Source: a virus
Virus record (IMG/VR): IMGVR_UViG_3300013280_000002
Location: 1-58,585 of that record
Reading direction: 5' to 3' (one strand)
Length of the DNA stretch: 58,585 nt
Shown here: piece by piece, positions 1 to 58,585 of the stretch
How positions within the stretch are numbered: position 1 is the first letter of the stretch
How the letters are laid out: every line of letters begins with the position of its first letter
Notes under the pieces: model-generated
Told to the model about the DNA's origin: nothing
The model's database searches: none
What the model saw: only the letters and a program-made list of their open reading frames with translations
Translations under genes and position numbers: made by a program

Positions 1-107
1 GCCTGGAGCTGCACAGTGCTCAACCCCTTGTGGCACCACAGCGCAGTCTGAGGATTCACCTTCAACCTCACTTCACCTTTCGCATTGCAGATCATCGCAC
101 GCACAGC
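1..107. repeat. terminal direct repeat copy 1 (identical to 58479..58585); circular-closure overlap
   Basis: Bases 1-107 read identically at 58479-58585. The repeat lies inside the terL reading frame and keeps it in phase. Confidence 0.95.
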
Positions 108-1190
108 GTTCTGGCGGTCCTTGATGGCAGGGTGCGCAGGGCGCACGCGCCGCTCGAACTTCCAGCCGTGCAAGCGTAGCACGTCTTCGATCTCTGTGTA
201 ATCGGATTTGTGCCCGTGCTTTTCGCCCGCGCGACCCGCTGGGTCGCCGTAAATATAGACCGTCTTGTTCTTGTGTTCCTTGTACTTCTCGACGAATTCG
301 ATTGCCGACTGACGGCTCACCGCACTCTCAAGAACGATCTCATCTAGGAAGAAGGGAACTCCATTGCGGATGACCACAATAGCCGAGCTCAGAGGGGTGA
401 AGTTCTGGTCGTGCGTCCAGTGTAGCGCTTCGTGAGGGAGGATCCGCTCGGTTGTGAAATTCTCCTTGGAGTAGTCCTCATAGATACGACCGCTGGCGGT
501 CTCGAAGCTCGCTCGATATTCCTGATTGTACTGCTTCCGCGACATGGTGCGCTTCGCAGCTTCAATGACGTCTGGCGGGAGAATCTCTTCCGACGTCCAG
601 TGGAACAGCGCCCAGTCGGGGTCGTTGGCGGTGCGTGCATATTCCGCCATGTCGTAATAGTGGTTCAGGCCGTCGGGCACGCCAATGAACCAGCACCAGG
701 CCCGATAGTACGGGCGCGTCGGATTCACGGTGTTGAGCGCGGGCATGATGTTCGCTTGCAGCGCCTCACCCTTCACGTCCGCAATTTCGTCGATCACACC
801 GCCTGTCCAGTTGATACCCTCAATCCGCTGGGGCTGGTCCAGACCGATGATGTGAATCTCGGTCCCGTTGGGCAGGAAGATCTTGAGGTCGGACTCGCTA
901 GGCTTCTTAGGGTGCATGCACGACAGCGTCAGCGCCTTGAGGTCGTCCCACCAGATCTTCTTGGCCTGGTTGTATGTGGGCGCGGCTGCGAAATACTTCT
1001 CGCCCGGATACCACATCGCCTGACGTGACAGAAAGCGCTTGGCACGTTCCGTCTTGCCTGAGCGTCGTCCTGCAGGCACAATGGGGAAGCGCACACCGTC
1101 TTCGACGGCACGCAACAGCCGAAGTTGAACCTCGTGGTCCTTCAGATGATACCAGCGTGCCATCTGGCGCTCTAGAATGATCTTGCTCAT
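1..1190 (-). CDS. terL: terminase large subunit, N-terminal ~396 codons (gene crosses the window ends)
   Basis: ATG at 1190 (complement). The frame stays open to base 1 and continues in phase through the repeat into ORF 58346..58582. Walker A-like PAGRRSGKT and Walker B-like GGVIDE are present. ATGA overlap with terS. Confidence 0.92.
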   Translation of the reverse strand, partial: MSKIILERQMARWYHLKDHEVQLRLLRAVEDGVRFPIVPAGRRSGKTERAKRFLSRQAMWYPGEKYFAAAPTYNQAKKIWWDDLKALTLSCMHPKKPSESDLKIFLPNGTEIHIIGLDQPQRIEGINWTGGVIDEIADVKGEALQANIMPALNTVNPTRPYYRAWCWFIGVPDGLNHYYDMAEYARTANDPDWALFHWTSEEILPPDVIEAAKRTMSRKQYNQEYRASFETASGRIYEDYSKENFTTERILPHEALHWTHDQNFTPLSSAIVVIRNGVPFFLDEIVLESAVSRQSAIEFVEKYKEHKNKTVYIYGDPAGRAGEKHGHKSDYTEIEDVLRLHGWKFERRVRPAHPAIKDRQNAVRAMICNAKGEVRLKVNPQTALWCHKGLSTVQLQ

Positions 1191-1633
1191 ACAGGCGCCC
1201 TCGTCGCAAACTCGCGGAAGGCGTCAATGAGGGCCTGCTCACCCGCTTCTCCGCCGTCAGGACGGTCAAGGCCATATATGCTGGCCAGTTTGGCGGCAGC
1301 TTGTACGCGGGAAGCGTAGGGGCCATTCTGTGCAGCCTGGCGCAGCACGCTCAGGATTAGAGCACGGTCTTCCTTAGCTTGGGCGTCTTCGTTTTCAGGG
1401 GTCGCGCGTTGCAGTTCAGCGATCCGGCGTTGCACATAAGCCTCGCCCATGAACTTCTTCGCGTACTCCACGGCGAAAGCAGCCTGAAACCCTACGCGAA
1501 GGCAAGCCTGGAAAGGATCAAAATCCTTTATGTACTCCTGAACGAATAGATCACGAAGGGCCTTTTCTTGACCGGACGGTTCCGGCTCCATGAGCCGAGG
1601 ATCCAGATATAGACCCGATGTGTTCTCAGCCAT
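1187..1633 (-). CDS. terS: terminase small subunit
   Basis: 148 aa. FVQEYIKDFDPFQACLRVGF resembles P27/Terminase_2-type small subunits. The stop overlaps the terL start, and there is a GGAG RBS. Confidence 0.8.
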   Translation of the reverse strand: MAENTSGLYLDPRLMEPEPSGQEKALRDLFVQEYIKDFDPFQACLRVGFQAAFAVEYAKKFMGEAYVQRRIAELQRATPENEDAQAKEDRALILSVLRQAAQNGPYASRVQAAAKLASIYGLDRPDGGEAGEQALIDAFREFATRAPV

Positions 1634-1685
1634 GTGGGAACTCCAATCGGATAGTTAAGGCGGATCACCCGCCCAATTTGATCGG

Positions 1686-1715
1686 AGTATAGCGATTCCG
1701 AGGCCGGATACGCAA
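1686..1715 (-). promoter_or_regulatory. sigma70-like promoter TTGCGT-18-TATACT upstream of terS
   Basis: Read on the complement in the 90-bp gap between the o-spanin stop and the terS start. Confidence 0.45.
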
Positions 1716-1723
1716 CCAGAATA

Positions 1724-2032
1724 TCAGGGCGAGATTTTGCGGCAAGCCGGCAATTCTGCGGGCTTTTGGCCGGTGTTCCACTCAATAAGGCGAGCCATTC
1801 TTGACGCGCATTCACAGAAGGATGTTATCCAATCCTGGCGCGAGTCAATGAGGTCTTTTGTCACTACCAGCTGACGATCCGCTGCCTGCTGGCACTGTTG
1901 CACCAGCCCCTCGGGAGGTACTGCCCGCTCCACCTTTGTCACTACTCGGATTTCCGGTGTCGCAGGTGTTGTTGAGCAAGCAGGCAAGATCAGGAGGGAT
2001 GCGCTGATTAAGATAATTCCGAACAGTTTCAT
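1724..2032 (-). CDS. o-spanin (outer-membrane lipoprotein, Rz1-like), overlapped architecture
   Basis: Internal ATG at 2032 with a GGAGAAG RBS. Signal peptide and lipobox MKLFGIILISASLLILPAC. The ORF starts inside the i-spanin frame and ends beyond it. Confidence 0.75.
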   Translation of the reverse strand: MKLFGIILISASLLILPACSTTPATPEIRVVTKVERAVPPEGLVQQCQQAADRQLVVTKDLIDSRQDWITSFCECASRMARLIEWNTGQKPAELPACRKISP

Positions 2033-2408
2033 TTGTCTTCTCCAAGGTTGCCAAACGGTTACGCGCGCGAGCATCGTTGTCCGCCAGCACCTTGTAATCG
2101 GTCAGCAGGCCCGTGAGGGCCTGTGCATCTTGGAGACGAAGTTCTTTCAGCTCGCCGATTGTCTCTTGCTGCTGACGATTGACCGATTCCACTGCACCCA
2201 AGCGCTGCTGAACGGTTTGAAGCTCGTTCTGTGTGGTCAGCAGCGATTTCTCCGTGCGTTCCTTGGATAACCACATACTGAAGGTGAAGCCCGCCGCAGC
2301 CACTATCACCGCGATCAGGGCGTACTCTATGACGAGCCGTGTCCTGCTCTTGAAGAAGCCCAGAGCACTTGCGAGCCAGGGCAGCTTAGTCAGCAGAATG
2401 GTGATCAT
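1845..2408 (-). CDS. i-spanin (Rz-like)
   Basis: N-terminal TM helix LVIEYALIAVIVAAAGFTF followed by a coiled-coil-like domain. Lies directly downstream of the holin. Confidence 0.75.
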   Translation of the reverse strand: MITILLTKLPWLASALGFFKSRTRLVIEYALIAVIVAAAGFTFSMWLSKERTEKSLLTTQNELQTVQQRLGAVESVNRQQQETIGELKELRLQDAQALTGLLTDYKVLADNDARARNRLATLEKTNETVRNYLNQRIPPDLACLLNNTCDTGNPSSDKGGAGSTSRGAGATVPAGSGSSAGSDKRPH

Positions 2409-2751
2409 CGGCGCGCTCCCGGATGGGTTCGGATGGTTGCTTCTCGATGCCGAGCTTCTTCATCACGATAGACTCGAGCATGCAGATCGTGGCGTTAGCC
2501 CCCAGCCAACCTGACACGCCTACGATCACGCCCGTCCATTGCTCGGACAGGTTCATCGCCTGGCACACCAGCAACATCAGCAGGCCAACGAAACCAGCCG
2601 CGCCACCCTCCAGAGCTACGAGGCTCCACTTGATTTTCTGACGGCTGTCGATGGTTCGCATGAGATGCCCCATCATACCTCCGAACATAGCGAAGAGCCC
2701 GTAGGCCGACGCCTTAAACCACCAGTTATTCCACGGATCTTCCGGCAACAT
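2386..2751 (-). CDS. holin (three predicted TM helices)
   Basis: Hydrophobic segments WWFKASAYGLFAMFGG, LVALEGGAAGFVGLLMLLV and GVIVGVSGWLGANATI. Lies between the endolysin and the spanins. ATG 2751 was chosen, but the ORF is open to 2814. Confidence 0.7.
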   Translation of the reverse strand: MLPEDPWNNWWFKASAYGLFAMFGGMMGHLMRTIDSRQKIKWSLVALEGGAAGFVGLLMLLVCQAMNLSEQWTGVIVGVSGWLGANATICMLESIVMKKLGIEKQPSEPIRERADDHHSAD

Positions 2752-2845
2752 ATTTGGACCCCTATTCGATTGATTTCGACAGAGGCCCATGCCCTGTTTC
2801 GCGGATAGTACCACATGCGAAACGCATCAAGCTACAGGAATCAAA

Positions 2846-3373
2846 CTACAGCTCAAGCGCGAACCGATCCAACATGCCTTTATCAAACTTGGCGCGGACC
2901 TTGCTCGCTGCTTCAGCCTTCGTGATCTTCCCGTCGCGATTCGCATCCAGACCAGCGTTCTGGCGGTAACTGATCTTCGGATCCAGGAACAGAACGGAAT
3001 CCTCTGCCTGCCCCACGAACTTGGGCATCAGGATCGCCATATACATGTCACTGAGCGTACCGATGCGGGAAGCATAAGGTCGGAAATACTTCTGAACGTA
3101 ATCCAGCTGATCCACAGCGCTCATGGCTGCCAGCTCCGCGGTGCTGGTGCCCAGGCCCTGCGCAGTGCTCGGCATGAATTGGATGAGTCCGGTGGCGCCG
3201 CTGCCCGCTGCATTGCGCACGCTGGGGCTGAACGTCTCGCCCGATTCGAATGCCATGCAGGACATGAGCCAGCTGGCATGCGTTTCGCGGTTCCACTTGA
3301 AGCCGTCGCAGATGGCAAACACTTTGTCACGAAAGGCCTGATCGACCTTCTTACCCCAGGCAAGTTTCATCAT
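2846..3373 (-). CDS. endolysin, SLT-type lytic transglycosylase with EF-hand-like loop
   Basis: AFESGETF...GATGLIQFMPSTA matches the SLT catalytic-Glu motif. DANRDGKITKAE fits the canonical EF-hand loop. ATGATGA junction with the upstream ORF. Confidence 0.85.
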   Translation of the reverse strand: MMKLAWGKKVDQAFRDKVFAICDGFKWNRETHASWLMSCMAFESGETFSPSVRNAAGSGATGLIQFMPSTAQGLGTSTAELAAMSAVDQLDYVQKYFRPYASRIGTLSDMYMAILMPKFVGQAEDSVLFLDPKISYRQNAGLDANRDGKITKAEAASKVRAKFDKGMLDRFALEL

Positions 3374-3750
3374 AAACCCTTTACGTGTTTCCGATTGTCT
3401 CGGCGAGTAGCGCGTCGCACCCACCGCAGCACCGCCCACGCCGACACCGTGAGCGCGAGCACCCAGGCCGATGCGACGAGCTGCCACGCTGCGATCGGCC
3501 GCGCCTGCACTTGCGCGTGCGCCACGATGTGGCCGGGGTAGCCCCCGAGCGCGTGCGTCCAGTGCCGCAGCGGGGCGTCGGGCTCGTAGCGCGTCACCGT
3601 GCCGTCCGCGGCCTCGTGCCACACGTGCATCAGCGGCCCGCGCCGGGACCCCGCCGCGACGAACCGCCCGCCCTGGTCGGCGAGCAGGTCCATCGTGATG
3701 GTGACGCAGTTCTGCTTCATGACGGGCGCGCGAGGGGGATTAGATTTCAC
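3370..3750 (-). CDS. hypothetical membrane-anchored protein (start uncertain)
   Basis: 126-aa ORF whose stop overlaps the endolysin start. C-terminal TM helix WQLVASAWVLALTVSAWAVL followed by a basic tail. No clear RBS. Visibly more GC-rich than its neighbours. Confidence 0.4.
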   Translation of the reverse strand: MKSNPPRAPVMKQNCVTITMDLLADQGGRFVAAGSRRGPLMHVWHEAADGTVTRYEPDAPLRHWTHALGGYPGHIVAHAQVQARPIAAWQLVASAWVLALTVSAWAVLRWVRRATRRDNRKHVKGL

Positions 3751-6403
3751 GCATAAACGGGTCGGATATCGTCACCGTCGCCCCGTTCGGCGCACTCATG
3801 TAAAACTGCATCTCGACGGGGTAATCTCCGAAATTCTCCACCCCACCGTGATCCGGCCACGCCGCCCCCGCCAACGAGCCGAATACAGCCGTGAGTGCGC
3901 TATTAGCCGTGTTGGAGAGCGAAATTGCGCCGCCGTTGTTCGGCTGACTTACGCGCCTCGGCCCTTCGAGCACCACTCTGCCGTTTTCCGCCCGCGCGAC
4001 CGTGTGCCACTCAGACGCAGCAACAAACTGCGCATTTGCAGCGATGGCTGCATTGATCGCTGCCGCAACATCTTTTGCCGTGGCCGCCGCCGGGTTAGCC
4101 GCGCCAGCCGATCCGTCAATCGTGATTGCGCTATAGGGCGCAATCGTCAGCGAGATATTTTTGTTTGTTGAAAGGTCGAATGGCTGAGAGTTGCCGCCAA
4201 TGATTTTTGCGCGTCCACGCCCGAGCCACCCCGGAGTCTCGAACTCAATGAACACCTGCCCGCCTGTTTGCAACCAATCTGCCGTAATGCTGGTAATCGG
4301 GGCGCCTGCGAGCGAGTCGGGCCACATCCCGCGACGTGTTGCGATCTGCACCCGAGCAGACGTTACGGCCCCGGATGTCGCAACATTAAACCCCGCTCGA
4401 TATCGGCGTCCGGGCTTGACTTGGATAAATGTGTTGATAGGGACTAGCGCAACACCGGCTGAGGTGAATGTAATTGAGCCATTCGAGGCTGTAACGCTCG
4501 GCAGACTAGCGGTATTGAGCCGCCATCCGTGAACAATGATCCCATTCGGGTCTGTTGCACGCAGATCGACTGGCGCATGAGCGAAGATGGGGTTAAAGAC
4601 CAGATTACGCGGGGACGGAATTTGCTCGGCAATCATCGCAATCTCCTCCGGCGCGACGGGGACAATGCGCCCGGCTTCAAACTCTGTGCGCAGCGCCGAC
4701 AGAAGTTCCACCATCCCGGCCTCGCTCATGTCGTTGTCGATGTCAAGCGAGTTGAGATAATAGCCCGACGACCCTGCGACAGACCCATCCTTAAGTGCTG
4801 CGTCTGTCATCACGCCATGCACTAGCATGTCGCACAAATGCCCAGGCGACGCGGCGATAGCTGCGACTAGCGATGCCGCATGGCCCGGCGCGTCGTAGTC
4901 GTTATTTGTTGCCGCGTGGATGTTAAACGTCGCGGCCTGACAAGCTGGCATCGCAGCGGGTCGGCGAATCCCGTCGAAGTTATTTCCACGTAAGTGGATG
5001 TGCGCGTCAGATGCACCGCCTACATGCAGCATATGCTTGAAAAACCGCGCCCCCGCCTGTGCGAAATTATTTAGCTGGACGCCCTGTGCTGCGGCGTCCT
5101 GAATCGCTCCGGTGAAGTTCCGTTTGCGCAGATAGTGCGCGTCGTAACGACTGGCACTCAACACGGCCGGGAACCGCAGAGCCGGAATCCTGGACGTTGC
5201 ACGGATTCCGCGCGCCAGATTGGAGGCGTCTTCTTCGCCTGTGCAATATGGACGCGCCGCGCCCGCGTCGGCAACAATGGACGTTACGGTTACGCCGAAT
5301 TTGTCAGTGCTCAACGCCGAATTAAGCGCCTTGATTGCAGTCACCAGCGAGCCGAGCGTATAGCTAGACAGCGTAAAGTTCCCGATTCGGCACCCGTCCC
5401 GGTACAAATTTAGCGTGGTACTCGATAGCTCCATGACGAACGAGTCGCACGGCGTCATGCCCGAGTCCCACCACACACGAATGCCACCGGCAATTGAAAA
5501 TCCGGCGCGCGTCTTGACAGACTTCGCGCTACCCGATGCGATTGTCAGCAACGAGGATGACGCCTCAGAACCCGCCAGCTCTGCTGCATACGATGCAGTG
5601 TATTTCCCGGTCGCGTTGATCGCAGCGACAATCTCGGCAATCGTTGGGTACGTTGCAAACGCCAGCGAGAAATTATCGGCGCCGCCAGCCGTCGTTGCGA
5701 CAATCTCGGTGGCGGTCACATGCACTGTCGCCGTTGCAGCGGCCCCGGTGTATGTAATGTTGATGCCCGCGTCAGGCGCCTCACTGTCTTGATAGTGCCT
5801 CGCGCCGTGCGAAACGACCTCGACGCCGTGCCGATCCCGCAGAGCTTTGATCTGATCCCACGTCATCATCGCGGGATCGCCGGGGTTCGTCCCCGTGACT
5901 GACCGCGTATTGGTAGCTAAGTACGGACGAATTCCTGCGTCGGCATACATCGCCGCGAGGCCGTCGTTGCCGGTCCGCCCCCACCACTGATGGTAGGGAT
6001 GATCCCCACCGATCAGAACATACGCCGCCTGCGCGGACTGGCCGGGCGCGTAGGGTCGATTTCCGGCGGACAATCTAACCCCCCCACCCGGACCCGTTGT
6101 GGCTGTGACAATAGGCAGTCTCTCGCCCTCGTCACCCAGGAAATGAGAGAGCGTTTTTTGCTCAATCCCCACAACCATGTTCGAATCCACAGCACGAACA
6201 TGAACGGGCTGCCCGGATGTAAAGATGACGCTCTCTCGGACACTCACAGAGCGCCAAGTCACGCCGCCGTCTTCGCTTACATCAAACGTGTCATCAAGGG
6301 CAGATTTCCCTTGAAGCACGATGATATCAGCAGCGTCAATCTGAAACGTCTGGTCCTTGGCAATGGAAGCAGACATGGCCTGCGTATCATAGACGGGCTT
6401 CAT
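3740..6403 (-). CDS. tail fibre/tailspike with putative CE4 (NodB-type) polysaccharide deacetylase core and C-terminal carbohydrate-binding-like domain
   Basis: 887 aa. VLIGGDHPY...VVSHGARH...ARPY...LVHGV resembles the NodB motif order. The Ala/Gly/Thr-rich repeats are typical of fibres. Confidence 0.6.
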   Translation of the reverse strand: MKPVYDTQAMSASIAKDQTFQIDAADIIVLQGKSALDDTFDVSEDGGVTWRSVSVRESVIFTSGQPVHVRAVDSNMVVGIEQKTLSHFLGDEGERLPIVTATTGPGGGVRLSAGNRPYAPGQSAQAAYVLIGGDHPYHQWWGRTGNDGLAAMYADAGIRPYLATNTRSVTGTNPGDPAMMTWDQIKALRDRHGVEVVSHGARHYQDSEAPDAGINITYTGAAATATVHVTATEIVATTAGGADNFSLAFATYPTIAEIVAAINATGKYTASYAAELAGSEASSSLLTIASGSAKSVKTRAGFSIAGGIRVWWDSGMTPCDSFVMELSSTTLNLYRDGCRIGNFTLSSYTLGSLVTAIKALNSALSTDKFGVTVTSIVADAGAARPYCTGEEDASNLARGIRATSRIPALRFPAVLSASRYDAHYLRKRNFTGAIQDAAAQGVQLNNFAQAGARFFKHMLHVGGASDAHIHLRGNNFDGIRRPAAMPACQAATFNIHAATNNDYDAPGHAASLVAAIAASPGHLCDMLVHGVMTDAALKDGSVAGSSGYYLNSLDIDNDMSEAGMVELLSALRTEFEAGRIVPVAPEEIAMIAEQIPSPRNLVFNPIFAHAPVDLRATDPNGIIVHGWRLNTASLPSVTASNGSITFTSAGVALVPINTFIQVKPGRRYRAGFNVATSGAVTSARVQIATRRGMWPDSLAGAPITSITADWLQTGGQVFIEFETPGWLGRGRAKIIGGNSQPFDLSTNKNISLTIAPYSAITIDGSAGAANPAAATAKDVAAAINAAIAANAQFVAASEWHTVARAENGRVVLEGPRRVSQPNNGGAISLSNTANSALTAVFGSLAGAAWPDHGGVENFGDYPVEMQFYMSAPNGATVTISDPFMREI

Positions 6404-6404
6404 T

Positions 6405-6500
6405 TCATCTCCAATAAAATAGGGCCAACAAAGCGTAGAGGAGGATGCTCAGCAAGACGCCATTCACTACACCGCGAGCCGTGTCAAGATCGTCTTTCAT
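6405..6500 (-). CDS. possible 31-aa single-TM micro-protein
   Basis: MKDDLDTARGVVNGVLLSILLYALLALFYWR. The stop lies 2 nt from the tail-fibre ATG. Weak RBS. Too short to appear in the ORF track. Confidence 0.3.
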   Translation of the reverse strand: MKDDLDTARGVVNGVLLSILLYALLALFYWR

Positions 6501-6527
6501 TTGTCAGACTCTCACGAAACCGGCCCG

Positions 6528-6557
6528 AGTATAACAACCTCGGGCCAGTGATTGCAA
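6528..6557 (-). promoter_or_regulatory. sigma70-like promoter TTGCAA-18-TATACT upstream of the tail fibre-lysis block
   Basis: Complement strand, in the gap after the stop at 6568. Confidence 0.45.
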
Positions 6558-6567
6558 CTTGGTCAGC

Positions 6568-6822
6568 TTAGCGCGTGAGCCAATACCCCAGCACAGCGGC
6601 AGCAGCCAGCGCGCACAGCGCGATCGCATGTGCGCCAATACCGTAGGGATACCGCCAGTGAGCGCGCGGCTGCTGCGGCCCCTGCTCGTCGCGCAATGCT
6701 GCCTCAAGTTCCTTGGCTAACAGCTCAGCTCGTTTGCGCTCCTCCCGCGCCTTACGGCGATGCTCGAAATGTCCTGCAATCGCCTTGGCGCTTTCAGGTG
6801 TCATGGGGAATCGTGGAATCAT
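6568..6822 (-). CDS. hypothetical small protein with C-terminal TM helix
   Basis: ATG 6822 overlaps the helicase stop (ATGA). Sequence MIPRFPMTPESAK...AIALCALAAAAVLGYWL. Confidence 0.55.
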   Translation of the reverse strand: MIPRFPMTPESAKAIAGHFEHRRKAREERKRAELLAKELEAALRDEQGPQQPRAHWRYPYGIGAHAIALCALAAAAVLGYWLTR

Positions 6823-8267
6823 TGCCTTGCCTCGATGGTGTAGAGCGCTTGCTTGGCGCGGGTTGCTGCGACATAGCACAGATTGACTTCTTGTTGCTTC
6901 TGCCAATCCTGACGAGCCCACTTGGCGGGGCATTCGTTGCGGCCGAGCCAGAACACGCGGTCAGCCTCCAGGCCCTTGCTCTTGTGGATGGTAGCCAACA
7001 CCACAGCGTTCTTCTTGTCAGAGAACAGGCTGTCGATGGTGTTGAGCAATGCGGGGATCGTGCGCTCAGTTTCGGGCATGCTATCGATCAGGCAGGTGAT
7101 GGCACCGATGCGGTCTTCGATTGCTTCCACCTTCGCGTCGTCCTTCTTAGCGAGGGCCTTCTCGACCTCACGGTCACGGTAGGCGTCCAGCTTGGTGAGC
7201 AGGTGATCAACGCCCTTCGCGTTCATCTTGTTGATAAGACCCTTCAGCCCCTGCCCAATCTCACGGCCCATCACGGTGACAGGTACGCGAGCGCGGAGGA
7301 ATCTGTAGGCCATCGTGATCAGCGGTGCAGTCTTACGGCTGACGACGAGGTCGTTCGCTTGAAACATCTTGTGATCCCACCTGCTTCCGAGCTCTTCCAC
7401 CAGACCTTCGGCAGCACCTTCGGCCGCCTGGATGTGGGACACCCATTGCTGAGCGTACTTGACCACACTGGTCGCGCAGCGGTAGCTGATGCTCAGCGGT
7501 AGGCGCACAGCGTCGAATTCCTGAGCGATAAGGTTCAAGGACTCGCTGTCTGCACCGCGGAACCCGTAGATGGCCTGGGCAGGGTCACCCACCGCTACGA
7601 TGCGCGCACCCTTGCGCATGATCTTCCGAAGCAGTGCGCGCTGAATGGCGTTCGTGTCCTGCGCCTCATCCACGAAGATGAAATCGAACTTCGGCAGGCT
7701 GATCCCGTCCTTCACCGCAAGGTAGAGCAAGTCGTCAAAATCGACCATCGGTGCAGCGTTCGACCAGCCCAGCAGCTCGGAGGCCAGCTCCAGGGCACGT
7801 CCGAGATCCGCGTTATCGTTTTCGGGTTCGAGGTCGTGGTGGATGCACAGGTCCAGCCAGCTCTGAGTGACGTCAGGGATCAGACAACCGATACCAGCCT
7901 GACGCCCCAGGCCCACCAGCTTGGTGATGAAGGCACCGTAGATCCGCGCCTCCTCGCCCTTGAGCTTGGCGTCGCACAGGCGGCGCAGTTTGTCGATCTC
8001 GACAGTGCGGACGCCCTTATGCTGGGTGACCGGGCCGTAAGTCAGGGAATGGAACGTGCGAGCATTGACGCCACGGGACTTCAGTTCCTCAGCGATGCTC
8101 TTGTTGAACGCCAGGAAGATGGTCGTGCCCCGCGCACGCTTGACGCCCTCAACGATGGTCGTCGTCTTGCCGGAACCTGCGACAGCTTCGATGATAGCGT
8201 TGCCGCCGTTCGGGTCTTCAATCAGGTTGAAGATGGCGGTCTGCAGGGGGCTCCAAGTCTTGCTCAT
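6819..8267 (-). CDS. UvrD/Rep/PcrA-like superfamily 1 DNA helicase
   Basis: 482 aa. Walker A AVAGSGKTTTI and Walker B FIFVDEAQDTN. C-terminal SF1 motifs TIHKSKGLE and YVAATRA. GGAGAA RBS. Confidence 0.9.
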   Translation of the reverse strand: MSKTWSPLQTAIFNLIEDPNGGNAIIEAVAGSGKTTTIVEGVKRARGTTIFLAFNKSIAEELKSRGVNARTFHSLTYGPVTQHKGVRTVEIDKLRRLCDAKLKGEEARIYGAFITKLVGLGRQAGIGCLIPDVTQSWLDLCIHHDLEPENDNADLGRALELASELLGWSNAAPMVDFDDLLYLAVKDGISLPKFDFIFVDEAQDTNAIQRALLRKIMRKGARIVAVGDPAQAIYGFRGADSESLNLIAQEFDAVRLPLSISYRCATSVVKYAQQWVSHIQAAEGAAEGLVEELGSRWDHKMFQANDLVVSRKTAPLITMAYRFLRARVPVTVMGREIGQGLKGLINKMNAKGVDHLLTKLDAYRDREVEKALAKKDDAKVEAIEDRIGAITCLIDSMPETERTIPALLNTIDSLFSDKKNAVVLATIHKSKGLEADRVFWLGRNECPAKWARQDWQKQQEVNLCYVAATRAKQALYTIEARQ

Positions 8268-8309
8268 GGTGTTCTCCGAAGAATTGAGTACATGGTGGAA
8301 AGTGATTGC

Positions 8310-8338
8310 AGTATAAACGGGCGTTGCAGGATGTGCAA
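8310..8338 (-). promoter_or_regulatory. sigma70-like promoter TTGCAC-17-TATACT upstream of the helicase
   Basis: Complement strand, intergenic region 8268..8353. Confidence 0.45.
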
Positions 8339-8353
8339 GCCCGTTCTCGATAA

Positions 8354-8662
8354 TCAGCCGATCCAGTAAGTGGCCTTCTGATCTTCACCGTACCGCAGCT
8401 CTTCAATCGTGATTCGCGCACCGCGAGCTTCAAGAGAGGCGGACAGCATTCCGGACACCAGATGCAGCGCGTCCTTCCGGCTGATGCTCAGGTAGGTGCA
8501 GAGCCCGTCATGGAAGATGCTGTCAGGCTTACCCTCGATCGAGGCGTCAAGGCGCACGCGAAGGCAGAACCTGCCGGAGTTGGTGCGATCCACCTTCTTC
8601 ACGAAGGCAACAGCCTGCTCGGTGGTAAGCAGATGGGTGACGGTGGTGTATTCGAGCGACAT
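8354..8662 (-). CDS. hypothetical protein
   Basis: ATG 8662 with an AGGAG RBS. 102 aa with no motif I recognise. Confidence 0.6.
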   Translation of the reverse strand: MSLEYTTVTHLLTTEQAVAFVKKVDRTNSGRFCLRVRLDASIEGKPDSIFHDGLCTYLSISRKDALHLVSGMLSASLEARGARITIEELRYGEDQKATYWIG

Positions 8663-8695
8663 TTTGCATCTCCTAAACGTGTTGGACATGACTGC

Positions 8696-8723
8696 ATTAT
8701 ACAGACACGTCTAAAAGATGCAG
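8696..8723 (-). promoter_or_regulatory. possible promoter CTGCAT-16-TATAAT
   Basis: Complement strand, intergenic region 8663..8737. Confidence 0.35.
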
Positions 8724-8737
8724 GCGACTTCGTGAAT

Positions 8738-8971
8738 TTAATCGCGGGCGAGCATAAGCTGGCGCTGGAGCATCTGCACCGACGCCAGGCTGTCGAGCAT
8801 CAGATCCAGCAGCGCGTGAAGATTGTTTCTGTTGAGGTCAGCTTCCTGCCCGTGGTTATCGAGACAGGCGGCCTGATACATGTGCAGCGCTGCATCGTAG
8901 CGTTGCTGATACACGGTGCTCTTTAGAACCTCTTCCTGCATCGCTTGAACGATCTGAGCTCGGTTCATCAT
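8738..8971 (-). CDS. hypothetical protein
   Basis: 77 aa. The start overlaps the upstream stop. Confidence 0.55.
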   Translation of the reverse strand: MMNRAQIVQAMQEEVLKSTVYQQRYDAALHMYQAACLDNHGQEADLNRNNLHALLDLMLDSLASVQMLQRQLMLARD

Positions 8972-9429
8972 GCCCCCACAGGTTTCCAGGCACCAGTCTG
9001 GAGCATACGACGCATCCAGTTATAGGCGAAGGTCTCGAAGTCCTCGTGGCTGATTTCACAGCGCATGGGGGAGTGAGCCTGACCACACTGATAGGCCACG
9101 TTCGCCTCGATCAGGATGCGCCACTTGCGCTTGCCATTCTGGCGGAACACGACAATCGGGCGCCCGCCGAACTGCTGTGCAGCGGTGACGCACTGCTTCC
9201 ACCATGCGTTCAGGTCCAGTTGCTCCTGACGCTTGACTTCCAGGCACATGAGCACAGGGTTCGTGATGTCGGAGCCCCCGACGGCAGACTGGTTCTGGTT
9301 GCGCTGGAAGATCGGCTTGGTGGAATAGGGCAAGCCCTCGTCCTTGAGCGCACGGTAGGCAATACCGTTGAGCCAGTCGCAGACCTCACGCTCCCCGCTT
9401 TGCCCCTTCTGTCGAATATTGATTCCCAT
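8968..9429 (-). CDS. PD-(D/E)XK Holliday-junction-resolvase-like nuclease
   Basis: KGQSGEREV...GGSD...LEVKRQE fits a D...E.K nuclease core. ATG 9429 has a GGAGGA RBS; GTG 9432 is an alternative start. Confidence 0.65.
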   Translation of the reverse strand: MGINIRQKGQSGEREVCDWLNGIAYRALKDEGLPYSTKPIFQRNQNQSAVGGSDITNPVLMCLEVKRQEQLDLNAWWKQCVTAAQQFGGRPIVVFRQNGKRKWRILIEANVAYQCGQAHSPMRCEISHEDFETFAYNWMRRMLQTGAWKPVGA

Positions 9430-9866
9430 CACTGTTCCTCCAGAATGTCAAGTTCAATATGAGCCTCCGCAATCATTAACCGTGTCTCTGCAATGTCGTC
9501 TGCCCACCGTACCATAAAGGATTCATCTTGAAATGGAACGACTATCCTTGTGATTCCTGATTGAATGATTTTCGCGCAGCACGACGCACAGGGTAAGTGA
9601 GTAACGTAGATGGTACAAGATTGCACGCTGCGATGAGCAAACAGAAGCGCATTGGATTCTGCGTGAATTGTCCTCAGCAATTTTCGATTTCTACTTTCTA
9701 CTCCAACCGAGTCATTAAGGCCCCTCGAGAAACCGTTGAAACCTGTGCTCACGATCCGCTGGTTGGAATCTACGATTACAGCACCAACTTTCGTAGATGC
9801 GTCTTTGCTCCATTGGGATATGACCCAGGCAAGTTCGAGAAATCTAAAATCCCACTTCCTATCCAT
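9429..9866 (-). CDS. dCMP deaminase
   Basis: Zinc motifs HAESNAL and PCASCCAKI. 145 aa. Confidence 0.9.
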   Translation of the reverse strand: MDRKWDFRFLELAWVISQWSKDASTKVGAVIVDSNQRIVSTGFNGFSRGLNDSVGVESRNRKLLRTIHAESNALLFAHRSVQSCTIYVTHLPCASCCAKIIQSGITRIVVPFQDESFMVRWADDIAETRLMIAEAHIELDILEEQ

Positions 9867-10281
9867 TATTCACCTCACAATTAATTGCATATTCTCTGGC
9901 GCTTCTGCACCCGCCATGATGACAGATGCTTCCACCATGCCCCATCCGCGAGCCGCAGCAACACAGGTCAGCGTCGATCTTGCGGTGGCGCCACAGTGCA
10001 AGCCATCGCCTCCAGAACTTCGCCTTGTAGAGAGCAGTCGATGCCGCTGTGCTACCTGACACCGCCAGGAACACCTCGAGGACGAGCCATGTAGCTTGTG
10101 CCCAAGACAGATTCACCCCGTGTAACCACACAGCCAGGCCCACAGCCGACGCAATGCAGGTTAGCGCCACTACTGCGCTGATAGCGAACAATGGCGCGAC
10201 GCTGCGCTCCTGCTGCGCCCCCACCCATGGGCACTCCGACTGATCGTGCCCCACCCCTCCGCACAGGATACAGATCCTCAT
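9859..10281 (-). CDS. membrane protein with N-terminal CCHC zinc knuckle and C-terminal Cys/His cluster
   Basis: CILCGGVGHDQSEC equals C-X2-C-X4-H-X4-C. About three hydrophobic helices follow. C-terminal CCCGSRMGHGGSICHHGGC. GAGGAG RBS. Confidence 0.6.
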   Translation of the reverse strand: MRICILCGGVGHDQSECPWVGAQQERSVAPLFAISAVVALTCIASAVGLAVWLHGVNLSWAQATWLVLEVFLAVSGSTAASTALYKAKFWRRWLALWRHRKIDADLCCCGSRMGHGGSICHHGGCRSAREYAINCEVNNG

Positions 10282-10312
10282 TCCTCATCTCCTCGCTGAT
10301 GCAAACCGATGA

Positions 10313-10540
10313 TCATAAAGTCGAGCGCGGCGAATCCTTCCTGTTGAAATAACGGCGGATGGCATAGCCCCGAACAACGGACAGAGCGGTCATCCACGCC
10401 GTAATCTTGAAGTTGTTCTCCAACGGCATCGGAATGTCGTGGAACCAGCAGATCACGGCAGTGGCAATCATGGCAATGACCAGGCCGACTAGCGTATTGA
10501 CGACAGCCTCGAGCAGGCTATGCAATTTTGCCTGAGCCAT
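10313..10540 (-). CDS. small membrane protein
   Basis: ATG 10540 with an AAGGGAGG RBS. Two hydrophobic helices. Confidence 0.6.
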   Translation of the reverse strand: MAQAKLHSLLEAVVNTLVGLVIAMIATAVICWFHDIPMPLENNFKITAWMTALSVVRGYAIRRYFNRKDSPRSTL

Positions 10541-11021
10541 TGGGCCTCCCTTCATAGCGATACCACGAAGGCTTCATGGCAATCTTCTCTGCGATACGTG
10601 CGCGCACCAGTGCAAGCGCTTCAGGCGTCGGATCGTAGTCCTTGTGGAAGCGCTCGTCCAGCGCATCGAACACACCGTCAGGATCGAGCTCGCTGTCGCG
10701 GTTGAAGTTGATAGCCCGACGCTCCAGCTCCGCCCTCAGCAGGGCATAGCGCTTTCGCAGATAGAGGCCTTTATCGTAAAAGAAGCTGACATGCCCGGTG
10801 TTGAGCGTGTAGGCCGAAGGGATCTTCTTCAGAACCGCTTCGATCGCGAGCTTGGTGCGTTGCTCGTCGAAGTCGCCCATGTCGTTCTTGTCGAACTCAC
10901 GTTGCCATGCAGCACGCAAGCTGCGCCGCAAGCTCTTGGGCACCATCTTGATCTCGCGGAACTCAGCGAACAGGTGCTGATCCATGAGTTCCTCGGGCGG
11001 AACAAGGTTGATTCGTGTCAT
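10518..11021 (-). CDS. denV: pyrimidine-dimer DNA glycosylase (T4 endonuclease V family)
   Basis: MTRINLVPPEELMDQHLFAEFREI...GHVSFFYDKGLYLRKR...WYRY closely parallels T4 DenV. ATGA overlap with the upstream gene. Confidence 0.9.
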   Translation of the reverse strand: MTRINLVPPEELMDQHLFAEFREIKMVPKSLRRSLRAAWQREFDKNDMGDFDEQRTKLAIEAVLKKIPSAYTLNTGHVSFFYDKGLYLRKRYALLRAELERRAINFNRDSELDPDGVFDALDERFHKDYDPTPEALALVRARIAEKIAMKPSWYRYEGRPNGSGKIA

Positions 11022-11446
11022 CGCCAATCCACTTTCTTCAATCGGGTTGAGGTGTTCGGAATCGTCATTGCGTAGTCCAGGCACACCAGCCGCCCGTCGA
11101 GCATACCGAAGTTCTCAGGCTTCAGGTCGCTTAGGAAGGCTGGCACTTGCTCAGGCAGCGCCGACCGATCTACTATAGGCGAAGCCTTGCGCTGTAGCAA
11201 GATGCGTCCGTCAGGCGACAGGTATTCGCACGGAGCGAGCCAGTCCGCCACCTTCTTGTAGTGCTCGTGATCGTTCCAGAACCGCATCTCGAGCACGTTG
11301 GCGAAGTAACGCCAGTTCTCCTCGGACTCCACCTTCACGACTAGGTCGTCGCGCAGGCGACATTCGAAAACCTTCCGATGGATACCCTCACCGAGCAGCT
11401 TGCCACACAGCAGGTTGAAGGCGTCTTCGTATGTCGCACCGTTCAT
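11018..11446 (-). CDS. truncated protein-kinase-like protein (142 aa)
   Basis: Kinase-like motifs in order: LGEGIHRKVF (Gly loop), VVKV (Lys), SDLKPENFG (catalytic loop) and CLDYA (DFG position). Confidence 0.6.
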   Translation of the reverse strand: MNGATYEDAFNLLCGKLLGEGIHRKVFECRLRDDLVVKVESEENWRYFANVLEMRFWNDHEHYKKVADWLAPCEYLSPDGRILLQRKASPIVDRSALPEQVPAFLSDLKPENFGMLDGRLVCLDYAMTIPNTSTRLKKVDWR

Positions 11447-11712
11447 CCGACGTCGTCCTCGGCAATCATCTGCAGAGCGCGGTTGATCGAATCCACTGCT
11501 TCTCGAAGGTCGCGTTCGATGTCTTTACCTGCACCGCGCCCACCAGCCACGAGCAGTTTCTTGACCGCATGCTGAACGCACGGGTCAGTGACGTTGAACA
11601 GCTTGAGCACCCGATAGACGTCGATGTCCTTCAGATGCGACACGTCCTTGAAATAGTGGGAATGCTTGCGAGCGGGTGCGGTGACCACACTGGTCTGAGT
11701 TTGTTCAGCCAT
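11443..11712 (-). CDS. DUF3310-like phage protein
   Basis: HYFKDV...DVYRVL...HAVKKLL..GRGAGK...DLREA matches the DUF3310 pattern as I recall it. Confidence 0.5.
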   Translation of the reverse strand: MAEQTQTSVVTAPARKHSHYFKDVSHLKDIDVYRVLKLFNVTDPCVQHAVKKLLVAGGRGAGKDIERDLREAVDSINRALQMIAEDDVG

Positions 11713-11754
11713 GATTACTCCCTGAACGGGTCGGCGCGATGATTTCGTCTCTGG

Positions 11755-12294
11755 TCATGGCTTGGCCTCTGGGACGGCTGCGAGCGCCGACGCTAAAGAT
11801 TCAATGGCGCTCATAAGCTCCAGCCACGTTCCTTCTGCTACGCAAAACGCAGCGCACGAGTCTTTGTCGTTAGGCGTATCAACGAAACCTACGCGGCTGA
11901 CAATTTCCATCTGCGCAACCAGATTGGCTACCGCAACAAGCAACGCGGTCGGCACGCTCGGCGCGGGCTGTGCTCCATGACGTTTCGCTGCCTTCCATGC
12001 TGCTGCCCATGTGCCCGACTCTGACCGCCATTCGCGGTCGGTGAATGACTGCGAAAAGTGCTGCTCGAACGCCTCCGACATTCCGGGGTATGGTGCGTCA
12101 GGGCTGCGGTGCAGTTCGTTGCTAAATCGCGCCCACGACTTGCGCACGGACTCGTCTTCTTGGCTCGGCGCGGGCTGTGCTTCGGCAGGCACATACCCCC
12201 ATTGTGCTGCGAGTCGCTTTTGCACTGCCGGGTCGGAGAGGCTGATTTCTTGCTGTTCGCGCAGAGCCTCTTGAATTTTTTCGCTGAGTTTCAT
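11755..12294 (-). CDS. hypothetical protein
   Basis: 179 aa. The start overlaps the upstream stop (ATGA). Confidence 0.6.
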   Translation of the reverse strand: MKLSEKIQEALREQQEISLSDPAVQKRLAAQWGYVPAEAQPAPSQEDESVRKSWARFSNELHRSPDAPYPGMSEAFEQHFSQSFTDREWRSESGTWAAAWKAAKRHGAQPAPSVPTALLVAVANLVAQMEIVSRVGFVDTPNDKDSCAAFCVAEGTWLELMSAIESLASALAAVPEAKP

Positions 12295-12881
12295 TTCTCT
12301 TCTCCTTTTGCGCCGGGGAGGGCGTAGAGGCTACTGTTGTGGTGCAGATAGCGATGACCGGGGATAAAATCAACACTAGGGTTCCCGGTGATGCTGTTGA
12401 TGTGGATTGTTGCAACCGGCTCCTGTTTCTCCATCGCCTCTACCTTGGCTCGCAGGGCGTCGTTTTTAGCGCGTAATTCCATCACGTCATACAAACTCGC
12501 TGACTCATACTCTTTTGCGCACCCATTGAAGTACCCGAGTGCTGCTACTCCACAAGCTGCGAGGCGCATTCTTTCTACCTCAAGCTCTTTCTCTACCGCT
12601 TCCAATTTGCTGCGCAGGGCGTCGCGCTCTTTCTCAGCCGCTTCGAGGCGGTCGAGGAGTTCGGCAATTGCGGTGGGGTTAGCTGCGGCGATCAGGTGGG
12701 CGTTCGCTTCTTGCTGCGGTCCATAACCGCCGTCTGCTTTTGTTGGTCCGCAGGCTGCGACCTCCTGAATTAGCCCGCCGTCAATTCGCGCTTCGACATA
12801 TCGCGTCAGCTTGCCTGTGACATACCACGGCCCCGGCGTTGCTGCTTGCACCAGTCGGCGCAGCTTGTTGATGTCGATCAT
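12291..12881 (-). CDS. Ead/Ea22-like protein
   Basis: ATG 12881 with a GGAGGA RBS. N-terminal ATPGPWYV motif and a central coiled coil. Confidence 0.6.
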   Translation of the reverse strand: MIDINKLRRLVQAATPGPWYVTGKLTRYVEARIDGGLIQEVAACGPTKADGGYGPQQEANAHLIAAANPTAIAELLDRLEAAEKERDALRSKLEAVEKELEVERMRLAACGVAALGYFNGCAKEYESASLYDVMELRAKNDALRAKVEAMEKQEPVATIHINSITGNPSVDFIPGHRYLHHNSSLYALPGAKGEEK

Positions 12882-12949
12882 TTCGGTTCCTCCGGTGCAG
12901 CCACTAGCTGCTGATACGCGATCTCGGCGCCAGTAGTTTTTACGCTCAT
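12878..12949 (-). CDS. possible 23-aa leader micro-ORF
   Basis: MSVKTTGAEIAYQQLVAAPEEPK. GAGGAAG RBS 3 nt upstream. The stop overlaps the next ATG (ATGA). Confidence 0.3.
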   Translation of the reverse strand: MSVKTTGAEIAYQQLVAAPEEPK

Positions 12950-13310
12950 AGCTTCCTCGAGTAGTACGTGAATAGTTAAGAGGAAACGCGGCCCAGGTAC
13001 CAGTCCCAGGCCGCGCACCATATTCGTAGGCGTGTGGGGCCCACCCGCTTGCCCGCCCACCCACATGGGCACGCACACGGTGGATCACTCGGGCCGGGCG
13101 TCACGGGCTTTGACGACGGGGCTCCCGCTTGCGTCCAGCTTCAAGGAACCCGAGTGAGGGTTGCGTCCGTGAAAGGCTCACGGCGGCCTGTTGCGTCCGG
13201 TGAATTATGTGGTCTCCTGCCCCGCCGGAAGGGGAGTCCCAGGCCTCGCAGATTCATCCACCGTGTATAGTGGAGCTCACTGCTGCGCCGTGGGCTGCTA
13301 CTCGCTGCAT
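12950..13310 (-). ncRNA. candidate structured leader/ncRNA (ORF-free, repeat-rich)
   Basis: No credible ORF. Lies downstream of promoter 13311..13339. Contains nested perfect inverted repeats, 13075-85 with 13256-66 and 13086-93 with 13149-56. Confidence 0.3.
13129..13198. repeat. three copies of TTGCGTCC at 13129, 13161 and 13191
   Basis: Exact 8-mers spaced 32 and 30 bp apart. AGTCCCAGGCC is also duplicated, at 12992 and 13235. Confidence 0.8.
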
Positions 13311-13339
13311 ACTATAACGCCCACCGTGCCGGAGCACAA
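13311..13339 (-). promoter_or_regulatory. sigma70-like promoter TTGTGC-17-TATAGT
   Basis: Complement strand, just downstream of the stop at 13371. Confidence 0.4.
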
Positions 13340-13370
13340 GCAGGCGTTTTAGATATCTTGCAGGTGCTAA

Positions 13371-13583
13371 TCAGCTCCGACGCGGGTCAGCGGCCTGGTA
13401 GTCAGGGTGAAACACGCCTACGGAGTATTGCAGGGACTTCACCGCGCGGTTACGCGCCTCCACGCACTTACCCTGAGCTTGAAGAGCTTCGGCGTCCTGG
13501 AGGCAGAGCTGGGCGCTGCTTTGCATTGGTGCGCCGTTGTCGGCGTGCTTGCGGGCGAGCTGAATGACTTCGAATGCGTTCAT
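13371..13583 (-). CDS. hypothetical protein (70 aa)
   Basis: ATG 13583 with a GGAGAA RBS. Confidence 0.55.
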   Translation of the reverse strand: MNAFEVIQLARKHADNGAPMQSSAQLCLQDAEALQAQGKCVEARNRAVKSLQYSVGVFHPDYQAADPRRS

Positions 13584-13605
13584 GGTGTTCTCCAGATGAC
13601 CACAG

Positions 13606-13770
13606 TTAGCAGCAAGCGACGCGCGGGTCAGTGCCGAAGCCCGCAGGCTTAGCGTAGGCCTTGCCATCCACAATCTTATAGACCTTCCAGAACTTGGCTT
13701 CCGGGCGGGGCAGACGGATCAGTTCGCCGATCTGCGTGTAGGCCTTGGCGGTGAATTTGATAACAGTCAT
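13606..13770 (-). CDS. hypothetical protein (54 aa), first gene of the leftward early block
   Basis: MTVIKFTAKAYTQIGELIRLP... with an AAGGAGAA RBS. Too short to appear in the ORF track. Confidence 0.5.
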   Translation of the reverse strand: MTVIKFTAKAYTQIGELIRLPRPEAKFWKVYKIVDGKAYAKPAGFGTDPRVACC

Positions 13771-13803
13771 TTCGTTCTCCTTAGTGCGTTGCGGTATGGT
13801 GTA

Positions 13804-13832
13804 ACTATAGGACGAACTTCAGACCGACGCAA
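13804..13832 (-). promoter_or_regulatory. leftward early promoter TTGCGT-17-TATAGT
   Basis: Complement strand, within the divergent intergenic region. Confidence 0.5.
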
Positions 13833-13974
13833 GCACTTTCTGCGATGCTTCAGAACTTTTTAACATGGCTCGCTCACTAAGCCCGGCCCGCTAGAACTGC
13901 CAGGTCTTTTGGTCGGCGTTTCTGCAAACAGGCCGTGGCTGATCGCGCGCGCCCGCGCATAATGCGGGATTCCT

Positions 13975-14029
13975 CTATACCATATAACAAATAAACATAT
14001 TAACACATATATAGAGTAAGTATTATATC
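13975..14029. other. AT-rich tract in the divergent control region (possible DNA-unwinding element)
   Basis: The sequence catataacaaataaacatattaacacatatatagagtaagtattatat is flanked by C-tracts and stands out in a GC-rich genome. Confidence 0.35.
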
Positions 14030-14140
14030 GCCCTCCCCCCGACAGGGTCAGCCCCACCCCCGAGATAATACACACATTGGCAAGCCGTGTTTTTGCCGTA
14101 CTCTTTTGCCGCCCCCATATAAACCTCCCAGCATAATGCC

Positions 14141-14170
14141 TTGCCTTTAGCACGCTGGGGGCCTTATAGT
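14141..14170 (+). promoter_or_regulatory. rightward early promoter TTGCCT-18-TATAGT
   Basis: The -10 element ends about 33 bp upstream of ATG 14203. Confidence 0.5.
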
Positions 14171-14202
14171 GCAGCCACATTCACTTCACTTGGAGTATCA
14201 AA

Positions 14203-14979
14203 ATGGCACAGCTTGACTTCGACGTCGTTACCTTCGAGCAATTGCATTCCGCCCAAGCTGCACCCGCGCCCCAGCCTACCGCCTGGAACGGTGCTTCGGA
14301 TATGGACAGCAAACTCGCATCCATTGCAGCGAGCACGCAACAGCAGCTCATGGCGATCAATTTCAATGCGCCCGAAGAACAGCAAGTCTTGGCATTCCTC
14401 ACTGCGCTTCATGATGCAATGCTTGCGCATGGTGTGCCCGCGCTACCTGTGGAGCAATTCTACAGCACCGATGCATTCGAGCGCTGGAAGCTGTTACTCG
14501 CAGACGAGCTTGCGGAAGGTTGCAAGACCCCTCCGAACTTCAACGCCATCATGCCCACGTCAATCTTCGTGCGCGCACTGACGCCGTTCCGCTGTGACAA
14601 GCTGAACATGGAAGTCGTTACGTTCGCAGACAGGGTGCAGCGTGCGGCAGAGCTCAAGATGCTGTGGTTATCCGAGCACGATACGTCGGACAAGCGCGCA
14701 AAGCGCAACCGAGAAGCTCAACGTCGTTACCATCTACGTCAGAAAGACGACGGCAGTCCGGAAGCGAAGTTGGCCAAGGCAGCCAAGGTGGCCTATGAGG
14801 AATATATCGAGGCATGCAGACAGCGCAAGGAGGCGGAGGCTCAATGGGACGAGTACGTCAGGCAAGTAACGGAGCAAGCACGGGCACAGCGAGCCCACAC
14901 CATGGCGCAATGGAACCATCATGTGTCGGACAAGAAGGCGGCCTGGGAGGCTATCAAGGCGCAGAAGCCGCTCAATTAA
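14203..14979 (+). CDS. hypothetical early protein with a bZIP-like basic motif
   Basis: 258 aa with a TGGAG RBS. KRAKRNREAQRRYHLRQK is followed by a helical K/E/A-rich tail. Confidence 0.65.
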   Translation: MAQLDFDVVTFEQLHSAQAAPAPQPTAWNGASDMDSKLASIAASTQQQLMAINFNAPEEQQVLAFLTALHDAMLAHGVPALPVEQFYSTDAFERWKLLLADELAEGCKTPPNFNAIMPTSIFVRALTPFRCDKLNMEVVTFADRVQRAAELKMLWLSEHDTSDKRAKRNREAQRRYHLRQKDDGSPEAKLAKAAKVAYEEYIEACRQRKEAEAQWDEYVRQVTEQARAQRAHTMAQWNHHVSDKKAAWEAIKAQKPLN

Positions 14980-14986
14980 ACATGTG

Positions 14987-15015
14987 TTGCGATAACATAG
15001 CGAACGCGCTACACT
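14987..15015 (+). promoter_or_regulatory. sigma70-like promoter TTGCGA-17-TACACT
   Basis: Intergenic region 14980..15072. Confidence 0.4.
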
Positions 15016-15072
15016 ACTGAGCCATTCGGGGTGCCGCGTTCGCGCCCCCGCTAGTCTGACCGGGGACCCATA

Positions 15073-15315
15073 ATGACGGAAGTTGAAAAGACTGCTCAGC
15101 AGGAGTTTGACGAGATCTATATCACGTCAAGCGAAATCGGCCAAGAGCTTGGTGTATGCCGTGCCACCCTTGTGCATGCGCGACGTCGGGGCCTGCTGCC
15201 CGATCCGATTATCGTTAATGGTGCGCAGATCTTCATCTGGAAGCGGGATGTCGTTCGCCCGTACCTTGACGCATGGAAGCTCATGCTCCAAGCACGGAGG
15301 GGCGAGCTGGTATGA
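15073..15315 (+). CDS. small helix-turn-helix DNA-binding protein (Xis/AlpA/MerR-like)
   Basis: ITSSEIGQELGVCRATLVHARRRGLLP reads as an HTH motif. 80 aa. Confidence 0.6.
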   Translation: MTEVEKTAQQEFDEIYITSSEIGQELGVCRATLVHARRRGLLPDPIIVNGAQIFIWKRDVVRPYLDAWKLMLQARRGELV

Positions 15316-17762
15316 CCACACGCGCTCAGGCATGGGCGCGCCTTCCAGCTGAGCTCAAATACCTGCGCCAATGGTGTGTCGCTGGCGCTAACAAGGCTCC
15401 GCTGTCGGTCGGCCCTGACGGAAAACTATTCAACGCCTCTGTGACTCACCCGTCGCAGTGGATGGACTTCGAAACGGCTGCACAGGTAGCGTTCGCCAAC
15501 GGTTACGACATCGGGTTCGTGCTGCACGAGTCGGACCCTTACTCGTGCATAGACTTGGACGTCAAGGACGCCCAGAACTGCCCCGACAAGCCCGAACTCT
15601 GGACGACCCCTGACCAGTACGATCTATTCTATCGGATCATGCTGGGCTTCGACAGCTATGCGGAAGCATCGCGCAGCGGGAAGGGTCTGCATATATGGGT
15701 TCGCGGTAACATCGGGAAGGGTGTGCGTCGCGACGGCGTGGAGATCTACTCGCAAGAGCGGTTTATCATCTGCACCGGCAGCGTCGTTCAGGACAAGCCC
15801 GTTCGCGAGTGCCAGCCCATGCTGCTCAACATGGCGTCGCAGATGCGGCCCAAGGAACAGGCAGCTGACTTCGCGCTGGAAGAGCTTGCAGCGGATGAGG
15901 ACGATTGGTCTGTGCTGGTGCGCGCGGTGGGCGCGGCCAACTCGGACAAGTTCTGCGGGCTGTGGCTTGGGCAATGGGAGTCGATGGGCTTCCCGAGCCA
16001 ATCAGAAGCAGACCTTGCGCTCATGTCCATGCTCACTTTCTACAGCCCATCGAATGACCAGTGCCGACGGTTGTTCCGTGACTCTGCGCTGGGCAAGCGT
16101 GAGAAGTCCGTCAAGGACGACCGCTACCTCAACCGCACCCTGGCGACCATTCGTTCGCGTGAAGCACGGGAGAAGTCCGTCAATGCCAGCGCACTGGTAC
16201 AGGCGGCCGATACCATGCTGGAAGCGCGCAGGCTTGCCATGCAGGAGGTGCAGCGACTCCAGGGCGGTATGCCCGCGGCTGGTGCCCCACAGCAGCGCAC
16301 AGCGGTCCCGCTACACGTACAGGGGCGCGGTGACCCCGTACAGCTGAGTCAGCCCACCCCTGTCGCCGCTACCATGGCGGGCCCAGTGTCCATGGACGTC
16401 GTGCAAGCGGGTTCGAAGGGCTTACCCTGGCCGCCTGGGTTCGCTGGACGGATTGCGCAGTACATCTATCAGAGCGCACCGCGCCCCGTCAAGGAAGTCG
16501 CGATCGTTGCATCGCTGGGCCTGCTGGCGGGCTTGTGTGGTAAAGCCTGGCACATTCCGCAGTCCGGTCTGAACATGTATATCATTCTCGTGGCGCGTTC
16601 TGCTATCGGGAAAGAGGCGATGCACAGCGGGATCAGTTCGCTGATTCGTGCTTGCACCTCCAACATGCCCACGTTCCACAATTTCATCGACTTCACAGAC
16701 TTTGCGTCGGGCCCTGCACTTATCAAGGCGTGCGCCAACAATCCGTCGTTCGTGAATGTGTCGGGCGAGTGGGGGCGCAAGCTCAAGCGCTTGGCGCACG
16801 ACGACCGCGACGGGCCGCTCAGCACACTGCGAACGCAGATGACGAACCTGTATCAGAAGTCCGGCCCGCAATCCATTGTCGGGGGCATCGGGTATTCGAA
16901 CAAGGATAACAACATCGCGTCAATCAGCGGTGTGGCATACAGCATGATCGGTGAAACCACCCCGAGCACGTTCTACGAGGCGCTCACTGAGTCGATGATG
17001 GAAGACGGGTTCCTTTCCCGCTTCTTGATCATTGAGTATGACGGCGAGAGGCCTGCCTTGAACACATCGCAGGCCATGCACCCTGACGCCGCACTTCAGG
17101 ACGCGCTTGTCAAATTGGCGTTCCAGGCGCAGAATCTGATCGGTGGGCAGACGTCCCAGCCACTTGGGCGCACCGAGGAAGCTGCTCAAGTTATGTGGGC
17201 GTTCGAACAGGAGTGCGACCGTGAGATCAACAGCACGGACGACGAGTCTCGACGGCAAATGTGGAACCGTGCTGCGCTCAAGGTGCTGCGCACCGCGGGC
17301 CTGCTTGCAGTCGCGGATAATTGGATCAACCCTTGTGTCACGAAGGAGCATCTGGACTGGGCACTGGACGTGATTCGCAGAGACATCCTGATTATGAGCA
17401 GGCGCCTGGACACGGGTGACGTCGGTACAGGCGACACAGCGCGCGAACGCAAGCTCATGGCCTTGCTGCGTGACTACCTGACGAACACTCTACCCCCGAG
17501 TTACAAGGTGCCTGAGGAGATGCGACAGAACAGCATCGTTCCGCGAAGCTACCTCCAGATTCGTGTGTCGCGTGTGGCGTCGTATTACAACCATCGCGCG
17601 GGGCAGAACGCGGCGCTAGACCTTGCCATCCAATCTGCTGTGAATAACGGCTACCTCATGGAGGTGGATAAAGCGAAGGTCGCGGAGGCGTACAACTATC
17701 ACGGGCGCGCCTACAGAATCATTCGTCTGCCTGACTATGCAGCGCAGGCAAAGAAATCCTAA
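15312..17762 (+). CDS. bifunctional primase-polymerase / helicase-like replication protein
   Basis: ATG 15312 (ATGA overlap). Prim-pol motifs CIDLDVKD, GKGLHIWVRG and GVEIYSQERFIICTG. The C-terminal P-loop-like AIGKE region is reminiscent of DUF3987/D5. Confidence 0.8.
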   Translation: MTTRAQAWARLPAELKYLRQWCVAGANKAPLSVGPDGKLFNASVTHPSQWMDFETAAQVAFANGYDIGFVLHESDPYSCIDLDVKDAQNCPDKPELWTTPDQYDLFYRIMLGFDSYAEASRSGKGLHIWVRGNIGKGVRRDGVEIYSQERFIICTGSVVQDKPVRECQPMLLNMASQMRPKEQAADFALEELAADEDDWSVLVRAVGAANSDKFCGLWLGQWESMGFPSQSEADLALMSMLTFYSPSNDQCRRLFRDSALGKREKSVKDDRYLNRTLATIRSREAREKSVNASALVQAADTMLEARRLAMQEVQRLQGGMPAAGAPQQRTAVPLHVQGRGDPVQLSQPTPVAATMAGPVSMDVVQAGSKGLPWPPGFAGRIAQYIYQSAPRPVKEVAIVASLGLLAGLCGKAWHIPQSGLNMYIILVARSAIGKEAMHSGISSLIRACTSNMPTFHNFIDFTDFASGPALIKACANNPSFVNVSGEWGRKLKRLAHDDRDGPLSTLRTQMTNLYQKSGPQSIVGGIGYSNKDNNIASISGVAYSMIGETTPSTFYEALTESMMEDGFLSRFLIIEYDGERPALNTSQAMHPDAALQDALVKLAFQAQNLIGGQTSQPLGRTEEAAQVMWAFEQECDREINSTDDESRRQMWNRAALKVLRTAGLLAVADNWINPCVTKEHLDWALDVIRRDILIMSRRLDTGDVGTGDTARERKLMALLRDYLTNTLPPSYKVPEEMRQNSIVPRSYLQIRVSRVASYYNHRAGQNAALDLAIQSAVNNGYLMEVDKAKVAEAYNYHGRAYRIIRLPDYAAQAKKS

Positions 17763-17790
17763 GCCGATGCAAAATATCCAGAAAATGGGC

Positions 17791-17819
17791 TTGCCGGCTC
17801 GCGTTCGTTGCGTTACATT
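17791..17819 (+). promoter_or_regulatory. sigma70-like promoter TTGCCG-17-TACATT
   Basis: Intergenic region 17763..17857. Confidence 0.45.
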
Positions 17820-17857
17820 AACGCTCATGCAGTTCAACCACAGCACAGGAGAGTAAG

Positions 17858-18028
17858 ATGAGCCAGCAAGCTGCCAAGCGCCGCAGGACCCAAGCGAAGA
17901 TGAACTTCGCGCACATCCACCACACCAAGCGTCCGCACTACAAGAAGCGTATCCTGAGTGTGGCGGAATCCATCGCTCGCGAGCGCCGCATCGCCGCCCG
18001 CATCGCCGCATCGTCCAAGAAAAAGTGA
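17858..18028 (+). CDS. highly basic 56-aa protein
   Basis: MSQQAAKRRRTQAK...ARIAASSKKK with an AGGAGAG RBS. Too short to appear in the ORF track. Confidence 0.5.
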   Translation: MSQQAAKRRRTQAKMNFAHIHHTKRPHYKKRILSVAESIARERRIAARIAASSKKK

Positions 18029-18035
18029 GGGCAGT

Positions 18036-18518
18036 ATGAAACTCAATGTGAAAGCTCTTCACCCGGACGCCATCGTGCCGCAGTATGCGACCGTCGGCGC
18101 CGCGTGCTTCGACTTGCATGCGCTGATGTTCCCTGCGGACGAATCGTATGCTCACGTCAATCCTGGTACGCCAACCGTGATCCGTACTGGGCTGGCGTTC
18201 GAAATCCCCGACGGTTACGTGATGCTGATTTTCAGTCGCAGTGGCCACGGGTTCAAGAACGACATTCGCCTCGCTAACTGTGTCGGTGTCATTGACAGCG
18301 ACTACCGGGGCGAGGTGCAGGTCAAGCTCACCAATGACAACAGCGACGGCAATTTCCTCACGGTGAAGCATGGTGACCGCATTGCGCAAGCAATGATCGT
18401 CCCTGTGGAGCGTGTGGAGCTGGTGCAAGTCGATGAGCTGTCTTCCACCGAGCGCGGTGAAGGCGGGTTCGGCAGCACTGGCACCGAGCGCAAGTTCTTC
18501 GGCATGCCTCAGGAGTGA
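18036..18518 (+). CDS. dut: dUTPase
   Basis: Motifs GAACFDL, SRSG, GVIDSDYRGE, GDRIAQ and RGEGGFGSTG. Confidence 0.92.
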   Translation: MKLNVKALHPDAIVPQYATVGAACFDLHALMFPADESYAHVNPGTPTVIRTGLAFEIPDGYVMLIFSRSGHGFKNDIRLANCVGVIDSDYRGEVQVKLTNDNSDGNFLTVKHGDRIAQAMIVPVERVELVQVDELSSTERGEGGFGSTGTERKFFGMPQE

Positions 18519-18526
18519 CCACAGCC

Positions 18527-18967
18527 ATGACGCTCATTCCCGAAAACCAAGTCACCCAGGCCGATCTGGCCGAGTGGTACAAGCTCCAGGAGGAGCTGAA
18601 GAAGGTCAAGGCACGCGAGATGCTTCTCCGCACCAAGATCTTCGGGTACTTCTTCTCATCCCCCGTGGAAGGAACGAACAGCTATGATCTTCCGGACGGC
18701 TATGTGCTCAAGGGTAAGCACACGATCAACCGTGAAGTGGATCCTGGCGCGTTCCAGGCGATGCGCGAACAGTTCTCCCAGGCCGGCATCCACCCCGACG
18801 CCATGGTCCAGTGGAAACCTTCGCTCAAGCTCAAAGAATACCGCGAGCTGACCGCCGAGCAGATCCAGCTCTTCGACCAGTGCCTGATCGTGAAGCCCGG
18901 TTCGCCTGCGCTGGAAATCGTGCTCCCGAAGAAACGTGCGGCAGCGGGGGGCACAAAATGCGGGTGA
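18527..18967 (+). CDS. hypothetical protein (replication/recombination module)
   Basis: ORF open from GTG 18515. ATG 18527 is preferred. Confidence 0.55.
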   Translation: MTLIPENQVTQADLAEWYKLQEELKKVKAREMLLRTKIFGYFFSSPVEGTNSYDLPDGYVLKGKHTINREVDPGAFQAMREQFSQAGIHPDAMVQWKPSLKLKEYRELTAEQIQLFDQCLIVKPGSPALEIVLPKKRAAAGGTKCG

Positions 18968-19425
18968 CCATAATCGCTGATGCGTCGTTCTGTCCTGACA
19001 CGAACGTCGCCGGTTATGGATATTGGATTGCATCCGAACGTGGCAAACAAGGTGGAGGCGGTGAAATGAAGTGCCGTGTAAAGGGTAACATCGCAGCAGA
19101 GATGCAAGCTGTAGTGAATGCCCTCTACATTGCGCACCGCCTCCAGCTTGTGCAGGCAGAGGACGAAGTTCTTATCCAGACTGACTGCATGGCTGCAATT
19201 GATGCGTTCGAGGGTAAGCGGAGGAATCTGCCTGCCCAGGAATGGGAAGCGGTGAAGGTACTTCGCCGCCTGCGTTCCGACCATAGCCTGAAAGTCGTGT
19301 TCCGGCATGTAAAGGGGCACACAGGCAAGAAGGAGGCGCGGTTCGTTACGAACAATCTCTGTGACAAGCGCGCCAAAGAAGCAATGAGAAGGGCTCGCGC
19401 CCGTGTTCAATTGGAGATGCAATGA
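18958..19425 (+). CDS. RNase H-like protein
   Basis: IIADAS, AEMQA, QTDC, KGHTG and CDKRAKEA follow the RNase HI D-E-D-(H)-D order. Confidence 0.75.
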   Translation: MRVTIIADASFCPDTNVAGYGYWIASERGKQGGGGEMKCRVKGNIAAEMQAVVNALYIAHRLQLVQAEDEVLIQTDCMAAIDAFEGKRRNLPAQEWEAVKVLRRLRSDHSLKVVFRHVKGHTGKKEARFVTNNLCDKRAKEAMRRARARVQLEMQ

Positions 19426-20162
19426 ATCAACCGAATTACGAAGGCAAGGGCGCTATCGCTCTGGACGTGCTAGATCACGGGTTCGTGGCCCTGCGCAACA
19501 TGTCGGGCCCGAACCGTCGCCCGGACGCACCGTTCGACGCGGACGATATCGATCCGGCACAGTCCGCTCGTATGTCGTTTGACCAGATGGACAGTGACCG
19601 CACCCGCGACGCGGATCTGAAGTTGGCGGACTATCTGATGCGCAACTGGCACACCAGCCCGTTCGAGATGGTGGAGATCTGGCTGGAAATGAAGATGCCC
19701 ATCTTCGTCGCTCGACAGTTCGTGCGCCACCGCACCGCTACCATCAACGAGGTCAGCGGTCGCTATGTGCAGCTCCCGGCGGAGTGGTACATTCCGGAAT
19801 TCGTGGGCGGTAAGGCTGCCAACAAGAAGCAGGGGCAGGAAGACAACCTGGACAAGCCTACTCAGGAATGGTTCCGCCACATGCTGGATAGTCAGTGCGG
19901 GATATCCTATAACCTGTATCAGGAAGCTCTGGAACGCGGTGTCGCTGCTGAGCACGCGCGGACGCTGCTGCACCTCAACCACTATACGCACTGGCTCTGG
20001 AAGCAAGACCTGCATAACATGCTGAACTTCCTGCGCTTGCGCGACCACAGCCACGCGCAGATCGAGTCACAGCGCTACGCCCAGGCAGTTGATCGACTGT
20101 TGCGTCAGTACCTGCCGAACAGCATGGCGCTCTATGACAAGTATCGCCGTCTGGAGGGATAA
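19422..20162 (+). CDS. thyX: flavin-dependent thymidylate synthase ThyX
   Basis: RHRTATINEVS equals the ThyX signature RHR-X7-S, followed by GRY. Confidence 0.9.
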   Translation: MNQPNYEGKGAIALDVLDHGFVALRNMSGPNRRPDAPFDADDIDPAQSARMSFDQMDSDRTRDADLKLADYLMRNWHTSPFEMVEIWLEMKMPIFVARQFVRHRTATINEVSGRYVQLPAEWYIPEFVGGKAANKKQGQEDNLDKPTQEWFRHMLDSQCGISYNLYQEALERGVAAEHARTLLHLNHYTHWLWKQDLHNMLNFLRLRDHSHAQIESQRYAQAVDRLLRQYLPNSMALYDKYRRLEG

Positions 20163-21095
20163 ATGATCAAGCCTATGCTCGCTGAGGACTATGTCGAGTC
20201 CAAGATCCGATTTCCGGTATTGGCTCAACCGAAGATCGACGGTGTGCGGGCCTGCAACTTGGAGGGCGCCTTGACCGGGCGTTCTCTCAAAAAGCACGCC
20301 AACCGCTACACGACCGACTTCTACTCGCGCCCAGAGTATCTTGGCTTCGACGGGGAAATGGCTGCTGAGCACGAGTGCCACGCTGACCTGTGTCGTATTA
20401 CATCGAGCGCACTGAGTACCATCGAAGGCACCCCTTACACACTGTGGCATCTATTTGACTATATCACGCCGGATACCATCGGTCTGAAATACCACGAGCG
20501 CATGAGCAAGCTCAGGCACTACGTGGCGCAGCTTGCCGGCGTAGGCCACGATCGACTCCGCGTCATCCCTACCTACCAGGCGAACAACTTGGAGGGGCTG
20601 CTGCACCTGGATGACATGTGGTTAGACATGGGGTACGAAGGCACCATCATTCGAGACCCTGAAGGTCTCTACAAGCAAGGCCGCAGCACCGTCCGCGAGG
20701 GTGGCCTGCTGCGCATCAAGCGGTTCATTGAAGAGGAAGCTGTCGTCGTGTCCGTTACAGAAGGGCAGACAAACCTCAATGAAGCACAGACCAATGAACT
20801 CGGCCTGACTGAACGCTCTACGCATCAAGCCAACATGGTTCCGAACGGAATGGTAGGCTCCATGGAATGCAGGGTGCTGAAGACCGTCAAAGACCGCGAT
20901 AAGGTGCTGTTCGAGAAAGACCAGATTATCACGGTCGGTGCTGGGCGTATGACCCATGACGACCGCCTGCGCTACTTCAAGAATCAATCCTTGCTGTTGG
21001 GGCAGACGATCAAATTCAAGACCTTTCCAAAGGGCGTGAAAGACAAGCCCCGTTTCCCGACCTTCCAGACTATCCGTGCAACCAGTGATCTCTAA
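20163..21095 (+). CDS. lig: ATP-dependent DNA ligase
   Basis: Adenylation motif QPKIDGVRA, plus EGTIIRDP and LLRIKRF. Confidence 0.88.
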   Translation: MIKPMLAEDYVESKIRFPVLAQPKIDGVRACNLEGALTGRSLKKHANRYTTDFYSRPEYLGFDGEMAAEHECHADLCRITSSALSTIEGTPYTLWHLFDYITPDTIGLKYHERMSKLRHYVAQLAGVGHDRLRVIPTYQANNLEGLLHLDDMWLDMGYEGTIIRDPEGLYKQGRSTVREGGLLRIKRFIEEEAVVVSVTEGQTNLNEAQTNELGLTERSTHQANMVPNGMVGSMECRVLKTVKDRDKVLFEKDQIITVGAGRMTHDDRLRYFKNQSLLLGQTIKFKTFPKGVKDKPRFPTFQTIRATSDL

Positions 21096-21106
21096 GGAGA
21101 AGTGAA

Positions 21107-21262
21107 ATGAAACGTATCGGGGTGAAGAAAACCGCTTATGTGATGACAGGAGGGCCCATGGACGGTCAGACATTGTATCTGTCCAGCCCGGGAACCCTGT
21201 CTTTCAGCTTGCATGGGCAGACTGGGCACTATGACTCTGAGAATGTGTGGGTGCCCGCATGA
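21107..21262 (+). CDS. hypothetical 51-aa protein
   Basis: AAGGAGA RBS. The stop overlaps the next ATG (ATGA). Confidence 0.45.
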   Translation: MKRIGVKKTAYVMTGGPMDGQTLYLSSPGTLSFSLHGQTGHYDSENVWVPA

Positions 21263-22149
21263 AAGAAGCCTACATCGACGCTCCGCGGTTTCACAAGGCG
21301 TCGCTCAAGCTGATTGCACTCTGTGATGAAATCGTCACGGACTACAATGGGCAGGGATACCGGCTGACGATCCGCCAGCTTTACTACCAGCTCGTGGCGC
21401 GTGGGCATATCGAGAACACCGTGCGCAGTTATGACAACATCGTCGCCCTGATGACGAATGCTCGGCTCGCCGGTCTTATCGACTGGGACGCTATCGAAGA
21501 CCGCACGCGCGGCATCCTGGAGCGCTCGCACTGGTCCAGCGGTAGCGACATTCTGCAAGCGTGCGCGCAGAGCTATCACGAAGATCTGTGGTCGGATCAA
21601 CCGAATCGCGTCATCGTCGTGGTGGAGAAGGAAGCGCTGGCAGGCGTGCTGGAGCGCACCTGCAAGGAATGGGATGTTCCGCTCCTTCCTGCTCGCGGAT
21701 ATCCTAGCGCCACCACGTTGCGCGAGCTGGCCAAGACCCGTATAATGCGGGCAAGCCAGGAAATTGTGGTCTTGCACCTTGGAGACCATGACCCTAGCGG
21801 CATCGACATGTCGCGCGACCTGCACGAACGTCTCGAGCTGTTCAGCAGGCACCGCGTGAGCATTGACTTCCGCAGGCTGGCCTTGAACATGGATCAGGTT
21901 GAGGAGCAGAACCCTCCACCGAACCCTGCCAAGGTCACTGACAGCCGTTATGAGTCCTATCGGGCGCAGTACGGTGAGGAAAGCTGGGAGCTCGATGCGC
22001 TCAGCCCGCAATATCTGCATCGTCTCGTGAGCAAAGAAGTTGAAAGTCTGGTAGAGTTCAGCCTTTGGAACGAACGCTGCAAGGAAGTTGAAGAAGTACG
22101 GGGTCGGCTGCAAAAGCTCGCCGACGAGTTTGACAAAGGAGAAGGCTGA
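21259..22149 (+). CDS. stand-alone Spo11/Topo VI subunit A-like protein (winged-helix Tyr + Toprim)
   Basis: TIRQLYYQLVARG (5Y-CAP-like YY), VVVEKEA (Toprim Glu) and LGDHDPSGIDM (DxD). Confidence 0.65.
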   Translation: MKEAYIDAPRFHKASLKLIALCDEIVTDYNGQGYRLTIRQLYYQLVARGHIENTVRSYDNIVALMTNARLAGLIDWDAIEDRTRGILERSHWSSGSDILQACAQSYHEDLWSDQPNRVIVVVEKEALAGVLERTCKEWDVPLLPARGYPSATTLRELAKTRIMRASQEIVVLHLGDHDPSGIDMSRDLHERLELFSRHRVSIDFRRLALNMDQVEEQNPPPNPAKVTDSRYESYRAQYGEESWELDALSPQYLHRLVSKEVESLVEFSLWNERCKEVEEVRGRLQKLADEFDKGEG

Positions 22150-22874
22150 TGGCTTTGCAATTCACCACAGCTGAGCAGGCGTCACAGCTCTCCGGAGTGA
22201 AGACGCTGGTCTATGGTGGCGCGGGTATGGGTAAGACGGTTCTGTCCGCCACCCTGCCTGCCCCTGTGCTGATCAGCGCCGAGTCCGGTGTGCTGTCGCT
22301 CCGCAAGGCTAACCTGGAGCGCCTGTTCGGTGTGGGCAATCCGAACATCTGTTACAACATGCCCATCATCACCGTGACGAACGTGCAAGACCTGACGGAC
22401 GCCTATGAGTGGTGTGCTCGAAGCGCGGAAGCGAAGCAATTCGCAAGCGTCGGCCTGGACAGCATTTCCGAGATTGCTGAGGTCGTGCTCAACAATGCCA
22501 AGCGGCAGGTCAAGGACCCGCGCCAGGCCTACGGTGAGCTGATCGAGAAGATGGAGACGCTGATCCGCCTGTTCCGAGACCTGCCCGGGAAGAACGTCTA
22601 TGTGGCTGCGAAGATGGAGCCCATGAAGGACGAGATGACTGGTGTGGTCAAGTACGGCCCATCGATGCCCGGCTCCAAGCTGGGTTCGAAGATCCCGTAT
22701 TTCTTCGATGAAGTATTCCGCCTTGGTGTCAATAAGACACCACAGGGTGAAACCTATCGATTCTTGCAGACTCAACCCGATCTGCAGTTCGAAGCAAAGG
22801 ATCGGAGTGGCGCACTCGCTCCGTTGGAACCTCCTTTCCTCAGTGCGTGTTTTGCCAAAATCCTAGGAGCTTAA
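22149..22874 (+). CDS. Sak4-like RecA-fold ATPase (single-strand annealing/recombination)
   Basis: Walker A YGGAGMGKT and Walker B-like SVGLDSISE. Lies next to the DUF669 gene. Confidence 0.7.
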   Translation: MALQFTTAEQASQLSGVKTLVYGGAGMGKTVLSATLPAPVLISAESGVLSLRKANLERLFGVGNPNICYNMPIITVTNVQDLTDAYEWCARSAEAKQFASVGLDSISEIAEVVLNNAKRQVKDPRQAYGELIEKMETLIRLFRDLPGKNVYVAAKMEPMKDEMTGVVKYGPSMPGSKLGSKIPYFFDEVFRLGVNKTPQGETYRFLQTQPDLQFEAKDRSGALAPLEPPFLSACFAKILGA

Positions 22875-22879
22875 AAGCC

Positions 22880-23683
22880 ATGGCACAATTGAACTTTGAT
22901 GCAACAAAAGTCGCCCCCGAGATGGGGTTCGAAACCGTCCCCGCGGGCTGGTACAACGCGATGATCGACGAGTCGGAGATGAAGCCGACCAAGGACGGCT
23001 CCGGTGCTTACCTCGAGACCCGCTTCAACATCATCGACGGCCAGTACGCCAACCGCAAGATCTACATGCGCCTGAACCTGCGTAACACCAATCCGGTGGC
23101 CCAGGAATTCGCCTACAAGCAACTGTCGGCGATCGCGCACGCTGTCGGCGTTCTGCACGTCCAGGACTCCAGCCAGCTGCACGGCCTGCCCATGAAGATC
23201 AAGGTGAAGCTCCGCAAGGACACCTCCGGTCAGTACGAGGACTCCAACGAGATCAGCTCGATCAAGAACATCAACGAGCAGGTCGATATGGGCTCCCAGG
23301 CTGCCTCCCCGGCAGGTGGCTTCGGCGGTGCGCCGGCCGGTGGCATGCCTCCGGGCTTCGGTGCTCCGCAGCAAGCTCCGGTTCAGCAGCCCCAGCAACA
23401 GTGGCAGCAGCCGCAGAACTTCGGCCAGGCACCCCAGCAGGCTCCCGCACCGCAAGCCGCTCCGCAGCAGCCGTGGCAGCAAGCACCGGCCCCGCAACAG
23501 GCACCCCAGCCGCAACAGGCCCCGGCGCAAGCTGCACCGCCCCAGCAACCCTGGCAGCAGCCCGCAGCGGCCCAGCCCTGGCAGCAAGCGCCCCAGCAAG
23601 CCGCTCCGGCACCCCAGCAGGCAGCGCCGGCGGGTTTCAATCCGCAGACCGCCACCCCGCCCTGGGCTCAACCTCAGCAGTAA
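22880..23683 (+). CDS. DUF669-type ssDNA-binding-like protein with a long P/Q/A/W-rich tail
   Basis: N-terminus FETVPAGWYNAMIDESEMKPTKDGSGAYLETRFNIIDGQYANRKIY. The last ~120 aa are low-complexity with WQQ(P/A) repeats. Confidence 0.7.
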   Translation: MAQLNFDATKVAPEMGFETVPAGWYNAMIDESEMKPTKDGSGAYLETRFNIIDGQYANRKIYMRLNLRNTNPVAQEFAYKQLSAIAHAVGVLHVQDSSQLHGLPMKIKVKLRKDTSGQYEDSNEISSIKNINEQVDMGSQAASPAGGFGGAPAGGMPPGFGAPQQAPVQQPQQQWQQPQNFGQAPQQAPAPQAAPQQPWQQAPAPQQAPQPQQAPAQAAPPQQPWQQPAAAQPWQQAPQQAAPAPQQAAPAGFNPQTATPPWAQPQQ

Positions 23684-23696
23684 GCTGATCAGCATG

Positions 23697-23729
23697 GAGG
23701 GCGCACTCGAAAGGGTGCGCCCTCTTTTT
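23697..23729 (+). terminator. rho-independent terminator
   Basis: GAGGGCGCAC-loop-GTGCGCCCTC followed by TTTTT. Confidence 0.8.
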
Positions 23730-23744
23730 CCGAGGGATGTGATA

Positions 23745-23936
23745 ATGGCAGATGATGCTGACCGCGCACTCAAAGACGCAGAAGTGCTGGATGAGGCGCA
23801 TATTCGGGAGGTAAGCGCAAGAGCGGCGAACATGCCCAAGGGTGTGCCTGGTATCTGCAAGCACTGTGACGAACACTTCGAACGACTGGTTGGCGGGCAC
23901 TGCGGACGGTGCCGGGACTTGCTCAAGCTCCCCTAA
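23745..23936 (+). CDS. TraR/DksA-type C4 zinc-finger protein
   Basis: CKHC...(x11)...CGRC. 63 aa. Confidence 0.65.
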   Translation: MADDADRALKDAEVLDEAHIREVSARAANMPKGVPGICKHCDEHFERLVGGHCGRCRDLLKLP

Positions 23937-23963
23937 GCCCTCTGAGTCATATAAGGAGGCGTG

Positions 23964-24896
23964 ATGCCTAATGTAATTCTCGCGACGCACACTATCGCAA
24001 AGATTGACGCAATGGTGAAGGCGGATCAAGGGTCTGCCTTCCGTGGGTGGCTCGGAAAGGTGATCGGGCACATCGGTGACGCATACCGCACGGGAAACGA
24101 GGGCCATCGCTCCCACATGGGCGCATCGTTGATCGGCGGTGAGTGTGCTCGCGCGATCTGGTATAACTTCCGCTGGGCAACGAAATCGAACTTCGAGGGT
24201 CGTCTGCTGCGCTTGTTCAATCGGGGGCACCTGGAGGAAGCACGTTTCATCGCAATGCTGCTGATGATCGGTTGCGACATCTACCAGCAAGACGAGAACG
24301 GGAACCAGTTCCGCATCTCTCACGCCGAGGGCCACTTCGGCGGTAGCGGTGACGGTGTCGCTGTGGGGATCCCTGATCTGCCTCCAGGCACTGCTGCGCT
24401 GACAGAGTTCAAGACTCACAACGACAAGTCCTTCACCGAGCTGAAGGCCAAGGGTGTGCGTGACGCCAAGTTCGAGCACTACGTTCAGATGAACGTGTAT
24501 ATGCGCAAGATGGGCATCGCTGTTGCGTTGTACCTTGCAGTAAATAAGAACACCGACGAACTCTACGGCGAGATCATTCCTCTGGATAGCGAGGTGGCAG
24601 ATCAGTTCTTGGACCGCGGGGAGAAGATCGTATGGATGCCCGAGCCCCCGAACAAGTTGAGCGAGTCCCCAGGATTCTTTAAATGCAGATGGTGTGACCA
24701 CAGGCCTGTCTGCCACCTCAAGGCTGCTCCGGATAAGAACTGCCGGACGTGTGCCTACAGCGAACCCGCTGAAGGTGCCAAGTGGATCTGCAACAGGCCT
24801 ATCCAACCTATGGGCGAAGGTGCCAACGAAGTGATCTCCAAAGAAGTGCAGCTGACAGGCTGCAAGGACTACACGCCCCGGAAGGTGTTCGGATGA
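23964..24896 (+). CDS. Cas4-like PD-(D/E)XK exonuclease with Cys cluster
   Basis: GSGDG...TEFKT nuclease core. Cys in GGECARA plus CRWCDHRPVC suggests an Fe-S-type arrangement. AAGGAGG RBS. Confidence 0.75.
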   Translation: MPNVILATHTIAKIDAMVKADQGSAFRGWLGKVIGHIGDAYRTGNEGHRSHMGASLIGGECARAIWYNFRWATKSNFEGRLLRLFNRGHLEEARFIAMLLMIGCDIYQQDENGNQFRISHAEGHFGGSGDGVAVGIPDLPPGTAALTEFKTHNDKSFTELKAKGVRDAKFEHYVQMNVYMRKMGIAVALYLAVNKNTDELYGEIIPLDSEVADQFLDRGEKIVWMPEPPNKLSESPGFFKCRWCDHRPVCHLKAAPDKNCRTCAYSEPAEGAKWICNRPIQPMGEGANEVISKEVQLTGCKDYTPRKVFG

Positions 24897-26668
24897 TCCA
24901 AGCTCGAAGCTATCAAACGGAGGCGGTCAGCGCGATCTATACTTACTTCGGGAATAACACGGGGAACCCTGTCGTCGCTATGCCCACTGGTACGGGTAAG
25001 AGCGTCGTGATCGCGATGTTCCTGGAATCGGTGTTCAAGTATTACCCGAATCAGCGAGTCATGATCCTTACTCACGTCAAGGAGCTGATTCAGCAGAACT
25101 ACGAGAAGCTGATGAGCCTGTGGGCCTTTGCGCCAGCCGGTGTGTATAGCGCAGGGCTTAACAGGCGTGACACGCATGCGCCCATCACCTTTGCTGGTAT
25201 CGGTTCGGTCGCCAAGAAGTGGGCCATGTTCGGCCATGTGGATCTTGTCATCATTGACGAAGCGCACCTCGTAAGCCCCAGCGAAGCGACGATGTACCAG
25301 ACGTTCCTGTCGGGACTCATGAGCATCAACCCGAACTTGAAGGTGATCGGTTTGACTGCTACCCCGTGGAGGCTTGGGCATGGCAAGCTGACCGACCCTG
25401 TGAAGAACGACAAGGGTGAAGAAGTCCCAGGCCTATTCACGGACATCTGTTTCGACATCACAGGCATCGAGGCGTTCAATCGACTCATTGCTGAGGGCTT
25501 CCTTGCGCCGTTGGTGCCCAAGAGCACTGTGACGAAGTTGGAAGTGGATGGCGTTCATATGCGCGGCGGCGAGTTCATAGCGAGCGAGCTGCAAACGGCT
25601 GTCGATAAGATGGACATCACAGTCGCAGCAGTCAAGGAGGCGCTGGAGCTAGGCTGGAACCGGAATCACTGGCTGGTGTTCGCTGCCGGTGTGGAACATG
25701 CTATCCACACCGCTGAGATCATGAACGACATGGGGATCCCGACTGTCGCGATTCACTCCAAGATGGGTGACAAGGAACGCGACAATGCGATCAGGGACTT
25801 CAAGGCTGGGAAGTACCGCGCGGCTGTGAATAACAACGTGCTGACCACAGGGTTCGACTTCCCAGCCATTGACCTGATCCTCTGTCTGAGGCCTACCGCG
25901 TCAGCTGTGCTATGGGTGCAGATGCTTGGCCGTGGTACGCGCCCAAGCCCTTGGACAGGGAAGGAGAATTGCCTGGTGCTCGACTTTGCGAACAACACGC
26001 GCAGGCTCGGGCCGATCAATGACCCTGTGGTTCCTCGTCGTAAGGGTGAGAAGGGAGGCGATGCACCTGTCAAGGAATGCCCGTGCTGCCGCACATGGGT
26101 TCATGCCAGCCTGCGCTGGTGCAATGGCCTGATGCCTGACGGTTCGAACTGCACATACGAATTCAAGTTCCAGACCAAGCTGAAGCAGGGCGCCAGCACA
26201 GCGGAGCTGATCAAGGGTGACATGCCTGTCGTTGAAGTGTTCAAGGTGGATCATATCACCTATATCGAGCACAAGAAGGACGGCAGGCCTCCAATGATGA
26301 AGGCCACCTACTATTGCGGGTATCGGATGTTCGAAGAGTTCGTCTGTGTCGAGCATACGAACTATGCGGGCAAGAAGGCGCGCGACTGGTGGCGTGCGCG
26401 TAGCGACGAGCCTATGCCCAGCACTACAGCGGAAGCGCTGGAGCGGGCTGACAGGGTACGCACGCCAACGCACCTGAGAGTCTGGATCAACAAGAAGTAT
26501 CCGGAAATCCTTGCGACGTGCTTTGATGGCACAGCGTTCGGCACTCAGGAAGCAAGTGACGGCGACGATGGCCCCAGCGTGCAGACGCACCACAGCGCAC
26601 CGCTTGAGGATCAACGGGCAAGCGAACCGACCAGCTATGCGGATCTGGACGATGATATTCCGTTCTAA
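24893..26668 (+). CDS. superfamily 2 DEAH-box DNA helicase with zinc ribbon and SSB-tip-like C-terminus
   Basis: AMPTGTGKS, IIDEAHLV, LTATPWR and QMLGRGTR motifs. Zinc ribbon CPCC...C. Ends ...SYADLDDDIPF. Confidence 0.9.
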   Translation: MIQARSYQTEAVSAIYTYFGNNTGNPVVAMPTGTGKSVVIAMFLESVFKYYPNQRVMILTHVKELIQQNYEKLMSLWAFAPAGVYSAGLNRRDTHAPITFAGIGSVAKKWAMFGHVDLVIIDEAHLVSPSEATMYQTFLSGLMSINPNLKVIGLTATPWRLGHGKLTDPVKNDKGEEVPGLFTDICFDITGIEAFNRLIAEGFLAPLVPKSTVTKLEVDGVHMRGGEFIASELQTAVDKMDITVAAVKEALELGWNRNHWLVFAAGVEHAIHTAEIMNDMGIPTVAIHSKMGDKERDNAIRDFKAGKYRAAVNNNVLTTGFDFPAIDLILCLRPTASAVLWVQMLGRGTRPSPWTGKENCLVLDFANNTRRLGPINDPVVPRRKGEKGGDAPVKECPCCRTWVHASLRWCNGLMPDGSNCTYEFKFQTKLKQGASTAELIKGDMPVVEVFKVDHITYIEHKKDGRPPMMKATYYCGYRMFEEFVCVEHTNYAGKKARDWWRARSDEPMPSTTAEALERADRVRTPTHLRVWINKKYPEILATCFDGTAFGTQEASDGDDGPSVQTHHSAPLEDQRASEPTSYADLDDDIPF

Positions 26669-26726
26669 TCGATTTTTAGATGTCGATAAAAATCTTTTTA
26701 CGGGCAAGCAAGCCTGAAAAAGGGGC

Positions 26727-26754
26727 TTGCATCTTTGTCCAGTTCGTCTATAGT
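26727..26754 (+). promoter_or_regulatory. sigma70-like promoter TTGCAT-16-TATAGT
   Basis: Intergenic region 26669..26820, upstream of paralog A. Confidence 0.5.
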
Positions 26755-26820
26755 ACGATTCATGGATGCAGCGGTGCATCAGACAACGGTCGAAAGACCA
26801 TCTCCCTCTAGGAGCTTAAA

Positions 26821-27336
26821 ATGATCAACTTCAACGAACTGGGCAAAGTGGAACTCCGTCAGGCCTGCAAGGAAGCTGGCATCAAGAACTACGGCAAGAT
26901 GAACAATGACGGCATGCGTGCCGCACTGGAAGCGCACTCCAAGCCTGTGCAAGAACAGGTGGAAGCTGTGGTCACCAAGGTAGTACAGGAAGAAGCACCT
27001 GTCAGCACCCCGAGCGGTCTGGCAACGATGGTTCAACAGATGGGTGCCAACCAGAAGAAGGAAGAGGAGCGCAGCGCTCCCGCCGCTGCCAAGCGCACCA
27101 GCAGCGGCCTGAAGATTGAAAAGGCCCGCGAAGAACGCAACGGCATCAAGAAGCCTTCCGTGGGCGGTCAGTGCCGCGCTGTGTGGGATGCGCTGGATGA
27201 CATGGTGGCAGCGGGCACTCAGCCTACCGCCAAGCACGTGAAGGCGCTGGCTGAAGAGCGCGGCTGGAATGCGAACAATGCGTCCATCGAGTTCTACCAG
27301 TGGCGCAAGTTCAACGGCATCCGCGGCCGTCAGTAA
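26821..27336 (+). CDS. paralog A: SAP/HeH (Rho_N-like) N-terminus plus shared C-terminal W-rich domain
   Basis: LGKVELRQACKEAGIKNYGKMNNDGMRAAL at the N-terminus. C-terminus ...CRAVWDALD...GWNANNASIEFYQWRKFNGIRGR. Confidence 0.75.
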   Translation: MINFNELGKVELRQACKEAGIKNYGKMNNDGMRAALEAHSKPVQEQVEAVVTKVVQEEAPVSTPSGLATMVQQMGANQKKEEERSAPAAAKRTSSGLKIEKAREERNGIKKPSVGGQCRAVWDALDDMVAAGTQPTAKHVKALAEERGWNANNASIEFYQWRKFNGIRGRQ

Positions 27337-27346
27337 TAACAGCAAC

Positions 27347-27364
27347 GAGGGGCGAAAGCCCCTC
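27347..27364 (+). other. GNRA-loop hairpin GAGGGGC-GAAA-GCCCCTC (no T-tract)
   Basis: Perfect 7-bp stem 10 nt after the paralog A stop. Confidence 0.5.
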
Positions 27365-27393
27365 CGGAGGTACTCTTTAGATGCGAGGCGAAG

Positions 27394-28065
27394 ATGTACG
27401 TTAGTCTTGACATGCAGAACATGAGGATCGTTCATAAGCATTCGTCCGTGAATGCTGTGTGCGGTCTGGTCCATATTGAACTCCCCGACGTCGCAGTGAA
27501 TGTCTGTCCGATCGACATGGCAGTCAAGCACAAGACCGACATGGAGATCAAGATGCTTTTCCGATCGTGCTTTCCGGGGCAAACTGACCACATGCCCGTC
27601 GCGGAGATGAAGTCCAAGATCCTCCAGTTTGCGGAAGAGTTCCCTGTTACGGATCTGGACGAGCTTGAAGTCAGGCGCCAGGCAGACAGTATTCGGGACG
27701 GCGACAAGAAGGCCTACAAGTATGTGAAGGGTTCGTTCCGCGCTTCCCGTCCTGCGGAGTTGTTTGCCGACGCTACGGGCGACGCTGTGCGTGCCGGTGC
27801 TACCGTACCGGCCAGCAGTGCTGCGCGGCCTGCGCGGCCCGCTGCCGCCCCGCGCGCTGCAACTGGTGCTCCAAGGGCCAGCGGTGTGCGCGAGAAGATC
27901 TGGGCAGTCGCTGACCGCATGTGGGAGGAAGCTGGAAAGCCAACTGAAAAGAGCACAGTCCTCGCCTTGCGCAAGGATATCATGAGCGCACTGGAGCAGG
28001 ATGGGGTGAAGCGCACCAGCAGCTCCAATGAGCTCGGCAACTGGCAGAAAGCGCGCATCGCGTAA
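27394..28065 (+). CDS. paralog B: unknown N-terminal domain, A/P/R linker, divergent copy of the shared C-terminal domain
   Basis: C-terminus REKIWAVADRMW...GVKRTSSSNELGNWQKARIA aligns with A and C. GAGG RBS. The start is uncertain. Confidence 0.6.
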   Translation: MYVSLDMQNMRIVHKHSSVNAVCGLVHIELPDVAVNVCPIDMAVKHKTDMEIKMLFRSCFPGQTDHMPVAEMKSKILQFAEEFPVTDLDELEVRRQADSIRDGDKKAYKYVKGSFRASRPAELFADATGDAVRAGATVPASSAARPARPAAAPRAATGAPRASGVREKIWAVADRMWEEAGKPTEKSTVLALRKDIMSALEQDGVKRTSSSNELGNWQKARIA

Positions 28066-28083
28066 GATATCCGATTTGCCCTC

Positions 28084-28112
28084 TTGCACTCCTGCTCCTG
28101 GAGTGTTACATT
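28084..28112 (+). promoter_or_regulatory. sigma70-like promoter TTGCAC-17-TACATT
   Basis: Intergenic region, upstream of paralog C. Confidence 0.5.
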
Positions 28113-28161
28113 GCAATCCCGTCCATCAAAGGACTGTATTCACTTTCACTGGAGAAAGACC

Positions 28162-28665
28162 ATGACCGAGAAGACCGCCGAACAGATCGCTGCCGAGCAG
28201 GCCGAAGCCCAGCGCAAGGCTGACGAAAAAGCTGCCGAGAAGGCCCGCAAGGAAGCCGAGAAGGCTGAAGCGAAGGCCAAGCGCGAAGCCGAAGCTGCCG
28301 AGAAGAAGGCCCAGGAAAAGGCCGACCGCGAAGCCAAGAAGGCTGCCGAGAAGGCGGCGAAGGAACAAGCCAAGCTCGATGCCAAGGCTGCCCGCGAAGC
28401 CACCCGCATGCCGGAGCAGAACGGTATCCGCCGTCCGAAGCCCGACACCCTCTGCGGCAAGGCCTGGGGCATCTTCGACAGCGTGTCGCAGAAGAACGGC
28501 GCTCCCGCGTCCATCGGCGAGTCCATGGAACTGGCCAAGGCCGACGGTCTGAACGAAGCCAACGTCCGTGCCGAATACGCCCGCTGGCGCAAGTTCCACG
28601 GCATCACCGGCCGTATCGAGTCCCCGAAGGCCGAAACGACCTCCTCCGGCGCCGAGCAGGCCTAA
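28162..28665 (+). CDS. paralog C: K/A/E-rich helical N-terminus plus shared C-terminal W-rich domain
   Basis: GGAGAAAG RBS. AEKARKEAEKAEAKAKREAEAAEKKAQEK... at the N-terminus. C-terminus CGKAWGIFD...GLNEANVRAEYARWRKFHGITGR. Confidence 0.75.
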   Translation: MTEKTAEQIAAEQAEAQRKADEKAAEKARKEAEKAEAKAKREAEAAEKKAQEKADREAKKAAEKAAKEQAKLDAKAAREATRMPEQNGIRRPKPDTLCGKAWGIFDSVSQKNGAPASIGESMELAKADGLNEANVRAEYARWRKFHGITGRIESPKAETTSSGAEQA

Positions 28666-28710
28666 CCTGCTACAATAAAGCACCCTGGGCATCCGCCCAG
28701 CGGGAAACCT

Positions 28711-28736
28711 GCAAAGGGGCAGAGATGCCCCTTTGC
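28711..28736 (+). other. 10-bp perfect hairpin GCAAAGGGGC-agagat-GCCCCTTTGC (no T-tract)
   Basis: Lies between paralog C and queE. Confidence 0.5.
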
Positions 28737-28755
28737 TATCTACCCCGGAGGTTCC

Positions 28756-29463
28756 ATGAACTTACAACCAATCGAGAAGCGCACCAAGAGCGGTGACGTC
28801 CTGCTGTCCCTACACAGCATCTTTCACACCATCCAGGGCGAAGGCCCTTTCTGCGGAACTCCTTCCGTATTCGTCCGACTCGCAGGGTGCAATCTCCAAT
28901 GCCCCGCATGCGACACCGACTACACCCAAGGCCGGCGCGTTGCAAGCACCCAAGAGATCCTCGCCAAGGTGCAGGAATACCAGTCGAGCGGCCTTGTGGT
29001 CATCACCGGCGGCGAACCATTTCGCCAGGACATCACACGACTCCTCAACGTGCTGACCGATGCGGGCTTCTATGTCCAGATCGAGACTAACGGTACGCTC
29101 GAACCTGTCGAGTACCCTTACAGCACCATGCCCGACATTCGAACGGGCGTCTATGTGGTGTGCAGCCCCAAAGCTGGTAAGGTGCATCCCCGCACCAACG
29201 ACGTTGCCTGCTGCTTCAAATACGTGATCGCACATGACAGCATCCATGAGGATGACGGTCTGCCCTTGCGCGCTCTGGAGCATCAGGCAAGCCCGTATGT
29301 CGCCCGTCCGCCCAAGAACTGGGCGCGTCCGATTTACCTGCAACCGATGGACGCTAAAGACGACAGCATCAACCGACTGAACTTGCAAGCGGCCATCCGC
29401 TCCTGCATGAAGTTCGGTTACATCCTTCAACTACAGATCCACAAGATCATCGAAATGGAGTGA
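28756..29463 (+). CDS. queE: 7-carboxy-7-deazaguanine synthase QueE (radical SAM)
   Basis: FVRLAGCNLQCPACDTDY (C-X3-C-X2-C) and ITGGEP. GGAGG RBS. Confidence 0.88.
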   Translation: MNLQPIEKRTKSGDVLLSLHSIFHTIQGEGPFCGTPSVFVRLAGCNLQCPACDTDYTQGRRVASTQEILAKVQEYQSSGLVVITGGEPFRQDITRLLNVLTDAGFYVQIETNGTLEPVEYPYSTMPDIRTGVYVVCSPKAGKVHPRTNDVACCFKYVIAHDSIHEDDGLPLRALEHQASPYVARPPKNWARPIYLQPMDAKDDSINRLNLQAAIRSCMKFGYILQLQIHKIIEME

Positions 29464-29466
29464 GCT

Positions 29467-30867
29467 ATGTGCGCAATCATTGGCGCCTTGGTGTGGGGCT
29501 TGACCACACCTGAAGCACGGTCACAGGCCAACAGCCTGCTGAACCATATCATTCAGCAGAGCCACGAGCGCGGTCGCGACGGTCGGGGCTTCCTGACGAA
29601 CTACGGTGACGACATCGTTATCGAGAAGAGCACCGACCGCAAGGACGCGAAGGACTGGACGTCTGTCGAGTTCTTCAAGAGCGACGTGTCGTCCGCTACC
29701 TTTATCAGCAACCTGCGAGCCGAGCCGACAACCGAGTACGTCGCTGACAAGTCCCAGGACGATCAGCAACCTTACAGCGCGGGGCACTGGTCTATCGTGC
29801 ATAACGGCACCATCGCCAACGATAAGGCGCTGCGCACGGGCAAGGTGCCCACCCGCATCGACAGCGCGGCGATCGCGGAAGTCCTGGACGCCACCCTCTG
29901 TGACGGTTCCAATGCGTACCGAACCGCTCTGCACTTCATCGAGAGTGTGAAGAAACTCAAGGGCAGCTATGCGATCCTGGCGACCCATAGCGAGCAGAAG
30001 AATCATCTGCTGGTGGCAGCAAACTACCGCCCCATCTGGTTCGTCGTAACCGAAGTCGGCGTCTTCTTTGCAAGCGCGCGCCACTACTTTCCCGACAACA
30101 TGACTCCGCGCATGGTCGATCCATATTCGGTCATGAGTTTCTACTTCAGCGATCATCTTGAGATCCGCGGCGAGTCCCTGTACGACGTGGGCGCTCGTTC
30201 CAAGGCGCTCGTCGTGTGTAGCGGCGGACTGGACAGTGTGGTCGCTGCCACTTACGTCAAGAAGGTGCTGGGCTACGATGTGACGCTGGTGCATTTCAGG
30301 TATGGCAGCCGCGCGGAGGGCCCGGAGGTCTCTGCTATCTGGAAGGTGGCAGGAGCGCTCGGTGTGGGGCTGTGGATCCGCACAATCGACGCCTACGAGC
30401 CGGGCGATTCACCTTTGCTTCAAGCTGACAGCAAGATCGCTGGCGGTGAAGAGGGTGCCGAGTTCGCTCACGAGTGGGTTCCTGCTCGGAATCTGCTCAT
30501 GCTCGCACACGCCACCGCAATGGCAGAAGCGAAAGGGTTTGACACGCTGGTCCTCGGTAACAACCTCGAGGAAGCTGGTGCGTATCCTGACAACGAACCC
30601 GAGTTCATTGCCAAGTTCAACGACCTGCTGCCTTTCGCAGTTGGCGATGGAAAGCGCATGCGAGTCATGATGCCTGTGGGCAACCTGATGAAGCATGAGA
30701 TCGTGGCGCTGGGGCACCGCATTGGCGCACCGCTCGACAAGACCTGGAGCTGCTACCGTGCGGGCGAGCAGCATTGCGGGACGTGCGGTCCGTGCTACAT
30801 GCGACGCACCGCGTTTGACATCAACGGCCTCGAAGAGGTCATTTCTTACAGTAAAGACAAGGAGTAA
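29467..30867 (+). CDS. queC: Gat-QueC fusion: class II glutamine amidotransferase + 7-cyano-7-deazaguanine synthase
   Basis: N-terminal MCAIIG (Ntn Cys). QueC PP-loop CSGGLDS at aa ~251 and zinc site CYRAGEQHCGTCGPCYMR. Confidence 0.88.
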   Translation: MCAIIGALVWGLTTPEARSQANSLLNHIIQQSHERGRDGRGFLTNYGDDIVIEKSTDRKDAKDWTSVEFFKSDVSSATFISNLRAEPTTEYVADKSQDDQQPYSAGHWSIVHNGTIANDKALRTGKVPTRIDSAAIAEVLDATLCDGSNAYRTALHFIESVKKLKGSYAILATHSEQKNHLLVAANYRPIWFVVTEVGVFFASARHYFPDNMTPRMVDPYSVMSFYFSDHLEIRGESLYDVGARSKALVVCSGGLDSVVAATYVKKVLGYDVTLVHFRYGSRAEGPEVSAIWKVAGALGVGLWIRTIDAYEPGDSPLLQADSKIAGGEEGAEFAHEWVPARNLLMLAHATAMAEAKGFDTLVLGNNLEEAGAYPDNEPEFIAKFNDLLPFAVGDGKRMRVMMPVGNLMKHEIVALGHRIGAPLDKTWSCYRAGEQHCGTCGPCYMRRTAFDINGLEEVISYSKDKE

Positions 30868-30871
30868 CCAC

Positions 30872-31294
30872 ATGCCCTGGCAAGCCAAACGATATCACGA
30901 CATCAGCTGCGGACACCGCGTCTTCCAGCACGAGTCGAAGTGCGCGCATCTGCACGGCCACAACTATCGAGTCCATTTCACCTGCGAAGCGGAGGAACTG
31001 GACAACATCGGCCGCGTGATCGATTTCAGCGACATGAAGTCCCGCCTGTGCATGTGGCTGGAAGATCATTGGGATCACAAGACGCTCATCTGGGAGAACG
31101 ACCCGTGGGCCAAGGTGCTGCCCGAAATTGACCCGACGATCGTGATCGTCCCCTTCAACCCTACAGCCGAGAACATTGCTCAACATCTCGTTGAAGTGAT
31201 AGGCCCGCAGCAGCTCGCAGGCACCGGCATCAAGCTCGTACATTGTGACGTCGAAGAGACGCGCAAGTGCTCCGCATCTTTTCACGCTCACTGA
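30872..31294 (+). CDS. queD: 6-carboxytetrahydropterin synthase QueD
   Basis: CGHRVFQHESKCAHLHGHNY and DHKTL. AAGGAG RBS. Confidence 0.88.
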   Translation: MPWQAKRYHDISCGHRVFQHESKCAHLHGHNYRVHFTCEAEELDNIGRVIDFSDMKSRLCMWLEDHWDHKTLIWENDPWAKVLPEIDPTIVIVPFNPTAENIAQHLVEVIGPQQLAGTGIKLVHCDVEETRKCSASFHAH

Positions 31295-31303
31295 GGACAC
31301 ATC

Positions 31304-32197
31304 ATGCAACTGACCCTGAATCATAACGACGTGCAGGCGCTCGCGCAGCGGGCAGCACGGGCCATTTTGGCCTTCGGTGCTACCATTGGCCGCACCCTGC
31401 TGGCTTACCCCGTACCGCGCGGCGGTGTGCCCGTTGCGTACCTGCTGCAAGGGCTCGCAGGGTTCAGCATCACCGACGACCCCGAGAAAGCCGATTTCTT
31501 CATCGATGACCTGATCGACAGCGGCAGCACGATGGAGCACTGGTGCGACCAGTTCCCAGGCAAGCCCTTCTTCGTGCTCATCGACAAGAAGACGGACGAA
31601 GAGTTCAAGGGTCGCTGGATCGTGTTCCCGTGGGAAGGTGACGCCGAGTCCGGCATCGAAGACAACATCCGCCGTCTGCTCCAGTATGTCGGGGATGATC
31701 CTGCCCGAGAAGGTCTGCTCGAGACCCCGCATCGCGTCGCCAAGGCCTGGCGTCACTGGTGCGGCGGTTACGGCAAGGACCCGAAGGGCATCCTGAAGGT
31801 GTTCGAAGACGGTGCGGAGAAACATGACCAGATGGTGACGGTGCGTGACATCCCCATCTACTCCCATTGCGAGCATCACCTCGCGCCGATCTTCGGCACG
31901 GTCACGATCAGCTACATCCCGAACGGTCGTATCGTGGGCCTGAGCAAGCTGTCCCGCCTGGCGGACATGTATGCTCGCCGGTTGCAAGTGCAGGAACGGC
32001 TCACAGACCAGATCGCGGACGCACTGTTCGAGCACCTGGAAGCGAAGGGCGTCGGTGTGGTCATCAAGGCGCGACACATGTGCATGGAGTCCCGTGGCAT
32101 CTGCCAGCAGGGGCACCACACGGTGACGACTGCTCTTCGTGGCGCGATGAAGGATGAACCGGACACCCGTGCCGAGTTTCTTCGGCTTGCCCAGTAA
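31304..32197 (+). CDS. folE: Gpt-like phosphoribosyltransferase domain fused to GTP cyclohydrolase I (FolE)
   Basis: aa 1-~110 carry VPRGGVPVAYLL, FFIDDLIDSGST and WIVFPWEG (type I PRT/XGPRT-like). aa ~115-297 carry the FolE motifs ETPHRVAKAW, SHCEHHLAPI and ARHMCMESRG. Confidence 0.85.
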   Translation: MQLTLNHNDVQALAQRAARAILAFGATIGRTLLAYPVPRGGVPVAYLLQGLAGFSITDDPEKADFFIDDLIDSGSTMEHWCDQFPGKPFFVLIDKKTDEEFKGRWIVFPWEGDAESGIEDNIRRLLQYVGDDPAREGLLETPHRVAKAWRHWCGGYGKDPKGILKVFEDGAEKHDQMVTVRDIPIYSHCEHHLAPIFGTVTISYIPNGRIVGLSKLSRLADMYARRLQVQERLTDQIADALFEHLEAKGVGVVIKARHMCMESRGICQQGHHTVTTALRGAMKDEPDTRAEFLRLAQ

Positions 32198-32215
32198 CAG
32201 CCAGTTCGCTATAAT
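32187..32215 (+). promoter_or_regulatory. possible internal promoter TTGCCC-17-TATAAT at the folE 3' end
   Basis: Perfect -10 hexamer 13 nt after the folE stop. Confidence 0.35.
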
Positions 32216-32241
32216 GTAGGGACGTCTTCGGATGTCCCTAC
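32216..32241 (+). other. UUCG-tetraloop hairpin followed by ATTTT, upstream of dpdA
   Basis: GTAGGGACGTC-TTCG-GATGTCCCTAC: 11 bp including one G-U pair. Confidence 0.5.
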
Positions 32242-32255
32242 ATTTTGGAGGTCTC

Positions 32256-33194
32256 ATGAACATCTTTATGGCGGCAGTCTATACGAACGGATACATGGAA
32301 GGTCAGGCGCGCCATGCCAAGCTGACAGAGCACGAGCAGAATCTTGTCCAAGCGGTTCCGCATGTATTGGAGTCGTTTCACTATGTATCAAAACAGCGTT
32401 ATGTCGATGATATGCGGCGTGACGGTGCCCAAGTGTTCCTGGACTCGGGAGCGTTCTCTGCCTACACGCTGGGCGTCGAAATTAGCGTCGCGGAGTATTG
32501 CGACTATATCACCCGCAACAGAGACATCATTCGCGTCGAAGATGGTGTCGTGATGGCGTCTGTGCTGGACGGCATCGGTGACCCTTTGCAAACATGGCGC
32601 AATCAGCTCGAGATGGAGCAGCGCGGCGCCAAGCCCCTTCCCTGCTTCCACGCTGGAGAGGACGAGCGTTATCTGGAATGGTATGTTGCGAACTACGAAT
32701 ACATCACGCTAGGCGGCATGGTGGGCTCTAGCACTCAGCAGCTCTGCATCTGGCTGGACAGGATATGGGATCGCTACCTCACCGACGGTAGCGGCAATCC
32801 GAAGATCAAGGTGCATGGCTTCGGTATCACAGCCGTTCCAATCATGGAGCGCTATCCGTGGTATTCCTGTGACTCGTCCTCCTGGATTCAGTCCGCTGCA
32901 TTCGGCAGCATTATCGCCCCAGGCTACAGCCGGAGCACGATGGCACTTCCGATGAGCGTGTCGGAGAAGTCCCCCAGCAGGCACGACGCTGGGCAGCACG
33001 TGACCACACTGACACCCATCGAGCAAGACTACGTTCTGCAGATGCTCGAGAAGCACGGTTTCACGCTTGAGCGCCTTTCCACCGTGTATGAGTCACGCGC
33101 CGCCTACAATCTGTGGGCGTTCGGTGTGATCAACACAATGATCAACGCTGCACACTCGAACACGTTCCGGGCGCGCATCCAGGAGCTCTTCTAA
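32256..33194 (+). CDS. dpdA: DpdA-type DNA guanine transglycosylase (TGT superfamily)
   Basis: VFLDSGAFS, ITLGGMVG and YSCDSSSW motifs. GGAGG RBS for ATG 32256. Confidence 0.8.
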   Translation: MNIFMAAVYTNGYMEGQARHAKLTEHEQNLVQAVPHVLESFHYVSKQRYVDDMRRDGAQVFLDSGAFSAYTLGVEISVAEYCDYITRNRDIIRVEDGVVMASVLDGIGDPLQTWRNQLEMEQRGAKPLPCFHAGEDERYLEWYVANYEYITLGGMVGSSTQQLCIWLDRIWDRYLTDGSGNPKIKVHGFGITAVPIMERYPWYSCDSSSWIQSAAFGSIIAPGYSRSTMALPMSVSEKSPSRHDAGQHVTTLTPIEQDYVLQMLEKHGFTLERLSTVYESRAAYNLWAFGVINTMINAAHSNTFRARIQELF

Positions 33195-34147
33195 TGCTTA
33201 AAGAACTCAAGTTCGTGCAGGGCGCAGTGGCTAAGAAAGACCTCCTGCCCGCCATGACACACTTCGCTATCGAAGGCGGGCATGTGCGCTCGTATAACGG
33301 GACGCTGGCGCTGTCCAGCCCCATCCCCTTTGACATTGACTGCAAGCCCAAGGCGGGCCCGCTGGTGCAGGCGATCGCGAACTGCAACGACACAGTGACG
33401 CTGAGCATGACCCCAGCGGGCAAGCTGCGCATTCAGAGCGGTAAGTTCCGGGCGTTCGTGGATTGCATCGATGGTGAAACGCCTCACGTTATGCCTGAAG
33501 GCGCTCACGTGGATCTTGACGGTGAGCAGCTTCTGACGGCGTGCAAGACGCTTGCACCGTTCGTCGGCAACGATGCGTCACGCCCTTGGACGAACGGCAT
33601 CTTGCTCCGGGGTCAGTCCGCGTTCGCCACGAATAACGTGTGCCTGGTGGAATACTGGATCGGGTCGCAGACACCCTTCACCGCCAACATCCCTATGGCG
33701 GCAATCAAGGAGATGATCCGTATTAACGAAGCGCCCACGCACGCACAACGCACTGACAACAGCATCACATTCCATTACACCGACGGGCGTTGGATCCGGA
33801 GCCAGCTATATAGCACCGACTGGCCCGACCTTTCGAAAGTGCTTGACAGGCAGAGCCACCCGAGTGATATGGACTCCCGCCTGTTCGAAGGGCTGGAAGT
33901 GATTAAACCTTTCGCCGACAAGCTGGGGCGCGCGTTCTTCCACGGTGAAGCAGTCAAGACCCATATCGACGAAGGAGAAGGGGCATCGTTCGACATGGTG
34001 GGCTTCCCGTTCGAAGGTGTGTATCAGATCGAGATGCTCAAACTGCTGAAGGACGTAGCACAGAAAATCGACTTCAGCACGTATCCGAATCCCTGCTTGT
34101 TCTACGGTGACAGGCTCAGGGGTGCAATCGTAGGCATGCGCCTGTAA
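33194..34147 (+). CDS. DNA polymerase sliding clamp (beta/DnaN-like)
   Basis: 317 aa. N-terminus MLKELKFVQGAV...LLPAMTHFAIE. C-terminal ...AIVGMRL resembles the DnaN ...MPMRL end. Confidence 0.6.
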   Translation: MLKELKFVQGAVAKKDLLPAMTHFAIEGGHVRSYNGTLALSSPIPFDIDCKPKAGPLVQAIANCNDTVTLSMTPAGKLRIQSGKFRAFVDCIDGETPHVMPEGAHVDLDGEQLLTACKTLAPFVGNDASRPWTNGILLRGQSAFATNNVCLVEYWIGSQTPFTANIPMAAIKEMIRINEAPTHAQRTDNSITFHYTDGRWIRSQLYSTDWPDLSKVLDRQSHPSDMDSRLFEGLEVIKPFADKLGRAFFHGEAVKTHIDEGEGASFDMVGFPFEGVYQIEMLKLLKDVAQKIDFSTYPNPCLFYGDRLRGAIVGMRL

Positions 34148-34197
34148 CATGTAACCAGCGCCACGGCCCGCTTAATGGCCTTAGATGAGGATAGAAG

Positions 34198-36375
34198 ATG
34201 AGGGCTGACGCTCTAGGACTGTTCTGGGAGGATCGACCTCCACCTCCCAAAGAGAAGGCCGAGAAGGCGAAACGCACACCGCCAGACCCCGTGTGGTTAC
34301 GCCCAGACTACCTGCCCGGGCTAGAAGAAGCTCTGCGCTTCCCCATGCTTGTGATGAACGACGCGGAGGTGCTTCACGCGGCAATGACCGGCGATAGGCT
34401 GCTGTTTGACATCGAGTGTTATGAGAACTATTTCATCGCCTCGTTCCGCTCACTCGCCACAGGCAAAGCAGTGTTCTTCGAGATGTATGATGGGCACCCG
34501 CTGGACGTCGGGAGACTGCGCTGGGTACTGGAGAACACCACGACTGTCGGGTTCAACTCTCTGTCTTACGACTTACCGATCACATTCCTTGCACTTGCGG
34601 GCAAGCCGACCGCATTGCTGAAGCATGCAACGAACCAGATCATTCTGGAAGGTTGGCGCGGTTCCGAAGTGTTGAAGCAGTACAAGGTGAAGGGCGTTAA
34701 GATTGACCACATTGACCTGATCGAGGTCGCGCCGCTTCGCGCCAGCCTGAAGATCTATGGCGGTCGCTTGCACGTTCCACGGATGCAGGACTTGCCCTTC
34801 CACCCTGACACCATACTCAGCCCTGAGCAGATCGCTTGCGTGCGCTGGTACAACATCAACAGTGACCTTTCCGCCACCGCGTTCCTTCACGAGTGCTTGC
34901 GAGATCACTTGGATCTTCGCACTACGCTATCGAATGAAACAGGCATCGACCTTCGCAGCAAGTCCGACGCACAGATTGCAGAGTCTGTTATTGCGGAGGA
35001 GATGACCCGCCGCATGGGCGGGCGCCCTGAAAAACCCGTGATTGAGGTGGGCACCGCTTACCGATACAAGGTGCCCCACTTCATTCGTTACCAGTCGCAG
35101 CTGATGAACTGGGCATTGGGCGTCGTTGCCAATTCAAATTTCCTTGTTGATGAGACTGGTTCCATTGGCATGCCCGAAGAGATTAAGGCGCTCCAGCTTG
35201 ATATCAATGGCAGCGTGTATCGAATGGGCATTGGTGGTCTGCACAGTAGCGAAAGCACGGCAGCGCACCACAGCGACGAGAATTACATCCTGATCGACAA
35301 GGACGTGACGTCGTACTATCCGTTCATCATCTTAAACCTTGGCTTGTACCCGCATCACCTCGGCCCGACGTTCCTTCACGTGTATAAGAACATCGTGGAT
35401 CGACGTATTGCAGCCAAGGAACGGGGTGACAAGGTAACAGCCGACTCACTCAAGATTACGATCAACGGGTCGTTCGGTAAGCTGGGCAGCAAGTATTCGA
35501 TCCTCTACTCCCCTGACCTGCTGATCCAGGTGACAGTGACCGGCCAGCTAAGCCTACTGATGCTGATCGAGCGCCTGGAGCTGGCTGGAATCCATGTGGT
35601 CAGCGCGAACACTGACGGCATCGTAATCAAGTGCCCGCGCAAGGGGCAGCACGTCATGGACCAGATCATCGCTCAGTGGGAGCAGGACACAGGGTTCCAG
35701 ACCGAGGGCACCATCTACAAGACGCTCTATTCGCGTGACGTGAATAACTACATCGCAGTCAAGGAAGACGGCTCTACGAAGTGCAAGGGTGCCTATGCTA
35801 ACCCGTGGGCCAGCAAGAAGAACATGGCGGAGCGCTTGCACAAGAACCCGACGAATACGATCTGCGTCGAAGCTGTGGAGGCGCTGCTGACGAAGAACGT
35901 ACCGATCATGACCACAGTGCGCGGGTGCAAGGACATCACGAAGTTCGTGTCTGTGCGCAGCGTGAAGGGTGGCGCGGTCAAGGTGTGGGATCGCATTCCG
36001 CCTCCCGCGCACAGTTCGCAGGAGGAGCTTCTGAGGATGGCGGGGTTCGTACCGTTCTCGAAAGATAGCTGGGTCAGGGAAGGTGACACAATCGGGCGCG
36101 CTGCAATGAACACCGAACGCGCGTACAAGGCGGCCTGGGACGAGTTGTCCAAGCCTGGCCTGACCGAGTACCTGGGCAAGTCGATCCGCTGGTACTACGC
36201 CGTCGGGGTACAGGGTGAGATCGTCTATGCAACGAACGGGAACAAGGTGCCCCGCTCGGAAGGCGCTAAGCCCATGATGGATTTGCCGGACGAGTTCCCT
36301 GCCGACGTCGATTTCGAGTGGTATGAACAGGAGTGCGAGAAGATCCTGAAGGCCATTGGGTATCAGGTTGATTAG
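34198..36375 (+). CDS. DNA polymerase (B-family-like) with 3'-5' exonuclease
   Basis: Exonuclease motifs FDIECYENY and NSLSYDLP. Polymerase motifs KITINGSFGKLG and SANTDGIVI. Confidence 0.85.
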   Translation: MRADALGLFWEDRPPPPKEKAEKAKRTPPDPVWLRPDYLPGLEEALRFPMLVMNDAEVLHAAMTGDRLLFDIECYENYFIASFRSLATGKAVFFEMYDGHPLDVGRLRWVLENTTTVGFNSLSYDLPITFLALAGKPTALLKHATNQIILEGWRGSEVLKQYKVKGVKIDHIDLIEVAPLRASLKIYGGRLHVPRMQDLPFHPDTILSPEQIACVRWYNINSDLSATAFLHECLRDHLDLRTTLSNETGIDLRSKSDAQIAESVIAEEMTRRMGGRPEKPVIEVGTAYRYKVPHFIRYQSQLMNWALGVVANSNFLVDETGSIGMPEEIKALQLDINGSVYRMGIGGLHSSESTAAHHSDENYILIDKDVTSYYPFIILNLGLYPHHLGPTFLHVYKNIVDRRIAAKERGDKVTADSLKITINGSFGKLGSKYSILYSPDLLIQVTVTGQLSLLMLIERLELAGIHVVSANTDGIVIKCPRKGQHVMDQIIAQWEQDTGFQTEGTIYKTLYSRDVNNYIAVKEDGSTKCKGAYANPWASKKNMAERLHKNPTNTICVEAVEALLTKNVPIMTTVRGCKDITKFVSVRSVKGGAVKVWDRIPPPAHSSQEELLRMAGFVPFSKDSWVREGDTIGRAAMNTERAYKAAWDELSKPGLTEYLGKSIRWYYAVGVQGEIVYATNGNKVPRSEGAKPMMDLPDEFPADVDFEWYEQECEKILKAIGYQVD

Positions 36376-36384
36376 GAGGTCGGC

Positions 36385-36413
36385 TTGCATCTGCTCAAGA
36401 AGTGTCCTACAGT
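36385..36413 (+). promoter_or_regulatory. sigma70-like promoter TTGCAT-17-TACAGT
   Basis: Lies downstream of the pol stop and is followed by a ~160-nt leader containing the 9-bp inverted repeat GGCCGCGCT/AGCGCGGCC. Confidence 0.45.
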
Positions 36414-36576
36414 TGCATCACTTCGACACGAAGAATGCAGGCGCTTATCTCGAGCTGTTTTGGCCGCGCTACGCTGCGCAGTGTGGTGGCCAATGCAACC
36501 ATGCAGGCCACTAGCCGATCGCGGCCTGTACCCACGAAAGCGCGGCCCACAGTTTAGTTCAACACGGAGAAAAACA

Positions 36577-36783
36577 ATGCAGAAAGCCAACACCCCGTTT
36601 CGCACGCTCGCTATCCTCGTCGTGATCGTGCTTCTGGTAGGAATCGTCGGAAAAATGGATTACGAAGACGAGCTCCTCGAACTCGACATGTACTGCCAGA
36701 ACGTGCATACTGGCGTCTGGCCCGACTACGAGGGCAGCTATAAGGAGCAATGCCATGAAGGTCATCGCAAGACTGATCGTTAG
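36577..36783 (+). CDS. small N-terminally anchored membrane protein (68 aa)
   Basis: ATG 36577 with a GGAGA RBS. TM helix LAILVVIVLLVGIVG. Confidence 0.5.
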   Translation: MQKANTPFRTLAILVVIVLLVGIVGKMDYEDELLELDMYCQNVHTGVWPDYEGSYKEQCHEGHRKTDR

Positions 36784-37120
36784 CGCGACGCTCGCGCTTG
36801 CTGGTGCTGCGCACGCCTGCGACAGGCAATGCACGGCGGCCTGGTTCAACAGCGACCCGAAGACCCGCATCAGCGGGACTGGGCCAATCCTGTCTGCTTA
36901 CGGCGAAGAAGGGAATGCAGGCATGGAAGCGGTGTCGCGCTGCAAGATGGACGTCGCTGTGGTCATGCAGGGCAAGCCCGCCTATCAGCAGTTCATCAAA
37001 CAGTGCTATCGTCTGTATCCTGCGCGAGTACGGGATCAGATGTATCATGTCGATTATCGGTACGTTCCAACGGATCGAGTTGATGTGTATATTCATATCG
37101 ACAATAAAAAGCCCCGCTGA
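36755..37120 (+). CDS. secreted Cys-containing protein
   Basis: Signal peptide MKVIARLIVSATLALAGAAHA. AAGGAG RBS. Confidence 0.6.
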   Translation: MKVIARLIVSATLALAGAAHACDRQCTAAWFNSDPKTRISGTGPILSAYGEEGNAGMEAVSRCKMDVAVVMQGKPAYQQFIKQCYRLYPARVRDQMYHVDYRYVPTDRVDVYIHIDNKKPR

Positions 37121-37134
37121 GCGGGGCTTCGTTT
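37106..37134. terminator. bidirectional intrinsic terminator between the convergent blocks
   Basis: AAAAA-GCCCCGC-tga-GCGGGGC-TTCGTTT lies between the stops at 37120 (+) and 37133 (-). Confidence 0.8.
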
Positions 37135-37489
37135 AGATGGCGATCCCTACGGACCAGCCCGCCGCCTTGTAGGCGCTGAGCTTTTCTTCGTCCTCTATGT
37201 AGGCTACCCAGCCAATTCGCGGCGTGCCGAATACCCAGGCAGAACCCGACCAGATTGCCACCTTGCTCGCTTGCCCTGCCCATGCACCAGTAGGCGAGGC
37301 TGCGACGATATACGTGTCACCCGCTGCCGGACTGCCCGGAGGGGTCGCAAGATCGCGATCCTTGACGGACAGATGCACGCCGAAGCGCCCCAGCCACAGA
37401 AGGTTCGAGTCCATACCAGTGTTCCAGCCATTCTCACCAAGAGTCCAGCCGTAGTTCATACCGCTTCGCGGTTCAGTAGATGCTGCCAT
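37133..37489 (-). CDS. DUF2793-like tail-tip accessory protein
   Basis: GWNTGMDSNL...PPGSPAAGDTYIV...TGAWAG...IAIWSGSAWVF matches the DUF2793/GTA-associated pattern. Confidence 0.6.
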   Translation of the reverse strand: MAASTEPRSGMNYGWTLGENGWNTGMDSNLLWLGRFGVHLSVKDRDLATPPGSPAAGDTYIVAASPTGAWAGQASKVAIWSGSAWVFGTPRIGWVAYIEDEEKLSAYKAAGWSVGIAI

Positions 37490-39669
37490 TATGCGCCTCC
37501 ATAAGAGTAACCATATCCGGCACCATAACCGGACCGAGTAAATTCCCAATCATGCATCTGAAGGCTTTGAATACCATCCCGCACAGCCCACAGTTGAATT
37601 CTCAGCCTGCCATAATTGGACCCCATCTCTGCAAGCGTGAAGGTATCGGTGACCACACCAGTCAGCCCCGCATGCGTCACCAGTACCGAGCCCGCAGCGG
37701 TCAGCAGACGGCAAGTGTAAGTCGTGTTCGCTTCAGGGCCAATGCTTGCTGCTTCCGTATCCACGAGCGTCGCGGTCTGCTGCAAGCGGTCCCGATGCGC
37801 CCATGCCACAGTGATATCCTGATCCCCGCGCACGGTGTCGGGGTATGCCTGTGTGTTGATACGGAGCCCCTGTGGCGGGTAAGGCTTGGACGAGCGCGCT
37901 TGGATTGTGACCGTTTGCTCTGGTGCGGAGCCAACGGCCAGCGTACCCTTAGATGTAGTCGGCAGAATCTTGATCCTCGCTGTCTCGCCTTGAGCGTATT
38001 CCACAGAATCGGTTTCAAAATACACGTCAGGGAAGAACACTCGCGCGCCCAGCGCATGCGCCACAGGCACGGAATCAAGCACCCCGCGCCCCACAGTCAT
38101 TGACGAGCTACTGATCGCGGTAACGACGACAAGCTCATTGTCGATGATTGCATAGGTGTTGAGCCTCACGATGTCCAGGTCAATGCCCCCGCTGATCGGG
38201 ATTACTGTCTGGTTTGGCGTAATAGCCAGGGCAAGAACTGCTGTCGGGCAGAAATCTACCGTTCCCGCTTCCTCGTAGGCTGTGTTCGTCGGGTTCGTGT
38301 AGAGCTTAGCGTTGCCCGCGTCACTGGTAGGCCGCACGCCTGTGGCCACAACGAAGCCCGATGTCGTCGGGATGTCACGTGCGGCAGTCTCGCCCATGCG
38401 CTGGCACAGTTCCCAGAATGGCGCTTCGATGGCGCAATGATACGGGCAGGGCGTTGGATCGTTGTTCGGGTCAGTCCAGCCACTAGGGGGCGGAGGTGCA
38501 TAGATAGCGCTCGACAGTGCGAACACGTCCTCCACTGCACTGATCTTGACGACGTTGCTGTCCAGTGCGCCCAGCTCTACGTTCGCCACCCGCATGACAA
38601 GCTGGCTGATCCCGTATCGAGGCCAGCTGAGCACAAAGACGTCACCGATGTTCAGCGATGCCGCTTTGCGGTTGGCGTAGATGGTTCCGCTTGCCAGCGG
38701 GACTGACAGTGCCTTCAATGACCGTGCTGCCACCTTCGTTGCAATGGTGCCATTCGTGAAGCCTGGGAACTGTTGCGTTGTACTCACGACGGACTGCTGC
38801 TGCGCTGCAAGCGCGATGTCCTGCACCGTGACGGAGTTGTTCTTACCTGTGCTGGCGTCCCAATAGACAACAGTCACCGAGTTGATCAGCTCTCCTATGG
38901 TGTTGCGCTTGAAGTCCGAAATCTTATCAACGGAGGACTCGTCCAGCACCAGCAACGAATTCACATCGTACCCGCCGCGCGCGAGCTTCAGAACGAACTT
39001 GCCTGAGGTGCGATCCACGAACAAGGAACCGTCGATGTGCTTCAGCACTTCCCGAATGAATTCCTCAAGCGTTACGGAGCGATCCCACAAGAGCGACATG
39101 CCCATGCCTTCGCTATACATCTGATCAGCAGCAGCCTGAAACGTAGTGTCATCTACATCCGCTTCAGGGTAGCCCATGCCCCAATCAGGGTCAGTGAGGC
39201 ACTCGCGAATGATATGCGCTGGGTTCATGTCTTGGCCGATCGCTGCCTTCGCGATGTACCATTGAGCGATTCCGTTCTGCCTCAGCAAGATGCGCTGGCC
39301 CCAGAACGATGGACGCTTCAGATATGGGTTCATGCCGAGATACACTTGGCGAAACACAGCGCTGACCACACCTCTGAAGCCAGGCACCATCGACCCAAGC
39401 TTGCTCACGAGGTAGCTGTTCGGCGTCTGCGTGTCGCTACCCATGTCAATATCGACCGTGCCCGATACACCGCCTTCACGTTCCTCACCGCCGAACAATG
39501 TGCCAGCACTGATAGTGATTGCGCCGCCTGTAGCGTTACCAGTCCAGGCAGTCTTTTCGTCGAACTCCACCTTGATAATCTTGTCGATCGGACCATGGCA
39601 GAATACCATGTGCATGCCGAGATAATACTTATATCCAACTGTCTGCGCTTTTTTGCTACTTCCGCCCAC
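37489..39669 (-). CDS. lambda J-like central tail fibre / host-specificity protein
   Basis: GTG 39669 with a GGAGG RBS gives MGGSSKKAQT..., similar to the lambda J N-terminus MGKGSSKG. NPAHIIRECLTDPDWGMGYP is also J-like. The ORF is open to TTG 39690. Confidence 0.8.
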   Translation of the reverse strand: MGGSSKKAQTVGYKYYLGMHMVFCHGPIDKIIKVEFDEKTAWTGNATGGAITISAGTLFGGEEREGGVSGTVDIDMGSDTQTPNSYLVSKLGSMVPGFRGVVSAVFRQVYLGMNPYLKRPSFWGQRILLRQNGIAQWYIAKAAIGQDMNPAHIIRECLTDPDWGMGYPEADVDDTTFQAAADQMYSEGMGMSLLWDRSVTLEEFIREVLKHIDGSLFVDRTSGKFVLKLARGGYDVNSLLVLDESSVDKISDFKRNTIGELINSVTVVYWDASTGKNNSVTVQDIALAAQQQSVVSTTQQFPGFTNGTIATKVAARSLKALSVPLASGTIYANRKAASLNIGDVFVLSWPRYGISQLVMRVANVELGALDSNVVKISAVEDVFALSSAIYAPPPPSGWTDPNNDPTPCPYHCAIEAPFWELCQRMGETAARDIPTTSGFVVATGVRPTSDAGNAKLYTNPTNTAYEEAGTVDFCPTAVLALAITPNQTVIPISGGIDLDIVRLNTYAIIDNELVVVTAISSSSMTVGRGVLDSVPVAHALGARVFFPDVYFETDSVEYAQGETARIKILPTTSKGTLAVGSAPEQTVTIQARSSKPYPPQGLRINTQAYPDTVRGDQDITVAWAHRDRLQQTATLVDTEAASIGPEANTTYTCRLLTAAGSVLVTHAGLTGVVTDTFTLAEMGSNYGRLRIQLWAVRDGIQSLQMHDWEFTRSGYGAGYGYSYGGA

Positions 39670-39859
39670 GAGCCACCTCCACTGCTGCAAGCGCCATTCC
39701 GTCGTTGCCAGTTGCTTCCAGCAGCTTGTCGGAATCGATGCCGTTGTTCAAGAAATCGGTATAGTCCAGGCCATACCGTGCGAACAGCTCTCGAACGCCC
39801 CGCGCGCAATAGCGCAGCTCGCGGCAGTGTTCCATGCGAACGATGACAGGGGTCGTCAC
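39656..39859 (-). CDS. hypothetical 67-aa protein between the I-like and J-like genes
   Basis: Overlaps both neighbouring genes (ATGA at its 5' end). Confidence 0.5.
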   Translation of the reverse strand: MTTPVIVRMEHCRELRYCARGVRELFARYGLDYTDFLNNGIDSDKLLEATGNDGMALAAVEVARGRK

Positions 39860-40089
39860 TTCTTGCCTCCCTTCTTCTTGACAGGGACGGTGCGAAGATC
39901 CCCATACCAGACGACGTTCGGGCCCTCCATCTTTCGCGTGCCGAACAGCACGGGAATCTCCCGGCCGACCTCCGCTGTAGGCGCTTGGATTTCATCCAGG
40001 CCAGCAGGGGGGCGGGTCTCGGGCTTGGGCATCATCGCATAGCTGACGACCAGCGCGACGATGAACACGATTGCATAGACCCATGCCAT
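39856..40089 (-). CDS. lambda I-like tail assembly protein (minimal, 77 aa)
   Basis: A TM helix followed by MPKPETRPP...IPVLFGTRKMEGPNVVW parallels the lambda gpI C-terminus (LAPKARTP...LPVLYGEMRVG). Confidence 0.6.
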   Translation of the reverse strand: MAWVYAIVFIVALVVSYAMMPKPETRPPAGLDEIQAPTAEVGREIPVLFGTRKMEGPNVVWYGDLRTVPVKKKGGKK

Positions 40090-40098
40090 ATCGGTCTC

Positions 40099-40908
40099 CT
40101 AAGCGATAGACGAACCGCCGTACGGATTCTTGGATGGAATCCACGGGAACCCGCCGAAGTTGTTCAGATTGTTGAATTTGTTCTTGCACGTTTCTTTCAG
40201 GTGATCGCATCCGGGGTAGATTGCAACACTCTGACCGCCCACAAGACTCGCCATGGGGCGCGCCATTGTAACGGTGTCCCCTGTGTGGGCGGTAAGGAAG
40301 CGCGAGCTGCCGTCTGGGGCGACGATCATGCCCCCTGTGTAGTACCCGTCGGGCTGCAATGCTGCGCCGGCTACAGTAACGACCAGCCCGCCCGCAATCG
40401 ACAGCACTGCGCCCTCGTGCTTGTAGAGCTCGCGATTGACGTTGCAGCCCTTCAGGTACAGCGTGCGCCTGCACCCGTATTCGAAGCGCGCACGCAAGCC
40501 CGGGCGCTTGATCGAGGCGAAGACGGACTCGCACTGAACCTCGATCTGGTTGCCACTTGTCTTCGCGCCTACGACACGACCCTTCCAATAGACGATGAAT
40601 TGATTGTCGGGGTCACCATAGTGGCCGCGATAGATCGTTACTGTGGTCACGTCTTCCGGTGCAAATGCGAGGTACTGAGAAGCGAACGCATCATCCCGCG
40701 GGAACACCAGCTTGATCGAGTCCTTGAATGTGTCCGTCGTCTGTTTTACGCTGTCACGCTTTACTGAAGACGGTTCAAACCGCTGAGCGGATTTAATGAT
40801 CTCCGTTGCGCCGCTTACAAAATTCCACCGCTTAAGACCCTGAACAAATTCATAGAGCTCAATCGGAGTTCCAGTTTCTAACGAATCTTCATAGGCGCCA
40901 TAAGTCAT
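40099..40908 (-). CDS. lambda L-like minor tail protein (DUF2163/BR0599-type)
   Basis: C-terminus CDHLKETCKNKFNNLNNFGGFPWIP parallels lambda L CSKCLSGCKFRNNVGNFGGF. Confidence 0.75.
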   Translation of the reverse strand: MTYGAYEDSLETGTPIELYEFVQGLKRWNFVSGATEIIKSAQRFEPSSVKRDSVKQTTDTFKDSIKLVFPRDDAFASQYLAFAPEDVTTVTIYRGHYGDPDNQFIVYWKGRVVGAKTSGNQIEVQCESVFASIKRPGLRARFEYGCRRTLYLKGCNVNRELYKHEGAVLSIAGGLVVTVAGAALQPDGYYTGGMIVAPDGSSRFLTAHTGDTVTMARPMASLVGGQSVAIYPGCDHLKETCKNKFNNLNNFGGFPWIPSKNPYGGSSIA

Positions 40909-42569
40909 TCCGGAGTCTCCGATACTGCAATCGTGGAGGCTACCTGCCCCACATCTTTGTGACTGAACACAATTTGATCTGCGTCAAACCTCACATGCGA
41001 CATAAAGCATACGAAATCCACGTCGGTCTTAGCAAACGAAGTGCCAATCTGAGAAGACAGCGTTAGAATCTCATTTCCGTCTGTGTTTGTGCTACCTGAC
41101 AGAATTCGAGCGAAGATTTTAGTTCCGTTCTTCAGCTGAATCATGATATCCTTGACCCCGTAATAGAGCGGATACCCAATAGATGACACCACAAGGACGT
41201 TCGAAGTGTTGATGACATCCACCTGGATTACAAGATCTGTGTTCCAAGACGGCAGCCAGAACGCGCGTTGCTTGCCTCGTCGCGCGTGGATCCATTTACG
41301 AAGCGCCCAGATGCCCTCACGGGTGTTTTTGATGAACCCGATCGTCTGCATGTGGCGCACCCAATTCGTCGCTGTATCCACTTGAATCGGGCCCGACCCG
41401 TTGTCGAAGATGTCGATCGTGCGAGCAATGCGTTCGCTGAGGTCGCTAACGACAGCAGAACGATCTGTGAGGACGGGCTTGCCCCGATACAGCGGATAGG
41501 CGCCGTTGTCGCCAAGATCCTTGTTCTGCGTAACTTCGAATACACCACTCGCAGTGATATAGCGGTTCGAGCTGCGCTTGTATTCGATACCGCTGAAGGT
41601 GCGTGCAAAGCGCAACGGAGCGACATAACACTTGGGCCAGTTCGTTTCTAGCGGTAGCTTCAGATTGACACCTGTGGGCGTCACTGTGGTGATTTCCAGC
41701 GCTGCAAGCTGGGTGTCAGATACCCATAGCAGGATAAGATCGTTGTCTCGATAGTCTGCGTTGGAAGTATCAAAGGAAATGAACGTCGCGCCTGCGGTAA
41801 GACCGTTCATTAGCGGTGTGACCTCAGCCCACACCGCGATGCCATACACACGATGGGCCCATTGCGTGCTAATAGCTTTGGCTCGACTAAATTGCGATTC
41901 GTCTAGAATGAACTTATGCGAAAAGGCCTGGCGCGGAGCTTCTCGGAGTGCAAGACGCTGTTCGTTGTTGAAGCTGTCAATAATATCTGTTTTCCATGAC
42001 ATTGTCTCGTCGTAGCCGGTCTCTGGCACAAAAGGCCATATGACCACACGGCGTCCTGTGACGAGTAGCTTTGGAGACTCCCCTGGAAAACTAAAGACAT
42101 AGATTGCATCAACAATGGGCGGGCCGTTTGTGCTGATATTGAGCTGGTAAGTCCTTTCTTCCTGCGCTGCAAAGTACGTAGGCGGGGCTTGAGGCTGGGT
42201 GAGGGTAAGACCTTCTGTCCCAGAAGACGCAATTGAGTTGAGTAGCTTAGAAACGCCATACGCATTCCAGACCGTCACGTTTCTAGTCTGGGAAGACGTA
42301 AGGTTGCCCAGTGTGATAGTTCCAGGCTGAACATGGATTCTATTGTAGAAGTCCCAGAAGAACGCCTTACTCTCCTGGCCTGAAATCGCCCAGAGTCCCC
42401 CGTGTATTGTGCGGAATGTAGAATACACGCCTGCCTTCACCTCAGCGCCCGCGATCCATGGCGTAGTCTGGTACGATTGCCAGGCGTAGGAATTAAGGTC
42501 GTTGCTTAGATAAGGGCTGGCTTCTTGCCCTGTCGGGGATCGTCCGATCTGTCCAGAAATCGCAGCCAT
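40905..42569 (-). CDS. distal tail/baseplate-hub-associated protein (554 aa)
   Basis: Called from its position upstream of the L-like gene. No motif recognised. Confidence 0.5.
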   Translation of the reverse strand: MAAISGQIGRSPTGQEASPYLSNDLNSYAWQSYQTTPWIAGAEVKAGVYSTFRTIHGGLWAISGQESKAFFWDFYNRIHVQPGTITLGNLTSSQTRNVTVWNAYGVSKLLNSIASSGTEGLTLTQPQAPPTYFAAQEERTYQLNISTNGPPIVDAIYVFSFPGESPKLLVTGRRVVIWPFVPETGYDETMSWKTDIIDSFNNEQRLALREAPRQAFSHKFILDESQFSRAKAISTQWAHRVYGIAVWAEVTPLMNGLTAGATFISFDTSNADYRDNDLILLWVSDTQLAALEITTVTPTGVNLKLPLETNWPKCYVAPLRFARTFSGIEYKRSSNRYITASGVFEVTQNKDLGDNGAYPLYRGKPVLTDRSAVVSDLSERIARTIDIFDNGSGPIQVDTATNWVRHMQTIGFIKNTREGIWALRKWIHARRGKQRAFWLPSWNTDLVIQVDVINTSNVLVVSSIGYPLYYGVKDIMIQLKNGTKIFARILSGSTNTDGNEILTLSSQIGTSFAKTDVDFVCFMSHVRFDADQIVFSHKDVGQVASTIAVSETPE

Positions 42570-42572
42570 TCT

Positions 42573-43508
42573 TTAAGCCCCCGTGTAACGAATCGCATAC
42601 CCTAGAGTCCCGGAATGATTGGGAGGTGTTGTAGTTGAGTTATTGATACCATCTCGCGACGCCGTGCTCTTACGAAGCCACGGATAGAGTTTCCACTGTT
42701 CGGAACCGTAAGGGATAACGTCGCCCGGGAGGTTATTGTCAATTCTGCAGAAACGAGCATGGGCGAGGCTTGCGACTACAGCGCGCCCGTTCGAACCCAT
42801 ATCAAGAGTCGCCTTGATCGGAAGCAGGATAGACCCGCTATTAAATCCGACAGGGGTAGAGTTAAGAAGCGCCGCAACTAACGACGCCGAGCCGTTATTA
42901 CGCAATCGGGCTGACGTTGCTCCGCTGTTGTAACCATACCATCCTGGAGTTCCATTCGCAGTCGTATAGACGAACGAGGCAGCTACTTCTCCCGTCCAAA
43001 CGGCATAGTTAAACAAGCCTAAACCATTCGTGGAAATGTTCGCGTAACAATACGAATAGATGGTATAGAATTCATTGGCTATATTGATCCCATTATTATC
43101 GCTGGGGTTGTTCACGGCGCTATGTGCGCCAGTGAACCAAGGGCCATATCCGCCGCCATCGATTGTCGTGGTTCCAAACGAGATCTGCTGATAGGAGTCC
43201 GTGTTATAATTGACAACCAGATACACTTCGTCTGGATTGGTGAGAATGTGCAGATCATACGAGATCGGGAACGTGATATAAGAGCCCCCCAGCCTTGCCC
43301 CATGAGGGCTCTTGCCGGAGATTACACCGCCGCTCTGACCAGTGCCACCATAAATCTGGAGATAGATACTGGTAGCAGTTATTTCAAAATAGCTGTTGCC
43401 TTTCCAAAGGATATTTCCCGAGTTAGACCATCCGTTCGCTACGCACCCCGCGATCAGGTTTGTGCGAAGATCCGAAAAGCTGGGGGCCGTGCCCGCAATG
43501 AATGCCAT
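42573..43508 (-). CDS. tail-associated protein of unknown function (311 aa)
   Basis: Lies between the tape measure and the tip genes. Gly/Asn/Tyr/Ser-rich. Visibly more AT-rich DNA. Confidence 0.5.
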   Translation of the reverse strand: MAFIAGTAPSFSDLRTNLIAGCVANGWSNSGNILWKGNSYFEITATSIYLQIYGGTGQSGGVISGKSPHGARLGGSYITFPISYDLHILTNPDEVYLVVNYNTDSYQQISFGTTTIDGGGYGPWFTGAHSAVNNPSDNNGINIANEFYTIYSYCYANISTNGLGLFNYAVWTGEVAASFVYTTANGTPGWYGYNSGATSARLRNNGSASLVAALLNSTPVGFNSGSILLPIKATLDMGSNGRAVVASLAHARFCRIDNNLPGDVIPYGSEQWKLYPWLRKSTASRDGINNSTTTPPNHSGTLGYAIRYTGA

Positions 43509-43517
43509 GTCTCCTCC

Positions 43518-44789
43518 TTACATCTCGATGGCGACATAGTCGCGCCAAGAAGTTCTGTTGATATTTTGCCCCATGATGAAGGCTCTCCCGCCGACAGCTT
43601 TGATGGCCTGAACCGCCTGCAAGGGCGTCATTCCATTTTGATCCACAGTAGAGCTTCCGCCGTTCTGAACAACGTTCTCCACTGTATTATTGAAACCGCT
43701 GACAAAATAGACGCCGTCCAATTCGCCCCAAATGTTATTAGACAAAGAGCTTGATGTAGCGCGGTCGTGAAGAATGATAGGCTCTATCTGGTACTTAGCG
43801 TTCGCAGGAACCTGACAACTATAGCTAACCAGGCCTGCAAGGCAATACGGAGCCCCTTGATTGTCGGGTACGCCCCCGTGAGTAAAGGGCCACATCGCTG
43901 GTTCGTACCACACACCGTCCGGCCTACGAAAATAGAAATTCGTATTGGCGATGACAGTTTTGCCGTGATATGGGAAATAGTTGCCTGTACTAGAGAATCT
44001 TGTGGCAGCAGCGCCCGCCAGTACGCCTGCACAGACGACAGGATATGGGAATTCGGATGGCCGTGCATACGGGAAGAACTTCCCGAGATACCCGTGGGTA
44101 TATACTGGCGTGCCGACCTTCAGCATAAATACGAGGCGCTGTCCATTCACAGATACATAATAAGTGATCGCATTGTTATGAGCAGGAACACCTGAAAGCA
44201 TAGCGCCAGGCTGGGCGTCGAAACTGTTACCAGGCACATAACCTGTGAAAGTTCCCAAAAGCAAATTGTAATAATCTCCGGACGTATTGTGATACGTCCG
44301 GACGCCTAAGAAGATTTCTTCCGTACCGCTTAGCCCCGGAGCCTTCATGATAAGCTCTCTATTTGCTGAGACGGTATCGTATCGAAGAATAGTCCAGGCG
44401 CGAGATTCAGCAGAGAGCTGCCCTTGAGTGACTGGAATCGTGAATGTGTCCCCTACAACGAAGTCCGTTCCACCGTCGTTGATGGTGAAGCTCAGCAAGG
44501 TATTGTTATAAGGCGTTCCAACTGTTGCAGCAGCTTTTGCGCCTGATACAGAACCGACGACGGAGAATGTTCCTCCGTTCGTCGCGGCAGCAGTACAGGT
44601 CAGCGTCCATGTCTCAGTTACGGATGTCGGGGACGCTTCGACGCCTGTGATCGTGCCTGTGCCTGTTCGAGTTCCGCCAATACTTCCTAGAACACCGAAT
44701 CCCCCACACAAGTCCCGAAGAACTGCAAGAAACTGGTAATGTGTATCGTCCCCTCCGCCTTTGGTAAGCGTGCCAATGGAATACGCCAT
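43518..44789 (-). CDS. tail-associated protein of unknown function (423 aa)
   Basis: Immediately downstream of the tape measure. Composition similar to 42573..43508. Confidence 0.5.
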   Translation of the reverse strand: MAYSIGTLTKGGGDDTHYQFLAVLRDLCGGFGVLGSIGGTRTGTGTITGVEASPTSVTETWTLTCTAAATNGGTFSVVGSVSGAKAAATVGTPYNNTLLSFTINDGGTDFVVGDTFTIPVTQGQLSAESRAWTILRYDTVSANRELIMKAPGLSGTEEIFLGVRTYHNTSGDYYNLLLGTFTGYVPGNSFDAQPGAMLSGVPAHNNAITYYVSVNGQRLVFMLKVGTPVYTHGYLGKFFPYARPSEFPYPVVCAGVLAGAAATRFSSTGNYFPYHGKTVIANTNFYFRRPDGVWYEPAMWPFTHGGVPDNQGAPYCLAGLVSYSCQVPANAKYQIEPIILHDRATSSSLSNNIWGELDGVYFVSGFNNTVENVVQNGGSSTVDQNGMTPLQAVQAIKAVGGRAFIMGQNINRTSWRDYVAIEM

Positions 44790-44803
44790 ATCAAATTCTC
44801 CTA

Positions 44804-47800
44804 TCAGTAGCCCAGCGCGCGTTGATTGCGCTGCACTACGTTCATGATCAACTGTTCGCCTTCGTCGGTGCCTAGGTAGTCGCCAACGATTGCCGGATCT
44901 AGCACGTTGATGATCTTCGGGGTGACCACAGTAGGCTGAGCCACCTGTTCCCCTTGACCCTGCGCTGCCGTACCCTTGCGAACCTGTGTTGGCGTGCTGA
45001 CCGACACTTGCTCACCGGGCGTTGCCCTAAATGCTACCATTTGTGAGTCAGCTCCACCAGTACCGCCGACGGTGAAGTTACCGCCAGTCATAAAGCCCTG
45101 AGTCTGCTGCGAGCGGATCGCTGCCACCTGCGCCATACCCTGCGCCACCACGACAGCCGCCATCGCCGCTCCGTAGATACCGCCCTGGGCCAGCGCCTTG
45201 GTTGCGCCCTCGTAGGTGTTCATGATCGCCTGGGTGATTGCCGCAGCCTTACCGATAGCCGCCAGCTCCTTGATGTTGGAGCTCTGCAGGCTGGCAAGCC
45301 CGGAGAAGAAGTTCCGCATGTTCTGCGTCTTCAACTCGTTCTCGCGCTGCGCCAGCTGGACCTTGGCGTTCGAGTGGTCCTGCTCGCTGATCAGATCGTT
45401 CTGTCGCAGCATGTCGAGCTGGGCATAGTACGTCTGGATCAACTCCAGCTGAGCCTGCATCTGACCTTGCATCCCAGCGGTGTCGATGCCCATGCCGCCC
45501 AGCATGCCCATCACCTGCCCTTGTGCGTCGCCCGCAGTGAATCCGCTGCTCGGGTTGGCCAGCAGGTTGCTCATTGCCTCGATCTGCGTGTTGAACGCGC
45601 GGCGCTGCTCGACGCTGTTCGCAAGCATCCGATCCTGAGCTGCCACCAATTCGTTCTGACGTTGCAGCATCTCGATCTTGCTGCGGAGTGCAGCGGTTTC
45701 CTCTTGCGTGAGCGTGATACCCTGCGAGCGCAGATCCTTCTCGATCTTCATGTACTCGGATTCCACCTGACGAGCACGCGAAGACATGCCAAGCAGACGG
45801 ATCTGTTCGTCCATCTCTCGATTCACCTTGCCCAGCGGGTCGATGATGTCCTGATAATGGAACTTGAGAAGCTCGAGGTAACGTGCCTGAGCCTGTGTGG
45901 TTATCAGACCCTTGGCCACTGCCTTGTTGAGCGTCTCCTCGGCCTTGGCCATCTCCAGCTTCGCACCTTCGACCGGAGCGATGGTGTTCAGCAAGCTGCG
46001 CAATTCGTTCTTGAGCTTCTCGAGTTCCTTGCGCTGCTTCTCCAGTTCCTTTTCATCCGGGCCGGGAGCCTTGAAGGTGCCCATCGCTTGGTTCAGATCC
46101 ACGCCGGTCTGGTTGCCCAGAGCCGCAGCGCGTTGCTTGCCGATCTCCTGCGCACGGGTGAAGACGCCATCCACCCATTTCTCCATGAACCCGCCCTGCA
46201 TCTGGAAGCCATCGTCGATGGACTGTGCAATGTTCTGGCCGTAGGTTTCGAAGAACTTCGTATCTACTTGCTTCCGGTCGAACTTGACGGTTTCAAGCAG
46301 ATCCATTCCGACTGCGCTGCGCATCTTATTCACACCGTTGATCACGGTATTCACAAGGTTCTCGACAACACCGACGACCGCGTTATAGGTGCGGTTGAAC
46401 ATCTCTTTGATTGCGTCAGGCACACCAGCGAACGCCCTGACCACAGCGATGCCCAGTCCGGTCAGCAGGCCAGCGATCGCGTCGATGGTGCGCGCGATAC
46501 CTTTTGCCACACCAGCAAAGCCAGAGCCGACACCATCGTAGAAGCTGGTATATTGGGCAAGCCAGGTCTTTACATGTTCCCCGTTGAGGATGCCTATAGA
46601 GGTGAGGGCGGATCCTGCCACAGAGAGTAATCCGTCAAACGTGGACGAGGAGAATTCATAAAGATGTAACAGAGCGCCGCGAATATCTTCGAATACCGCA
46701 ACACCCACGTCCCTCATGGTGGTAAAGTCGTCTATACCTGCATTCATCTTGTCGCCCCACACCACTAGAGCGCCGACCGTTGCTGCGATAGCAGTCGCCA
46801 CTGAGACAAACGGGTGGGCGTTGATGAGTGCAAAGAGGGCCCCTACTCGAGAGATCACGGACGAGAACACGTTCTTCACGCTGTTCAACGCTTGGGCGAA
46901 TAGTGAAGTGGAGCCCGCGGCCGCCGCTGTGGTAGCCGTTGCGGTAGCCTGGGCAGCAGCTACGGCCTGCGTGGCTGCTGCCAGCTGTGCGCTCTGCTGT
47001 GCGGCTCTTGTAGCCTGAGCACTACTTGCCACAGAGGCAGCAGCTTTGGCCGCGGCGAGTTCCATTTCCGCAGCGGTGAGAGTTTTAGCGATGGCGATTT
47101 CTGCACGACGTATGTCTGCAAGACGTGTGGCAGACTGCATGCGACCGATATCGCTGATCTGCGCTTTCATGCGCACAATTTCAAGCTCCCTCTCTGATAC
47201 AAGCTGAGCCTGAGTCCAACGGATTCTATCCGCCGCTGCAGACGCATTCGCAACGGCAGCTCTAGTCGTCACGATAATTCCCGCACCTTCCGCATCAGCC
47301 TTCATTACTGAAGCAATGACCGCCGCGCGATCTGCTTCTGCAGAAGCCAGGGCTGCTAAGGCCTTTTGCCGTGAAGCTTCTGCACTGCCAAGCATGACGA
47401 CGTTACCGGATGCGATAGCAGTGCGTAGTTCGACGAATTCTTTAATAGCTGTGATAATTACGCCAACTTTCATCGTTGCTAGAAATGTCGCGTAAGAAGC
47501 GGCTGCAACACCAAGAGTGCCGATTAGCCTTGATGATACATCCAACACTTCATTCATGTTATTGGCCAAGATTTCCATCGCCTGGCCAAGCGAGTTGCTG
47601 ATGCCCAGCGCGGAATCAGTCTGGCCAATCCAGCGCATGAACGCATCGCTGATCAGCGTGAAGCCTTGTGAGATGGTGAAGGACGCCTTGCCGAACTTCT
47701 CGTCAATCTCTTCAGACCCAGCAAGCATGGCGTCGAAGAACGCCTTGGAGGTCAGCTTACCGTCCAGCATCATCTTCCGGAGCTTGCCGATGCTACCTTC

Positions 47801-48352
47801 GGCGCCGTCAATGTGGTTCGCGACGACTTGCAGGATCGCCGGCGCACCCTCCAGAATAGAGTTGAATTCTTCCGCTCGAACGATGCCGCCACCAAGCGCC
47901 TGACCCATCTGCATCAGTGCGCCCTGCGCTTGCTGTGCGCTGGTGCTGCTGGCCGCAAGAGTCTTGCCCACGTTCTCCGTGAATTTGATCAGCTGGGCCT
48001 GGGACGCGCCAAGCTCCTTACCAGATCGCGCGGTGCGACTGTAGAGCTCGACGATGTCCGTGAAGCCCTGGCGGGTGTTCTGAGCTGTCTTGTAGAGCTG
48101 CTCCTGCACAGCAGCGGCTTCTGCGAAGTCCTTGGTCGCGATGCGGATCTGCCCGGACGCGCTCGCCCATGCGTCAGCATACTTGCGGATCTGATCAACT
48201 GCGATGAGAGCAGTCAGCGCGCCGAGGGCGCGCTTGAGAATATCGACACCGCTTGCGGCTCGCTGCGCAGTGTCGCCAACGTCGTTCAGGTTACGCCGTA
48301 CAACCCGAGAGCCGTCCTCCCGGATTCGGATGTTAATAGTTTCGGTCGCCAT
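44804..48352 (-). CDS. tape measure protein
   Basis: 1182 aa. Ala-rich, helical and repetitive. Lies downstream of the chaperone frameshift pair. Confidence 0.9.
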   Translation of the reverse strand: MATETINIRIREDGSRVVRRNLNDVGDTAQRAASGVDILKRALGALTALIAVDQIRKYADAWASASGQIRIATKDFAEAAAVQEQLYKTAQNTRQGFTDIVELYSRTARSGKELGASQAQLIKFTENVGKTLAASSTSAQQAQGALMQMGQALGGGIVRAEEFNSILEGAPAILQVVANHIDGAEGSIGKLRKMMLDGKLTSKAFFDAMLAGSEEIDEKFGKASFTISQGFTLISDAFMRWIGQTDSALGISNSLGQAMEILANNMNEVLDVSSRLIGTLGVAAASYATFLATMKVGVIITAIKEFVELRTAIASGNVVMLGSAEASRQKALAALASAEADRAAVIASVMKADAEGAGIIVTTRAAVANASAAADRIRWTQAQLVSERELEIVRMKAQISDIGRMQSATRLADIRRAEIAIAKTLTAAEMELAAAKAAASVASSAQATRAAQQSAQLAAATQAVAAAQATATATTAAAAGSTSLFAQALNSVKNVFSSVISRVGALFALINAHPFVSVATAIAATVGALVVWGDKMNAGIDDFTTMRDVGVAVFEDIRGALLHLYEFSSSTFDGLLSVAGSALTSIGILNGEHVKTWLAQYTSFYDGVGSGFAGVAKGIARTIDAIAGLLTGLGIAVVRAFAGVPDAIKEMFNRTYNAVVGVVENLVNTVINGVNKMRSAVGMDLLETVKFDRKQVDTKFFETYGQNIAQSIDDGFQMQGGFMEKWVDGVFTRAQEIGKQRAAALGNQTGVDLNQAMGTFKAPGPDEKELEKQRKELEKLKNELRSLLNTIAPVEGAKLEMAKAEETLNKAVAKGLITTQAQARYLELLKFHYQDIIDPLGKVNREMDEQIRLLGMSSRARQVESEYMKIEKDLRSQGITLTQEETAALRSKIEMLQRQNELVAAQDRMLANSVEQRRAFNTQIEAMSNLLANPSSGFTAGDAQGQVMGMLGGMGIDTAGMQGQMQAQLELIQTYYAQLDMLRQNDLISEQDHSNAKVQLAQRENELKTQNMRNFFSGLASLQSSNIKELAAIGKAAAITQAIMNTYEGATKALAQGGIYGAAMAAVVVAQGMAQVAAIRSQQTQGFMTGGNFTVGGTGGADSQMVAFRATPGEQVSVSTPTQVRKGTAAQGQGEQVAQPTVVTPKIINVLDPAIVGDYLGTDEGEQLIMNVVQRNQRALGY

Positions 48353-48780
48353 CAGATTTCCTCTCGAAGGGCATTCTGCAACAGGCTTCCGGCGCCCTGC
48401 GCAGCAGCGACCCCGACTAAGACTGCCTTCTCAACAAAGCCCGATGGAGCTTGTGCTGACCAGCCGTCATTCAGCCGTCCGATATATGGAAGGTTGTTCG
48501 TGATATGGATTGCGGAACCGCCCTTGTACTTAGCGATCTCCGTCTGGCCTTCTGCGATTGCAGCCTGACCAGTCTGATCGAGTGCGTCGCGCGTCCCACT
48601 AGCAGGCCCACCGAGATTGACCTGCCAGTTGGAACGCGCGCGACCCGTATCCACAGGGGTAGCAATGACCACAGCACTATCAACAGCGAGCGCGACCTTC
48701 CGGGTCATGGCGTCAGCGTTCTTTTCGATACGCTTACCCATCACACGAATCCGTCCCGCGAACTGTCTCAAGTCAGCCAT
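48352..48780 (-). CDS. HK97 gp10-family protein
   Basis: ATPVDTGRARSNWQV is the typical gp10-family motif. Its position between the chaperone and the tape measure is unusual. Confidence 0.6.
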   Translation of the reverse strand: MADLRQFAGRIRVMGKRIEKNADAMTRKVALAVDSAVVIATPVDTGRARSNWQVNLGGPASGTRDALDQTGQAAIAEGQTEIAKYKGGSAIHITNNLPYIGRLNDGWSAQAPSGFVEKAVLVGVAAAQGAGSLLQNALREEI

Positions 48781-49556
48781 CTATTTGCCAGCCCCTAGTT
48801 GCCGCGCGGCGCTCTTCAACTTCTTCGCCTTGAAGTCGAGATAGACCTTGTCGAGTGCCTGTATGTGGTAGAACAGATCCTCGCGTTGCTCTCCCTCGAT
48901 TTCGTTTGCGTCTGCCCACTCCTTTATGGCGAGCCAGCTGATTGGGCCTTCGGTGTTATAGCCAGTTCCGCGACATGTGGTCAAGTCAAGGAAGGCCATA
49001 TGGTACATCTCCAGTCCTAGCAGCAGTTCAGGGGCATTGGCAATCTTCTCCGGTAGCGGTAAGCGTTGTTGAACGCACTGTTGAATGATGAATTTCTCGG
49101 TGGGGCCCTGCTCCAGGTAGTAGAGCAGGACGTCCGTTAGTTTTTTGCGTCCGCTTCCCGCACCTCCGCGCGGAAGAGTGCAGCACGCTGGCTCTGCTCC
49201 TGGATGTCACGGAACAGGTCCGGCAGGTCGTCGAACAGCTTGATGCAGTTCTCGACCGAGAATTCCATCGCGTTGCCGTTCTCGTCCTCGACGTTCTCCC
49301 AGCCGATCACGACGGTCTCGGCGTACACTTCTTTGACGATGCGCTCCACCAGCGCGGATTCCATCGTCTCGTTCTGGATCTGGCGGCGGTAGGGCTTCAC
49401 GCGCGCTTCTATCCGTTTGGCGTAGGCGTTGTTCGAACCTCCCGCACGCGCCACGCGAATGCAGATCGGCTTGCCCTTGCTGTTTTCACCATACTCGAGC
49501 AGGATGCCTTCCCGCTCGAGGGTGTTGTCGGTCTTGAATTGTTTGTAGAGACTCAT
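48781..49556 (-). CDS. tail assembly chaperone -1 frameshift product (G-T-like)
   Basis: The -1 frame is open from the slippery site to the stop at 48781 and is in phase with track ORF 48781..49008. Confidence 0.75.
49137..49556 (-). CDS. tail assembly chaperone (G-like, zero-frame product)
   Basis: 139 aa, between the major tail protein and the tape measure. Ends ...GCA AAA AAC TAA. Confidence 0.8.
   Translation of the reverse strand: MSLYKQFKTDNTLEREGILLEYGENSKGKPICIRVARAGGSNNAYAKRIEARVKPYRRQIQNETMESALVERIVKEVYAETVVIGWENVEDENGNAMEFSVENCIKLFDDLPDLFRDIQEQSQRAALFRAEVREADAKN
49140..49146 (-). promoter_or_regulatory. programmed -1 frameshift slippery heptamer A_AAA_AAC
   Basis: In the X_XXY_YYZ register of the zero frame, immediately before the stop. 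Confidence 0.7.
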
Positions 49557-49614
49557 TAGATCACCTCATGGTGCAGTTTCAGGGCGCGGGCACCATTGCT
49601 CGCGCCCCTGTAGC

Positions 49615-51144
49615 TTACACGCCGCCAGCCACGTCGGGCAAGTAAGAGAAGCTCTGGAAGAGCAGGGTGTGGCCGAATTTGGATTCAGCCGCGTTGTTTT
49701 CCAGAGGCAGAGTGATCGCCTGGTCTTGCTCCACTGCCAGACGACCATCGCCCAGCGACAGCAGCGGGATATCCCACAGCAGCGCGAGGTTCTTCTTCAG
49801 CATGACGATATCGACCGTCACATCGCTGTTATTACGAACAGCCTGCACAGCAGTGACATCCGCAAAGTAGGCCGTCGTGCTGCCGCCCACCTCGAAGGTG
49901 CCCGCGCTGGTGTCGAATGCGCCCAGCACGCCGATCGCCTTGTTCGGGCTCACGTTGTTATTGACGCTCAGCGACATTTCAGTCGCGAAGGCGAACAGCG
50001 GGGTGGGCGCCGCGTCGGTGTTGCTTGCCAGCGCCAGCTTGATACGGCTGAAGTCGCTGGAGGTGTTGAACGCGGAACCGGGAACCAGCGTCGGGCGGGT
50101 GCCGGACTTGACGCCCACGGCGCCGGTGCGCTGTTCGTTATCCACCGCCACGAACGTCATGTCCATGGTGACCTTGTCAGCCTGCGCGATGTTGAGCGTT
50201 AGCTCGTTCGGCACAGCACCTACGAGGTATTCGGACATCGTACCGTTGGCGTCCGCGCCCAGCGTGCGTTCCACCTGATAGGTTCGACGCTTGATCAGCG
50301 CAGGGTCGCTTTCGTTCTTCAGCACCGAACCGAAGAAGACGCGGATGGTCTTACCCGTGCCGACTTCCGCTTGCGGGGTCCAAGACACCTTGTCGAACTC
50401 GAGGTAGGTTGCGTCGATCACGCTCACCCGCGCGAATCCGCGGTTGTTCGTGAATTGCGTGCTGACCGCATCGCCGCCCAGGAACACCCATTCACCAGCG
50501 ATGAGGCCCAGCGTGGTGAAATCGAGCGCACCGCTTGCACGGTTGAGGCGCACCAGCGAACCATTCAGGGTGATATCGACGGTCGCGCTTGCGAACTGGT
50601 AGCCCACAGTCTCGAGCTTGGCAGCAGCAGGCGGAGACGCTTCGTCGGAGATCACCTCGTTGATGACCACAGCGGTCGCGGTGCTCGCACTGGCGACGCT
50701 CTTCAGGCCGTTGTTGGCGGTAACTCCGAAGCCCGACGCCCTGACCAGCTGGTTGGCCAGGAAGCCGGTCAGCCCTGCTGCGGCAGCGTAGGTCTTGGAC
50801 GCGCCGGTGACACCCGTGATCGGCGTTGCAGCCGTGTTCATGGGCGCAGTGGTCTTCTTCTCACGGATGTCTGCGAAGAAGAAGCCTTGCAGCAGGCGGG
50901 TCGTATTGTTGAAGGTCAGATCCTGGTTGAAACCGCCGGAGGCGTCCAGGTCAGTCGTTACACCCTTCTTACGCTGGCGCGACGGGTTGATGGGGTTGCG
51001 GGCCACGGTAGCGATCTGGCCGCCGAAGTCCGCATAGGAGTTCGGTTCCAGAGGATACCAGACCGGCGAACCGGGGAGGGTTTTGAGAGAAGCCTCTTCG
51101 GCGAACCGGAGGCCGGTTACGTTCGAATCGATCTTGTTTGCCAT
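49615..51144 (-). CDS. major tail protein (putative tube subunit, 509 aa)
   Basis: Called from its position upstream of the chaperone pair. No sheath gene is present. Confidence 0.65.
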   Translation of the reverse strand: MANKIDSNVTGLRFAEEASLKTLPGSPVWYPLEPNSYADFGGQIATVARNPINPSRQRKKGVTTDLDASGGFNQDLTFNNTTRLLQGFFFADIREKKTTAPMNTAATPITGVTGASKTYAAAAGLTGFLANQLVRASGFGVTANNGLKSVASASTATAVVINEVISDEASPPAAAKLETVGYQFASATVDITLNGSLVRLNRASGALDFTTLGLIAGEWVFLGGDAVSTQFTNNRGFARVSVIDATYLEFDKVSWTPQAEVGTGKTIRVFFGSVLKNESDPALIKRRTYQVERTLGADANGTMSEYLVGAVPNELTLNIAQADKVTMDMTFVAVDNEQRTGAVGVKSGTRPTLVPGSAFNTSSDFSRIKLALASNTDAAPTPLFAFATEMSLSVNNNVSPNKAIGVLGAFDTSAGTFEVGGSTTAYFADVTAVQAVRNNSDVTVDIVMLKKNLALLWDIPLLSLGDGRLAVEQDQAITLPLENNAAESKFGHTLLFQSFSYLPDVAGGV

Positions 51145-51148
51145 GTGA

Positions 51149-51559
51149 TCACCTCACGTCGTCATAAGAGAAGGTTGCCAGGACGTTCAATTGCTCAAAC
51201 GCCCCACTCGTCCCAGCTTCATTCATCCGCACGTCTCGGAACCAGATATTCGGATGTCGGGCGGCCTGGAAAGCATCCACCACGAGCTGGGCTGCATCGT
51301 ATCCGGCCTTGGAGCCATCTCCCACGGGGGCGAACACTTGGATATAGACTGTTCCAGTGCGCGACCAGCGCTTCACACCTTGATCGTCGGATAACGATGC
51401 TTGACGACCAGTTGCGTGCCGGATTGTAGCACGAGCCCATACTGTCTCGCTAGTGGGGGCACTGCCGGGCACATCAGTCCAAACGGCAGGGAATCCCGTC
51501 GGATCCCATGCCGTCTTGAAAAACCCGAGGATGATATCACGCGCTTGATCAAATGTCAT
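51149..51559 (-). CDS. tail completion/terminator-like protein (DUF4128-like)
   Basis: ATG 51559 (ATGA overlap). Called from position and size. Confidence 0.5.
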   Translation of the reverse strand: MTFDQARDIILGFFKTAWDPTGFPAVWTDVPGSAPTSETVWARATIRHATGRQASLSDDQGVKRWSRTGTVYIQVFAPVGDGSKAGYDAAQLVVDAFQAARHPNIWFRDVRMNEAGTSGAFEQLNVLATFSYDDVR

Positions 51560-51939
51560 CGCTTCACCCCGAATACATACAGGACGACTAGCGAGCCAGG
51601 CCTGAGTGCTTGCGCCCAATCGATGTTCCAGCGGACACCGTCGTCAAGAATTGCGTGGAAGTCTTCCAACGACACGTCTGTCGGCGCAACGAGTGCGACC
51701 TGCTCAACACGGTCCAGGAGCTCTTCCTTGACAATATCGCGCCCCAGGCCCGAACCAGACGCGGGCACGAACACAGCAGGCAGGGTCTTTTCTACCGCCA
51801 CGGTAGGTGCGCCAGGGCCTTTCCAGGGCTTGGAAGGATCGGAGGAGGTTGCGTCCAGTTTCTGGAGCTTGACGGAGCGACCGTTCTCTGCGATCAGTTC
51901 CTGTGCAAGTTGGACGAACTCATTGTAATCGGTAGCCAT
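51556..51939 (-). CDS. head-tail joining protein (putative)
   Basis: ATG 51939 with an AGGTGA RBS. Called from position. Confidence 0.45.
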   Translation of the reverse strand: MATDYNEFVQLAQELIAENGRSVKLQKLDATSSDPSKPWKGPGAPTVAVEKTLPAVFVPASGSGLGRDIVKEELLDRVEQVALVAPTDVSLEDFHAILDDGVRWNIDWAQALRPGSLVVLYVFGVKR

Positions 51940-51943
51940 CTGG

Positions 51944-52456
51944 TCACCTGATAACCTGGCTTGCCGAATAAACCAGCCCTCGCAACAGCATGTCCGCCGC
52001 AGGGTAAGGACGGAACAACATCGGGGTGGCACCTAGGCCGGTCTGAGGCACAGCGAATTCGGTTTCGATCGGCCCGACCTTCTTTTTCGTTGCGACAACG
52101 GTGAGACCGCTTGCATCAACCTTGAGGTCTGGCGCAAGTTCGGCAGTCAGTGCCCGCAAAGCGTACTCACAGCACGCGCGGCGCAGCTTCACAGGAATGT
52201 CCGTATCAGCGAAGTCAGCTGCACCAGTGCGAGGCCATGCCAGGGCCTGCGCGGTCGTCTTCTTGCTGCCGATGAAGCGCTGTCCGAAGCGGCCCTCGAT
52301 GTAATCTGTAGCCTTGATCAGTGCGGACTGCTTCACAGCATCCGCACCCGTCCAGCCTGTCATTCCGCGGTCAGCAAAGTACCCATCAGCTTCCGCGATA
52401 GTGACGTACGAAGTGGCGTCTGCTTTTGCAGTACCGTCTTCGACAACGAACGCCAT
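51944..52456 (-). CDS. head-tail connector (gp6/DnaT-like adaptor)
   Basis: SYVTIAEADGYFADRG...ALIKATDYIEGRF is typical of gp6-like adaptors. Confidence 0.6.
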   Translation of the reverse strand: MAFVVEDGTAKADATSYVTIAEADGYFADRGMTGWTGADAVKQSALIKATDYIEGRFGQRFIGSKKTTAQALAWPRTGAADFADTDIPVKLRRACCEYALRALTAELAPDLKVDASGLTVVATKKKVGPIETEFAVPQTGLGATPMLFRPYPAADMLLRGLVYSASQVIR

Positions 52457-52788
52457 TATGCACCTCCGATCTTAGCGAAGCGACCCAGGCCGGTATCGAG
52501 TAGCACTTCGAAGCCAGCTGCCGGAGTGACCACAGCAGCGCGCTCGACATAGTCCAGCGTCATGGATTCGCCTGCCGCGAGGGCCGGAGTCTTGATCGTT
52601 CGGTTGCTGGTTCCCGCGATGGTTGCAGCGGTAGTTCCGGCAGTTGCGCCGGCTACGCTCTTGAGCGCGAGGCGCGCACCAGCAGGCAGGGTGACCGCTC
52701 CGACGGCAGGAGTATCTATCAGCGCCGCAAATGCTGTGCGGTTCTGACGCCCTTTCCGGTTCTTTGCGATCACCTGTGCCTGCTCCAT
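52456..52788 (-). CDS. hypothetical structural protein (110 aa)
   Basis: Lies in the head module. Ala/Thr/Gly-rich. Confidence 0.5.
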   Translation of the reverse strand: MEQAQVIAKNRKGRQNRTAFAALIDTPAVGAVTLPAGARLALKSVAGATAGTTAATIAGTSNRTIKTPALAAGESMTLDYVERAAVVTPAAGFEVLLDTGLGRFAKIGGA

Positions 52789-52791
52789 TGC

Positions 52792-53502
52792 TTAGCCCCC
52801 GCGAGTGTTGCGACGTGCGCGAGCAGCGTCGATCGGCGCCTTCAGGTTGCTTGCCAGCTCCTTCAGGTTGATGCCGCTTTCGCGGATCAACTGCTGACGG
52901 GCAGCACGGGCTTCCAGGTTCTTGCGCTGAGCGGCCAGATAGTCCTGGATGTCGTTGCCGGTGCTGCGCTGCGGACGCGCTTCTTCCAGCTTGACGCGGA
53001 GCTCGTCTTCCTTCGCGCGCGCTTCTTCGAAAGCCTTATCGACCTCGACCTTGTGCGCGCGAATCTTGCTCACGAGCTCTTCTTGCTCGGCCAGCGCCGC
53101 TTCGAGCGCCGTGATGTCATCGGTTGCCACGCCAGCGGAACCTTCCATCTCGGGCTGTTCGGCTTGCCCAGCATCGAGGTCATCAGCTCGCTGGTCGGAT
53201 TCGGTTGCCTGCGAGGCTTGCGGGGCCGTTTGCGGGGCGGCAGGGGCCGCGCTTTGCTGCTGCTCGCCGTTACCCCCTTGGCCTTGTGCTTGCGGGGCCT
53301 GCTGTTCGGCGCGGGGCGCGGTGTAGCCGGTTGCAGTGGCGCGGGAAAAGCCAGGCGCCGCCGCAGCGACAGAATCGCGGGTCAGGGCCTGGTCGGATGC
53401 CAGCATCTTCACGGTGTCCAGGCGCGGGAGACCGTCGGCCGTCCAATGGTTGTCGTTCTTGACATCCAGTTTGAGCAGTGCTTCGACAATCTTGTTCGTC
53501 AT
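52792..53502 (-). CDS. hypothetical head-associated protein with acidic Q/A-rich linker and coiled coil
   Basis: 236 aa, directly downstream of the major capsid gene. Confidence 0.55.
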   Translation of the reverse strand: MTNKIVEALLKLDVKNDNHWTADGLPRLDTVKMLASDQALTRDSVAAAAPGFSRATATGYTAPRAEQQAPQAQGQGGNGEQQQSAAPAAPQTAPQASQATESDQRADDLDAGQAEQPEMEGSAGVATDDITALEAALAEQEELVSKIRAHKVEVDKAFEEARAKEDELRVKLEEARPQRSTGNDIQDYLAAQRKNLEARAARQQLIRESGINLKELASNLKAPIDAARARRNTRGG

Positions 53503-53533
53503 GATCGCATCTCCTTCAGAGGGTTAAATCCGA

Positions 53534-53557
53534 AACAGGGGTCTTGCGACCCCTGTT
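53534..53557 (-). terminator. hairpin after the major capsid gene (possible partial terminator)
   Basis: AACAGGGGTC-GCAA-GACCCCTGTT on the complement, followed by TCGGATTT. Confidence 0.45.
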
Positions 53558-53567
53558 CCAGTGCAGA

Positions 53568-54602
53568 TTAGAACTCGCGGGTGATGAGACGCGCGATCCG
53601 GATCTGCTTCCGCTCCGAGAAGACACGCTTCCACGAATCGGCGTGAGCCAGGTTGTTCGTGGTGGAGGCGTTGCTCGGGCCGCCGTTGGGCGGGGTGCCG
53701 GCGTAGGCGTGGCCAACCGGATGAATGATCCATTCGGTACGATTGAACAGGATGTCCTGGCCGCCGCCGTTACCGGCTGCCGGCTTGCGATCCACTTCCG
53801 TCGGCACCTTGGGCGAGCCCATGCCCCCGCGAACAGCACCGCGACCGAACAGCCAGGTGTTGAACACACCGCTGGAGCGGGGCACGCCGTCATCGACGAT
53901 CACTTCGCGGCCCAGGAAGGTCGGGATGCGAACCGCATTGCCATTGACGCTGTCCGACACGAAGTCGATCAGGTTGTTCTTCAGCATGCGCGCATAGACA
54001 ATGGAATGTACCATCACCATCGTGAGGTCTTCCATGCTGTCGCCCATGGTAGCGGTCGCGTCGATGAACGCTTCCGCGCTGAAGTTCGTCACGCCATCCA
54101 CGAAGGCAGCGCCGGAAACGTCATGGCGCATGTCGTTCTGGACGTGCTCGGTGCCGGTGGGCGCTGCGGCGTTGTCCGCGAACACACCGTTCAGGGTCGC
54201 AACGAATGCGGCCTGCTGGCGGCGAGCCCAGTAATCGGACACCCGATTGGCGATCGCTTGCATGGGGTCCGCACCAGCGAGGTCGCCGGAAAGGTCCATG
54301 GAGCTCCAGGAGTTGTTCCGCGACAGGCGGACCTGGATCTCGGTAGCGGTGCCGATCTTGTTCGGCGTGCTGTTGGTCGAGGGGTCATCGGTCGAGACGT
54401 TTTCGGCGTCGTTATCCAGATCCTTGAACGACGGCTCGTTGAACGTCAGGCCGCCGCCCGCGAGGGCGCTGTTGAGCTGGGCATCCAGGGTGATCGCGCC
54501 GGAGCGAATCAGGCGGGACTTTTCCTGGGTCATTTGCTGGACGTAGGGCGAGAAGATCTCGGGGACGACGACGTCAGCGATACGAGTTACACCGGAAGCC
54601 AT
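53568..54602 (-). CDS. major capsid protein
   Basis: 344 aa, downstream of the scaffold gene. N-terminus MASGVTRIADVVVPEIFSPYV is typical of this capsid family. Confidence 0.85.
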   Translation of the reverse strand: MASGVTRIADVVVPEIFSPYVQQMTQEKSRLIRSGAITLDAQLNSALAGGGLTFNEPSFKDLDNDAENVSTDDPSTNSTPNKIGTATEIQVRLSRNNSWSSMDLSGDLAGADPMQAIANRVSDYWARRQQAAFVATLNGVFADNAAAPTGTEHVQNDMRHDVSGAAFVDGVTNFSAEAFIDATATMGDSMEDLTMVMVHSIVYARMLKNNLIDFVSDSVNGNAVRIPTFLGREVIVDDGVPRSSGVFNTWLFGRGAVRGGMGSPKVPTEVDRKPAAGNGGGQDILFNRTEWIIHPVGHAYAGTPPNGGPSNASTTNNLAHADSWKRVFSERKQIRIARLITREF

Positions 54603-54707
54603 ATGAATTCTCCTTCAGAAGGTTCGGATCAAGTTTGCTAGACTCGAATCCAGCACCCCATGGCCTGGCGTTCGATCGTTAATATGGCTCATGCCACAAT
54701 GATCCGC

Positions 54708-54736
54708 AATGTAGCATGAGCCCTTCGAGGTTGCAA
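54708..54736 (-). promoter_or_regulatory. sigma70-like promoter TTGCAA-17-TACATT upstream of the capsid gene
   Basis: Complement strand, intergenic region 54603..54750. Confidence 0.45.
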
Positions 54737-54750
54737 GCCCCCGAGCCTGA

Positions 54751-55566
54751 TTATTTGCGGGGCTGCGGGCGCGGGCCGCCGATGGTAGTACCAGCGCTCT
54801 TGGCCAGCTGTTCGGCGCGGGAACGGTTCTCCTTGAGGATCCGACCCTGCTCCGTCATGTTCCAGCCTTCAGCGCTCCACGGGTTAGCACCTCCAGCGCC
54901 GCCGTTACGATTGCCACCAGCGCCGCCGCCTTGCGACGGGCCCCACCAGTGAGTCTTCTTGGACTGCATCTCGGTGAGCCACACGGTCGCATCGATGCCA
55001 GGGGTGACACCGACACCGTCGCGGGTAACGACACGGCCTTCTTCATTGACTTCGAGCATGCGCTCGCCGTACAGAAGAGCGTCTTCCACCGCACTGGATT
55101 GGAAGCCCTGGGCCTTGCCCACCGCTTCACGCACAGCGTCATGGATGGTGCGGGTCTTTTCCTTGGACTGGAACTGTTCCACCACACCGGAGAGCTCCTG
55201 CACCTTCTGCGCCAGCTGGCCCTTCTCGCGCTCGAGCGGGGCGACACGGGTCTTGATACGACCTTCGACCAGTTCGTTGAGCTTGTTCTCGTCCAGCTTG
55301 CCCGCCGCTGCTGCCTCCAGTTCGGGCAGACGGTCCAGGGTTGCCAGCACGTCCTCGATCTTACGATCGCCGAGCAAGCCAAGACGCTCCCGGACGACCT
55401 TGTGGTCATTCCGTTCCTTGGTGAGAGCACCTTGCAGACGGTCGATGTCTGCCTGCGTCTTCATGCCTTCCACCTGGAGTTCGAACTTACCGTTCTTCTC
55501 CACATACTCTTTCTTGACGTCTTCGGGAAGGTCGTCGATCGAATCAAGAATCGCTTTGAGAGCCAT
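54751..55566 (-). CDS. scaffolding protein
   Basis: ATG 55566 with an AGGAG RBS. Coiled-coil-rich, with a Gly-rich C-terminal part. Confidence 0.7.
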   Translation of the reverse strand: MALKAILDSIDDLPEDVKKEYVEKNGKFELQVEGMKTQADIDRLQGALTKERNDHKVVRERLGLLGDRKIEDVLATLDRLPELEAAAAGKLDENKLNELVEGRIKTRVAPLEREKGQLAQKVQELSGVVEQFQSKEKTRTIHDAVREAVGKAQGFQSSAVEDALLYGERMLEVNEEGRVVTRDGVGVTPGIDATVWLTEMQSKKTHWWGPSQGGGAGGNRNGGAGGANPWSAEGWNMTEQGRILKENRSRAEQLAKSAGTTIGGPRPQPRK

Positions 55567-55624
55567 GCTCCATCTCCTAGTCAAATGCCACTCATGCGGC
55601 GGGTTGCTGACCACACCATTGTGA

Positions 55625-56824
55625 TCAATACTTGCTCGGGTCCAGCCCAGCGGCACGGAATGCGTCAGCGTGCTTCTGTGCAAGCTCCCGAAGGGTTAGT
55701 TCGTCTCCGTTACGATGAACGAACTTGTCCAGTTCCAATCCACCGTCGCGGAACAGCTTTGCCTTCGTTACGCCCATCACTTCGTCCTGGAACGCAACGG
55801 ACTGACCCTTGAGCCACGTCTGATAGCTGGTCGAGGCGGGGATCGGTCCAACCAGTTCCCGCACCCTTCCGCGCGCCCACTTGTCATAATCACTCTTCGT
55901 GCCACGCGGCAGCGCGGCACGCGAGGTGATGTCACCCAGGCCGTTCTTGTCTGCGTATTCCTTCACCAGGATCTTTTCCGTGGTGGGCTTTGCAGGACGG
56001 TCACCGGCGAGCGTACCATCAATCGCGGCGATACGCAAGGATCGGCAGTTGAAATGCAACGGCGGGCGCGGACCCTTGCCCACGGGGAACGCCTTTCCAT
56101 CAAGGCTGCGACAGATAGGCGTCGTTCGGGAGTCCAGCGTCGCCACAAACTGTTCAGCGGTGAGGATGTCTGCATTGTCAGCGAACCATGCGTCGCGCGC
56201 ACCGTTGGCGATGTGCTGCACAGCAGTCCGCGTGATCGTTTGAATCTGCCTACGGGTGATCTCCGTTACACCGTCAGCGCCCCTGAGCGTACCAGTCCCG
56301 ACCACACGTCGCGCGATGGTTGCCATGTCCTCGCCTGCTACCATGCCTGCCTGGATGGAACTATGGATGCGGCGAATGTCGTCCGCTGCCATGGTGTCCG
56401 CCCATTCCTTCAACAGGCGACCCTCGAACGGGCGCGACAGCGCAATCTGGCGCAGGAACCGCGCGCTGGGCATCACTGTCTCAACAGCCACGGGCAGCAC
56501 GGTCTTGAAGATCTCGTCCAGCTGAATCGGTTCCTGGTACGAAAGCTGAACCATCTCCTCGGTGAGGAACTTCGTTGCTTCGTCCCAGGACTCTTTCCGG
56601 ATAGCGGCCAGCGTACCATGCAAGGCTTCCAGACGCTGCCACTCCACGGGCTTCGTTAGCCCTTGCATGGTGCGCAGCTTGTCGCGAATACGACGAGCCA
56701 ACTCATCCTCGCTGGCGTTCAGAATCGTGGTCATGCGGTTGCGGACATACCCGCTATAGCGCAGGATGTAGATCTGATGACGCACTAGTGCGTCCAGAAA
56801 CTGCTCGTTGGCTGTCTTGGCCAT
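55625..56824 (-). CDS. head morphogenesis protein (SPP1 gp7 / Mu F-like)
   Basis: ATLDSRTTPICRSLDGKAF...PPLHFNCRS. Confidence 0.85.
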   Translation of the reverse strand: MAKTANEQFLDALVRHQIYILRYSGYVRNRMTTILNASEDELARRIRDKLRTMQGLTKPVEWQRLEALHGTLAAIRKESWDEATKFLTEEMVQLSYQEPIQLDEIFKTVLPVAVETVMPSARFLRQIALSRPFEGRLLKEWADTMAADDIRRIHSSIQAGMVAGEDMATIARRVVGTGTLRGADGVTEITRRQIQTITRTAVQHIANGARDAWFADNADILTAEQFVATLDSRTTPICRSLDGKAFPVGKGPRPPLHFNCRSLRIAAIDGTLAGDRPAKPTTEKILVKEYADKNGLGDITSRAALPRGTKSDYDKWARGRVRELVGPIPASTSYQTWLKGQSVAFQDEVMGVTKAKLFRDGGLELDKFVHRNGDELTLRELAQKHADAFRAAGLDPSKY

Positions 56825-56827
56825 GGG

Positions 56828-58333
56828 TTACGCTCCCGCGCCACCTTGCGGAGGCTCCCGCGCTGGGTCGCCTCCTGCGCCCGTACCGCCGCCCGACGGT
56901 GCGTTGGCGTCCTCCTCGCCAATCTCTTCCATCTCGGCGTCGAAGTCCATCTTCGTCACACCGCGATCCACCAGCATCGCATGGATGGACTTCTTGGACA
57001 GCGGTGCGCCCATGGTGCGCGCGGTCATGAAATCGACCAGATCCTTACCGGACATCTCGAAGTCAGCGAACTCGAGGTTCGGGGTGACCTTCACGTCGTC
57101 AGGGTTGGCACCCATCCATTGAGCGCACATGCGCAACAGGGATTCCAGCGCAGATGCACCAGTCATCGCGATCTGGTTAAGAGCGGCAGTCTGGGCACCA
57201 ATACGGGTCTGCAGAGCGGAACCGCTCTCGATGTTGTTACCGCCGGAATTGATCAACTGGCCGGAACGAGTCTCCGCGCGCTTGCGATCGTTCTCGAGCG
57301 CCTGGCGCTGCTCGGACAGACCCTGCGAATTGACGCCGATGTACTTCGCGTCACCGCCTTGCTCCACCTCGATCATGCTGCCCGCACCAGTGCGGAGCGG
57401 TGTGCCTTCGTCTTCGCTGGCGTCGGTTTTCTTGACGCCGCCCACGACGACCAGCGTGTCTTGGCCCTGCATGAACAAGTTCTGGCGGTAGTCCGCTTCA
57501 CCCCGATACACTGCAAGCGCAAGCCTACCCAGGCCCAGGAGCGGAGGTTCGTCCGGTGTGCTGACGATGTCCTTCGTATTGACGAACACGAACGGGATCT
57601 TATCCAACGTCACGCCGCGCAGTTGCGGGGGCTGCATCTGCGTCTCGTCGTACGATGCAGACTGACCGTCGTTGTTCGTGAAGACGCCGACTTGATACAC
57701 TGCACCAGCGCTCTCGGCTTCGTTCTCGTCCTTCGCGCCTAGCTGGAGGATGCGATACTTGGTCTGAGACACCCATTCGAAGTCGGTGCTGCGGCGGAAA
57801 CCGCTTTCGTCCAGGACCACAAGGTTCAGACGTGCTTCGCCTTCGTCCGCCTCGCCGTCGTCCCAGTTCCGAACGGACTCAGCCACGTACATGGCGACAT
57901 AAGGCATCGGATTGGTCGGATCGGGATTCACAGGAAGGTCAAGCAGCAAACCCACGCGCCCGGTGACAAGCTGCTCTTCGTTGATGCGCCGCAGCAGCAG
58001 CTCCAGCGGCTCGCCGTAAGCGGTAGCCTTGTCTCGGAGCGCTTCCATGGTAGCAGGCAGCTCGATCGTCGGAGCCTTCTGCCACATGAGGCCGATGTAG
58101 GCTTCCACACCTTCCTTCACGTAGTCGTGGAACACCGCGCGGAGCTTGTATGCGTCATAGGCCTCGCGCCCAGGCTTGCCCGAATCCATGCCGTCCAGTC
58201 GCATGCCCTTGGTCGGCGGCAGGTACGTTTCACCCTTCGCCTTTACCGCGCGCTCACCTCTGTAGAGGTCGCGCATGGTGACCCAATCCTCTTTGAATTC
58301 CGAATACTTCGGATGAACCGAATCAAGTGCCAT
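56828..58333 (-). CDS. portal protein
   Basis: 501 aa, immediately downstream of terL. N-terminal YSEFKEDWVTMRDLYRGERAVK is a DUF4055-type portal pattern. GGAGG RBS. Confidence 0.88.
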   Translation of the reverse strand: MALDSVHPKYSEFKEDWVTMRDLYRGERAVKAKGETYLPPTKGMRLDGMDSGKPGREAYDAYKLRAVFHDYVKEGVEAYIGLMWQKAPTIELPATMEALRDKATAYGEPLELLLRRINEEQLVTGRVGLLLDLPVNPDPTNPMPYVAMYVAESVRNWDDGEADEGEARLNLVVLDESGFRRSTDFEWVSQTKYRILQLGAKDENEAESAGAVYQVGVFTNNDGQSASYDETQMQPPQLRGVTLDKIPFVFVNTKDIVSTPDEPPLLGLGRLALAVYRGEADYRQNLFMQGQDTLVVVGGVKKTDASEDEGTPLRTGAGSMIEVEQGGDAKYIGVNSQGLSEQRQALENDRKRAETRSGQLINSGGNNIESGSALQTRIGAQTAALNQIAMTGASALESLLRMCAQWMGANPDDVKVTPNLEFADFEMSGKDLVDFMTARTMGAPLSKKSIHAMLVDRGVTKMDFDAEMEEIGEEDANAPSGGGTGAGGDPAREPPQGGAGA

Positions 58334-58345
58334 TTTGCGCCTCCG

Positions 58346-58585
58346 TCAATAAGTGCCCGTAACTGTACCAGATTTCGTAATGATGCGTCCCATAGGCCAA
58401 TGATAATCCACAAAATACCCGATCGCCGTGGTGATGTGTTGATACTGGTTCTTCTGATCCTCTTGGAAAGACGAGCCAGCCTGGAGCTGCACAGTGCTCA
58501 ACCCCTTGTGGCACCACAGCGCAGTCTGAGGATTCACCTTCAACCTCACTTCACCTTTCGCATTGCAGATCATCGCACGCACAGC
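58346..58585 (-). CDS. terL: terminase large subunit, C-terminal end (joins 1..1190 across the circular junction)
   Basis: Same frame as 1..1190 once the 107-bp repeat is collapsed. The joined gene is 1323 nt (440 aa). Confidence 0.9.
   Translation of the reverse strand, partial: AVRAMICNAKGEVRLKVNPQTALWCHKGLSTVQLQAGSSFQEDQKNQYQHITTAIGYFVDYHWPMGRIITKSGTVTGTY
58479..58585. repeat. terminal direct repeat copy 2 (identical to 1..107)
   Basis: See copy 1. Confidence 0.95.

What the first reader, a model, noticed from the sequence alone, without database searches (positions are those of the whole stretch)
26669..28740. Three tandem, individually promoted paralogs sharing a novel W-rich C-terminal domain, immediately upstream of the modification island
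Seen in the sequence: three consecutive ORFs (26821..27336, 27394..28065, 28162..28665) end in the same ~55-aa module.
- Paralog A: NGIKKPSVGGQCRAVWDALD...GWNANNASIEFYQWRKFNGIRGR.
- Paralog C: NGIRRPKPDTLCGKAWGIFD...GLNEANVRAEYARWRKFHGITGR.
- Paralog B: a divergent copy, REKIWAVADRMW...SSSNELGNWQKARIA.
At DNA level, A and C share tggcgcaagttc[a/c]acggcatc (27301 and 28585).

Their N-termini differ:
- A has a SAP/HeH (Rho_N-like) motif.
- C has a ~70-aa K/A/E-rich histone-H1/AlgP-like helix.
- B has an unknown domain plus an A/P/R linker.

A and C each have their own TTGCA(T/C)-N16/17-TA(T/C)A(G/T)T promoter and a strong RBS. A and C are each followed by a perfect GC hairpin.

Inference: these are abundant DNA-binding or nucleoid-coating proteins. 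They could work with, target or protect the modified DNA, or remodel the host nucleoid. I do not recognise the shared domain.
Basis: partly seen in the sequence, partly recalled or inferred. Interest (0 to 1): 0.7.

Follow-up and report, generated by a model that had tools for sequence, protein, structure and literature searches.

The report
Phage trio of KfrA-like DNA-binding paralogs
Three neighbouring phage genes share a small three-helix domain that looks like a distant cousin of the DNA-binding head of plasmid KfrA proteins; the family is widespread next to the 7-deazaguanine DNA-modification genes of lytic phages, is uncharacterised, and in a related coliphage one member could not be deleted while another helps the phage escape the BREX defence.

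Summary
The window is a complete Nipunavirus genome (Queuovirinae; NP1/PaMx25-like). ORFs A (26821-27336), B (27394-28065) and C (28162-28665) are real, conserved genes lying between the helicase gene and queE.

- **Shared domain.** A and C share a ~65-aa C-terminal domain (BLASTP E 1e-10; HH probability 99%). B's C-terminus is a divergent copy (HH 94%, E 1.7e-7). Some metagenomic B orthologs carry an A/C-type domain directly.
- **Fold.** AlphaFold predicts a beta-hairpin arm plus three helices (pLDDT 93-98). No Pfam, NCBIfam or PDB family claims the domain.
- **Closest relative.** Profile comparison links it to KfrA_N, the helix-turn-helix head of plasmid KfrA (HH 76-79%, E about 2e-5, about 10 SD above shuffles). 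This link is probable, not proven.
- **Distribution.** The family has more than 2,300 clusters and is almost entirely from lytic phages. A B/C pair sits between helicase and queE in every phage examined that carries this DpdA module, including phages outside Queuovirinae.
- **Function.** 9g DpdA plus Gat-QueC alone modify DNA, so the family is not needed for base exchange. In Seuratvirus Dru_SM1 (preprint), the C-type gene could not be deleted, and deleting an A-like paralog sensitises the phage to BREX type I.

The best reading is DNA-binding regulatory or architectural proteins. This is a moderately interesting new variant of a known kind.

The parts
26671..26699 (+). AT-rich inverted repeat (GATTTTTA / TAAAAATC) followed by TTTTT, just after the helicase stop codon. 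Possible terminator of the upstream operon.
   Evidence: Read directly from the sequence. Conserved in relatives. Not reported by the terminator scan, which requires at least 3 GC pairs.
26708..26730 (+). GC hairpin whose 3' arm overlaps the proposed -35 hexamer of gene A.
   Evidence: Terminator-like scan. The window carries a 5-nt insertion relative to its relatives.
26727..26754 (+). Promoter-like motif TTGCAT-N16-TATAGT upstream of A.
   Evidence: Both hexamers are invariant in 6 Nipunavirus sequences. It fails the generic sigma-70 criteria.
26765..26799 (+). Two small 5'-UTR hairpins of A: GATGCA-GCGG-TGCATC and GGTC-GAAA-GACC.
   Evidence: Fold. Stems are conserved while the loops change (GCGG to GCAG, GAAA to GGAA) in relatives.
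26821..27336 (+). Gene A, 171 aa. HeH/Rho_N-like two-helix N-domain (aa 1-40), disordered linker (aa 41-100), shared C-terminal domain (aa 101-171, nt 27121-27333).
   Evidence: AlphaFold model.
27347..27364 (+). Perfect 7-bp GC hairpin with a GAAA loop after A and no U-tract. Probably an attenuator or mRNA-stabilising hairpin, because B has no promoter downstream of it.
27394..28065 (+). Gene B, 223 aa. Alpha/beta N-domain without structural relatives (aa 1-125), A/P/R-rich disordered linker, divergent copy of the shared domain (aa 163-223, nt 27880-28062).
28084..28112 (+). Promoter-like motif TTGCAC-N17-TACATT upstream of C. The spacer contains the palindrome CTCC-T-GGAG.
28162..28665 (+). 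Gene C, 167 aa. K/A/E-rich charged helix built from internal DNA repeats (aa 1-82, nt 28162-28407), shared domain (aa 83-152, nt 28408-28617), short acidic tail.
28685..28736 (+). Two hairpins after C: a 6-bp stem at 28685-28700 and an 11-bp perfect stem at 28711-28736. The latter is annotated as a terminator in PaMx25.
   Evidence: Fold z-score -4.7.
28756..29463 (+). queE, the first gene of the 7-deazaguanine island. Context only; the island continues with gat-queC, queD, folE and dpdA.

Best explanation
A, B and C are paralogous phage DNA-binding proteins.

**Shared module (predicted).** Each carries one copy of a ~65-residue module: a basic beta-hairpin arm (NG[IV][KR]RP) followed by a three-helix bundle. 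This is most likely a helix-turn-helix domain distantly related to the N-terminal DNA-binding head of plasmid KfrA proteins.

**Inferred mode of binding.** Helix 3, ending in the invariant W-R-K, would act as the recognition helix. Near-invariant N150 falls at the position of KfrA-RA3 S40. The basic arms on either side would contact the grooves or backbone.

**Different partners for the same DNA-binding head:**
- A carries a HeH/Rho_N-like motif.
- B carries an alpha/beta domain without structural relatives.
- C carries a long charged K/A/E helix of the kind KfrA uses to oligomerise.

**Roles (inferred, with some data from relatives).**
- C is the ancient core member. It lies directly upstream of queE in every genome examined, and its counterpart could not be deleted in Seuratvirus Dru_SM1. 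Most probably it is a regulatory or architectural DNA-binding factor of the replication/modification gene block.
- B is an old companion paralog.
- A is an accessory paralog. In 9g, Iggy and Seuratviruses the A-type copy lies in the putative early region (9g_00037 lies just downstream of a BPROM-predicted divergent promoter pair). A family member in that region (Dru_SM1 ORF72, same domain but a different N-terminus) helps the phage overcome BREX type I.

**Shown versus inferred.**
- Shown here: paralogy, fold prediction, distribution and synteny.
- Inferred: DNA binding, targets and timing.
For: **Paralogy**
-.

**Fold**
- AlphaFold gives pLDDT 93-98 for a hairpin plus helices 117-130, 137-147 and 151-164 in A.
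- B has three helices at 165-179, 186-202 and 207-222.
- Landmark residues fall in the same register in both: W at helix 1 +5, D at helix 1 +9, P-T capping helix 2, W at helix 3 +10.

**KfrA_N link**
- KfrA_N is matched by more domain members than any other Pfam family (5 of 53, all sub-threshold). One ortholog has a precomputed PF11740 hit.
- hhalign against 10 genuine KfrA N-termini gives probability 76-79%, E about 2e-5, score 30.6 against shuffled 9.4 +/- 1.8-2.1.
- The KfrA HMM's two best hits in the whole window are the A and B domains.
- The KfrA-RA3 helix-turn-helix was mapped to N29-R52, with S40 critical for DNA binding (PMC7783346).
- The Dru_SM1 authors' HHpred independently returned KfrA_N for ORF72.

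**Context consistent with nucleic-acid binding**
- Domain pI is 9.3-9.9.
- The non-significant Foldseek list is dominated by winged-helix, homeodomain, DtxR and sigma-4 domains.
- Fusions occur to HeH-like and zinc-ribbon modules.
- Some proteins carry 2-3 tandem copies.
- RHEph06 gp063 has the domain followed by a long K/A/E tail, with no comparable stretch before it, the closest match to the KfrA architecture; ART_82 also has a K/A/E-rich stretch after the domain but a K-rich stretch before it too.

**Conservation**
- 42 of 54 evaluable IMG/VR loci have queE downstream, and 39 of those 42 carry the full triad.
- The B/C pair lies between helicase and queE in 9g, Iggy, CAjan, BcepGomr, RHEph06 and ART.

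**Genetics in a relative**
- ORF49 (C-type) was not deletable.
- ORF72 deletion was viable but BREX-I sensitive, and was complemented in trans.
- ORF50 (B N-domain only) was dispensable.
Against: - No member reaches the Pfam KfrA_N gathering score (15 bits against 26.1).
- HH probability is below 80%.
- No KfrA structure exists for comparison, and Foldseek finds nothing significant in the PDB (best E 0.6). Small three-helix bundles are structurally promiscuous.
- No iterated operator-like repeats were found near the promoters or elsewhere in the genome.
- The Dru_SM1 data come from a preprint. 'Not deletable' rests on a plaque-count threshold after genome rebooting.
- ORF72 shares only the C-terminal domain with A; its N-terminus differs.
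- Nothing here shows DNA binding, abundance or timing directly.
Confidence: 0.6

Rival explanations
1. The proteins are accessory factors of the 7-deazaguanine system. They would target DpdA to DNA, read or shield modified DNA (as SPO1 TF1 prefers hmU-DNA), or control expression of the que/dpdA operon.
For: - The C-type gene is immediately upstream of queE in every phage examined with this DpdA module, including non-Queuovirinae.
- Genus-by-genus counts of phages with the domain and with this DpdA type nearly coincide: Escherichia 41/41, Enterobacteria 8/8, Providencia 4/4, Pseudomonas 30/32, Vibrio 20/23.
- In Dru_SM1, deletions of que genes and deletion of ORF72 both cause BREX-I sensitivity.
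Against: - 9g DpdA plus Gat-QueC alone modify 9-18% of plasmid G in E. coli (PMC6884629).
- The whole RecB-helicase...clamp-polymerase block is syntenic, so adjacency may be inherited rather than functional.
- dpdA-positive Mycobacterium phages gave no hit in the tblastn domain search (E <= 1e-3); several of these records instead annotate a ParB-like gene beside dpdA. Streptococcus Dp-1 also gave no hit.
- ORF72 deletion does not give the 'restriction-like' sensitivity that que deletions give.
- A-type copies lie about 20 kb from the island in 9g, Iggy and Seuratviruses.
Confidence: 0.15
2. The shared domain is a protein-protein interaction module rather than a DNA binder. It would dock different N-terminal effectors onto a common host or phage target, for example RNA polymerase, the replisome or a defence protein such as a BREX component.
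For: - The only functional datum for the family is anti-defence: Dru_SM1 ORF72 against BREX I, AVAST III and qatABCD.
- No operator-like repeats were found.
- One constant domain with variable partner domains also fits an adaptor logic.
Against: - The best remote homolog is a proven DNA-binding head.
- The domains are basic.
- Fusions are to nucleic-acid-type modules (HeH, zinc ribbon), and tandem arrays occur.
Confidence: 0.15
3. C (with B) is a replication-initiation or replisome-organising protein of this phage group: an origin-binding factor placed between the helicase and the polymerase/clamp genes.
For: - The genes sit inside the replication module, and the arrangement is conserved with helicase, clamp and PolB.
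- C-type ORF49 was not deletable, like the helicase ORF51.
- No origin-binding protein is annotated in these genomes.
Against: - No similarity to known initiators or helicase loaders.
- No iterons were detected.
- The coiled-coil tail and own promoter and terminator fit a regulator or architectural protein at least as well.
Confidence: 0.1

Closest known systems
KfrA N-terminal DNA-binding domain (Pfam PF11740, KfrA_N) of IncP/IncU plasmids
   Same: - About 50-residue three-helix head with the same motif order: hydrophobic helix 1 (x-I/V-W/F-x-x-A-D), G-x-x-P-T capping helix 2, a turn, and helix 3 ending in W-R.
- Profile-profile probability 76-79%.
- Associated with long charged alpha-helical tails. 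The domain-then-tail order is seen most clearly in RHEph06 gp063.
   Different: - Below the Pfam threshold.
- Carries an extra N-terminal basic beta-hairpin (NG[IV][KR]RP) and a C-terminal F-x-G-I-x-G-R extension.
- In window C the tail precedes the domain.
- Encoded by lytic phages, not plasmids: only 1 weak PLSDB hit and 7 loci in 185,579 species genomes.
- No partition partners and no iterated operator were found.
Dru_SM1 ORF72 (NGRRMQZB_79), anti-BREX type I gene of a Seuratvirus (preprint 10.1101/2024.04.14.589459)
   Same: - Same C-terminal domain (BLASTP to A E 2e-10; phrog_22313 is also hit by A).
- Same phage subfamily.
- The authors' HHpred call was KfrA_N.
   Different: - Different N-terminal region, with no HeH motif.
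- Located in the putative early region, not next to queE.
- Its mechanism is unknown, so its phenotype cannot simply be transferred to A, B or C of this window.
SPO1 TF1, a phage histone-like protein preferring hmU-modified DNA (functional analogy, from general knowledge)
   Same: A small phage-encoded DNA-binding protein in a phage with modified DNA.
   Different: TF1 is an HU-family dimer, a fold unrelated to a helix-turn-helix. No preference for modified DNA has been shown or tested for A, B or C.
Rho_N / SAP / HeH helix-extended-helix motifs (N-terminus of A only)
   Same: Two short helices at aa 9-19 and 29-40 with the L-x-x-L-R-x-x-A-K-x-x-G-I pattern. Foldseek aligns the Rho N-domain at rmsd 1.1 A over 36 residues. 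Pfam Rho_N E 0.05.
   Different: All scores are below significance thresholds. The motif is absent from B, C and many A-position orthologs, which carry other N-terminal modules.

Membership tests
KfrA_N (PF11740) | Score at or above the Pfam gathering threshold (26.1 bits) | tested here: not met
   A scores 15.3 bits, E 0.034. Only 5 of 53 domain sequences hit at E < 1, best 0.0058.
KfrA_N (PF11740) | Profile-level similarity across the whole three-helix head, with the conserved G-x-x-P-T and W-R motifs in register | tested here: met
   - hhalign against 10 annotated KfrA N-termini gives probability 75.7-78.6%, E 1.7-2.4e-5, over 44-46 columns.
- None of 150 and none of 100 column shuffles came close: maxima 18.5 and 16.3 against about 30.6.
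- Support is moderate, not decisive.
KfrA_N (PF11740) | Helix-turn-helix fold of the head domain | tested here: inconclusive
   AlphaFold predicts three helices at high confidence. No KfrA structure is in the PDB, and Foldseek hits to HTH and winged-helix domains are non-significant (E >= 0.6).
KfrA-type proteins | N-terminal head followed by a long alpha-helical coiled-coil tail used for oligomerisation | tested here: inconclusive
   - In window C the K/A/E helix is N-terminal to the domain.
- RHEph06 gp063 has the K/A/E tail only after the domain (head-then-tail); ART_82 has charged K-rich stretches on both sides; BcepGomr gp38 has tails on both sides.
- A and B have no such tail.
KfrA-type proteins | Binds iterated repeats overlapping its own promoter (autoregulation); plasmid-borne, with partition partners | tested here: not met
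   - No iterated repeats near the A or C promoters or elsewhere.
- The family is essentially absent from plasmids and bacterial genomes.
- Binding itself cannot be tested with these tools.
PHROG families 21588 (A), 7864 (B), 18634 (C); all 'unknown function' | Full-length match to the family profile | tested here: met
   E 1.3e-100, 1.5e-91 and 9.3e-85, each end to end. Cross-hits of A and C to phrogs 11298, 17772 and 22313 occur through the shared domain.
Rho_N / SAP / HeH motif (A N-terminus) | Significant sequence or structure match to the helix-extended-helix motif | tested here: inconclusive
   Pfam Rho_N scores 14 bits against a 24.9 cut-off. Foldseek hits to Rho N-domains have probability 0.44-0.60 but E 3.6-6.5.
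Histone H1 / AlgP-like basic tails (C N-terminus) | Strongly basic K/A/P-rich repeats with few acidic residues | tested here: not met
   Residues 1-82 hold 17 K + 6 R against 17 E + 3 D, net +3, with no proline repeats. The best, sub-threshold, match is the TolA helical region, TIGR02794 E 3e-7.
DpdB / ParB-like partner of DpdA | ParB-like nuclease/ATPase domain encoded next to dpdA | tested here: not met
   No ParB-type hit in Pfam or NCBIfam for A, B or C. ParB-like genes accompany dpdA in several Mycobacterium phage records instead.

The most novel reading that the evidence does not exclude
The family is a phage-specific class of KfrA-like DNA organisers tied to 7-deazaguanine genomes.
- The non-deletable C-type protein would polymerise through its charged helix on phage DNA. 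It would couple replication or transcription of the replication-modification block to the modified state of the DNA, for example by reading modified DNA or excluding host factors.
- A-type paralogs would be a new, DNA-binding (not DNA-mimic) kind of anti-BREX factor that hides phage DNA from BREX.
Probability: 0.15. Interest if true: 0.75.

Novelty: new variant of a known kind. Interest (0 to 1): 0.5.

Why it matters
- **Size of the gap.** This is a very large family (more than 2,300 clusters at 50% identity, 1,427 at E <= 1e-10) that no curated database names.
- **Conserved position.** It has a fixed place in a replication-plus-DNA-modification supermodule shared by Queuovirinae, Iggyvirus, Kleczkowskavirus, BcepGomr and ART-like phages. 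Many of these are phage-therapy candidates against Pseudomonas, E. coli, Vibrio and Xanthomonas.
- **Functional hints.** In the one genome-wide deletion screen found for a relative, one member appears essential and another counters BREX.
- **Testable hypothesis.** Assigning the domain to the KfrA_N/HTH lineage gives a concrete hypothesis: DNA binding through helix 3.
- **Broader link.** It also connects plasmid 'cytoskeletal' DNA-binding proteins to lytic phage biology and to anti-defence.

Tried and rejected
- **CP12 domain.** A residues 98-137 hit PDB 6gfo_E at E 0.006 and Pfam CP12 at E 0.05-0.3. Rejected: only a short C-x-x-W-D-x-L stretch matches, it is below threshold, it appears in 4 of 53 members, and CP12 is a disordered chloroplast regulator.
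- **DUF1889 / YoaC.** Top Foldseek hit 2jn8 at E 0.6; Pfam E 0.025 in 2 members. Not significant.
- **'Transcriptional activator FtrA domain', 'plectin', 'colicin-uptake membrane protein' and similar database names.** These are compositional artefacts of the K/A/E-rich helix.
- **Foldseek searches.** Full-length B against the PDB and BFVD returned only uncharacterised phage homologs. A against the PDB returned nothing below E 0.6.
- **PDB sequence-profile search.** Nothing.
- **NCBIfam.** Nothing.
- **Rfam on the whole window.** Nothing, so no preQ1 riboswitch ahead of queE.
- **Operator-like repeats.** Searches in the locus and the genome found none.
- **RK2 record BN000925.** Not in the plasmid collection. 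A consensus-style KfrA query was used instead to fish out annotated KfrA genes.
- **Literature.** Searches on Nipunavirus and Queuovirinae transcription or function found no study of these genes.
Full report
**What the window is.** The 2-kb region matches 20 phage records. Sixteen of them cover at least 80% of it, at 87-95% identity. They are Nipunavirus members (Queuovirinae: NP1, PaMx25, Quinobequin-P09, JG012, PAJD-1, the Xanthomonas phage DoCa3 and others), where all the corresponding genes are annotated 'hypothetical protein'. The identical A protein is on record from a 58,585-bp contig. The window ends in a 107-nt direct repeat of its start, so it is a circularly closed, complete genome. 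The local gene order is: ligase, topoisomerase-like, RecA/Sak4-like, DUF669, RecB/Cas4 exonuclease, helicase, A, B, C, queE, gat-queC, queD, folE, dpdA, clamp, PolB.

**Checking the observation.** ORFs A (26821-27336, 171 aa), B (27394-28065, 223 aa) and C (28162-28665, 167 aa) are present. They match PHROGs 21588, 7864 and 18634 end to end.
- A and C share their C-termini: 34% identity over 67 residues, E 1e-10; profile-profile probability 99%, E 1.5e-18. A 43-nt stretch is 79% identical at DNA level.
- B is not significant pairwise. Three independent results show that its C-terminus is a divergent copy:
  - The A/C profile, run over all 781 six-frame segments of the window, hits A, C and then B's C-terminus across the whole domain (E 0.004). 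The next hit is E 1.9.
  - Domain-only hhalign gives 69% probability, rising to 94% (E 1.7e-7) with an 80-sequence profile. Column-shuffled controls never come close.
  - In three metagenomic phages (L077, L093, L095), the protein carrying the B N-domain ends in a domain that hits the A/C profile at 1e-8 to 1e-10.
- The hairpins after A and C exist.
- The promoter motif exists at both places, with a third copy at 36385 just after the polymerase gene. It is invariant among relatives. However, it is a poor match to the sigma-70 -35 hexamer, and the generic scan finds nothing. 'Individually promoted' is therefore plausible for A and C but unproven.
- B has no such motif. In relatives it is translationally coupled to a 58-codon ORF that this window has lost through a ~175-bp deletion between CGGAGG repeats. 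The U-less hairpin after A must therefore be read through.

**What the shared domain is.**
- No Pfam, NCBIfam or PDB sequence family claims it.
- With family alignments, AlphaFold predicts at pLDDT 93-98 a short beta-hairpin (the NG[IV][KR]RP motif) followed by three helices in A, and three helices in B. The conserved landmarks are in identical helical register: W at helix 1 +5, D at +9, P-T capping helix 2, and W at helix 3 +10.
- Foldseek finds nothing significant. The weak list consists mainly of winged-helix, homeodomain, DtxR, DosR and sigma-4 domains, plus Rho N-domains for the N-terminus of A.
- Among sub-threshold Pfam hits, KfrA_N (PF11740) is the family matched by the most members.

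To test the KfrA_N link, I retrieved ten genuine KfrA genes from plasmids, annotated KfrA or 'DNA-binding protein', of IncP, IncU, IncC and other types.
- Profile-profile comparison gives probability 76-79%, E about 2e-5, over the whole three-helix head. This is 10-12 SD above column shuffles.
- The KfrA HMM's best two hits in the entire window are the domains of A and B.
- In KfrA of plasmid RA3, the helix-turn-helix was mapped to N29-R52 by modelling and alanine scanning, with S40 critical (PMC7783346). In the alignment this corresponds to helices 2-3 of the phage domain, with S40 opposite the near-invariant N150 and W51-R52 opposite the invariant W161-R162.

The relationship is probable but not proven. 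The Pfam threshold is not met, and no KfrA structure exists.

**Domain partners.**
- The N-terminus of A is a two-helix HeH/Rho_N-like motif on weak evidence.
- Residues 1-125 of B form a confidently predicted alpha/beta domain (pLDDT about 98). It has no structural relative in the PDB, and only uncharacterised homologs in BFVD.
- Residues 1-82 of C are a K/A/E-rich charged helix encoded by internal DNA repeats. Its length varies among orthologs, which range from 130 to 167 aa. It is nearly neutral (net +3), so it resembles TolA or a KfrA tail rather than H1 or AlgP.
- Elsewhere the same domain follows zinc ribbons or other N-modules, occurs two or three times in one protein, or precedes a long K/A/E tail, which is exactly the KfrA layout (RHEph06 gp063).

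**Distribution and context.**
- A full HMM search finds 2,361 cluster representatives at E <= 1e-3 and 1,427 at E <= 1e-10.
- Among 185,579 species genomes there are only 7 loci, mostly mis-binned ~57-kb phage contigs. Plasmids give one weak hit. This is a family of lytic phages.
- In GenBank phages, 127 records carry it, usually twice.
- Genus counts almost coincide with those of this DpdA type (230 records). In contrast, dpdA-positive Mycobacterium phages and Streptococcus Dp-1 gave no hit in the tblastn domain search.
- In 80 IMG/VR loci, 42 of 54 with enough flank have queE downstream, and 39 of those 42 show the A-B-C triad between helicase and queE.
- In 9g and Iggy, a B-type and a C-type gene lie between helicase and queE, while the A-type copy sits in the putative early region. 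CAjan likewise has two genes between helicase and queE, the queE-proximal one C-type; the first (gp47) was not hit by any profile.
- The same B/C pair precedes queE in BcepGomr, Rhizobium phage RHEph06 and the 95-kb Achromobacter phage ART, all outside Queuovirinae.
- The C-type gene directly upstream of queE is therefore the invariant feature. Because the entire helicase-to-polymerase block is syntenic, adjacency alone cannot prove a functional link to modification.

**Functional evidence from relatives.**
- 9g DpdA plus Gat-QueC expressed in E. coli modify 9-18% of plasmid guanines (PMC6884629). The family is therefore not required for base exchange.
- A preprint (10.1101/2024.04.14.589459) deleted ORFs one by one in the Seuratvirus Dru_SM1 (PP596835.1).
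- I mapped their ORF numbers to the GenBank record using the deletion primers and product sizes in their Table S:
  - ORF49 is NGRRMQZB_50 (ends PEALNGL).
  - ORF50 is NGRRMQZB_52 (ends PGRGAKS).
  - ORF72 is NGRRMQZB_79 (ends RKYNGLDA; 615-bp deletion).
- The outcomes were:
  - ORF49 is the C-type gene next to queE and could not be deleted.
  - ORF50 is a B N-domain-only protein and is dispensable.
  - ORF72 carries the family domain (BLASTP to A E 2e-10) but a different N-terminus. Its deletion is viable, but the phage loses infectivity on BREX type I (restored in trans), AVAST III and qatABCD.
- The authors' HHpred call for ORF72 was KfrA_N, an independent agreement with my assignment.
- que-gene deletions gave BREX-I plus 'restriction-like' sensitivity, an overlapping but different pattern.

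**Mechanism.**
- Most likely (about 0.6): these are helix-turn-helix DNA-binding proteins. Helix 3 reads DNA and the flanking basic segments add contacts.
  - C, through its charged helix, probably oligomerises like KfrA. It would serve a core regulatory or architectural role for the replication/modification block.
  - B is a companion paralog with an effector domain of unknown function.
  - A is an accessory paralog, possibly with an anti-defence role.
- Rivals:
  - accessory or reader factors of the deazaguanine system (0.15);
  - a protein-docking module (0.15);
  - an origin-binding or replisome-organising factor (0.10).

**Novelty and verdict.** The domain is not categorically new. It is best seen as a divergent, phage-specific branch of the KfrA_N/HTH lineage with added arms, in new architectures, and with a striking conserved position. 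It is a large, unannotated family with first hints of essentiality and anti-BREX activity, so it is worth experimental follow-up. Interest 0.5.

Noticed in passing
window 1-107 and 58479-58585: Exact 107-nt direct repeat at the two ends of the window. This is the assembly overlap of a circularly closed or permuted genome, so the unique genome length is 58,478 bp.
   Followed up: partly
window 27337-27393, compared with L001 6717-6890 (PaMx25_44): The window lacks a ~175-bp segment encoding a 58-aa hydrophobic small protein. That protein lies between A and B, and is translationally coupled to B, in PaMx25, NP1, Quinobequin-P09, BL5 and JG054. The deletion joins two CGGAGG Shine-Dalgarno-like repeats.
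   Followed up: partly
window 36385-36413 (+): Third exact copy of the TTGCAY-N16/17-TAYAKT motif, 10 nt after the DNA polymerase stop codon. Possibly an internal promoter of the same class. In some metagenomic relatives (L030, L060), and weakly in RHEph06, an extra copy of the shared domain is encoded right after the polymerase gene, but not in this window.
   Followed up: partly
window 26733-26747 and 26834-26848: 15-nt inverted repeat (93% complementary) pairing the spacer of A's putative promoter with codons 5-10 of A. In read-through transcripts from the helicase operon it could sequester A's ribosome-binding site and start codon, so that only promoter-initiated mRNA is translated.
   Followed up: no
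window 27394-27768 (B residues 1-125): Alpha/beta domain predicted at pLDDT about 98 with no structural match in the PDB and only uncharacterised phage homologs in BFVD. In Seuratviruses (Dru_SM1 _52) it occurs as a stand-alone protein without the C-terminal domain, and that gene is dispensable in Dru_SM1; CAjan gp47 occupies the same position but matched none of the profiles used.
   Followed up: partly
window 28192-28402 (C residues about 11-80): The K/A/E-rich helix is encoded by imperfect 45-51-nt DNA repeats. Orthologs differ by whole repeat blocks (130, 136, 145, 153 and 167 aa), so the helix length is a polymorphic trait.
   Followed up: partly
P0273, P0337 (3 copies); P0274, P0275 (2 copies): Metagenomic proteins carry two or three tandem copies of the shared domain, each preceded by the QNG[VI]xRP arm.
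   Followed up: partly
rows H172-H179 (Mycobacterium and Rhodococcus phages): In actinophages, dpdA is the second gene of the genome, directly next to a ParB-like nuclease or HTH gene. This recalls the bacterial DpdA-DpdB pair and means a different DNA-binding partner lies next to dpdA than in Queuovirinae.
   Followed up: no
window 29467-30867: The queC homolog is a 466-aa glutamine-amidotransferase-QueC fusion (Gat-QueC), as in phage 9g. This suggests the phage makes dG+ (archaeosine-type) rather than only dPreQ0 DNA.
   Followed up: no
MT135025.1 Vibrio phage V07 (349 kb): This 'jumbo' record carries both the domain (about 240 kb) and a Queuovirinae-type dpdA (about 279 kb), 62-63% identical to this window's versions. 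It may be a concatenated or chimeric assembly containing a ~58-kb Queuovirinae-like genome.
   Followed up: no

What the first reader, a model, noticed from the sequence alone, without database searches (positions are those of the whole stretch)
28756..33194. 7-deazaguanine (archaeosine-type) DNA hypermodification island placed directly in front of the clamp and polymerase
Seen in the sequence: five contiguous rightward genes.
- QueE, with the radical-SAM motif CNLQCPAC.
- A class II glutamine amidotransferase (N-terminal MCAIIG) fused to QueC (SGGLDS PP-loop and CGTCGPC zinc site).
- QueD (CGHRVF...HLHGHNY).
- FolE (CEHH, HMCM).
- A TGT-superfamily DpdA (FLDSGAFS, CDSSSW).
The sliding clamp and DNA polymerase genes follow immediately.

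Established knowledge: FolE, QueD, QueE and QueC make preQ0 from GTP. Phage DpdA exchanges guanine in DNA for 7-deazaguanine bases. As I recall, phages carrying a Gat-QueC fusion (for example E. coli phage 9g) contain 2'-deoxyarchaeosine (dG+).

Inference: this phage replaces part of its G with dG+ or dPreQ0 as an anti-restriction measure, possibly coupled to replication. The identity of the base, the extent of replacement and the target sequence context cannot be read from the sequence.
Basis: partly seen in the sequence, partly recalled or inferred. Interest (0 to 1): 0.75.

Follow-up and report, generated by a model that had tools for sequence, protein, structure and literature searches.

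The report
Known phage deoxyarchaeosine DNA-modification gene cassette
This is the already-described gene set that NP1-like Pseudomonas phages use to swap part of the guanine in their DNA for the modified base deoxyarchaeosine, which protects the DNA from restriction enzymes. The one fresh point is that its first enzyme carries an extra, apparently undescribed purine-salvage-like domain.

Summary
Window 28756-33194 holds five co-oriented, tightly packed genes, QueE, Gat-QueC, QueD, FolE and DpdA, followed at once by the sliding clamp and the DNA polymerase.

The window is a Nipunavirus-like Pseudomonas phage (subfamily Queuovirinae), about 91-93% identical in DNA to NP1, PaMx25, PAJD-1 and Quinobequin P09.
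- The cassette is orthologous to that of E. coli phage 9g, where Gat-QueC plus DpdA were shown to put dG+ into DNA. DpdA is 69% identical and Gat-QueC 52%.
- Virion DNA of Quinobequin P09 was shown by HPLC/MS to hold a 308-Da fifth nucleoside matching dG+. Its cassette proteins are 91-99% identical to those here.
- Published work treats DpdA exchange as post-replicative, so coupling to replication is neither needed nor shown.

FolE (297 aa) has an N-terminal ~117-aa domain homologous to xanthine-guanine phosphoribosyltransferase (PDB profile E 1.6e-7), but without the flexible catalytic loop.
- In 79 of 80 IMG/VR loci this small domain lies beside or fused to FolE, in 7-deazaguanine clusters.
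- Stand-alone relatives occur in CP220, phiST and immuto.
- I found no paper that describes it. It probably recycles or senses guanine.

The parts
28756..29463 (+). QueE: radical-SAM 7-carboxy-7-deazaguanine (CDG) synthase, 235 aa, CX3CX2C cluster motif at aa 45-52
   Evidence: Pfam Radical_SAM 1.3e-8. NCBIfam QueE models score 3e-25, below their cut-offs. phrog_2076 'QueE-like' 1e-62. 51% identical to 9g QueE and 94.5% to Quinobequin P09 QueE.
29467..30867 (+). Gat-QueC fusion, 466 aa. The N-terminal class-II (Ntn) glutamine amidotransferase starts with Cys2. The QueC domain (aa 246-452) carries the SGGLDS PP-loop and the CGTCGPC zinc site.
   Evidence: Pfam QueC 7e-50, GATase_6 2e-7 and GATase_7 6e-7. 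phrog_10428 2.7e-252. 51.8% identical over the full length to 9g Gat-QueC. Cys2, the PP-loop and the Cys cluster are invariant in alignment A6.
30872..31294 (+). QueD: 6-carboxytetrahydropterin synthase, 140 aa, with the CxxxHGH signature (CAHLHGH)
   Evidence: Pfam PTPS 2.6e-25. TIGR03367 QueD 2.5e-21. phrog_2389 1e-54. The start was chosen at Met60 of the listed ORF, 4 nt after the Gat-QueC stop and preceded by AAGGAG.
31304..31654 (+). N-terminal domain of the FolE protein (aa 1-117): a reduced XGPRT (Gpt)-like type I phosphoribosyltransferase domain. It keeps the RGG loop (aa 39-41), the PRPP motif FFIDDLIDSGST (aa 65-76), Lys95 and the WIVFPWE tail (aa 105-111). It lacks the flexible loop II segment.
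   Evidence: - Profile A1 against PDB: XGPRT entries 6kqc, 5xtk and 1a97 at E 1.6e-7 to 5.5e-7, and the ten best hits are all purine PRTases.
- hhalign against E. coli Gpt: probability 94.7%, E 5.9e-8, with Gpt residues ~58-78 deleted.
- phrog_8995 'phosphoribosyl transferase' 2e-4.
- 27 of 82 family members hit Pfam PF00156.
- AlphaFold2 on a 124-sequence alignment gives pLDDT 88-97 over residues 1-100 (85 for 101-110) and alternating strands and helices.
31655..32197 (+). GTP cyclohydrolase I (FolE) catalytic domain, aa 118-297, with zinc ligands in CEHH (aa 189-192) and HMCM (aa 258-261)
   Evidence: Pfam GTP_cyclohydroI 1.8e-70 over aa 118-296. NCBIfam FolE 4.5e-71, above cut-off. Foldseek against PDB: FolE structures at E ~1e-22 with target TM-score 0.82-0.86.
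32213..32244 (+). A 14-bp hairpin with a UUCG loop in the 58-nt folE-dpdA spacer. A promoter-like TTGCCC-17-TATAAT (32187-32215) lies just before it, and the dpdA ribosome-binding site follows.
   Evidence: RNA fold of 32198-32255: -26.3 kcal/mol, z = -5.8, and 0 of 200 shuffles fold as well. The promoter-like site matches 10 of 12 positions, but the regional count of such sites is not above chance. In NP1 a 147-aa homing endonuclease gene sits in this same spacer. Function not established.
32256..33194 (+). DpdA, subfamily DpdA1: DNA guanine transglycosylase, 312 aa. Asp63 lies in FLDSGAFS, Asp206 in CDSSSW and His187 in KVHGFG.
   Evidence: - 69.4% identical to 9g DpdA and 63.8% to iggy DpdA; 96.5% to Quinobequin P09 DpdA.
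- phrog_887 2.7e-98.
- Weak NCBIfam DpdA hit, 1.8e-3.
- D63, D206 and H187 are invariant in 8 divergent phage DpdAs.
- H187 corresponds to His196 of 9g, the DpdA signature histidine cited in PMC6884629.
33194..34147 (+). Sliding clamp (DNA polymerase processivity factor). Context only, not part of the modification pathway.
   Evidence: phrog_947 4.3e-87. 43% identical to the 9g replicative clamp.
34198..36375 (+). DNA polymerase, distantly family-B-like. Context only.
   Evidence: phrog_1252 4.3e-219. Weak NCBIfam PolB/Pol II hits around aa 394-549. 44% identical to the 9g polymerase and 53% to the iggy polymerase.

Best explanation
The block is the 9g-type deoxyarchaeosine (dG+) DNA-modification cassette of a Nipunavirus-like (Queuovirinae) Pseudomonas siphophage.

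**Pathway (from established knowledge of these families)**
1. FolE opens GTP to dihydroneopterin triphosphate.
2. QueD makes 6-carboxytetrahydropterin.
3. The radical-SAM enzyme QueE makes 7-carboxy-7-deazaguanine.
4. The QueC half of Gat-QueC uses ATP to carry this to the nitrile level (preQ0).
5. The glutamine amidotransferase half supplies ammonia, giving the formamidine base G+.
6. DpdA1 removes guanine from duplex phage DNA and inserts the 7-deazaguanine base, acting at a subset of G positions after replication.

**Outcome**
Virion DNA ends up with part of its dG replaced by dG+, which blocks many restriction enzymes.

**What is shown and what is inferred**
- Shown here: gene content, gene order, intact catalytic motifs, and orthology to the characterised systems.
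- Shown by others in near-identical or orthologous phages: dG+ in virion DNA, and the requirement for Gat-QueC plus DpdA.
- Inferred: that this particular genome is modified, to what extent, and at which motif.

**The extra FolE domain**
The FolE polypeptide also carries an N-terminal XGPRT-like domain. My reading, which is inference only, is that it binds guanine and PRPP. It would then either return the guanine expelled by DpdA to the GMP/GTP pool that feeds FolE, or tune FolE to purine supply.
For: **Gene assignments**
- Pfam, NCBIfam and PHROG searches support all five assignments.
- Every catalytic motif is present.

**Relatives**
- The 4.4-kb block is 87-93% identical to 19 phage records (NP1, PaMx25, PAJD-1, Quinobequin P09, JG012, JG054 and others) and 79% to one more, PIP.
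- A 24-kb stretch around it is 90-93% identical over 86-88% of its length in 11 of the 12 listed records, and 85% in JG054.

**Orthology and synteny with 9g**
- The order helicase, two small genes, QueE, Gat-QueC, QueD, FolE, DpdA, clamp, polymerase matches 9g, apart from an extra 9g gene (gp07) between QueE and Gat-QueC.
- Identities to 9g: DpdA 69%, Gat-QueC 52%, QueE 51%, FolE core 61%.

**Experiments in the literature**
- In 9g, dpdA plus gat-queC give dG+ in up to 18% of plasmid G. dpdA alone gives dPreQ0. 9g dpdA does not complement tgt, and the phenotype still needs queD (PMC6884629).
- Quinobequin P09 virion DNA has a fifth nucleoside of 308 Da matching dG+, with a G:C ratio below 1 (PMC6884629 supplement). 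Its proteins are 91.4-99.3% identical to those here.
- NP1, PaMx25, JG012 and JG054 are in that paper's table of phages encoding these genes. NP1 and Quinobequin P09 are named as having the GAT domain on QueC in PMC7472734.
- 9g DpdA is classed as DpdA1. DpdA1 phages replace 0.1-30% of G, and exchange is considered post-replicative (PMC10516641).

**The FolE N-domain**

Against: - There is no chemical measurement for this genome. The fraction of G replaced and the target motif cannot be read from the sequence.
- The link between phage DpdA and the TGT superfamily could not be reproduced with the tools used:
  - no Pfam TGT hit, even at E <= 1;
  - nothing in PDB with profiles A3 or A7;
  - hhalign against E. 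coli Tgt gave probability 3%.
  So the DpdA assignment rests on orthology to validated proteins, not on an independent family test.
- This DpdA has a 6-aa insertion (RSTMAL, aa 226-231) relative to 9g and iggy. Its effect on specificity is unknown.
- Whether amidation by Gat-QueC happens before or after insertion into DNA is unresolved in the literature.
- For the N-domain:
  - The catalytic flexible loop and a strand before the WI motif are missing.
  - GMP is two kinase steps away from the FolE substrate GTP.
  - Some bacterial chromosomes carry the same fusion with no Que or DpdA gene within 10 kb.
Confidence: 0.88

Rival explanations
1. The cassette stops at dPreQ0, as in CAjan, iggy and Rosebush. 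The amidotransferase half of Gat-QueC would be inactive or irrelevant in this phage, so the DNA would carry dPreQ0 rather than dG+.
For: DpdA enzymes tested so far insert preQ0 (PMC10516641). 9g DpdA alone gives dPreQ0 in E. coli. iggy DpdA, 64% identical to this one, yields only dPreQ0.
Against: - The Gat domain is intact: the Cys2 nucleophile and the conserved blocks are shared with 9g, and the protein is 52% identical to 9g Gat-QueC over its full length.
- Quinobequin P09, whose Gat-QueC is 91.4% identical, shows the 308-Da nucleoside assigned to dG+.
- iggy and CAjan have plain QueC, not Gat-QueC.
Confidence: 0.06
2. The genes modify tRNA with queuosine or archaeosine to tune translation, rather than modifying DNA. 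This is what the GenBank label 'queuine tRNA-ribosyltransferase' implies.
For: Most related records annotate the DpdA gene as a tRNA ribosyltransferase. The pathway enzymes are shared with tRNA modification.
Against: 9g dpdA does not complement an E. coli tgt mutant, yet it does modify DNA. Modified nucleosides were found in virion DNA of 9g and Quinobequin P09. The DpdA signature histidine is present.
Confidence: 0.02
3. The base enters DNA through the nucleotide pool. The PRTase-like domain would attach ribose-5-phosphate to preQ0 or G+, the product would be reduced and phosphorylated, and the adjacent polymerase would use it. That would amount to true coupling to replication.
For: - A PRTase-like domain sits in the cluster.
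- Toyocamycin and tubercidin gene clusters include PF00156 PRTases among the tailoring enzymes that convert the preQ0 or CDG scaffold into the nucleoside (bioRxiv 10.64898/2026.04.15.718813). That these PRTases act directly on the 7-deazapurine base is my recollection.
- The polymerase and clamp genes are adjacent.
Against: - An intact DpdA1 is present, and in 9g it is required together with Gat-QueC for dG+ insertion.
- The field now finds a DpdA in every 7-deazaguanine phage and treats insertion as post-replicative.
- The domain keeps the Asp equivalent to Gpt Asp92. From memory, that residue contacts purine N7, an atom that 7-deazaguanines lack.
- The same fusion occurs in bacterial chromosomes without Que genes nearby.
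Confidence: 0.04
4. This rival concerns the extra domain only. The XGPRT-like N-domain of FolE would be a non-catalytic sensor of purine, PRPP or nucleotide that regulates GTP cyclohydrolase I, rather than a working guanine salvage enzyme.
For: - The flexible loop II, which in type I PRTases closes the active site, is deleted, and so is a strand before the WI motif. Stand-alone phage relatives keep both.
- PRTase and FolE are not consecutive enzymes.
- The fusion also exists alone in Dehalococcoidia and CPR chromosomes.
Against: - All ligand-contact positions mapped from Gpt are kept and nearly invariant across a family as divergent as 27-59% identity. These are Arg37, Asp88/89, Asp92, Lys115, Trp134-Ile135 and Asp140, corresponding to R39, D68/D69, D72, K95, W105-I106 and E111. 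This fits catalysis as well as binding.
- Full-length stand-alone versions occupy equivalent places in other phage clusters.
Confidence: 0.35

Closest known systems
Nipunavirus phages NP1, PaMx25, PAJD-1, JG012 and Quinobequin P09 (Queuovirinae)
   Same: - The same five genes in the same order, with the same 297-aa two-domain FolE.
- 90-93% DNA identity over the block.
- Proteins 91-99% identical to Quinobequin P09, whose virion DNA contains dG+.
   Different: - The window is not identical to any record. At about 91-93% identity it would probably count as a separate species.
- It lacks the 147-aa homing endonuclease gene that NP1, PaMx25, JG012, Sew_P3 and PAB2 carry between folE and dpdA.
E. 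coli phage 9g dG+ system (Nonagvirus), the experimentally dissected prototype
   Same: - QueE, Gat-QueC, QueD, FolE and DpdA1 in the same order, followed by clamp and polymerase.
- DpdA 69% and Gat-QueC 52% identical.
   Different: - 9g FolE is 204 aa and has no PRTase-like domain.
- 9g has an extra 253-aa gene between QueE and Gat-QueC.
- This DpdA has a 6-aa insertion.
dPreQ0 systems of Pseudomonas phage iggy and E. coli phage CAjan
   Same: The same cluster order next to the polymerase. DpdA1 is 64% identical to the iggy enzyme. Both have an anti-restriction role.
   Different: They have plain (or C-terminally extended) QueC, not Gat-QueC, and their product is dPreQ0. Their target motifs are known (GA; GA and GGC), while no motif is known here. 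FolE has a single domain.
E. coli xanthine-guanine phosphoribosyltransferase (Gpt; PDB 1A97, 1NUL) and the small stand-alone phage PRTases (Cellulophaga phiST CGPG_00045, Campylobacter CP220, Flavobacterium immuto)
   Same: - Compared with the FolE N-domain: the RGG loop, the DD..D.G.T PRPP motif, the Lys, and the W-I...PW(D/E) tail are all shared.
- hhalign gives probability 94.7% to Gpt and 97.9% to the phiST protein.
   Different: About 35 residues shorter. It lacks the loop II segment and a strand before the WI motif. It is fused to FolE. Activity is untested.
Bacterial Dpd restriction-modification islands (dpdA-K)
   Same: They use a DpdA transglycosylase to put preQ0-derived bases into DNA (PMC10164549; listing and abstract only).
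   Different: bDpdA works with DpdB and DpdC, gives dPreQ0 and dADG in under 0.1% of G, and belongs to a self/non-self restriction system. This protein matches the bDpdA model only at E 1.8e-3, and no DpdB, DpdC or restriction genes are present here.

Membership tests
Phage dG+ (9g-type, Queuovirinae) 7-deazaguanine DNA modification cassette | Complete route from GTP to CDG: FolE, QueD and QueE with intact active-site motifs | tested here: met
   Pfam, NCBIfam and PHROG hits. Motifs CEHH and HMCM, CxxxHGH and CX3CX2C were located.
Phage dG+ (9g-type, Queuovirinae) 7-deazaguanine DNA modification cassette | QueC fused to an N-terminal class-II glutamine amidotransferase (Gat-QueC) with the Cys2 nucleophile | tested here: met
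   GATase_6/7 plus QueC domains in one 466-aa ORF. 51.8% identical over the full length to 9g Gat-QueC. Cys2, the PP-loop and the zinc cysteines are invariant.
Phage dG+ (9g-type, Queuovirinae) 7-deazaguanine DNA modification cassette | Gene order queE-queC-queD-folE-dpdA adjacent to the clamp and polymerase genes | tested here: met
   The same layout is seen in 9g, iggy, VpKK5 and NP1, and is described as conserved in PMC10484667.
Phage dG+ (9g-type, Queuovirinae) 7-deazaguanine DNA modification cassette | dG+ actually present in virion DNA | not testable with these tools
   Shown only for relatives: 9g, and Quinobequin P09 with its 308-Da nucleoside (PMC6884629).
DpdA1 subfamily of DNA guanine transglycosylases | Close homology to an experimentally validated DpdA1 | tested here: met
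   69.4% identical to 9g DpdA over 310 aa and 63.8% to iggy DpdA over 312 aa. 9g DpdA is classed as DpdA1 (PMC10516641).
DpdA1 subfamily of DNA guanine transglycosylases | Two conserved aspartates (in DSG and in CDSSSW) and the DpdA signature histidine (His196 in 9g numbering) | tested here: met
   D63, D206 and H187 are invariant across 8 phage DpdAs that are down to 27% identical. The histidine is cited in PMC6884629. Equating the two Asp with TGT Asp102 and Asp280 is from my memory of Z. mobilis TGT.
TGT superfamily (Pfam PF01702) | Significant profile or structural match to tRNA-guanine transglycosylase | tested here: inconclusive
   - No Pfam TGT hit at E <= 1 for this protein, nor for the 9g, iggy, VpKK5, Dp-1, Bipper, ZHS or phiFN37 DpdAs.
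- NCBIfam DpdA gives only 1.8e-3, far below its cut-off, but the same model region is hit by four divergent phage DpdAs.
- PDB profile searches found nothing.
- The test is insensitive, because validated DpdAs fail it too.
Type I purine phosphoribosyltransferase, XGPRT/Gpt type (FolE N-domain) | Significant sequence-profile match to solved XGPRT structures | tested here: met
   The hmmsearch profile against PDB gives XGPRT entries at E 1.6e-7 to 5.5e-7, and the ten best hits are all purine PRTases. hhalign gives 94.7%. 27 of 82 family members hit PF00156.
Type I purine phosphoribosyltransferase, XGPRT/Gpt type (FolE N-domain) | PRPP-binding motif (hydrophobic x4, two acidic residues, then a small-residue loop) and the RGG pyrophosphate loop | tested here: met
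   FFIDDLIDSGST (aa 65-76) and PRGG (aa 38-41). G41, D68, D69 and T76 are invariant, and R39, G40, D72, S73 and G74 are >=90% conserved in 82 sequences.
Type I purine phosphoribosyltransferase, XGPRT/Gpt type (FolE N-domain) | Flexible catalytic loop II between strands 3 and 4 | tested here: not met
   The hhalign gap covers Gpt residues ~58-78. Alignment A8 shows the fused forms lacking 25-30 residues that Gpt and the stand-alone phage PRTases keep. I therefore call it 'XGPRT-like' and do not file it as a Gpt orthologue.
Type I purine phosphoribosyltransferase, XGPRT/Gpt type (FolE N-domain) | Phosphoribosyl transfer to guanine or xanthine | not testable with these tools
   This needs an enzyme assay.
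Genus Nipunavirus (Queuovirinae) | High genome-wide nucleotide identity and synteny with NP1 and PaMx25 | tested here: met
   90-93% identity over 86-88% of a 24-kb query to DoCa3, NP1, PaMx25, JG012 and others. The taxonomy line of NP1 and Quinobequin P09 confirms the genus.

The most novel reading that the evidence does not exclude
The ~117-aa XGPRT-like domain fused to the N-terminus of FolE (31304-31654) may be a conserved sixth module of phage 7-deazaguanine DNA-modification clusters. As far as I could search, it has not been described.

**Distribution**
- It is fused to FolE in Nipunavirus-, VpKK5-, MMDA13- and Baskent-like phages.
- It is a separate gene inside the cluster in other lineages.
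- It is a full-length stand-alone protein in CP220, phiST and immuto, the three phages named in the literature as replacing all of their G.

**Proposed role**
It would close a guanine cycle. DpdA expels one guanine per exchange, and the PRTase returns it to GMP, then GTP, which FolE turns into the next 7-deazaguanine. This would also remove free guanine, which competes with preQ0 at DpdA.
Probability: 0.4. Interest if true: 0.55.

Novelty: already known. Interest (0 to 1): 0.33.

Why it matters
**The main finding**
It matters little as a discovery, because the cassette, its product and its anti-restriction role are published for 9g and for a near-identical Pseudomonas phage. It does matter in practice:
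- NP1-like phages are candidates for therapy against P. aeruginosa.
- dG+ DNA resists many restriction enzymes.
- It may also disturb cloning and some sequencing chemistries.

**The PRTase-like domain**
This is the part worth a specialist's attention.
- If it recycles or senses guanine, it would explain how these phages afford to convert thousands of guanines per genome. This genome has 33,927 G, so about 8,500 exchanges per copy if 25% are replaced as in 9g.
- It would also add a missing accessory function to pathway reconstitutions. Some of those have failed in E. coli for unexplained reasons (PMC10516641).

Tried and rejected
**Approaches that gave nothing**
- Single-sequence phmmer of the FolE N-domain and of DpdA against PDB found nothing meaningful.
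- AlphaFold2 of the N-domain alone, with a 6-sequence alignment, failed (pLDDT 42). I replaced it with a full-length model built on 124 sequences.
- Foldseek of the full-length model against PDB was swamped by FolE: all 50 listed hits were FolE, and the model could not be cropped. The BFVD search did bring up phage and giant-virus PRTases below the FolE hits.
I concluded that these tools are too insensitive, not that the protein lies outside the family.

**Regulatory signals**
The promoter and terminator scan of 26.5-37.5 kb gave counts no higher than in shuffled sequence, so I make no operon-structure claim from it.

**Literature**
- Searches for any description of a PRTase in phage 7-deazaguanine clusters found nothing relevant.
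- Crippen et al. 2019 (J Virol), on the Campylobacter phages, is not in the library. The supplements of PMC10516641 are not held. Prior mention there cannot be excluded.
- I considered that DpdL of Cui et al. might be the PRTase. It is not: DpdL is a QueD paralogue.

**Other**
- The long antisense ORFs across the block (for example 30839-32263 on the minus strand, 474 aa) are treated as high-GC artefacts.

Full report
**1. The observation**

| Gene | Coordinates | Length |
|---|---|---|
| QueE | 28756-29463 | 235 aa |
| Gat-QueC | 29467-30867 | 466 aa |
| QueD | 30872-31294 | 140 aa |
| FolE | 31304-32197 | 297 aa |
| DpdA | 32256-33194 | 312 aa |
| Sliding clamp | 33194-34147 | 317 aa |
| DNA polymerase | 34198-36375 | 725 aa |

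- The gaps between consecutive genes are 3, 4, 9, 58, -1 and 50 nt, and each start has a Shine-Dalgarno-like sequence.
- The DpdA start at 32256 is preceded by GGAGG at the right distance.
- All quoted motifs were located.
- Profile searches agree with the assignments:
  - QueC: PF06508, 7e-50, together with GATase_6/7 in the same ORF
  - QueD: PTPS, 2.6e-25
  - FolE: GTP_cyclohydroI, 1.8e-70
  - QueE: Radical_SAM, 1.3e-8
  - NCBIfam: FolE scores above its cut-off; the QueC, QueD and QueE models score below theirs
  - PHROGs: QueE 1e-62, Gat-QueC 2.7e-252, QueD 1e-54, DpdA 2.7e-98, clamp 4e-87, polymerase 4e-219

**2. What the window is**

- The 4.4-kb block is 87-93% identical to 19 GenBank phage records. 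These include NP1, PaMx25, vB_PaeS_PAJD-1, Quinobequin-P09, TIVP-H6, JG012, JG054, and records labelled as Xanthomonas and Variovorax phages.
- A 24-kb stretch around it is 90-93% identical over 86-88% of its length in 11 of the 12 listed records, and 85% in JG054.
- NP1 and Quinobequin P09 are classified as Queuovirinae, Nipunavirus.
- The window is therefore a further NP1-like Pseudomonas siphophage, probably a separate species. Its length of 58,585 bp is close to the 58,566 bp of NP1.

**3. Comparison with the characterised systems**

- The region is syntenic with E. coli phage 9g: helicase, two small genes, QueE, Gat-QueC, QueD, FolE, DpdA, clamp, polymerase. The one difference is an extra 9g gene, gp07, between QueE and Gat-QueC.
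- Protein identities to 9g are DpdA 69.4%, Gat-QueC 51.8% (full length), QueE 51%, QueD 43%, FolE core 61%, clamp 43% and polymerase 44%. Identity to iggy DpdA is 63.8%.
- Identities to Quinobequin P09 are QueE 94.5%, Gat-QueC 91.4%, QueD 99.1%, FolE 99.3% and DpdA 96.5%.
- Cys2, the PP-loop and the zinc cysteines of Gat-QueC are conserved with 9g.

**4. What the literature already establishes**

Hutinet et al. 2019 (PMC6884629) showed the following:
- 9g folE, queD and queE complement the corresponding E. coli mutants.
- 9g dpdA does not complement tgt.
- dpdA alone puts dPreQ0 into plasmid DNA.
- dpdA plus gat-queC give dG+ in up to about 18% of G, and this confers EcoRI resistance.

Their Supplementary Information describes Pseudomonas phage Quinobequin P09:
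- It carries the same cluster as PaMx25 and 9g.
- Its virion DNA contains a fifth nucleoside of 308 Da matching dG+, with a G:C ratio below one.
- NP1, PaMx25, JG012 and JG054 are listed in the paper's table.

Other papers add:
- Olsen et al. [quoted passage not shown]
- Cui et al. 2023 (PMC10516641) class 9g DpdA as DpdA1, report 0.1-30% replacement for DpdA1 phages, and argue that all known 7-deazaguanine DNA modifications are post-replicative.

The suggested coupling to replication has no support beyond a conserved gene neighbourhood.

**5. The DpdA family test**

HMMER-level tools do not connect this protein to TGT:
- There is no Pfam hit, even at E <= 1.
- There is no PDB hit by phmmer, or with profiles of 4 and 8 phage DpdAs.
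Its single aligned stretch falls on the DSGGFQ/DSGAFS motif.
- The only signal is a weak NCBIfam DpdA hit, 1.8e-3.

The validated 9g DpdA behaves in the same way. Four divergent phage DpdAs all hit the same region of the NCBIfam model. The test is therefore insensitive rather than negative. Positive evidence comes from orthology to validated enzymes, and from the invariance of Asp63, Asp206 and His187 across eight DpdAs down to 27% identity. His187 is His196 in 9g numbering, the signature residue cited in PMC6884629.

This DpdA carries a 6-aa insertion (RSTMAL, aa 226-231) relative to 9g and iggy. Its meaning is unknown.

**6.

*Homology to XGPRT*
- The Pfam FolE match covers only aa 118-296.
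- Residues 1-117 contain PVPRGGVPVA, ADFFIDDLIDSGST and WIVFPWE.
- A 7-sequence profile of this domain finds xanthine(-guanine) phosphoribosyltransferase structures in PDB at E 1.6e-7 to 5.5e-7, and the ten best hits are all purine PRTases.
- hhalign against E. coli Gpt gives 94.7% probability over Gpt residues 4-141.
- The mapping is Arg37 to R39, Asp88/89 to D68/D69, Asp92 to D72, Lys115 to K95, Trp134-Ile135 to W105-I106 and Asp140 to E111. The functional roles of these Gpt residues are from my memory of the XGPRT structures.
- Gpt residues ~58-78, the flexible loop region, are absent, and so is a strand before the WI motif.
- A full-length AlphaFold2 model on 124 sequences has mean pLDDT 89. 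The N-domain scores 88-97 over residues 1-100 (85 for 101-110) and shows alternating strands and helices.

*Distribution of the domain*
- An exhaustive profile search found 1,896 cluster representatives at E <= 1e-3. Of 82 that I scanned, 52 carry GTP_cyclohydroI and 27 hit PF00156.
- The 120 best homologues of the whole protein are all fusions of 292-307 aa, many on phage-sized contigs. Two contexts that I inspected showed the same cassette.
- In GenBank phages the fused form occurs in Nipunavirus, in 42-kb Pseudomonas, Stenotrophomonas and Variovorax phages, in the Vibrio VpKK5 group, in Sphingomonas MMDA13 and in Vibrio breoganii phages. It is absent from 9g, CAjan and iggy.

*Full-length stand-alone relatives*
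- Foldseek against BFVD pointed to the phiST 'phosphoribosyl transferase'. It matches the domain profile at 97.9% probability and ends in GWIVFPWE.
- Its tblastn relatives are almost all in phages with 7-deazaguanine DNA:
  - the Cellulophaga phiST group;
  - Flavobacterium immuto;
  - CP220-like Campylobacter phages (I recognise these as Firehammervirus from memory);
  - a Brevundimonas pair, where the gene directly follows folE;
  - a cyanophage, where it lies between queE and queD.
- CP220, phiST and immuto are the three phages that Cui et al. name as replacing all of their G.

*Wider scans*
- In IMG/VR, I examined 80 loci encoding the domain:

| Feature within ±10 kb of the domain | Loci (of 80) |
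|---|---|
| FolE | 79 |
| At least one of QueE, QueD, QueC | 78 |
| A DpdA1-type gene | 70 |
| PRT-FolE fusion | 66 |

- In all 67 fused ORFs the PRT domain is N-terminal. In the rest it is a separate ORF at varying positions inside the cluster.
- In 185,579 species genomes there are only 18 loci, mostly phage-like MAG contigs. However, Dehalococcoidia and CPR chromosomes carry the fusion with no Que or DpdA gene within 10 kb.

*Literature*
I found no paper that mentions this domain. One relevant paper and one set of supplements could not be read.

**7. Likely mechanism of the extra domain (inference only)**

- Each DpdA exchange frees one guanine and costs one GTP.
- This genome has 33,927 G. 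If 25% are replaced, as in 9g, that is about 8,500 exchanges per copy.
- A guanine PRTase would return the released base to GMP, and from there to GTP.
- It would also lower free guanine, which is a competent substrate for TGT-type enzymes (established knowledge of the TGT exchange assay).

Counter-points:
- The loop deletion, the two kinase steps between GMP and GTP, and the stand-alone bacterial fusions all leave room for a purely regulatory, ligand-sensing role.
- PRTases that I recall acting on 7-deazapurine bases occur in toyocamycin and tubercidin clusters, which sets a precedent for a nucleotide-route rival. I rate that rival low, because DpdA is present and the N7-contacting Asp is kept.

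**8. Verdict**

- The finding is real and correctly interpreted, but already known. I score it low for novelty.
- The unannotated XGPRT-like domain on FolE is a modest lead that can be tested directly.

Noticed in passing
window 31304-31654: FolE carries an N-terminal ~117-aa XGPRT-like phosphoribosyltransferase domain that lacks the flexible loop. It is not annotated in any related GenBank record, and in PaMx25 it is partly called as a separate 'hypothetical protein'. Across IMG/VR it is tightly associated with FolE in 7-deazaguanine clusters.
   Followed up: yes
window 32187-32255: The 58-nt folE-dpdA spacer holds a promoter-like TTGCCC-17-TATAAT, followed directly by a 14-bp hairpin with a UUCG loop (32213-32244; -26.3 kcal/mol, z = -5.8) and a short U run, just before the dpdA ribosome-binding site. 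NP1, PaMx25, JG012 and others carry a ~440-bp homing endonuclease gene in this same spacer; the window does not.
   Followed up: partly
window 28666-28755: The spacer upstream of queE also folds into two strong hairpins (an 11-bp stem GCAAAGGGGCA/UGCCCCUUUGC and a 6-bp stem; -41.3 kcal/mol for 90 nt, z = -4.3) ahead of the GGAGG ribosome-binding site.
   Followed up: partly
window 32931-32948: DpdA has a 6-aa insertion (RSTMAL, aa 226-231) relative to 9g and iggy DpdA. It lies between the CDSSSW catalytic motif and the conserved SEKSPSRH block. It might bear on target-motif choice.
   Followed up: no
window 26821-27336 and 28159-28665: Two small genes upstream of queE are paralogues: 34% identical over a 67-aa C-terminal domain (E 1.3e-10), in PHROGs 21588 and 18634 of unknown function. 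The second also has a long Lys/Ala/Glu-rich low-complexity stretch. Both match the C-terminus of 9g gp09. The gene between them (27394-28065) matches 9g gp10, annotated 'similar to ATPases'. In iggy, the gene at the corresponding position just upstream of queE is annotated 'putative transcriptional activator'; I did not compare the sequences.
   Followed up: partly
P0022, P0076 and P0142 (metagenomic homologues of the FolE fusion): Some PRT-FolE fusions are 349-583 aa long because an intein/Hint domain interrupts the FolE domain. HNH endonuclease hits were also seen in two family members.
   Followed up: no
L102, L107, L108 (Dehalococcoidia chromosomes); L110, L112 (Peribacteria / Peregrinibacteria): The PRT-FolE fusion also occurs in a few bacterial chromosomes with no QueC, QueD, QueE or DpdA1 gene within 10 kb. 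The domain's role is therefore tied to FolE itself, not strictly to DNA modification.
   Followed up: partly
L075 (IMG/VR contig): One viral contig carries two copies of the PRT-like ORF and two QueE-like ORFs within the same 10-kb neighbourhood.
   Followed up: no
window 33194-36375: Neither the clamp nor the polymerase hits any Pfam family. The polymerase gives only weak NCBIfam family-B hits around aa 394-549, so the replication proteins of this phage group are highly divergent.
   Followed up: no
window 1-58585: The window contains exactly equal numbers of A and T on the given strand (12,329 each), with C slightly more numerous than G (17,222 against 16,705). Probably a coincidence.
   Followed up: no

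What the first reader, a model, noticed from the sequence alone, without database searches (positions are those of the whole stretch)
31304..31650. Gpt-like phosphoribosyltransferase domain fused to the N-terminus of GTP cyclohydrolase I
Seen in the sequence: the FolE ORF is about 110 aa longer than a normal FolE core. The extension carries type I PRT signatures in the correct order:
- VPRGGVPVAYLL (PPi loop, compare Gpt AVSRGGLVPGALL);
- FFIDDLIDSGST (PRPP-binding motif, compare IVIDDLVDTGGT);
- WIVFPWEG (compare the Gpt C-terminal WIEQPWD).
The segment between the first two motifs is shorter than in E. coli Gpt.

Inference: DpdA releases one free guanine for every base it exchanges. A guanine PRT joined to the first enzyme of the preQ0 pathway could recycle that guanine (guanine + PRPP -> GMP -> GTP -> FolE), or could sense guanine or PRPP. 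I am not aware of this fusion having been described, but I cannot search to confirm that.
Basis: partly seen in the sequence, partly recalled or inferred. Interest (0 to 1): 0.7.

Follow-up and report, generated by a model that had tools for sequence, protein, structure and literature searches.

The report
Loop-less Gpt-like PRT domain on phage FolE
The phage's GTP cyclohydrolase I really does carry an unannotated, stripped-down guanine-phosphoribosyltransferase-like domain at its N-terminus; the same fusion recurs in at least 148 other viral contigs that encode 7-deazaguanine DNA-modification genes and in some bacteria, but whether it recycles guanine or only senses a purine ligand is untested.

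Summary
Observation confirmed. ORF 31304-32197 (+) encodes one 297-aa protein. Residues 118-296 are a complete FolE (Pfam 1.8e-70). Residues 1-113 are a compact type I phosphoribosyltransferase (PRT) fold. A single-sequence search barely detects it (PF00156 E=0.35). A 139-sequence profile matches E. coli/Y. pestis XGPRT (Gpt) over its full length (E=1e-10). An AlphaFold model (pLDDT 94.8) retrieves XGPRT as the top Foldseek hit.

It is not a frameshift artefact. The fusion occurs in 19 phage records with more than 90% identical N-domains, in 148 of 150 IMG/VR loci examined, and in Dehalococcoidia chromosomes.

The PPi loop, PRPP motif, 6-oxo lysine and base-stacking Trp/PWE equivalents are 85-99% conserved across 226 sequences. 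The catalytic flexible loop II is deleted throughout the family.

The module always partners FolE, either fused or as an adjacent gene in either order. In phages it lies inside QueD/E(/C)+DpdA clusters. A close relative, phage MiCath, lacks it.

My best reading is a minimal guanine/6-oxopurine PRT that tops up the GTP pool FolE consumes, which in phages would recycle guanine released by DpdA. A non-catalytic purine/PRPP sensor that regulates FolE is a serious rival.

Public records name the protein only "GTP cyclohydrolase I", and I found no paper describing the domain. Verdict: new variant of a known kind, moderate interest.

The parts
31293..31297 (+). Shine-Dalgarno-like GAGGA, 6 nt upstream of the ATG at 31304. 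It overlaps the QueD stop codon (TGA, 31292-31294).
   Evidence: Read directly from the sequence.
31304..32197 (+). Single 297-aa ORF encoding the PRT-like domain fused to FolE (end coordinate includes the stop codon).
   Evidence: ORF list and translation. Full-length AlphaFold2 model: pLDDT 94.8, pTM 0.73. The same ORF is in Quinobequin-P09 (QFR59680.1, 894 nt) and in a 64-member cluster named only 'GTP cyclohydrolase I'.
31304..31642 (+). N-terminal minimal type I PRT domain (aa 1-113) of the Gpt/XGPRT lineage.
   Evidence: Profile against PDB gives XGPRT at E=1e-10. AlphaFold2 pLDDT 94.8. Foldseek top hits are XGPRT. The best BFVD hit is the Cellulophaga phiST PRT. hhalign against phiST gp064 gives probability 99.2%.
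31415..31426 (+). Loop I (PPi loop) P38-R39-G40-G41, equivalent to S36-R37-G38-G39 of E. coli XGPRT.
   Evidence: Alignment to XGPRT. Conservation across 226 unique sequences: P 96%, R 92%, G 97%, G 98%.
31460..31495 (+). Shortened connection (aa 53-64, GFSITDDPEKAD) that replaces the beta-hairpin carrying flexible loop II of XGPRT. About 18-22 residues are missing.
   Evidence: Gap in the HMM alignment to XGPRT. Arg-to-DD spacing is 29 here, family mode 29-30, against 51 in Gpt. DSSP on the model shows only a short strand at 54-56.
31496..31531 (+). Loop III (PRPP-binding motif) F65-F-I-D68-D69-L-I-D72-S73-G74-S-T76, equivalent to XGPRT 85-96 (D88, D89, D92, T93, G94, T96).
   Evidence: Alignment. 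Conservation: D68 99%, D69 99%, D72 96%, S/T73 97%, G74 99%, T76 99%.
31586..31588 (+). K95, equivalent to XGPRT K115 and HGPRT Lys157/165, which contacts O6 of the purine.
   Evidence: Alignment. K 85% plus R 5%. The role of the lysine in HGPRTs is described in PMC2228302.
31616..31636 (+). Loop IV-like base-binding segment W105-I-V-F-P109-W110-E111, equivalent to XGPRT W134-I135-E-Q-P138-W139-D140.
   Evidence: Alignment. Conservation: W105 95%, P109 96%, W110 95%, E111 95%. The same C-terminal WIVFPWE motif occurs in P. horikoshii purine PRT 1VDM and in phiST gp064.
31655..32194 (+). Complete FolE (GTP cyclohydrolase I, type IA) domain, aa 118-297. Putative Zn ligands are C189 (31868-31870), H192 (31877-31879) and C260 (32081-32083).
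   Evidence: PF01227 1.8e-70, profile positions 1-178 of 179. TIGR00063 scores 221 bits against a cut-off of 181.6. C189 and C260 are invariant and H191/H192 at least 90% conserved in 34 fusion proteins.
28756..29463 (+). QueE (radical-SAM CDG synthase), the first gene of the cluster.
   Evidence: ORF. Annotated QueE in Quinobequin-P09 and other records.
29467..30867 (+). Gat-QueC (class II glutamine amidotransferase fused to QueC).
   Evidence: ORF and annotations. The Gat-QueC phage group, to which Quinobequin-P09 is assigned, is predicted to make dG+ (PMC6884629).
30872..31294 (+). QueD (CPH4 synthase). The start is taken at the Met of MPWQAK, which matches the 423-nt PaMx25 queD.
   Evidence: ORF. 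PaMx25 annotation. The start codon is not proven.
32216..32241 (+). 11-bp stem with a TTCG loop, lying between folE and dpdA. A sigma70-like match lies just upstream at 32187-32215.
   Evidence: Sequence. Promoter scan. PaMx25 annotates a terminator at the equivalent place. The simple terminator scan did not call it.
32256..33194 (+). DpdA (DNA guanine/7-deazaguanine transglycosylase). The likely start is ATG 32256, after a GGAGG.
   Evidence: ORF. The Quinobequin-P09 homologue is 939 nt. It is annotated as a tRNA ribosyltransferase/tgt in related phages.

Best explanation
**Shown.** The gene encodes one polypeptide with two folded domains.
- The C-terminal 180 aa are an ordinary Zn-dependent GTP cyclohydrolase I.
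- The N-terminal ~113 aa are a pared-down type I phosphoribosyltransferase descended from the small Gpt/XGPRT-like purine PRTs.
- The domain keeps the PPi loop, the PRPP/5'-phosphate loop with its three aspartates, the lysine that reads the purine 6-oxo group, and the Trp...PWE segment that stacks on and hydrogen-bonds the base.
- It has lost the mobile catalytic hairpin (loop II) and about 10 residues before the stacking Trp.
- It belongs to a large family of FolE-partner modules. These are nearly always fused to FolE and occasionally encoded next to it. They occur in phage QueD/QueE(/QueC)+DpdA clusters whatever the final 7-deazaguanine, and also in some bacterial chromosomes.

**Inferred mechanism.**
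1. The module binds a guanine-type 6-oxopurine together with PRPP.
2. It works as a minimal guanine PRT (guanine + PRPP -> GMP + PPi).
3. Host Gmk and Ndk then return the GMP to GTP, the substrate of the attached FolE.
4. During infection this would re-use the guanine that DpdA ejects one-for-one when it inserts preQ0. It would also re-use guanine from degraded host nucleic acid. Free guanine would stay low, so the base exchange would not run backwards.

The fusion guarantees 1:1 co-expression with the first pathway enzyme. It does not imply channelling, because two kinase steps intervene.
For: **Domain identity**
- Profile against PDB, AlphaFold2 model and Foldseek against PDB all point to XGPRT.
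- The best BFVD hit is the phiST PRT, and hhalign against phiST gp064 gives 99.2%.
- Family members hit Pfam Pribosyltran and phrog_8995 on their own.

**Selection on ligand-binding and catalytic equivalents**
- R39, G40, G41, D68, D69, D72, S73, G74, T76, W105, P109, W110 and E111 are 92-99% conserved and K95 85% (plus R 5%). This holds across 226 unique sequences that are only ~30-55% identical to the window domain.
- Conservation is equally high in fused and unfused members and in the Dehalococcoidia copies.
- The general-base Asp (D72, equivalent to XGPRT D92) would not be needed merely to dock a ligand.

**Pathway link**
- In 83 loci (80 from IMG/VR, plus Quinobequin-P09, PaMx25 and the window): 81 have FolE, 80 QueE, 79 QueD, 66 QueC and 72 DpdA.
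- A second set of 70 loci is all fused, and 60 of them have DpdA.
- The fusion occurs with Gat-QueC, with plain QueC and without QueC. It therefore acts on something common to all variants, such as guanine, GTP or PRPP, rather than on a particular end product.

**Module autonomy**
- Separate genes occur in the orders QueD-PRT-QueE-FolE, QueD-PRT-FolE and FolE-PRT.
- P0002 is the PRT module cut exactly at the domain boundary and kept intact in a different phage in at least 4 contigs.

**Precedent**
- PRPP-dependent PRTs already operate in 7-deazapurine pathways: TubE is a CDG PRT (PMC6112128).
Against: - Loop II, which type I PRTs use in forming the transition state (PMC2228302), is absent. From memory, the XGPRT Arg69 that helps bind PPi has no equivalent either. 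Activity may therefore be low or nil.
- The partner is FolE, not DpdA, and GMP is two kinase steps away from FolE's substrate.
- The Dehalococcoidia chromosomal fusions have no DpdA or Que genes nearby.
- MiCath does without the domain. Only about 35 of 392 phage records with FolE show it, so it is accessory.
- The window domain scores far below the curated thresholds of PF00156 and of the XGPRT equivalog NF006613.
- No biochemical data exist.
Confidence: 0.42

Rival explanations
1. **Non-catalytic sensor.** The PRT fold has been converted into an allosteric ligand-binding domain, as in PurR or PyrR. It would report a purine signal directly to the attached FolE decamer and so gate the first step of preQ0/pterin synthesis. 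Candidate signals are guanine, GMP/GTP, PRPP, (p)ppGpp, or the end products preQ0/CDG. Unfused copies would act in trans as a regulatory subunit.
For: - Loop II is lost family-wide while the binding residues are kept.
- The module is strictly associated with FolE, fused or adjacent in either order.
- It is present on a housekeeping FolE in Dehalococcoidia without DpdA nearby.
- Most unfused cluster representatives retain a copy of the first FolE helix (..IEDxxxRLLQY..), which could be a docking element.
- XGPRT-like folds bind ppGpp: PDB 5vog is among the Foldseek hits.
- The full-length model has pTM 0.73 with a short linker.
Against: - The general-base Asp and both Mg/ribose aspartates are 96-99% conserved, which is more than a base sensor would need.
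- P0002 persists as a lone module in a phage with no FolE or Que genes within 20 kb.
- No FolE regulator of this kind is known.
- It is unclear why phages, which would be expected to want maximal flux, would keep a brake.
Confidence: 0.32
2. **7-deazaguanine PRT.** The domain would phosphoribosylate a pathway intermediate (CDG, preQ0 or the G+ base) as TubE/ToyH do. This would make a 7-deaza nucleotide for a nucleotide-level route or for detoxification.
For: - TubE is a CDG-specific PRPP transferase and ToyH is its proposed preQ0 counterpart (PMC6112128).
- A full-size homologue, phiST gp064, sits in a phage that replaces G with 7-deazaguanine but has no DpdA or QueC (PMC10516641).
- The pocket reads the 6-oxo/2-amino face, which guanine and 7-deazaguanines share.
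Against: - DpdA was detected in 72 of 83 and 60 of 70 loci, and many of the loci without it are short or end-truncated contigs. DpdA needs the free base, so a PRT acting on that base would drain its substrate.
- The fusion is indifferent to which 7-deazaguanine is made.
- The Asp equivalent to the N7-directed general base is retained.
- Dehalococcoidia copies have no Que genes nearby.
- No kinase, RNR or dGTP-exclusion genes were seen to co-vary. This was not examined systematically.
Confidence: 0.12
3. **Structural appendage or decaying remnant.** The domain would only help FolE fold or assemble, or would be evolutionary baggage, with no ligand-dependent role.
For: - The domain is dispensable in relatives such as MiCath.
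- It has been heavily trimmed relative to Gpt.
Against: Active-site equivalents are 92-99% conserved over sequences that otherwise share only about 27-33% mean column identity. This is the signature of selection on a binding site, not on a scaffold.
Confidence: 0.06
4. **Artefact.** A sequencing frameshift joined two genes, or the motifs are a chance resemblance.
For: - PaMx25 and phage PIP records show split or fragmented annotations.
- The single-sequence PDB search gave only noise.
Against: - The same in-frame ORF occurs in 19 phage records and 148 of 150 IMG/VR loci.
- The PaMx25 'hypothetical protein' is out of frame with the tblastn match, and its folE simply starts at an internal codon.
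- Profile and fold evidence are strong.
Confidence: 0.01

Closest known systems
E. coli / Y. pestis xanthine-guanine phosphoribosyltransferase (Gpt, XGPRT; PDB 1a95, 1nul, 5xtk, 6kp5)
   Same: - Best sequence-profile and structural match.
- Same order of loop I (S/P-R-G-G), loop III (DDxxD-T/S-G-x-T), the strand-5 lysine and the W-I-x-x-P-W-D/E base-binding segment.
- Similar small size, with no large hood domain.
   Different: - About 40 aa shorter.
- The hairpin bearing flexible loop II (about XGPRT 51-69) and about 10 residues before W134 are deleted.
- Only 15-20% identity.
- Scores 16.5 bits against the 138-bit cut-off of the XGPRT equivalog.
- Fused to FolE, whereas Gpt is a free-standing tetramer (from memory).
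Phage stand-alone PRTs of phrog_8995 (e.g. Cellulophaga phage phiST gp064, 142 aa) and P. horikoshii purine PRT 1VDM
   Same: - Clear homologues: hhalign probability 99.2%, E=1.5e-19.
- 107 of 139 family members hit phrog_8995, and phiST gp064 is the best BFVD structural hit.
- They share the terminal WIVFPWE motif.
- phiST also encodes FolE/QueD/QueE (PMC10516641).
   Different: - phrog_8995 proteins keep the full-length loop II region and are not fused to FolE.
- In phiST the gene lies next to RNase H and ribonucleotide reductase, not in a Que cluster with DpdA.
TubE / ToyH, the PRPP-dependent 7-deazapurine phosphoribosyltransferases of tubercidin and toyocamycin biosynthesis
   Same: A type I purine PRT encoded together with FolE, QueD and QueE homologues. 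TubE is shown to use PRPP + CDG (PMC6112128).
   Different: - They are ~190-aa stand-alone proteins described only as purine PRPP transferases by BlastP.
- They belong to nucleoside-antibiotic clusters that lack a transglycosylase.
PRT-fold regulatory proteins (B. subtilis PurR effector domain, PyrR)
   Same: A type I PRT fold that retains the PRPP motif but serves mainly to bind a ligand. PyrR chains appear among the weak profile hits.
   Different: Those are fused to or act on DNA/RNA-binding functions, not on a metabolic enzyme. The comparison rests on my own knowledge, not on a test here.
Gat-QueC, the other domain fusion in the same cluster
   Same: An accessory catalytic domain fused to a core preQ0-pathway enzyme in phages. 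It is present in this window at 29467-30867.
   Different: Gat-QueC is described and is linked to dG+ formation (PMC6884629, PMC10516641). The PRT-FolE fusion is not mentioned in those papers.

Membership tests
Type I phosphoribosyltransferase superfamily (PF00156-like fold) | PRPP-binding motif: hydrophobic strand, two acidic residues, then a small-residue loop that binds the 5'-phosphate | tested here: met
   FFIDDLIDSGST, aa 65-76. D68/D69/D72/G74/T76 are 96-99% conserved and align to XGPRT 85-96.
Type I phosphoribosyltransferase superfamily (PF00156-like fold) | Alpha/beta core of parallel strands flanked by helices, with loop I (the PPi loop) after the first strand | tested here: met
   The AlphaFold2 model has strand/helix alternation E33-36, H41-52, E65-71, H75-83, E89-94. 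Foldseek probability is 1.00 to many type I PRTs. PRGG is at 38-41.
Type I phosphoribosyltransferase superfamily (PF00156-like fold) | Flexible loop II that closes over the active site during catalysis | tested here: not met
   An ~18-22 residue deletion lies where XGPRT has the hairpin. Arg-to-DD spacing is 29 against 51; the family mode is 29-30, and only about 3 of 215 sequences exceed 40.
Type I phosphoribosyltransferase superfamily (PF00156-like fold) | Pfam gathering threshold for PF00156 | tested here: not met
   The window domain scores 10.6 bits against a 26.3 cut-off, E=0.35. 44 of 146 relatives reach E<=0.01, best 4.2e-6.
Xanthine-guanine PRT (Gpt; NCBIfam NF006613 equivalog) | Equivalog score cut-off | tested here: not met
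   16.5 bits against 138. It should not be filed as a Gpt orthologue.
Xanthine-guanine PRT (Gpt; NCBIfam NF006613 equivalog) | 6-oxopurine-binding residues: Lys115, stacking Trp134, Ile135 backbone, Asp140 (roles from my own knowledge of the XGPRT structures; HGPRT equivalents are in PMC2228302) | tested here: met
   K95, W105, I106 and E111 align to these positions and are 85-95% conserved.
Xanthine-guanine PRT (Gpt; NCBIfam NF006613 equivalog) | PRPP-dependent guanine/xanthine phosphoribosyl transfer | not testable with these tools
   Needs an enzyme assay or genetic complementation.
GTP cyclohydrolase I FolE (TIGR00063 / PF01227), C-terminal domain | Curated score cut-offs and full-length domain coverage | tested here: met
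   TIGR00063 scores 221 bits against 181.6, and NF006825 238 bits against 174. PF01227 covers positions 1-178 of 179.
GTP cyclohydrolase I FolE (TIGR00063 / PF01227), C-terminal domain | Zn-binding Cys/His/Cys and the CEHH motif | tested here: met
   SHCEHH is at 187-192. C189 and C260 are invariant and H191/H192 at least 90% conserved in 34 fusions.
phrog_8995 phage phosphoribosyl transferase | Full-length match to the 148-position profile | tested here: inconclusive
   The window matches only profile positions 84-140 (E=1.2e-4). However, 107 of 139 relatives match (best 2.6e-13), and hhalign to a member gives 99.2%. I read this as a related, trimmed sister group.
TubE/ToyH 7-deazapurine PRTs | Sequence relatedness and CDG/preQ0 substrate use | not tested
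Only the published activity was consulted.

The most novel reading that the evidence does not exclude
The loop-less PRT module may be a previously unrecognised, dedicated partner of GTP cyclohydrolase I, conserved from tailed phages to Dehalococcoidia.

One reading is that it closes a guanine -> GMP -> GTP -> preQ0 -> DNA cycle, so that phage DNA hypermodification is self-financing in guanine. The other is that it is the first known purine/PRPP-responsive allosteric switch on a prokaryotic FolE.

Either reading adds a sixth conserved component to the phage 7-deazaguanine DNA-modification toolkit. It would also define a new catalytic or regulatory solution for a type I PRT that lacks its flexible loop.
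Probability: 0.35. Interest if true: 0.7.

Novelty: new variant of a known kind. Interest (0 to 1): 0.55.

Why it matters
- **A missed component.** 7-deazaguanine DNA modification is a major phage anti-restriction strategy, and its gene set is regarded as mapped (FolE, QueD, QueE, QueC/Gat-QueC, DpdA and tailoring enzymes). A conserved extra domain on the first enzyme has gone unannotated.
- **If it is an enzyme.** The pathway would recycle its own by-product. The domain would also show how far a type I PRT can be trimmed and still work.
- **If it is a sensor.** It would be a new mode of FolE control, relevant also to folate and queuosine metabolism in Dehalococcoidia.
- **Practical consequence.** Annotation pipelines miss the domain (Pfam E=0.35), and at least one deposited genome (PaMx25) mis-splits the gene.

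Tried and rejected
- **Single-sequence phmmer of aa 1-119 against PDB.** It returned only antibody light chains and noise. The homology became visible only with a family profile.
- **First word-indexed homologue search.** It found only 5 proteins. The exhaustive search was needed.
- **PADLOC.** No match for the domain or for three unfused relatives, so there is no link to known defence PRTases.
- **Whether the polA phage carrying the lone module (P0002) has Que genes elsewhere.** This could not be settled:
  - Contig walking with the DNA search only returned the same 5-kb block.
- **'Many stand-alone genes'.** I first read the 150-representative list this way. In IMG/VR nearly all copies are fused. 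Many short representatives may therefore be fission products, fragments or rare forms. Only four unfused contexts were inspected, plus one uninformative context.
- **Host-salvage correlation.** I considered whether the fusion appears only where the host lacks Gpt. It looks unsupported, because Vibrio phages have the fusion and E. coli phages lack it. It was not tested properly.
- **Terminator scan.** The simple scan did not call the folE-dpdA hairpin.
Full report
**What the window is.** The 58.6-kb window is about 93% identical at the nucleotide level, across the 4.5-kb Que cluster region queried, to Pseudomonas phages NP1, PAJD-1 and Quinobequin-P09 (Queuovirinae, Nipunavirus). The finding lies in the 7-deazaguanine DNA-modification cluster. 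Its gene order is:
- QueE, 28756-29463
- Gat-QueC, 29467-30867
- QueD, about 30872-31294
- the ORF in question, 31304-32197
- DpdA, about 32256-33194

Hutinet et al. 2019 placed Quinobequin-P09 in the Gat-QueC group, which is predicted to make dG+ (PMC6884629).

**Checking the observation.**
- The ORF is 297 aa and is preceded by GAGGA 6 nt upstream of its ATG.
- Pfam, NCBIfam and PHROGs all place a complete FolE at residues about 116-296 (PF01227 1.8e-70; TIGR00063 221 bits against a cut-off of 181.6).
- The first ~115 residues are almost invisible to single-sequence searches. PF00156 gives E=0.35, the XGPRT equivalog gives E=0.005 at 16.5 bits, phrog_8995 gives 1e-4 over half the profile, and phmmer against PDB gives nothing meaningful.

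**Is it really a PRT?**
- An exhaustive phmmer search of 1.84 billion representatives found 500 clusters at E<=1e-3, 149 of them at E<=1e-10.
- A profile of 139 trimmed N-domains (A2) matches Y. pestis and E. coli XGPRT at E=1e-10 to 1e-9 across the whole domain. Archaeal purine PRTs, HGXPRTs and HPRTs follow.
- AlphaFold2 with that alignment gives pLDDT 94.8 and pTM 0.87.
- Foldseek against the PDB returns XGPRT entries in the first 14 places, with TM 0.58-0.72 normalised to the query.
- Against BFVD the best hit is the annotated phosphoribosyl transferase of Cellulophaga phage phiST. It is a homologue by hhalign (probability 99.2%, E=1.5e-19).
- 44 of 146 relatives hit Pfam Pribosyltran on their own, and 107 of 139 hit phrog_8995.

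**Anatomy relative to Gpt.** The profile alignment gives these equivalences, window residue to E. coli XGPRT residue:

| Window | XGPRT | Element |
|---|---|---|
| R39-G40-G41 | R37-G38-G39 | loop I |
| D68, D69, D72, S73, G74, T76 | D88, D89, D92, T93, G94, T96 | loop III |
| K95 | K115 | strand-5 lysine |
| W105-I106 | W134-I135 | base stacking |
| P109-W110-E111 | P138-W139-D140 | base-binding segment |

In type I purine PRTs, loops I and III hold the two phosphate ends of PRPP. A strand-5 lysine reads O6/N7. Loop IV stacks an aromatic residue on the base and hydrogen-bonds it through backbone atoms and an Asp. Flexible loop II is implicated in transition-state formation (PMC2228302). The XGPRT-specific residue roles come from my own knowledge of the 1997-98 structures.

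Across 226 unique family sequences, typically ~30-55% identical to the window domain, these positions are 92-99% conserved, with K95 at 85% plus 5% R. The figures are the same for fused and unfused members.

Two segments are missing:
- The hairpin that carries loop II. Arg-to-DD spacing is 29 here, with a family mode of 29-30 and a range of 23-47, against 51 in Gpt.
- About 10 residues before the stacking Trp.

The domain is a binding-competent but lid-less mini-PRT.

**Not an artefact, and how widespread.**
- tblastn finds the N-domain, in frame with FolE, in 19 phage records at over 90% identity. It also finds it at 40-60% identity in Stenotrophomonas, Variovorax, Vibrio and Sphingomonas phages.
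- The exact protein sits in a 64-member 90% cluster, and every named member is called only 'GTP cyclohydrolase I'.
- Two IMG/VR scans returned 80 loci each.
- With HMMs built iteratively from the window's own proteins, 78 of the first 80 IMG/VR loci and 70 of the 70 new loci in the second set have PRT and FolE in one ORF.
- In the first set, counted over 83 loci including the window and two phage records, QueE is in 80, QueD in 79, QueC in 66 and DpdA in 72.
- In the second set of 70, QueE is in 66, QueD in 63, QueC in 50 and DpdA in 60. Several loci that lack DpdA are short or end-truncated contigs.
- The fusion occurs with Gat-QueC (16 loci), with plain QueC, and in clusters with no QueC.
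- About 35 of 392 phage records with a FolE show the domain.
- Phage MiCath has the same QueE / Gat-QueC / QueD / FolE / DpdA order and a 75%-identical FolE of 186 aa, but no PRT domain.
- The split annotation in PaMx25 is an out-of-frame 'hypothetical protein' plus a folE begun at an internal codon. Phage PIP looks frameshift-ridden.

**Unfused forms.** Where the module is a separate gene, the contexts inspected were:
- Between QueD and QueE, upstream of a 196-aa FolE (P0005).
- Directly upstream of a 179-aa FolE (P0007).
- Directly downstream of a 228-aa FolE (P0015).
- P0002 (141 aa, 56% identical to the window domain) is the module cut exactly at the domain boundary. Its 90%-cluster mate P0167 is a 301-aa fusion. 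P0002 sits in a DNA-polymerase-A phage just after an Acb2/Tad1-hairpin gene, with no Que genes in the 20 kb seen.
- About 64 cluster representatives are ~150-aa proteins. At least 42 of them keep a copy of the first FolE helix (..IEDxxxRLLQY..) followed by an unrelated short tail.

**Cellular occurrences.** They include PRT-FolE fusions in about 11 Dehalococcoidia/Tepidiformaceae MAG chromosomes. In the one neighbourhood examined in detail, the flanking genes encode Ada, an MA-family peptidase, cyclophilin, enoyl-CoA hydratase and dehydrogenases. No Que or DpdA genes lie within 8 kb in these Dehalococcoidia loci. The motifs are intact. One Limnohabitans MAG contig instead carries the full phage-type cluster.

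**Interpretation.**

*Shown:*
- The fusion is real, ancient and widespread.
- The N-domain is a Gpt-lineage PRT fold under strong selection at its PRPP- and purine-binding positions.
- It lacks loop II.
- Its constant partner is FolE.

*Inferred:*
- The main reading is a minimal guanine/6-oxopurine PRT that returns guanine to the guanylate pool feeding FolE.
- In DpdA phages, one guanine is released per preQ0 inserted and one GTP is consumed per preQ0 made. The domain would therefore make the modification pathway stoichiometrically self-supplying and keep the exchange from reversing. I give this 0.42.
- Conservation of all three aspartates, including the general-base equivalent, favours catalysis. 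So do indifference to the end product, survival of the module as an independent gene, and the TubE precedent for PRTs in 7-deazapurine pathways (PMC6112128).
- The missing lid argues against it. So do the FolE-centred rather than DpdA-centred linkage and the Dehalococcoidia copies.

*Rivals:*
- The main rival (0.32) is that the fold has become a ligand sensor regulating FolE, in cis or in trans. This would explain the loss of loop II and the obligate pairing with FolE.
- A TubE-like 7-deazaguanine PRT (0.12) is disfavoured, because DpdA needs the free base.
- A purely structural role (0.06) does not fit the conservation pattern.
- An artefact (0.01) is excluded.

**Comparison with the known, and novelty.**
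- It works like, and descends from, Gpt-type purine PRTs. It fails the membership tests for Gpt itself: the equivalog score is not met and loop II is absent. It also falls below Pfam's threshold.
- It is best described as a trimmed sister group of phage phrog_8995 PRTs that has become a FolE partner.
- I found no description of it. 'Phosphoribosyl' does not occur in the main text of the two reference papers on phage 7-deazaguanines, nor in the iggy or MMDA13 papers. Combined full-text searches were empty or irrelevant.
- These searches cover only open-access literature, so an earlier mention cannot be excluded.
- Rating: new variant of a known kind, interest 0.55.

**Caveats.**
- ORF calling in the loci was a simple longest-ORF procedure.
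- The family HMMs were built from the loci themselves.
- Model coordinates could not be inspected, so pocket geometry and the inter-domain interface are unknown.
- The XGPRT residue roles are partly from memory.

Noticed in passing
L002 (Pseudomonas phage PaMx25 JQ067084.3, locus 1464-2394), equivalent to window 31304-32197: The deposited annotation splits the 297-aa gene. It has a 'hypothetical protein' PaMx25_38 that is out of frame with the real reading frame, plus a short folE started at an internal codon. This is an annotation error, not a biological split.
   Followed up: yes
L084/L085/L021 (metagenomic DNA-polA phage contigs), gene at 10001-10426: A 141-aa protein (P0002) is the PRT module cut exactly at the domain boundary. 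Its 90%-identity cluster mate P0167 is a 301-aa PRT-FolE fusion. P0002 sits right after an Acb2/Tad1-hairpin (anti-CBASS/Thoeris sponge-like) gene, with no Que, FolE or DpdA genes in the 20 kb seen. It may indicate an autonomous, perhaps counter-defence or salvage, use of the module.
   Followed up: partly
L083 (Cellulophaga phage phiST KC821604.1), locus 8743-9171: phiST gp064 is a full-size 142-aa homologue of the domain (hhalign 99.2%; best PDB match is P. horikoshii purine PRT). [quoted passage not shown] This PRT is therefore an obvious candidate for a base-to-nucleotide route. The 2023 paper does not mention it.
   Followed up: partly
L102, L104-L111, L113 (Dehalococcoidia/Tepidiformaceae MAG chromosomes), gene at about 7800-8800 of each locus: The PRT-FolE fusion is a chromosomal gene in these bacteria. 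In L105 it lies among housekeeping genes (Ada, MA-family peptidase, cyclophilin, enoyl-CoA hydratase). None of these loci has Que or DpdA genes within 8 kb, so the fusion is not phage-specific.
   Followed up: partly
P0019, P0082 (about 583 aa) and related representatives: Some family members have inteins and HNH endonuclease domains inserted inside the FolE domain (Pfam Intein_splicing, Hint_2, HNH_3). NP1-like phages carry a homing endonuclease within the Que cluster.
   Followed up: no
window 32187-32241: Between folE and dpdA there is a sigma70-like promoter match (TTGCCC-17-TATAAT). It is followed by an 11-bp stem with a TTCG loop, then TTTT and GGAGG. PaMx25 annotates a terminator at the equivalent place. 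DpdA most likely starts at ATG 32256, not at 32232 as in the mechanical ORF list.
   Followed up: partly
L098 (Pseudomonas phage PIP OR687155.1): The whole Que cluster is annotated as short fragments (QueE 639 nt, Gat 600 nt, FolE 357 nt), and the PRT region matches in two pieces with no CDS. It looks like uncorrected frameshift errors in the deposited sequence.
   Followed up: no
P0016, P0043, P0045, P0058 and about 40 other ~150-aa representatives: There is a recurrent unfused architecture: the PRT module, then a copy of the first FolE helix (..IEDxxxRLLQY..), then a short unrelated helical tail. These could be fission products that still dock on FolE, but such forms were almost absent from IMG/VR loci.
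   Followed up: partly
L097 (Pseudomonas phage MiCath NC_072502.1), locus 3483-4043: A close relative with the same QueE / Gat-QueC / QueD / FolE / DpdA order and a 75%-identical FolE has a plain 186-aa FolE with no PRT domain. It is a ready-made natural comparison for experiments.
   Followed up: yes
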